The notes: generated from the sequence alone by a model not told the origin. A stretch of 16,782 nucleotides of DNA from Terrimicrobiaceae bacterium (GCA_044342325.1 JBIIPZ010000052.1:1-16782); one strand, 5' to 3'; numbered from the stretch's first letter, positions 1 through 16,782 are shown. A program made the numbers and translations.

Positions 1-161
1 CGTTCTACAATCTCCCGGCGTTGCGAAAAGCGATCGCGCACGACCTGCCACCGGCCCCGCACGGCCTCTGGACAACCTGGCGCGAGATTATTCCCGTTCT
101 CAAGAAGCAACGCGAGGACCCGAGCTACACCTTCATTCCCGAGTTGCCGAGTGCGGCTTGA
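1..161 (+). CDS. 3' end (partial) of fatty acid desaturase-family protein, MocD-like
   Basis: Not in ORF track. Frame from base 3 reads FYNLPALRKAIAHDLPPAPHGLWTTWREIIPVLKKQREDPSYTFIPELPSAA* (TGA 159-161), matching the C-terminal pattern after the last His box of MocD-like desaturases. His boxes lie outside the window. Confidence 0.7.
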   Translation, partial: FYNLPALRKAIAHDLPPAPHGLWTTWREIIPVLKKQREDPSYTFIPELPSAA

Positions 162-179
162 GTTGAACCGCCAAGAGGA

Positions 180-1205
180 CTACCAGCCCACGATGAGTTT
201 ATCCTTCGCTGAGATGGTCCATTTTTCCAGCATCTCGATACCTTGCAGCGCGATTTTTGCTTCCACGCGCGAGGGATCGCCTGCCTTGTGGTGTGCAAGG
301 ATATCCATGAACAATCTGTCGAAATAGAGGTTTGTTTCGATTGTTCCGTGATGGAAGTTTTCATCGACGACAGGACATTTGATTGCGCCTGATTTTGCTG
401 AGAATCCGCGCAATGTCCCTATGTCGCCTTCTTCAGGAGAAAGGACGAGTTCGAGGAATCCCTGATCGCCGTCTGCTCTCAGAATCGTGGAAAGAGATGG
501 CGTGTGCTCGCCGGATTCCACAACCAATCTGGCTCCGTCATCGAAATGAACAGTCCCCAACAGTTGTTTTTCAATGGCGACTCCTTGGTATTTTTCGGAG
601 TCGGACCATTGGATCGCGGCGAACGCTCTCACCGGAGTGCGTGGCGCGAGCCATCCTGCGGCGGTATCCAGAAGGTGGGGGCCGAAATTGATGAATCCCG
701 TGCCGGGGTGAACGACGTGAACGGAGCTGAGTCTACCGATCATTCCGGAATGGATCGCGTCGTAGGCCGCTGCAAAAGGAGCTCCATAGCGACGCTGAAA
801 GTTCACAAAAATGCGGGCTCCGGCAGATTCGGCAGCATCAAGCATTCTGTGGGCGGATGCCGCATTGAGCGCGAAGGGTTTCTCCGCAAGGATGATGTTG
901 GCGCCTACCGCGATGGCCGCCATCACCATTTCCTCACGCTCAGGCGGAAAGGCGCAGACACTCACGAAATCAGGAGCCTCGGCGGTGAGCATTTCCCCGT
1001 AGTCGGAATACATCGTGGTTCCCGGAAACTCGCTGGCAAAAGCTTCGGCATTCCTCGGAGTGCGTGTGGCGGCGGCGGCAAGATGCACGAGACCACCGCT
1101 GCGTTTCATGCTCAGGGCATGGGCATAGGCTATAGAGTGGCGTCCAGCCCGGCCTTGACCGCCGGTTCCGCATCCAATGATGACGGCGCGCATCGGGGAA
1201 CTCAT
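180..1205 (-). CDS. Gfo/Idh/MocA family NAD(P)-dependent oxidoreductase
   Basis: N-terminal Rossmann IIGCG, AEKP motif, NFQRRY, GPHLLD; ATGA overlap with upstream gene. Confidence 0.9.
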   Translation of the reverse strand: MSSPMRAVIIGCGTGGQGRAGRHSIAYAHALSMKRSGGLVHLAAAATRTPRNAEAFASEFPGTTMYSDYGEMLTAEAPDFVSVCAFPPEREEMVMAAIAVGANIILAEKPFALNAASAHRMLDAAESAGARIFVNFQRRYGAPFAAAYDAIHSGMIGRLSSVHVVHPGTGFINFGPHLLDTAAGWLAPRTPVRAFAAIQWSDSEKYQGVAIEKQLLGTVHFDDGARLVVESGEHTPSLSTILRADGDQGFLELVLSPEEGDIGTLRGFSAKSGAIKCPVVDENFHHGTIETNLYFDRLFMDILAHHKAGDPSRVEAKIALQGIEMLEKWTISAKDKLIVGW

Positions 1206-2296
1206 TTCGTTGCTCCTTTCCAGTCAAGCACGGCCGAGAACAAGCGTCGCTCCTTGAGGCCTGCATAGGCGTCCGGCGCATCCGTGTAGGGAAGCACGGC
1301 ATCTAGAAAATCGGAGGACTTGAAACGCCCCGCCCGGATATGCTCGATCACGCGCTGGCGTTCCTCCATTCCCCGATCGCGCGGGGTGATGATGATGGAT
1401 CCCTCTCCTGGGGCCGTGTGGTCTGGATTCCAGGAAACGGGTTCGAGGTAGTTTGCTTGAAAGATCAGCCGGGGCCAGTCGCCTCCGTAGAAATGAATCG
1501 GCTCGACGGTGTAGTCGGCGGAATAGTTCTGCGGCTTGCGGCGAAGCAGGGAACGCGCAAGTTCGACTCCGGGCGAGGAACCCGATGCCTCGACGACGAT
1601 GTCCGCGCCACCATTGGTGAAAACTCCGAGACGCTCTTTGAGATTCTTGTCGGCGGCGGAGACGGCGAGGGCGGCTCCATTCCTGAGGGCACGCTCAAGG
1701 CGGGATTCCTCCATGTCCACCACGGCCACCCGGCACCCTGACAGTAAAAGCCATTTTGCCGAAAGCGATCCGATGAGGCCCTGCCCGATGACGATCGCGG
1801 TCTCGCCTGGTTTGGGCATGGCCGCTTCGACGCCGCGCAGGGGAATGGCGGCAAGCTCCGTGAAAATGTAATCCAGCGGGTCTGCGCCGGCTGGCAGCAA
1901 TGCGGGACGGTCGGTATCATTCGTAGAGGCCACCTGCTCTGCGCTGTGCGCTCCGTAAAGTGTCCTCATATTCGCAAGTGGACGGGTGTTTCTTGCGCTC
2001 ACCAGATCGCCGACACGCCAACCTTTCGCCTCGCTGCCGACCTCGATGATTTCTCCGACCGAGGTGTAGCCCGGCACATAGGGAAACTTTTCCGCCGCGC
2101 CATAGTGCCCAGCGAGCATGCGGAGTTCCGTTCCCGGCGAGATGATCGAGTAATGGGTGCGGATGACAACCTCTGTGGGACCGCACTCATTCCGCTGCAC
2201 GGTGGCGAGGGTCACTTTGTTCGGTTCGCTAAAAACGACGGCTGGGATTGGTGTGTTCACGGCATCCTGTTTAGGCGGCTCATTGGCAGGCTTCAA
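1202..2296 (-). CDS. MDR superfamily dehydrogenase (BchC-like subgroup lacking canonical Zn ligands)
   Basis: GroES-like domain with ISPGTE and PGYTSVG, nucleotide-binding GQGLIG, DIVVEASG. TTG start uncertain (GTG near 2260 possible). Confidence 0.85.
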   Translation of the reverse strand: MKPANEPPKQDAVNTPIPAVVFSEPNKVTLATVQRNECGPTEVVIRTHYSIISPGTELRMLAGHYGAAEKFPYVPGYTSVGEIIEVGSEAKGWRVGDLVSARNTRPLANMRTLYGAHSAEQVASTNDTDRPALLPAGADPLDYIFTELAAIPLRGVEAAMPKPGETAIVIGQGLIGSLSAKWLLLSGCRVAVVDMEESRLERALRNGAALAVSAADKNLKERLGVFTNGGADIVVEASGSSPGVELARSLLRRKPQNYSADYTVEPIHFYGGDWPRLIFQANYLEPVSWNPDHTAPGEGSIIITPRDRGMEERQRVIEHIRAGRFKSSDFLDAVLPYTDAPDAYAGLKERRLFSAVLDWKGATK

Positions 2297-2395
2297 ATGA
2301 ACAAATAGGCTATTTATTCCACTTTTCGGTTTTTTGGATTTGCCGATTGGGGCAATTTAACGAACAAATGAAGTGCTACTTTTTATTTCCCAGCA

Positions 2396-3220
2396 TTGCC
2401 GAATTCCTTTCAAAAACTCAGCACCATTCTTCTCCGCAAGCCCGCCACATTTGTTTGCGGTTGGTCTCAAGAGATGACTCTGCGCCGTTGCCCTATGCAC
2501 GAGCATGAGGTCATGGAACTCGTTTACCATCCGTCAGGGGAGGGGATATCATGCCTCGAGGACGGAACGGAAATCTTCTACTCCGACAGGAGTGTGGTCC
2601 TTTACTCCGCGCGAGTTCCTCATGATCAAACTCCTTTGCGCCCTGGAGCGGATGTTTGCATTCATCTGAAGGTTCCTTCGAAAGCGGCCGATCTCTTTCC
2701 GCCGGCTGATTGCTTCGCGCATCTTTCAGACCCCTCGATCGGTGAAGAGTTTTGGTCTCTGTCGCGGGCTATTCCAATGTCCGGTTCTCCCACATCATGC
2801 ATCCTGGACCTCCGTGTCACGGCGCTTCTCTTGCGGCTTTGCGCGATCTCGGAAAGCGAAATCCGTATTTCGAATCCGCAAAAGGTCTTTGTTCAGAATG
2901 CGCGACAATTCATGCAGGAGCACTTCGGTTCGATTCACTGCGTTGCTGAAGTGGCTGGACACGCTGGTGTGAGCGAGGACTACCTGCGCCACCTCTTTCA
3001 AAGGTTGGAGGGAATTTCCATGACGCAATACCTCGCAAGATTACGACTCGACCGCGCCAAGGACTTGTTGAGGCATTCCCGGCTTCCGCTGAAAGCGATC
3101 GCAAGCCAGTGCGGGTTTCAAACGGACCGCTATTTTTGCACCCGCTTTCTTGCATACACAGGTCTATCCCCGCTCGCATTTCGGAGGCAACCCGGAGGGC
3201 CTCGTCCACCGGACCTTTAG
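2396..3220 (+). CDS. AraC family transcriptional regulator
   Basis: Cupin-like HEHEVMELVY N-domain; C-terminal double HTH (VSEDYLRHLF, IASQCGF...YFCTRF...GLSPLAFR). Start uncertain (TTG 2396 or ATG 2474). Confidence 0.9.
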   Translation: MPNSFQKLSTILLRKPATFVCGWSQEMTLRRCPMHEHEVMELVYHPSGEGISCLEDGTEIFYSDRSVVLYSARVPHDQTPLRPGADVCIHLKVPSKAADLFPPADCFAHLSDPSIGEEFWSLSRAIPMSGSPTSCILDLRVTALLLRLCAISESEIRISNPQKVFVQNARQFMQEHFGSIHCVAEVAGHAGVSEDYLRHLFQRLEGISMTQYLARLRLDRAKDLLRHSRLPLKAIASQCGFQTDRYFCTRFLAYTGLSPLAFRRQPGGPRPPDL

Positions 3221-3418
3221 AGAAGCCGTCGCATTGACGAGGCGTCGGATTGGAAGAATTCCGCAAGCTCAGGGAAGGGCTTTACGACGATAAGAATAGG
3301 GGTGGATAGCGAGGGTGTTTAACACCTCTGTTTCTGTGATGTCACATTCTCTGGGTGGGTTGTTTCGCAGTTGTGCATATGGCGCAGCGTGATTGCCAAA
3401 ATACAGGTGTAAAAGTCT

Positions 3419-4255
3419 TCACCGGATGAGAAGCTGATGATTCTCGCGGTAGGCGCGGGGTGTCGTGCCCGTGGCTGCTTTGAATATCCGGTAAAAGTGG
3501 GAGAGGTTTTCGAATCCGCAATCAAAACAGATTTCGAGGATTTTCTTGGTGCCTGTGCGTAGTTCCCTGGAGGCGAATTCCATGCGGGCGGCATTGACGG
3601 CTTCTGTGGCGGTGATGCCGTGGAAGCGTTGGAGGCTGGCATTCACATGCTGGGAGGTTCGTCCGCAGCTTCGGGCAAGCGCCTCTGTTCCGCCTGTAAA
3701 AATCCCGGGGTTCTTCAGTTGGCTGAGGCCGCGGACGAGCCAATCCGGCCCGCGCTGCAGGTTTTGGGATTTCTGGTCGTTCCGGAGTTCCCGGAAAAGT
3801 TCGAGCAGGAAAATGTCGATATCGCACTGGTCCCGTCGGCTCGCATCGAGGCGACCAACCCAATATCCAAGCCATTCCAGACGGGAAGGGGAGAGCCGGG
3901 TTGTCTCCGGTAGCGGACCCCTCCTCCAAAACCACCTCGTTTCTGAAGGAAAATAACGCGCCTTGATGAAATCGAGGGTGGATTGGGGGAAGGCGATGTT
4001 CACAATGACGAATCCTTGCCGCGATGTAGAGGCCAGTGAGTGGGAATCCGTCGAGCGCACAAAGACCATGTCGCCTGTCTCCAGCAGTGATTCTCTGCCA
4101 TTCACCTTGTGGAGGGTCTGCCCCTGTTCGATCCAAAAAACCTCAGAGAAGTCCTGTTTATGGGAAGGAGCGGCATCTCTGCCATCCAATGCCGCCCTCA
4201 CAATGTGAAACGATTCTCCTTTTTGAACAAGCTTGGACCAAAAAAAGCGCTTCAT
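3419..4255 (-). CDS. AraC family transcriptional regulator (ChbR-like, cupin sensor domain)
   Basis: HKQDFSEVFWIEQG cupin; ICFDCGFENLSHFYRIFKAATGTTPRAYR AraC signature. Confidence 0.92.
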   Translation of the reverse strand: MKRFFWSKLVQKGESFHIVRAALDGRDAAPSHKQDFSEVFWIEQGQTLHKVNGRESLLETGDMVFVRSTDSHSLASTSRQGFVIVNIAFPQSTLDFIKARYFPSETRWFWRRGPLPETTRLSPSRLEWLGYWVGRLDASRRDQCDIDIFLLELFRELRNDQKSQNLQRGPDWLVRGLSQLKNPGIFTGGTEALARSCGRTSQHVNASLQRFHGITATEAVNAARMEFASRELRTGTKKILEICFDCGFENLSHFYRIFKAATGTTPRAYRENHQLLIR

Positions 4256-4334
4256 AAAAATATTTCTATAACATAAAATAATCTTTTCTCAAAGGAAGAC
4301 GCGCTGTCTGGGGTTGCCTATATTTGACGGCCTT

Positions 4335-5177
4335 ATGAGCAACACCTACACCAAACCCCGGTTGACCACTGAACAGGTTGAGAAATTCAGTCGCGAAGGA
4401 TATCTGCTTCCAAAGGAGCCTGTGTTTTCACAGAGCGAATTCGACGCCTTGAGGGCGCACTTTGAGGAAAAGATCGCCAACCTTCCGCCGGATGTCCGTC
4501 CGGAATCCATGGATGTCCCGCACTTCATGGACACCGAACTTTTCCGCTGGGCCATGTCGGATGCTGTTCTTGACCTTGTCGAGCCGATCATCGGTTCCGA
4601 TATTGCCCTTTTCTCGACGCATTTCATTTGCAAGCCGAAGGGCGACGGCAAGCGCGTGCCTTGGCACGAGGATTCGGCCTACTGGAAATCAATGGTTGCT
4701 TGGAGCGATGACGAAAAGGCTCCAACCGATATCGTCACCGTGTGGCTGGCGGTGGATCCCTCCACTCTGGTGAATGGATGCATGAAGGTCATTCCACGGA
4801 CCCATGCCGAAGGGCAAAAAGGGTTTTCGGACTATGTGGATGTCGATACGGCAAAAAATGTTTTCCATCTGGAGATCGATCCCGTGCAACGGCGGGAGGA
4901 ACTCGCGGTGCCTTGCATTCTGGAGGCGGGCCAGTGCAGCCTACACGATGCCCGCCTGATGCACGGCAGCGATCCCAACACGAGCGATATCCGCCGATGC
5001 GGCTACACGATGCGATTCATGGGAACCAATGTGAAGTTGAATCCCGAAGTCGAGAATTACCACCACATCTACCTCGCCAGAGGCAAAGACAAGGCGGGCA
5101 ACAACTATGCCGATCCAACGAAGATCTACCCGGAGAAGGCAAGGTATCGCGAGATCAACCGCAAGCGGATGCATTGA
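4335..5177 (+). CDS. Phytanoyl-CoA dioxygenase (PhyH) family Fe(II)/2-oxoglutarate dioxygenase
   Basis: LTTEQVEKFSREGYL N-terminus, PWHED (HxD), VTVWLAVD, NGCMKVIPRTH, distal HGS and RR. ATG 4335 preferred over TTG 4314. Confidence 0.9.
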   Translation: MSNTYTKPRLTTEQVEKFSREGYLLPKEPVFSQSEFDALRAHFEEKIANLPPDVRPESMDVPHFMDTELFRWAMSDAVLDLVEPIIGSDIALFSTHFICKPKGDGKRVPWHEDSAYWKSMVAWSDDEKAPTDIVTVWLAVDPSTLVNGCMKVIPRTHAEGQKGFSDYVDVDTAKNVFHLEIDPVQRREELAVPCILEAGQCSLHDARLMHGSDPNTSDIRRCGYTMRFMGTNVKLNPEVENYHHIYLARGKDKAGNNYADPTKIYPEKARYREINRKRMH

Positions 5178-5189
5178 TTCTTTGATTTC

Positions 5190-5221
5190 ATGGCGGAAGT
5201 GCTAAACCGCGCTTCCGCCAT
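5190..5221. repeat. 13-bp intergenic inverted repeat (hairpin)
   Basis: ATGGCGGAAGTGC-TAAACC-GCGCTTCCGCCAT with one G-U pair; no U tract on either strand. Confidence 0.7.
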
Positions 5222-5233
5222 CGAACCATATCT

Positions 5234-6163
5234 ATGAGTCTCAAAATCGAATCAAACGAATACCGCTGGATCGAAAACTGGATTACGATCCCCGAATCGC
5301 CACTTGGAAAGACAAACGGCCGCACCCATGGCGTTACTGTCCTGAAAAATGGGGAGGTCGTCATTTTCCATCAGGCTGATCCTGCTGTGCTCTTCTATTC
5401 GCCTGATGGAGTCCTTCTGAAAAAATGGGGCAATTTTCCAGGTGCCCATGGATTGACTCTGGTGGAGGAAGGTGGTCGCGAGCTTCTCTGGCTTGTCGAT
5501 GAGCACACCAAATCCGTCGTCAAAACAACCCTCGATGGAAAAGTTTTGATGAGTCTACCCCAACCGCCACATCCCGAATACGCCAGCGGAAATTACATTC
5601 CCACATGGGCGGCTGTTGCAGAGGAGCGATTTGGTGGCAATGGCGACATCTGGGTTGCCGACGGCTACGGTTCGCATCTTGTTCACCGCTTTGACCGCTG
5701 TGGCACCTATCTGGGAACGCTCGATGGTTCGGAAGGGGCCGGTCGATTCAACTGCCCGCATGGATTAGCGCTCGATACCCGTCGCTCCGAGGCCGAGTTC
5801 TATATCGCCGACCGTGGGAACAGTCGTTTTCAAGTCTATGGTATGGATGGAACCTATTGCCGAAGCTTCGGCGCGGATTTCCTGCACAGCCCGGATGTCA
5901 GCGCCCGCATGGGAGACAAACTGATCGTGCCGGAATTGGTTGCTGGAATTACGGTTCTTGATGCTGGCGACCGTCTTATCGGTCGGCTCGGCTTTCAGTC
6001 TGGAGCCGATAGCCTGCAAGGGTGGCCCAACAACCGCGAGTGGGTTCAAGAGGGCAAATTCAACAGCCCTCACTCCGCAACTGCTGACGCGAAGGGGAAT
6101 ATCTATGTCGTCGAATGGATCACCGGTGGCCGCGTCACCAAACTGGAGCGGGTGGCAAAATAA
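5234..6163 (+). CDS. NHL-repeat beta-propeller, peptidyl-alpha-hydroxyglycine alpha-amidating lyase (PAL)-like
   Basis: NHL repeats with GAHGL, VADGYG, FNCPHGL, IADRGNSR, FNSPHS; no evident signal peptide. Confidence 0.85.
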   Translation: MSLKIESNEYRWIENWITIPESPLGKTNGRTHGVTVLKNGEVVIFHQADPAVLFYSPDGVLLKKWGNFPGAHGLTLVEEGGRELLWLVDEHTKSVVKTTLDGKVLMSLPQPPHPEYASGNYIPTWAAVAEERFGGNGDIWVADGYGSHLVHRFDRCGTYLGTLDGSEGAGRFNCPHGLALDTRRSEAEFYIADRGNSRFQVYGMDGTYCRSFGADFLHSPDVSARMGDKLIVPELVAGITVLDAGDRLIGRLGFQSGADSLQGWPNNREWVQEGKFNSPHSATADAKGNIYVVEWITGGRVTKLERVAK

Positions 6164-6217
6164 CCGCCTCAATAGGAGTCACGATTTTTCAGGATCAATC
6201 GCAGGCGCTCGTGCTGC

Positions 6218-6973
6218 CTAACTTCGGCTTTGATGGATAGCCACGCTTTTTTGGATAGCCAGTGTGGCTTCTGTCGGCAGAAGGTCGACTATGCAGTCGT
6301 TGATGTGATCCCATGCTGAAAACAACACGGTGCTGGGCGCCTGCCATTTGCTTTGGTCGGCAAGAATGATTCGGCGCTTGGCGCGGGCGATGATGTTTTT
6401 TTTGATCTCGCTTTCGGTCAACTCTGTGGTCCAACAGCCTTCGGAATTCAGTCCTGTGGCACCGATCAATGCGAAGTCGAATTGAAGATTGGCGAAGGCG
6501 TTCAGGGCCGGTCCTCCGACGAGGGCTCCGCTGACTTTGCGCAATTCTCCTCCGATGCAGATAATGCTGGCTTCCGCGTGGGAGCATGCAGCGACCAGAG
6601 TGACGGAGTGGGTGATCAAGCGGATGTCCGCGCGGTGCATGAGGATTTTACCGGCTTCCAGACAGGTCGACCCAGCATCAACAAAAACGCTGGAGCCAGC
6701 AGGGATAAGTTCATTCGCCTTGGTGGCGATAGATTTCTTTTCTGTGTTGTGGCGCTGCTGGCGCTCATCGAATGAAATTTCTGCGCGGGCATATAGGGGA
6801 TCAAGCACGCCTCCATGCACTCGGATCAGATCGCCCGCCCGCTCGAGTTCGCTCAAATCCCTTCGCAGTGTGGCTGGTGAGACGCGAAACAGATTTTGGA
6901 GTTCCGCAAAGCTGAGGCGCTGCTTTTCCCTCACAATTTTTCGAATCGAGTTATGTCTTTCTTGAGCGAACAT
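6218..6973 (-). CDS. DeoR/GlpR family transcriptional regulator
   Basis: VSPATLRRDLSELE HTH, RVHGG, VFVDAGST, IGGELR, ILADQSK. Confidence 0.95.
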   Translation of the reverse strand: MFAQERHNSIRKIVREKQRLSFAELQNLFRVSPATLRRDLSELERAGDLIRVHGGVLDPLYARAEISFDERQQRHNTEKKSIATKANELIPAGSSVFVDAGSTCLEAGKILMHRADIRLITHSVTLVAACSHAEASIICIGGELRKVSGALVGGPALNAFANLQFDFALIGATGLNSEGCWTTELTESEIKKNIIARAKRRIILADQSKWQAPSTVLFSAWDHINDCIVDLLPTEATLAIQKSVAIHQSRS

Positions 6974-7022
6974 TGTTGTTTGTTATTATTTTGATCGTTA
7001 AGATAGTCTCTTTTTCAATTTC

Positions 7023-8402
7023 ATGACTGCAAAATTCAAGTCTTTGGCAGCAGCTCAGTTTCCTCATATAGCACGCCTTGAGGAGAAAGAAGACCTTATT
7101 CCCTATTCGTTTGATGGCACGGCGACATTTCAGACCATGCCAGATCTCGTGCTTTTTCCGACCAGCACGGAGGAGGTGGCTGGACTGGTGAAGATGGCGG
7201 GGGATTGCAGAGTGCCAGTGGTCACGCGCGGTTCGGGCACGGGATTGAGCGGTGGAAGTATTCCTGTGGAGGGAAGCGTGGTTCTGTGCCTCTCGAAAAT
7301 GAACCGTATTCTGGAGGTAGATGAAAAAAACCTCACTCTGCTCGCTGAGGCAGGCGCCATAACGCTCGACGTGGCTACGGTTGCCGAAAAAGCCGGGCTG
7401 TTCTATCCCCCGGACCCGGGCTCGATGAAGATTTCTACGATCGGCGGTAATGTCGCGGAAAACTCCGGCGGACTGCGCGGGCTGAAGTATGGCGTGACGA
7501 AGGATTATGTGATGGGCCTGGAAGTCGTGCTGGCCTCGGGAGAGGTTGTTTTCACAGGCAACAAATGCGTGAAGGATGTTGCCGGATACTCGCTCCGGGA
7601 CCTCTTTATCGGCTCCGAGGGCACTCTCGGCATTGTCACCAAGGTCCTGCTCAAACTTATTCCAAAACCCGCCGCTAGGCGCACGCTCATGGCTGTCTTT
7701 GCAACGATGGAGAGCGCTGCTGAGACGGTGTCGGCCATCATTGCCGCAAAGATCATTCCTTGCACTCTGGAGTTCCTCGATGCGGTGACGATCAATTGCG
7801 TGGAAGATTTTGCCAAGGTTGGCCTTCCCCGCGATGCGGCGGCGATTTTGTTGATTGAGACAGATGGTCACCCTGCCGCAGTCGCCGAGGAGGCGGACCG
7901 CATGGCCGAACTCGCCCGCCAGCATGGGGCGACCTCTGTGCAAGTCGCCGAAACAGCTGAACAAGCTGCAGCCTTGGCCACAGCACGCCGCGCCGCATTT
8001 TCCTCGCTCGCCCGCGTCGCGCCGACGACCATCCTCGAGGATGCCACGGTTCCCCGTAGCGAGTTGGCGAAAATGATCCGCTTCATTCAAGAGACCGGTC
8101 AGCGTCACAATCTCAAAATAGGAACCTTCGGCCACATGGGCGACGGCAACCTGCACCCGACTTTCCTCACCAACGAGCGCAACCTAGAGGAAATGCACCG
8201 CGTCGAACTCGCGATGAAAGAGATCTTCGATTTCGCCGTCTCCCTCGGAGGCACCATCACCGGCGAACACGGAGTCGGCCTTGCTAAAAAAGAATTCCTC
8301 AAAGCCGCCACAAGCGACCTGAACCTCGAGATCATGCGCCGCATGAAAACCGCTTTCGATCCGGCAGGAATACTCAATCCGGGGAAAATCTTCAACGCTT
8401 GA
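7023..8402 (+). CDS. glcD: Glycolate oxidase subunit GlcD-like FAD-linked oxidase
   Basis: RGSGTGLSGG, YPPDPGS, STIGGNVAENSGG, GSEGTLG, GHMGDGNLHP, ITGEHGVG, DPAGILNPGK; glcF downstream. Confidence 0.9.
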   Translation: MTAKFKSLAAAQFPHIARLEEKEDLIPYSFDGTATFQTMPDLVLFPTSTEEVAGLVKMAGDCRVPVVTRGSGTGLSGGSIPVEGSVVLCLSKMNRILEVDEKNLTLLAEAGAITLDVATVAEKAGLFYPPDPGSMKISTIGGNVAENSGGLRGLKYGVTKDYVMGLEVVLASGEVVFTGNKCVKDVAGYSLRDLFIGSEGTLGIVTKVLLKLIPKPAARRTLMAVFATMESAAETVSAIIAAKIIPCTLEFLDAVTINCVEDFAKVGLPRDAAAILLIETDGHPAAVAEEADRMAELARQHGATSVQVAETAEQAAALATARRAAFSSLARVAPTTILEDATVPRSELAKMIRFIQETGQRHNLKIGTFGHMGDGNLHPTFLTNERNLEEMHRVELAMKEIFDFAVSLGGTITGEHGVGLAKKEFLKAATSDLNLEIMRRMKTAFDPAGILNPGKIFNA

Positions 8403-8409
8403 GGCGTTG

Positions 8410-8449
8410 GAAATCCAACATCCAACATCGAACTCCCAAATCGAAATGA
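8410..8449 (+). repeat. Heptamer tandem array A (CATCCAA-type)
   Basis: GA AATCCAA CATCCAA CATCGAA CTCCCAA ATCGAA ATGA. Confidence 0.85.
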
Positions 8450-8465
8450 CCAACTTTCTTGCTTG

Positions 8466-8879
8466 ATGAATACGGCAAATCAATCGGCGTCTCAGAGTGG
8501 TAGGAAATTTGATCTGGAGGAGAGACTGTTGGAGTTTTCTGCACGGATTGTTCGGCTCTCTGCAAAAATGAAAACTGGCGAGGCGGAGCGCCATGTTGGA
8601 CATCAACTGTTGCGCGCCGGAACGTCTCCTTATGCGAACCATGGTGAGGCCGAGGATGCCGAGTCTGCGAATGATTTTATTCATAAAATGAAGATCTGCG
8701 TGAAGGAAATGCGCGAGACATGGAGATGGCTGCGTTTGATTCAACGAGTTCCCCTTGTCGCCAAGCCAGAACGACTGGAACCTTTGATTGATGAAGCCGA
8801 TCAACTGATTCGTATCTTCCGTCAAAGCATCCTTACCGCCCGCAAAAACGCTCAGCGAACATCCAACGCCCAACATTAA
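8466..8879 (+). CDS. Four-helix-bundle protein (TIGR02436 / 23S rRNA-IVS protein / Avd-like fold)
   Basis: FDLEERLLEFSARIV, QLLRAGTSPYANHGEA, ESANDFIHKMKICVKEMRETWRWLRLI, EADQLIRIF: the characteristic family pattern. Visibly more AT-rich than glcD. Confidence 0.92.
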   Translation: MNTANQSASQSGRKFDLEERLLEFSARIVRLSAKMKTGEAERHVGHQLLRAGTSPYANHGEAEDAESANDFIHKMKICVKEMRETWRWLRLIQRVPLVAKPERLEPLIDEADQLIRIFRQSILTARKNAQRTSNAQH

Positions 8880-8886
8880 CACTCCA
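8857..8886 (+). repeat. Heptamer tandem array B (direct copy; spans the four-helix gene stop and reaches the glcF start)
   Basis: GAA CATCCAA CGCCCAA CATTAA CACTCCA. Confidence 0.7.
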
Positions 8887-10298
8887 TGAGTCTCGCAAAA
8901 GAATCAGAGGTCCATACAACTCAAAATCCCCGCCCCACTTCATTGGATGTTGGAAGTTCTATGTTGAATGTTGGATGTTCAGACACGCCCTCACACCCAA
9001 CCCACGCAGGCCTCAAAGACCTCGACTACTCCATTCTCCAGCAGTGCATGCATTGCGGCATGTGTCTGCCGACCTGTCCGACCTACGATGCCACAAAAAT
9101 GGAGCGCAACAGCCCGAGGGGACGCATTTCGCTCATGCGGGCGATTGCCGATGGTAAAATGGATGCGACTCGCACCTTCGGCGAGGAAATGTATTTCTGC
9201 CTCGGCTGCCTGGCCTGTGAAACCGCTTGTCCAGCCGGAGTGGAGTATGGACATCTCTTTGAAGTCGCTCGCTCGGAGGTCGAAAAATCGGGCGCGCTAA
9301 ATAATCCGCGCCGCAATGCGATTCGCAGTGTTCTTTTGAAAGGGCTTTTCACTCGCCCACGCCTCTTGCGCTTGGTTGGCAGGGGACTCTGGTTCTATCA
9401 GGCCAGCGGGGCACAGTGGATTTTTCGCACGCTGAAGCTCAATGCGCTCCTACCACAAAAATTTCGGAATTTGGAAACGCAGACTCCGACAGCACGAGCC
9501 ACTTTTTCGTGCGACATCATTCGCCCAGTTGAAACGCCTGCAGCGCCTCGTCACCGTGTTGGAATGCTCACCGGTTGCGTGCAGGACATCGTCCTCTCAG
9601 ATGTGAACCGCGATACGGTGGATGTCCTTCTGTCCAATGGCTGCGAGGTCCACACGCCGAAGGTGCAGGTTTGTTGCGGCTCGCTCCATGCCCACAATGG
9701 CGAACTGGAAACGGCCAGTGACCTTGCGCGCCGATTGATCGATTCTTTCGATCTGGAAAATCTCGACGCCATCATCACGAATGCTGCCGGTTGCGGTTCC
9801 CATCTTAAAACCTATGGACGCCTCCTCGAAAGCGATGCCGCCTATTCCAAAAAAGCCGCGCAATGGTCAGCGAAGCTCAAGGATATTCACGAATTCCTCT
9901 CAGAGATCGGAATTCGCCAACCCCAGACAACGGCCACGTCTCACCGCGTCACCTACCACGAGGCCTGTCACCTGTGCCATGGGCAGAAAATCACCAAGCA
10001 ACCGCGCGAGGTTTTAAAATCGATTCCGGGACTCGAACTCGTGGAACTCCCGGAATCCACCTGGTGCTGCGGGAGTGCGGGAATCTACAACATCACGCAA
10101 CCCGAAATGGCCGCCGACCTTCAGGACCGGAAACTCAAAAATATTCTCTCAACCGGCGTCGATACCGTCGCGACAGCCAACCCCGGTTGTCACCTCCAAC
10201 TCGTGGATGGCGCCCGACGTGCCGGTCGCTCTCTTGAAGTCGCCCATCCGATCTCCCTGCTTGCCAGGGCTTATAGGGCGGAGAAGGTAGTCAGATGA
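8886..10298 (+). CDS. glcF: Glycolate oxidase iron-sulfur subunit GlcF-like
   Basis: Two 4Fe-4S motifs (CMHCGMCLPTCP, CLGCLACETACP), SPRGRI, two CCG domains (VCCGS, WCCGSAGIYN). Start uncertain (ATG 8886 or in-frame ATG 8961). Confidence 0.9.
   Translation: MSLAKESEVHTTQNPRPTSLDVGSSMLNVGCSDTPSHPTHAGLKDLDYSILQQCMHCGMCLPTCPTYDATKMERNSPRGRISLMRAIADGKMDATRTFGEEMYFCLGCLACETACPAGVEYGHLFEVARSEVEKSGALNNPRRNAIRSVLLKGLFTRPRLLRLVGRGLWFYQASGAQWIFRTLKLNALLPQKFRNLETQTPTARATFSCDIIRPVETPAAPRHRVGMLTGCVQDIVLSDVNRDTVDVLLSNGCEVHTPKVQVCCGSLHAHNGELETASDLARRLIDSFDLENLDAIITNAAGCGSHLKTYGRLLESDAAYSKKAAQWSAKLKDIHEFLSEIGIRQPQTTATSHRVTYHEACHLCHGQKITKQPREVLKSIPGLELVELPESTWCCGSAGIYNITQPEMAADLQDRKLKNILSTGVDTVATANPGCHLQLVDGARRAGRSLEVAHPISLLARAYRAEKVVR
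8940..8980 (-). repeat. Heptamer tandem array C (inverted relative to A and B), inside glcF 5' end
   Basis: Plus strand TCA TTGGATG TTGGAAG TTCTATG TTGAATG TTGGATG TTC. Confidence 0.88.
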
Positions 10299-10340
10299 AA
10301 CTTTAGGTTATTTGGCCGTTTCCTTTTTGCTAAAAGAAAA

Positions 10341-10369
10341 TTGGCGCCCTTTGCGTTTCTGGCTACAAT
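10341..10369 (+). promoter_or_regulatory. Putative sigma70 promoter of the TA operon
   Basis: TTGGCG (10341-46), 17-nt spacer, TACAAT (10364-69); A of ATG 10376 is 7 nt downstream. Confidence 0.55.
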
Positions 10370-10375
10370 GTGAAA

Positions 10376-10591
10376 ATGAGCACGGTTCTGGAAATCGAAA
10401 GAGCTATTGAAAAACTTCCTCGTAATGATGTTTTTGTAATAGCTGATTGGATCTCTAAGCGGTTTTCTGATGCTTGGGATGCGCAGATTGAGGAGGATGT
10501 CCTTACAGGCGCCTTGGATCATTTGGTTAATGAAGCTTTGGCGGAATACCGCTCGGGAGCCATAACCAACTTTCCACCAGATGCAAAGTAA
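10376..10591 (+). CDS. Putative type II antitoxin
   Basis: Small acidic protein MSTVLEIERAIEKLP...WDAQIEEDVLTGALDHLVNEALAEY; overlaps the downstream toxin-like gene by 11 nt. Confidence 0.75.
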   Translation: MSTVLEIERAIEKLPRNDVFVIADWISKRFSDAWDAQIEEDVLTGALDHLVNEALAEYRSGAITNFPPDAK

Positions 10592-10844
10592 GGCTACTAA
10601 GAAATTCTGGAAGTGTTACTTGAATCTTCCGGAACCGATACAAAAAACGGCTCTCAAACAGTATAACTTGTGGATCAGGGACCCCGCCCATTCATCCCTG
10701 CAGTTCAAAAAAATCAATGATGCTTGGTCGTGCCGCGTTACTGATAATTATCGCGCTCTCGGGGTAAAATCTGGGGATACAGTTATCTGGTTTTGGATCG
10801 GCGCTCATGGGGAATACGAGACCCTTATCCGACGGAAAAATTAG
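10581..10844 (+). CDS. RelE/ParE-superfamily toxin
   Basis: Basic 87 aa: TKKFWKCYLNLP, DPAHSSLQFKKI, WSCRVTDNYRALG, WFWIGAHGEY. Confidence 0.85.
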   Translation: MQSKATKKFWKCYLNLPEPIQKTALKQYNLWIRDPAHSSLQFKKINDAWSCRVTDNYRALGVKSGDTVIWFWIGAHGEYETLIRRKN

Positions 10845-10915
10845 CCTTTTCGAGATTTCAGGAATTCATGCCGAATTTTCAGAGAGTCGGGTGTGTCTTT
10901 TTTAATGAAACCAAA

Positions 10916-10936
10916 TCGGACTGTAGTCCGAACTAC
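10916..10936 (-). repeat. GTAG-type REP-like palindrome
   Basis: Minus strand GTAG-T-TCGGACT-AC-AGTCCGA between convergent genes; single copy in window. Confidence 0.45.
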
Positions 10937-10969
10937 GCTCAAATTCCTCAATCCGCAGTGAGGTAAGAA

Positions 10970-11995
10970 CTATGAGGTCTTCAAGTCGCGCATCCCGAGT
11001 TCGTCGGCAATGGTGAGGCAATCTTTGATTGGTAGGATCCCGTCCGAGGTTCCGGGACCGAAAAGGCAGGAGGCGGCGGTGGCGACTCCGTAGCGGAGGG
11101 CCGTTTCGATCGGGAGGTCTTCGTGCAAGCCGAAGAGGACGCCGGCCGCGAAGGCGTCACCCGCGCCGACAGTGCCAATTATGCGGTCCTGCGGCACATG
11201 GAGGCTGCCTTGAATGTGGAATTGTCCATCATGTCCGAGCGCGCAGGCGCCTTCGGGGAAGTGGACGATGACCCACTCGCCGACGCCGGAGGCGAGGAGT
11301 TGGCGGGAGGCGGATTCGATCGCCGAAAGGGAAACGAGGCCGTCGGGCTTGGTAGGGATGCCGGTCGTCCGCTCAATTTCGAACTCGTTCATGATGCAAT
11401 AGTCCGTGTGGCGAAGGGCTGGAAGAACGATCTCCGCGAAGCGCTGGCTGTCCTCGCTCACAACATCAATGCTGGTTTTGAATCCGGCATCCCGCGCCGC
11501 GTGCAGCACCCGGGCGGCGGCGGTGCCGAAGTCGGCATCTGGTTGATCGAGCAAATCGAGGAGCAGGAGGTAGCCAAGGTGGAAGATTTTGGCATCCGTT
11601 CCGGTGAAGGAAAAATGTTCGGGTGCGAGGAAGGCGTTGGCTCCACGCTGATGGAAGAATGTGCGGCGCCCGGTGGATTGAACGGTCATCACATCGGTGT
11701 AGGAGGTCGGTGCGGTCGCGTGTCGGAGAATGCGGGTGCGATCGACACCGTGAGTATCGCATTGTCCGTGAATCCATTCCCCATAGGCATCGGCGCCGAT
11801 CAGGCCGATGCCTGCGAGCGGAAAGGGGGCGCGCAGGCGGGCGAGGTCGAGTAGCACGTTGAAGGGGGCGCCGCCATTGCCGATCGTTTCGGTCAGGATG
11901 TTGGCGAGCGCGTCCTGTTGTGGATAGGTGTCGATGAATTTCAGTTTGTCGACAATCCAGTTACCGCCAGAGAGGATTCCTTTGCGGGCACTCAT
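10970..11995 (-). CDS. PfkB/ribokinase family carbohydrate kinase
   Basis: GNGGAPFN, GLIGADAYG, GRRTFFHQRGAN, NEFE, GTVGAGDAFAAG. Confidence 0.93.
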   Translation of the reverse strand: MSARKGILSGGNWIVDKLKFIDTYPQQDALANILTETIGNGGAPFNVLLDLARLRAPFPLAGIGLIGADAYGEWIHGQCDTHGVDRTRILRHATAPTSYTDVMTVQSTGRRTFFHQRGANAFLAPEHFSFTGTDAKIFHLGYLLLLDLLDQPDADFGTAAARVLHAARDAGFKTSIDVVSEDSQRFAEIVLPALRHTDYCIMNEFEIERTTGIPTKPDGLVSLSAIESASRQLLASGVGEWVIVHFPEGACALGHDGQFHIQGSLHVPQDRIIGTVGAGDAFAAGVLFGLHEDLPIETALRYGVATAASCLFGPGTSDGILPIKDCLTIADELGMRDLKTS

Positions 11996-12567
11996 GCGGT
12001 CTTGTCGCTCAGAAGGCGGAGAATGGCAGGCTCGTCCTCCTCGAGGTTTGGGTAACGGCCAATGTCGGGGTTCACAAAGAAGTTGTCATTCAGGTCGTCA
12101 TTCGCTGTCGAAACCTCACCAATGATGCACTCCTCGCTGAGGGGATAAAAGGCATGGTAAACACCCGGCACAAGCGTCACGCGGGAGCCCTCAGGAAGCT
12201 CTATGATCTGCCCCGATTTAACCATCACGGGTTCGTGGTCGATCGGCATGGAGAATTCTCGATCCCCGCTCTCATCGGGAACGCCTGCCCACACCTCAAC
12301 CGCGAGGCGCCCCCAGCGGCAGATGATGTCCTCCTTTTTTTTGCGGTGGCAGTGAGCCGGTGTGGTCATGCCTTTCTGCGCATACATGAGCTTTTCGCAG
12401 TATTCCGGTTCCTCCGCGAGGTTCACCAGAACGAGTCCGAAATTCCGCCAATCAGCGAGACCGAAATCGGTCACATCCCAGCGAGGGCGGGGCGGGAGGG
12501 CCCATTCGTGGGCTGCAAAACAGGATTGAGCGGAGCGGATGAGAGCGTTGATTTCACTGCGTTTCAT
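11992..12567 (-). CDS. D-lyxose/D-mannose isomerase family (cupin)
   Basis: MKRSEIN, WDVTDFG, YCEKLM, TPAHCHRKKKEDII, PGVYHAF, GEVSTANDDLNDNFF. Confidence 0.9.
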   Translation of the reverse strand: MKRSEINALIRSAQSCFAAHEWALPPRPRWDVTDFGLADWRNFGLVLVNLAEEPEYCEKLMYAQKGMTTPAHCHRKKKEDIICRWGRLAVEVWAGVPDESGDREFSMPIDHEPVMVKSGQIIELPEGSRVTLVPGVYHAFYPLSEECIIGEVSTANDDLNDNFFVNPDIGRYPNLEEDEPAILRLLSDKTA

Positions 12568-13706
12568 AGTGAGTTTTTGTAGAGGAAGGTTAAGTCGAGT
12601 TTTACAGGAATGCGATGTCCTGCGGGGGAAACAAGGGTGACTCCATGAGTGTCTGGAATGATCTTTTTGACCCGCTCAAAATCACGCGGGATCGCAGCGA
12701 CGGCCATGATGTAGTTGATGACGGTCGGTTTTTTGGGGTCGAGTATGGTAGAGGTTTTGAAGCCCTCGCGGCTGATGGGATTTGGCTTTTCGGCGGGTGA
12801 GATGCCTAGAAAAAAAAAGGATGTTACATCCTCGAGGCCCATGACATTCACATGTCGGCCGTTCCATGGCGCGTAGTGACGACCACCATTGGATATCCAA
12901 AAAACCGTGCTCTGCAGCACGCGCGGATCCTTAAGCGAAAACCACACATAGCCCTCCTTAGGAAAGGCCGCCGCCGTCCAAGCAAAATCGGGCCGGTCCT
13001 GATGGACTATTTGCACGATGTCCTCGAATCCCCTGCGGGCGGGATATCTGCTAAGGTCGGTGTATCCGCCCTGCGCGAGTGGAACGCGATCCAAGCGCTT
13101 GAAGGTGGCGGAGGGTTTCAGGGAATTGTAACCCCCGCGCGAAGGCTCCTCGAATGTCCCGGGAAAATTCCATCCTCCCGCCATGCGACTGGTGCTGATA
13201 TGGCCGCTGCCTTCCTCATCGGGAAATTTCAGCGTCGCATGGTGCCCCAAAGTCATATTCCCCTTCATGCCGCTGAGCACATGCCGGGAGTAAATCGCCG
13301 TCTCGCCATTTTTTAAGCTTAGGAATTTATCCACATGCCCGGCGCGCACTTTGGTGTCGAGCGAGAGGTGCAAGTCAACGCCGTCGTTGCTGCGCTTCAG
13401 CGATTCGAAGTGCCAGTTGGCATTAGCCGTTTCACCATGAGGTTGGTGCGACTCGCCTCGGTAGGGCTTCTCATCCGCGCCGAATGGAGTGCAGAAAAAA
13501 TCCCCGCGCAGAGCCTTCAGGATCGAAGGTGTGCTAACATCAATCTTTTCCTCTGCCCATGGGGCCACGGAAAATGGCGAGAACTCCATTGCGCCACATC
13601 GAAAGGTGACTGGAGCCAAGTGACCGCCGAGCCGCGTAATTGCAGCACTCACGGTGTCGGAGGAAAACTCCCACGAGGGTTGGCCGTGAATGAGTGCTGT
13701 TTTCAC
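12564..13706 (-). CDS. Conserved hypothetical protein, probable galactose mutarotase-like fold
   Basis: GGHLAPVTF, LRGDFFCTPFG, PHG, GHHATL, terminal GLED; ATGA overlap with isomerase gene; GTG start. Confidence 0.65.
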   Translation of the reverse strand: MKTALIHGQPSWEFSSDTVSAAITRLGGHLAPVTFRCGAMEFSPFSVAPWAEEKIDVSTPSILKALRGDFFCTPFGADEKPYRGESHQPHGETANANWHFESLKRSNDGVDLHLSLDTKVRAGHVDKFLSLKNGETAIYSRHVLSGMKGNMTLGHHATLKFPDEEGSGHISTSRMAGGWNFPGTFEEPSRGGYNSLKPSATFKRLDRVPLAQGGYTDLSRYPARRGFEDIVQIVHQDRPDFAWTAAAFPKEGYVWFSLKDPRVLQSTVFWISNGGRHYAPWNGRHVNVMGLEDVTSFFFLGISPAEKPNPISREGFKTSTILDPKKPTVINYIMAVAAIPRDFERVKKIIPDTHGVTLVSPAGHRIPVKLDLTFLYKNSL

Positions 13707-13719
13707 AGGGGTGGGGGAT

Positions 13720-14844
13720 TTATAGAGTAACGGAGTTTTTGGCTGCCTGGGATTTGAGCGCGGCCTCGAAGAGTTCGTGGCTGCGAACCGCTTCCTCGGG
13801 AGTCACGCACCCGAAGCGACCATCCAGCTTTCCTGCGCGTTCGGCGATGTAAGCCGCCCACATTTGCAGGAAGCAATCCGGGAAGCCTGGCTCGAAGATG
13901 CCGCCGGTGATCGTCGGGAACGGGCCGTTGAAACCGAGGTCGGTCTTCTGCCAGAGTTGTTCCTTGCCGCGCTGGAATGTCCAGAGCGTCTTGGGCTCCT
14001 TGGTGCTGAATTTCACGCCGCCATCGGTTCCGAGAACTTCAATGAACCATGTGTTCGTCTCGCTCGGTGCGAGGCGTTTCATTTCGAAGCGAACCGGGAC
14101 CTCGCTGCCGTCGATTTCCACTTCGGTGTGCAGCATTGCGTTGTCCCAGGTGTCGCAGGTGGCCATGCCGCCTTTGCCATCCGGGCGCTCGTGATAGATT
14201 TTCTGCAATTGCGCATAGACGCGCTTGGGATTCCAACCGAGGCGGAATGGCACATGAACGGCGTGCATGCCGAGGTCACCCATCACTCCGATCGCGCCAC
14301 AGGTTTTGACCTGACGCTTCCAGTTGGCGGGCTTGGTGGGATCGAGGTCGCTGCTGTGGTGGAATCCCGAGTGGATTTCCAAAACCTTTCCCAACTTGCC
14401 TTCGCGGGCGATTTGATAGGCCCGCTGGGCTCCCGGCAGGAAGGGAAACTCGGAGCTACAACGCACAAAACGACCGCTGGATTTCGCCGCATCCGCAATT
14501 GCGCGGGCGGCTTTCAGGTCGATGCCAAACGGCTTCTCGGCGAGCAGGTCTTTTCCGGCTTTGAGCACATCGAGATAAATCGTCTCGTGCATATTGTGCG
14601 GCACGGCAACATAGACAACATCGACATCCGAGCTGTCCAGTAGTTCGTGATAATCGGCGGTGAGAAGCTTCACCGATGGAATCCGGCGGAACCACTCGCG
14701 TTGTTTCTCCGCCAGATCGCAGACGGCGGTGAGTTCCGCGCGGACAGGAAAATTTTCCAAAACAAACCAGCGTGAGAGGGCGCTGGCGACCTCGCGGCCC
14801 ATGAGACCGCCGCCAATGATTCCAATGCGAGTCGTATGGCTCAT
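13720..14844 (-). CDS. Gfo/Idh/MocA family oxidoreductase
   Basis: IGIIGGGLMG, AVPHNMH, AEKPFG, GVMGDLGMH. Confidence 0.92.
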   Translation of the reverse strand: MSHTTRIGIIGGGLMGREVASALSRWFVLENFPVRAELTAVCDLAEKQREWFRRIPSVKLLTADYHELLDSSDVDVVYVAVPHNMHETIYLDVLKAGKDLLAEKPFGIDLKAARAIADAAKSSGRFVRCSSEFPFLPGAQRAYQIAREGKLGKVLEIHSGFHHSSDLDPTKPANWKRQVKTCGAIGVMGDLGMHAVHVPFRLGWNPKRVYAQLQKIYHERPDGKGGMATCDTWDNAMLHTEVEIDGSEVPVRFEMKRLAPSETNTWFIEVLGTDGGVKFSTKEPKTLWTFQRGKEQLWQKTDLGFNGPFPTITGGIFEPGFPDCFLQMWAAYIAERAGKLDGRFGCVTPEEAVRSHELFEAALKSQAAKNSVTL

Positions 14845-14846
14845 TT

Positions 14847-15677
14847 TTACTTAAGAAACTTTGCGGCTTCGGTTGCTGTTGCTCCGTCGTGAACGATAGC
14901 CATCAGCGCGGCCACCATGCCGGCGGGGTTCTGGTGTTGAACCACATTGCGGCCATACACGATGCCGGAAACTCCCTGTTGGATGAGTGCCTCGGTGCGA
15001 GCGAGAATCTCCGCATCCGGCGCCTTGCCACCCCCGCGAACAAGAACAGGAATGCCTCCAGCGGCTTCGACGACTTTGTGGTAGATCGAAACATCGTCGG
15101 TCGGATCGGCCTTGATCACATCCGCGCCGAGTTCCACCGCCTGACGGACGAGATGTTGAATTTTCACAAGATCGCCATCCACCATGTAGCCGCCCGCCTC
15201 GCTGTTCGGACGGAAGACGAGAGGTTCCACCATCATGGGCATGCCATAGTGGTCGCTCTCGAGCTTGAGCGCGCAGATGTTTTCAATGCACTGGTTCGTG
15301 ACTCCCGGCGCACCGGGGATCTGAAAAAGATTCACGCACATGCAGGCGGCATCGAGTCGAACGGCCTGAAGGCTTGGCTCCTCGATCATCGCGCTCAGCG
15401 CCTCGACCGGTAACTCGCGGCCATAGACATTGGCCACATCCGTGCGGAGAACGAGCGAAGGCTTCTGACGGCCCGGGATTTTTTGCAAATGCCGCGCCTG
15501 CCCGGTGGTGAGCTGAACCGCATCCGGAGCGGCTTTCACAACGGTTTCCACCGCCTTCGCCATGTCCTCGATTCCCGTGAGAAAGCCGGGTTGGTTAAAA
15601 AAGCCGTGATCGATGGCGACATCAAAGCATCGGCCGGATTTCGAGTTGAAGAGACGGTTGAGGCGGTAGTTTTTCAT
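14847..15677 (-). CDS. Class I aldolase, DhnA/LsrF/DeoC-like family
   Basis: VAIDHG, GMPMMVEP, AVELGADVIK (Schiff-base Lys), VLVRGG, GIVYGRNV. Confidence 0.9.
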   Translation of the reverse strand: MKNYRLNRLFNSKSGRCFDVAIDHGFFNQPGFLTGIEDMAKAVETVVKAAPDAVQLTTGQARHLQKIPGRQKPSLVLRTDVANVYGRELPVEALSAMIEEPSLQAVRLDAACMCVNLFQIPGAPGVTNQCIENICALKLESDHYGMPMMVEPLVFRPNSEAGGYMVDGDLVKIQHLVRQAVELGADVIKADPTDDVSIYHKVVEAAGGIPVLVRGGGKAPDAEILARTEALIQQGVSGIVYGRNVVQHQNPAGMVAALMAIVHDGATATEAAKFLK

Positions 15678-15687
15678 AGGTTAGAAA

Positions 15688-15731
15688 TGAGCGAAAGTGA
15701 TTATATGCAATCAGAGCGATCAATCTGTCAA
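15688..15731 (-). promoter_or_regulatory. Promoter/operator of the sugar operon
   Basis: Minus strand TTGACA (15726-31) and TATAAT (15700-05), overlapped by the palindrome TGATT-N6-AATCA (15698-15713) and outer TGAGC/GATCA half-sites. Confidence 0.55.
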
Positions 15732-15928
15732 ACCGCTTTTGTTGGCATTCGATAGAACGCACCTTGGACCGAAAATTCTCCTCCAAATCAGGCTTCGTGA
15801 CAAATCTGTGATAATTATACTTATCCTCATGGGGTTGAGTTGTTTGAAATGAGGTTGGGAAAATTGCGCATTCCATGCACTCCCCTCAGTGATGGATATT
15901 TTGGAGTCGTGGCTGGCAAATTTCCTCT

Positions 15929-16536
15929 ATGCCAACAGCCGCACAGCCTCTCATTTGCACGCTCTCCGCGGATATGCCCGATCTCCTCCGACCAATCAAA
16001 GTCCAAAAACGCTGCGTCAGTTCCGGTCCGATCCTTCAGGTTAAATCAGGTTCCGTCACGGTGCCGGTTTACCGCTGTGGCGACGGACGCTTGCCCCGAT
16101 TCTTCATCGCCTACTACAGAAAAATGGCCAACGCGTGTGGCAGAGTTTTTCGACAATCGACGAAGCGAAGCGGGAAGCTCTCCTAGGCAAAAGCCCGATC
16201 CTATCTGCCCAAGAACGAGGCTACGGAGGCTGAAGCGGTCTCAAAGGTGAAAGTGGGAGACACGGAACTGGCATATTTACTCCCGCTCAAATCAAGAGCC
16301 TGCTGGCAATCGCAACGCCGGAAATGATTCCCTTCATTGCCATAGGAGCCTTTGCAGGGCTGCGTGCGGCGGAAATCGCGAGGCTCGACTGGAGCGCCGT
16401 GGACTTGAAACGCAAGATCATCCACCTGCGAGCCGATCAGGCCAAGACGGCATCGCGTCGGATCATTCCAGTAAGCGACAACCTGCGCGCCTGGCTATTG
16501 CCGCGAGTCCGGAAAGGCAGGGTCGTTTTGATATGA
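15929..16536 (+). pseudogene. Tyrosine recombinase/phage integrase pseudogene
   Basis: Fragments in alternating frames: VKSGSVTVPVYR..IAYY / NGQRVWQSFSTIDEAKREA / AKARSYLPKNEATEAEAVSKVK / GIFTPAQIKSLL..GAFAGLRAAEIARLDW..AKTASRRIIPVSDNLRAWL. Lacks HxxR and the catalytic Tyr. Confidence 0.85.
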
Positions 16537-16564
16537 TGAGCAGTGATGGGATGAAGAGTTCGGT

Positions 16565-16606
16565 TCACCGTGTCAAGTTAGTGCTCTACTACTGAGCTAA
16601 CCGAGC
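16565..16606 (-). pseudogene. 5' half of tRNA-Val(GAC), degenerate; probable att-site relic
   Basis: Minus strand GCTCGGT TA GCTC AGTAGTA GAGC A CTAAC TTGACAC GGTGA: acceptor 5' strand, D arm and GAC anticodon loop. No T arm or 3' acceptor strand follows. Confidence 0.8.
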
Positions 16607-16782
16607 GGAAATAAGTTGAGCTTCCATCGCTCGTATGGCTTCACCGCAATATTTTTTCTGGTGCGCCAGCACCGCCAACCAAACCAATGAAATGAAAAGT
16701 GTTCATCATGCGAACTGAGCATCAAGCATGTAGTGAAGCGGGCGGGGTCGGGAGTAATTCCGGCATCGAAGCCCCGTGGAGC

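Follow-up and report, generated by a model that had tools for sequence, protein, structure and literature searches.

The segment from 8403 to 8985 of the window (the whole 16,782-nt stretch of Terrimicrobiaceae DNA that was analyzed) is very probably a compact cassette inserted at a glcD–glcF operon junction, and a member of a family-wide TIGR02436/PF05635 architecture in which a four-helix-bundle (4HB) protein gene is accompanied by arrays of short tandem units. That this design is the one found in ORF-bearing 23S rRNA intervening sequences (IVS) and in cyanobacterial STRR hairpins is well supported. The best explanation overall, to which we give a probability of roughly 0.55, is an IVS/STRR-type cassette riding in its host operon by the mechanism proposed below, for which we infer RNase III processing, binding of the arrays by the protein, and the means of spread.

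Layout of the Locus

The features of the locus are listed in table 1. In profile searches, the product of the central ORF scored 76 bits against TIGR02436 (cut-off 24) and 43.8 bits against PF05635 (cut-off 33.8). Its upstream neighbor is GlcD-like, the TIGR00387 score being under the equivalog cut-off of 567.9, and its downstream neighbor is GlcF-like (NF008434, 274.7 bits, under the cut-off of 333), with homology from residue 49. All three genes are co-oriented. The in-frame starts usable for glcF are ATG 8886, which follows the end of array B by 6 nt, and then ATG 8961 and TTG 8964. The order of direct array A, ORF, direct array B, a 63-nt loop, and inverted array C is a minority layout within the TIGR02436/PF05635 architecture.

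Table 1. Features of the glcD–glcF Junction and Its Cassette (Positions Counted from the First Letter of the Window)
Feature	Position	Strand	Basis
glcD-like FAD-linked oxidase gene, upstream host gene	7023–8402	+	ORF; TIGR00387, 519.5 bits; stop TGA at 8400–8402
Inserted cassette, boundaries approximate	8403–8985	+	Comparison with empty glcD–glcF junctions of relatives; lower GC
Array A, about five G-poor heptamer units (ATCCAAC-type); 5' arm and 4HB leader; direct repeat 1	8408–8449	+	
4HB protein gene, 137 aa, pI 9.7, TIGR02436/PF05635	8466–8879	+	Profile scores; PDB 2RLD match
Array B, direct copy of A (direct repeat 2), over the last 4HB codons and stop	8857–8879	+	
Open frame continuous with glcF; N-terminal extension without GlcF homology, read through array C	8886–9029	+	
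Array C, five heptamer units, reverse complement of A and B; 3' arm	8943–8981	-	Pairs with A in folds
glcF-like iron-sulfur subunit gene, GlcF-homologous part	9030–10298	+	NF008434 residues 49–460

A reading made earlier from the sequence alone (the sequence-only reading) had described the 4HB gene as AT-richer than its surroundings. Its GC content is indeed 49.5% (48% over 8403–8985) against 57% in each neighbor, and its GC3 is 49% against 62–65%. The cassette is placed between two protein-coding genes and not in a 23S rRNA helix, and a search of Rfam over 8300–9100 with E-values up to 1 gave no match. No terminator-like site was found by a scan of the + strand of the cassette. The only promoter-like + strand site inside it is a 9-of-12 match at 8876–8904; three such sites occur in a 3.5-kb stretch, compared with 1.5 expected from shuffles.

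Heptamer Arrays and Predicted Folds

Paired inverted arrays around the gene had also been claimed, and both A and C were confirmed from the sequence, with ends 2–3 nt away from those first given. Their reported unit-for-unit alignment keeps its register over about 40 nt, given one compensating indel. The inventory of arrays was incomplete in that the direct array B had been missed. Array B matches A as a 16-nt direct repeat (88%) and is complementary to C over 20 nt (85%) at a distance of 84 nt. A repeat search placed the A/C arms at 8408–8439 and 8950–8981 (32 nt, 84% complementary, 510 nt apart); the repeats found in 8300–9100 are the heptamer arrays plus short chance pairs. When both strands of the 2.93-Mb genome were searched for (CATCCAA)x5 with up to 9 mismatches, only A, C, and a third site at C47:11196–11244 were returned. 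The ungapped arm score of the locus is 19.5, compared with a 99th percentile of 12.9 among 412 non-cognate upstream/downstream pairings, one of which reaches 16. Lag-7 periodicity was flagged as well (15 of 21 matches). Single CATCCAA words are unremarkable alone, with 7 in the window against 3.4 expected and 7 reached in 8 of 200 shuffles.

The idea that the cassette folds out of the transcript on a long stem fared less evenly. A and C are predicted to pair in both the MFE and the centroid folds, but the G:U signature of a sense-RNA helix is absent. The stability predicted for the whole 600-nt fold is not unusual (z = -1.32), and RNAduplex gives the A:C duplex -34.5 kcal/mol as sense RNA versus -40.7 kcal/mol as antisense.

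Arrays and Arms across the Family

We pooled 108 TIGR02436 loci, 29 from this genome and 40 relatives and 79 from other species. The latter were drawn from the best 80 of 589 confirmed stretches and are biased towards 'SNIAEG'-type proteins because a narrower alignment was used to gather them; since loci are interrelated and were chosen as best matches, the counts below overstate their independence. In this genome and its relatives, a lag-7 array was present within 250 nt at 27 of the 29 loci, compared with 0–2 loci for other lags between 4 and 13 and with 5 of 29 in distant flanks. Among the other-species loci (best 80 of 589), lag-7 arrays were detected at 49 of 79 and lag-8 arrays at 17 of 79, the remaining lags, the multiple 14 aside, occurring at 0–4 loci. 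Pooled, 7- or 8-nt arrays flank 92 of 108 loci (79 of the 108 being from the best 80 of 589), and the loci with arrays span at least 11 phyla in this best-match sample. Arrays were also found at 14 of 17 further loci (L145, L149, and L151 were left out of 20), at 28 of 32 loci on viral contigs, and at all eight 4HB genes fetched from cyanobacterial plasmids. The flanking arrays which the sequence-only reading had expected at other TIGR02436 genes are thus present in the genome, its relatives, other phyla, viral contigs, and cyanobacterial plasmids. Stop or start codons in all three frames were considered as a cause of the 7-nt period and dropped, neither being present in many arrays.

On the basis of an ungapped complementarity score, inverted arms (score of at least 14) were identified at 72 of 103 loci versus 4 of 412 non-cognate control pairings, with a median arm length of 32 nt. 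Arrays consist of 4 or 5 units in 98 of 140 cases, where the lower bound of 4 is a product of the detection window, and of at least 6 units in only 16. Each cassette has a heptamer sequence of its own, and this holds even for cassettes that share a genome. In orthologs of a metK–4HB–ahcY locus, the two arms have co-changed (TTTTAAG to TTTTCAG and CTTAAAA to CTGAAAA, four paired positions), and arrays differ at 0–1 positions between orthologs although dS is 0.36–0.54; arrays are conserved above synonymous sites.

These observations bear on the alternative that the arrays have no function, being debris of slippage or a chance resemblance. Replication slippage can make short tandem repeats, and copy number is described as varying among Coxiella strains (PMC4990558). 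However, different phyla share a fixed period of 7 or 8, with other periods from 4 to 13 rare or absent, array size has a sharp cut-off after 5 units, complementary arms far exceed the control pairings, and paired positions co-change in arrays that are better conserved than synonymous sites. The counts of period, unit number, arms, and conservation therefore already refute this alternative, whose chance of being right is minute.

With regard to genomic context, the upstream neighbor is on the same strand at 74 of 98 loci and the downstream neighbor at 79 of 101, and at 41 of 51 loci the 3' array ends at -10 to +16 nt relative to the following ATG. When 20 other cassette loci were searched against Rfam with gathering scores as the threshold, the only matches were two tRNAs that flank L080, and no rRNA flanks were found. 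Two cyanobacterial plasmids have a 4HB gene situated between cas6 and cas4; on plasmids or viral contigs, 4HB cassettes are located inside cas and par operons as well.

Mismatches within the arms, read on the sense strand, comprise 83 A:C and 42 G:U; A:C mismatches predominate at 32 loci and G:U at 11. With RNAduplex run on the arms alone, the antisense duplex is more stable at 43 loci and the sense duplex at 21. A:C-rich mismatches together with a stabler antisense duplex provide no signature of a sense-RNA helix. The pattern agrees with a hairpin at the DNA level or on the bottom strand, or with leaders selected to be poor in G. That the arms pair in vivo on some strand is probable.

The Four-Helix-Bundle Protein

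Eight orthologous pairs with measurable dS have dN/dS values of 0.05–0.19 (0.10 for the window protein and its ortholog in genome G033), and a ninth measurable pair, L001/L012, which represents different loci, has 0.33. These ratios place the 4HB protein under purifying selection. The median pI of the 4HB proteins is 9.2. In an alignment of 20 proteins, a Q..R...S...N motif was observed in which Q47 is invariant and R50, S54, and N58 are each present in at least 90%; the family motif has been given as GxxRxxxSxxxNxxE (PMC3936711). By sequence match, the closest solved relative is PDB 2RLD (E = 2.3e-14, residues 17–127), whose entry contains five chains, and the homolog of X. campestris is described as a homopentamer (PMC4990558). 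PADLOC gave no match for four cassette proteins, and a literature search found no paper in which HEPN is linked with TIGR02436/PF05635.

Avd and PF05635 proteins are treated as homologs in PMC10053308, and a relative encoded at L008 has a weak bAvd match (PF22296, 20.8 bits, under the cut-off of 40). Both are in line with the possibility that the locus is a remnant or accessory of a DGR, the protein acting as an Avd together with a reverse transcriptase and the arrays as template or target repeats. We consider this very improbable. The genome gives a single RVT_1 match, located on contig C3, whereas the window is on C33; this match is apparently of group II intron type with no arrays nearby. 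No template/variable repeat pair was found, the 7-nt tandem arrays lack adenine-specific differences, and the PADLOC result is negative.

Insertion at the glcD–glcF Junction and Other Sites

From 121 genomes of the order, 30 glcF loci were collected, of which the 24 with glcD directly upstream were counted and the other 6 excluded. A 4HB gene was present at only two of the 24 junctions, those of this window and G033. The 22 junctions without the gene correspond to the empty sites that the sequence-only reading had proposed to seek in relatives; 20 of these are 11–98 nt long and have no 7-nt array. The L141 junction is 131 nt long and carries inverted heptamer-like arms with no ORF. Because the gene is missing from most orthologous junctions of the order, which mostly measure 11–98 nt, the whole segment of about 580 bp is an insertion between glcD and glcF, and the earlier notion of a self-contained cassette is supported by the cassette-free orthologous junctions. 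In G033, the glcF frame likewise traverses the 3' arm, and the stop codon of the 4HB gene overlaps with a TTG start. At the cassette boundaries of the glcD–glcF site, there is no evident target-site duplication.

The same protein subfamily with CATCCAA/CATCGAA-type arrays was detected in three gene contexts: at glcD–glcF (G000, which is this genome, and G033), after a MaoC-like gene (G014 and G015), and between aldehyde dehydrogenase and EutN genes (G034). This distribution fits spread without a transposase of the cassette's own, as had been suggested. This genome has one full cassette of the window type plus the solo array on C47. A second full cassette (L001) encodes a protein with 17% identity to that of the window and has different heptamers; we saw no genome with two or more full cassettes that were nearly identical.

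Arrays without an ORF are also found. At the metK–ahcY junction of this genome, the ORF is gone; what is left comprises the inverted array, a loop in which the ORF's 3' tail survives, and the direct array. Two direct copies of a stretch of about 75 nt bracket the ORF at L012, and this genome has the single-copy state. Of 41 genomes of the genus, 35 contain a 30-nt array of the AACTTAA type, with 1–24 ORF-less copies each (12 in this genome). Such arrays average 7.9 in the ten genomes that encode a protein with at least 68% identity to that of L012, and 3.6 in the 24 genomes where a search with the L012 protein found none of at least 56% identity, a difference that is weak and confounded by relatedness and from which we draw no support. 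The persistence of arrays where the cognate gene was not found counts against the explanation we prefer.

Parts of 8000–9400 were recovered from three freshwater metatranscriptome runs at 90–99% identity as short assembled contigs, with a depth of about 2–6 over the cassette that rises to about 19 in part of glcD; the coverage, gaps, and ends of such assembled contigs are uninformative on transcript ends or levels. One freshwater RNA-library contig joins 8434 (in A) to 8869 (in B) at a shared CCCAA and in heptamer phase, a junction that rests on this single contig and is used cautiously here.

Many of these data could be accommodated if the arms acted at the DNA level, as terminal inverted repeats (TIRs) or a bottom-strand ssDNA hairpin of a non-autonomous mobile cassette, with the RNA helix being a tolerated or eroded by-product. 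Movement would then depend on a host or phage recombinase, transposase, or reverse transcriptase in trans, or on recombination at resident arrays via a circle of ORF plus array. The patchy occupancy of the glcD–glcF junction, the presence of one cassette type in three gene contexts and of cassettes in viral contigs, the excess of A:C over G:U mismatches with the stabler antisense strand, the contig joining A to B, and the ORF-less 30-nt arrays dispersed through the genus are in favor of this alternative, and the L012 duplicates with the single-copy state in this genome are the pattern expected of circle integration or excision. On the other hand, it has to be reconciled with the lack of an evident target-site duplication, with full copies in this genome that are far from identical in protein and heptamers, and with a cassette that travels without a recombinase. 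The only reverse transcriptase match in this genome is distant. Furthermore, arms and arrays have been conserved long after insertion, and a one-time insertion signal needs no such upkeep. We regard action at the DNA level as unlikely.

One array type precedes several unrelated genes in this genome (e.g., at C38:13258, C38:16832, C44:38480, C63:25776, and C57:30847). This observation would suit a host-beneficial regulatory module instead of a selfish element, in which the hairpins are intercistronic stability or translational-coupling elements and the 4HB protein is a general RNA-binding factor encoded in some of them. The position of arrays next to start codons, their conservation above synonymous sites, and the purifying selection on the protein argue in the same direction, as does the stabilizing or coupling role proposed for the 7-bp STRR hairpins of the hupS–hupL spacer (PMC2670836). 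However, the glcD–glcF junction is without the cassette in 22 of 24 relatives examined, the composition of the cassette looks foreign, its occurrence in viral contigs, plasmids, and cas and par operons looks like hitch-hiking, and the heptamers are cassette-specific with no shared regulon motif. We consider a regulatory module quite unlikely.

Proposed Mechanism

In the explanation we prefer, a cassette of the IVS/STRR type, transcription of the host operon would cover the insert, which has no recognizable promoter or terminator. The G-poor arrays before start codons may serve as unstructured leaders, A for the 4HB gene and B for ATG 8886, and translation of glcF would be coupled, starting from ATG 8886, 6 nt past the 4HB stop, and proceeding through array C. 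Array C could pair with either direct array, and A:C pairing would form a helix of about 32–40 bp, similar to the long helix of the Coxiella IVS that RNase III cuts. Expression or processing of the insert and the downstream gene might then be set by the state of the arms, open or paired. By analogy, RNase III may cut this mRNA stem, which we think possible and somewhat less than an even bet. An A:C or B:C cut would sever glcF from its sole in-frame starts; therefore, processing would be harmful unless translation holds the helix open.

The 4HB protein, kept by selection, would most likely bind single-stranded arrays as a pentamer, with one subunit per unit. Such binding is predicted because arrays have 4–5 units and the crystallized relative has five chains, and the prediction is a tentative one, less likely right than wrong. 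The heptamers vary by cassette and the conserved residues of the protein do not; thus, there is no obvious basis for sequence-specific reading. In-phase recombination between the direct arrays would result in loss of the ORF, leaving an ORF-less heptamer hairpin behind.

A more general hypothesis, bold and rather unlikely, is that TIGR02436/PF05635 proteins are the partners of heptamer hairpins, and that a pentameric Avd-like ring reads 4–5 units of 7 nt (8 nt in some lineages), one per subunit. Gene and arrays would then form a self-maintaining, REPIN-RAYT-like system that colonizes transcribed spacers in many phyla and phages, and rRNA IVS, STRRs, and the Avd of DGRs would be offshoots of one ancient class of elements. 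If true, the colonized spacers would include operon junctions, tRNA clusters, cas and par operons, and rRNA helices.

Implications

ORF-bearing rRNA IVS and cyanobacterial 7-bp STRR hairpins are two long-known oddities without an agreed function or origin, and 'four helix bundle protein' is a very common annotation with no known role. Our counts indicate that the rRNA IVS, STRRs, and 4HB genes represent one cross-phylum design, which is also present in phage contigs and plasmids. They also provide a candidate protein partner for heptamer repeats, with 4–5 units, a 7/8-nt ruler, and a five-chain crystal relative. In literature searches, no paper was found on a general association of 4HB genes with heptamer arrays, the Coxiella IVS being the only local case. 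The operon-riding design would explain why 4HB genes turn up in unrelated operons. In a published survey, 18 such genes were reported in cas loci, one of them between cmr3 and cmr2; the guilt-by-association of 4HB genes with cas loci may reflect hitch-hiking and not a functional link.

Comparison with Known Systems

Integron cassettes and MITE-like elements consist of a small promoterless ORF or a non-autonomous element with imperfect inverted repeats. The cassette described here shares with them a small, promoterless, co-oriented ORF, imperfect inverted repeats, and ORF-less derivatives. It has the TIRs of a MITE or TIR element, and neither the near-identical copies nor the target-site duplication of such elements was seen. 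In addition, its arms consist of tandem 7-nt units, there is no integrase or attI platform, and the inverted repeats bracket the ORF instead of both being at its 3' end.

REPIN-RAYT systems comprise dispersed palindromic repeat doublets and a single-copy gene flanked by the same repeats. The present system is similar in that a single-copy gene is placed between inverted copies of a short repeat, ORF-less doublets are dispersed in the same genomes, and several gene/repeat families occur per genome. It differs in its protein, a helical bundle of 120–140 aa without a recognizable nuclease or transposase fold, and in its repeats, which are tandem heptamer arrays instead of single palindromes and persist where the cognate gene was not found.

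The Avd protein of DGRs is described as homologous to this small, basic four-helix-bundle family (PMC10053308), and solved relatives are pentameric. Unlike a DGR, the locus has no adjacent reverse transcriptase and no template/variable repeat pair.

The analogy with an IVS drawn by the sequence-only reading is strengthened by the helix-45 23S IVS of Coxiella burnetii, a 428-nt element with an S23p ORF, as described in PMC4990558. According to that description, 2–3 tandem heptamers and a degenerate one are located ahead of the ORF, and RNase III cuts the stem at the first repeat (in vitro, RACE-mapped). The two elements have in common a PF05635 ORF inside complementary termini with a stem of about 28–32 bp, tandem heptamers in the 5' arm just ahead of the ORF, a similar size (about 580 nt here), and the absence of a mobility gene. 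The authors argued that the Coxiella ORF is unexpressed, probably untranslated, and decaying (PMC4990558), in contrast to the signature of purifying selection here. Excision was demonstrated for Coxiella (PMC4990558), whereas a cut here would sever glcF from its start. The host RNA also differs, being a 23S rRNA helix there and the glcD–glcF mRNA junction here, and the direct array B is an extra feature of the present locus.

The STRR sequences of filamentous cyanobacteria are said to have been the subject of Vioque's work in 1997. To our knowledge, their description links no protein gene to them and treats them as peculiar to cyanobacteria. STRR hairpins of 7-bp units between hupS and hupL have been proposed to raise transcript stability or to provide translational coupling (PMC2670836). 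In the present case, a TIGR02436 gene lies inside the arrays, the host is probably a verrucomicrobium and not a filamentous cyanobacterium, and the design extends to at least 11 phyla. The resemblance lies in the tandem 7-bp units and the hairpin-forming inverted arrays between co-transcribed or co-oriented genes. ORF-less hairpins of the same design are present at the metK–ahcY junction of this genome and at L141, and every one of the 4HB genes fetched from cyanobacteria (8/8) is itself flanked by such arrays.

Gene Context and Heptamer Arrays in the Window

The window is contig C33 of its genome (G000; 2.93 Mb in 78 contigs, 86% complete), in which a gene for a four-helix-bundle (4HB) protein lies between glcD-like and glcF-like genes and is accompanied by three arrays of tandem 7-nt units (heptamers). 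The regulator gene divergent from glcD, together with the neighboring promoter-like site, is likely the control region of this cassette-bearing operon.

Positions of the features discussed (contig numbers refer to G000 unless another genome is named)
Feature	Location	Strand	Remarks
DeoR/GlpR-family regulator gene	window 6218-6973	minus	divergent from glcD
Promoter-like site	window 6962-6989	plus	just upstream of glcD
GlcD-like ORF	window 7023-8402		ORF call and family profiles
Array A	window 8408-8449		5' of the 4HB ORF
4HB ORF (TIGR02436/PF05635)	window 8466-8879		ORF call and family profiles
Array B	window 8857-8879		very end of the 4HB ORF; direct copy of A
Promoter-like site, 9-of-12 match	window 8876-8904	plus	inside the cassette
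GlcF-like ORF	window 8886-10298		GlcF homology from residue 49 onwards only
Array C	window 8943-8981		reverse complement of A
Solo CATCCAA-type array	C47:11196-11244		5-6 units
Reverse transcriptase gene	C3:72542-73762	minus	406 aa
AACTTAA-type array copies	C16:24211, C38:13258, C38:16832, C44:25429, C44:38480, C57:30847/30970, C63:25776, C63:26690, others
CTCCGTGCTCTCCGTGTCCTCTGTGGTTA-like repeat sites	C44:~38400, C63:~25700, C28:~5480, C44:~25500, C38:~16800		either strand
Composite repeat region (L165)	G144:C2:650600-654000		>12 tandem repeats
Cassette between tRNA genes (L080)	1066-1827		Omnitrophota MAG

The sequence-only reading had described arrays A and C as inverted copies in the same register, which was borne out: A matches the reverse complement of C over 32 nt ungapped at 84%, or over ~40 nt if one compensating indel is allowed. 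That reading overlooked array B, which is complementary to C as well as a direct repeat of A. It had also called the gene AT-richer, in agreement with a GC content of 48% for the cassette versus 57% in the neighbors and a GC3 of 49% versus 62-65%. A whole-genome scan with a five-unit CATCCAA pattern (at most nine mismatches) found only A, C, and one site on contig C47, and the arm score of the window locus was 19.5, the 99th percentile of 412 mismatched controls being 12.9. Chance is therefore ruled out for the window arrays, and the finding is real.

The C47 array has neither an inverted partner nor a 4HB gene, and lies ~55 nt upstream of the ATG that opens a long ORF of repeat-rich sequence.

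Insertion at the glcD-glcF Junction

As the sequence-only reading had proposed, we compared the glcD-glcF loci of relatives. A set of 121 genomes of the order was searched with GlcF and 30 loci were fetched, 24 of which have glcD directly upstream of glcF and make up the junction count (the other 6 were excluded). Empty sites were found, 20 of the 24 junctions being 11-98 nt long and devoid of 7-nt arrays. A 4HB gene was present at only two junctions, those of the window and of G033, a genome from a different family whose 4HB protein is 65% identical to that of the window and whose related heptamers occupy the same site. The cassette is an insertion at the glcD-glcF junction. The site is empty in closer relatives by GlcF (80% and 72% identity), whereas the more distant G033 (68%) is occupied, which implies either many cassette losses or more than one entry at this site.

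The 131-nt junction of L141 (G100:C41) contains inverted heptamer-like arms (CTCAACG-type and GTTGAGCG-type) and no ORF; these arms resemble those of the G033 cassette, and the junction may preserve what is left of an insertion there that has lost its ORF. L121 (G045:C68) also has an insertion at this junction, but one of another kind and unrelated to the cassette: its 291 nt lack a 4HB gene and have a long perfect palindrome (GTTAACAAATTTG ... CAAATTTGTTAAC) at the borders.

Heptamer Arrays across the 4HB Family

Arrays were defined by periodicity at thresholds that we set (at least 15 of 21 matches at a given lag), 7-nt arrays were sought within 250 nt, and lag 14, a multiple of 7, was excluded from the other periods. 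The 4HB loci sampled were best-scoring matches, many of them mutually related. Arrays of 7-nt period were detected beside 27 of 29 TIGR02436 loci of G000 and 40 relatives, compared with 5/29 distant flanks, so that the association which the sequence-only reading had suggested checking was confirmed; lags 4-13 otherwise gave 0-2/29. In 79 loci of other species, from Verrucomicrobiota, Planctomycetota, Bacteroidota, Acidobacteriota, Gemmatimonadota, Ignavibacteriota, Chloroflexota, Omnitrophota, SAR324, Pseudomonadota, and Firmicutes, 49 had 7-nt and 17 had 8-nt arrays (other lags, 0-4), and pooling gave 76 of 108 loci with 7-nt arrays and 92/108 with 7- or 8-nt arrays. Arrays of either period were also present in 28 of 32 IMG/VR viral-contig loci, and all 8 cyanobacterial plasmid loci had 7-nt arrays. 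Upstream and downstream flanks were complementary (score at least 14) at 72/103 loci versus 4/412 non-cognate pairings, and arrays or arms were found at 95/103. This array architecture is family-wide among 4HB loci.

The second full 4HB gene of G000 (L001) has GTGGCGA-/GTAACGA-type arrays and an inverted copy, unlike those of the window in sequence. Six genomes supplied a further 17 loci that could be interpreted; arrays were present at 14 of these, and no two cassettes of one genome shared a heptamer. On plasmids of Anabaena sp. 90 (L204) and Pseudanabaena (L205), cas6 and cas4 are separated by a 4HB gene with long heptamer arrays, and on a Geminocystis plasmid (L206) such a gene separates an AAA-family ATPase gene from parB. 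The L080 cassette, which has heptamer arms, is placed within a non-coding RNA operon, with a tRNA gene on either side.

Most arrays (98/140) are 4-5 units long, and larger ones of at least 6 units number just 16; the lower bound of this distribution is fixed by the detection window, whereas the upper cut-off is real. The median arm length is 32 nt, and in most cassettes a G/U-rich arm precedes the ORF and a C/A-rich arm follows it. With only 9% G, the downstream array is G-poor; it abuts the next start codon, its end falling between -10 and +16 nt relative to the ATG at 41 of 51 loci. The cassettes are co-oriented with their neighbors, which by a crude longest-frame test are on the same strand upstream at 74/98 and downstream at 79/101 loci. 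Direct copies flank the ORF on both sides at 12 of 103 loci and, more weakly, in the window.

Conservation of the Arms and the Protein

A metK-4HB-ahcY cassette of the genus, whose gene identities were verified by family searches, has arrays with 0-1 differences per ~32-40 positions between species at a 4HB dS of 0.36-0.54, and the adjoining loop has diverged freely. When TTTTAAG-type orthologues are compared with those of the TTTTCAG type, four paired positions prove to be altered jointly in both arms. The dN/dS of 4HB orthologues is 0.05-0.19 in the eight pairs with measurable dS (0.10 for the window and G033); the 0.33 of L001/L012 compares different loci. Both the arms and the 4HB protein are conserved by selection. 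The protein is basic (median pI 9.2; window 9.7). Among solved structures, the five-chain entry 2RLD is closest to the protein of the window (E 2.3e-14), and PMC4990558 describes the X. campestris homologue as homopentameric.

ORF-less Forms and Dispersed Arrays

ORF-less forms of the cassette exist. The metK-ahcY junction of G000 consists of an inverted array, a loop, and a direct array that immediately precedes the start codon (ATG) of ahcY; the 4HB ORF is absent, and the loop still contains its last ~40 nt. In L012, the 4HB ORF is flanked by two ~75-nt direct duplicates comprising the ORF tail and array. A freshwater RNA-library contig (206 nt, depth 2.9, 90-95% identical) joins window position 8434 to 8869 at a CCCAA shared by A and B, with the heptamer phase kept and exactly the ORF gone; this join, seen in one contig only, may come either from a related strain whose DNA has the deletion or from template switching, as an artefact. 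Separately, a partial duplicate of the 4HB ORF 3' end lies past the inverted arm downstream of the 4HB gene in L160 (G015:C74), which suggests tandem duplication or inter-cassette recombination.

A 30-nt AACTTAA-type array occurs in 12 nearly identical copies in G000, most of those inspected preceding the start codon (ATG) of unrelated genes by 4-12 nt and some having an inverted copy 55-90 nt upstream. It was detected in 35 of 41 genus genomes (1-24 copies; reversed control pattern, 0-1), including genomes in which the cognate 4HB gene was not found.

Several other repeats were observed. A second dispersed repeat of G000, CTCCGTGCTCTCCGTGTCCTCTGTGGTTA-like, adjoins several heptamer arrays. 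The tandem units of L165 (~133-215 nt each) each combine an AACTTAA/CTGAAAA array with a GC-rich stretch that is conserved and with additional short repeats rich in AT; the region has no convincing ORFs. The only reverse transcriptase gene found in G000 looks like the group II intron type by its sequence features, and no heptamer arrays were present within 3 kb of it.

Possible Mechanism

The cassette would be co-transcribed with its host operon; the 9-of-12 match is the only promoter-like site on its plus strand, and scanning the plus strand for terminator-like sites found none. Translation of glcF might be coupled, starting at ATG 8886 and passing through array C. The glcF frame of G033 likewise crosses the arm, and there the 4HB stop is overlapped by a TTG start. 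Array C could pair with A or with B, the pairing with A being present in both predicted MFE and centroid folds. By analogy with 23S rRNA intervening sequences (IVSs), the arm helix might undergo RNase III-type processing, and the arrays may be bound by a 4HB pentamer.

Three points speak against RNA processing. A cut in the helix would take away the only start codons of glcF. On the sense strand, A:C base mismatches in the arms outnumber G:U (83 vs. 42), and the antisense duplex is more stable in 43 loci, the reverse being true in 21. The start-codon loss, the A:C excess, and the stabler antisense duplex fit a hairpin acting at the DNA level or on the bottom strand; they fit equally an erosion of the sense helix through selection for leaders poor in G. 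Two points speak against specific array binding by the 4HB protein: the heptamers vary while conserved residues do not, and arrays are present where the cognate gene was not found. The strongest hints of a protein ruler are the fixed 7-nt (or 8-nt) period and the array-size cut-off of 5 units.

Relation to Known Systems

In the literature library that we searched, no paper stated a general link between the 4HB family and heptamer arrays, and none described operon-borne cassettes of this kind beyond cyanobacteria and rRNA. PMC3936711 lists 18 PF05635 genes within cas loci, one between cmr3 and cmr2; cassettes such as those between cas6 and cas4 may explain the reported 4HB-CRISPR-Cas "associations" as hitch-hiking.

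The helix-45 IVS of Coxiella is described as an S23p ORF within a 28-bp terminal stem, with two or three tandem heptamers and a degenerate one before the start codon, RNase III cutting at the first repeat, and a strain-variable repeat number (Warrier et al. 2016, PMC4990558). The short tandemly repeated repetitive sequences (STRRs) of cyanobacteria, usually 7 bp and hairpin-capable, lie between hupS and hupL in several species; PMC2670836 gives their function as not known and mentions suggestions of transcript stability and translational coupling, and the title of a cited work places STRRs inside RNase P RNA genes. The window cassette is one case of a broad, apparently undescribed regularity that unites the "four helix bundle protein" family with rRNA IVSs and with hairpins of the STRR type.
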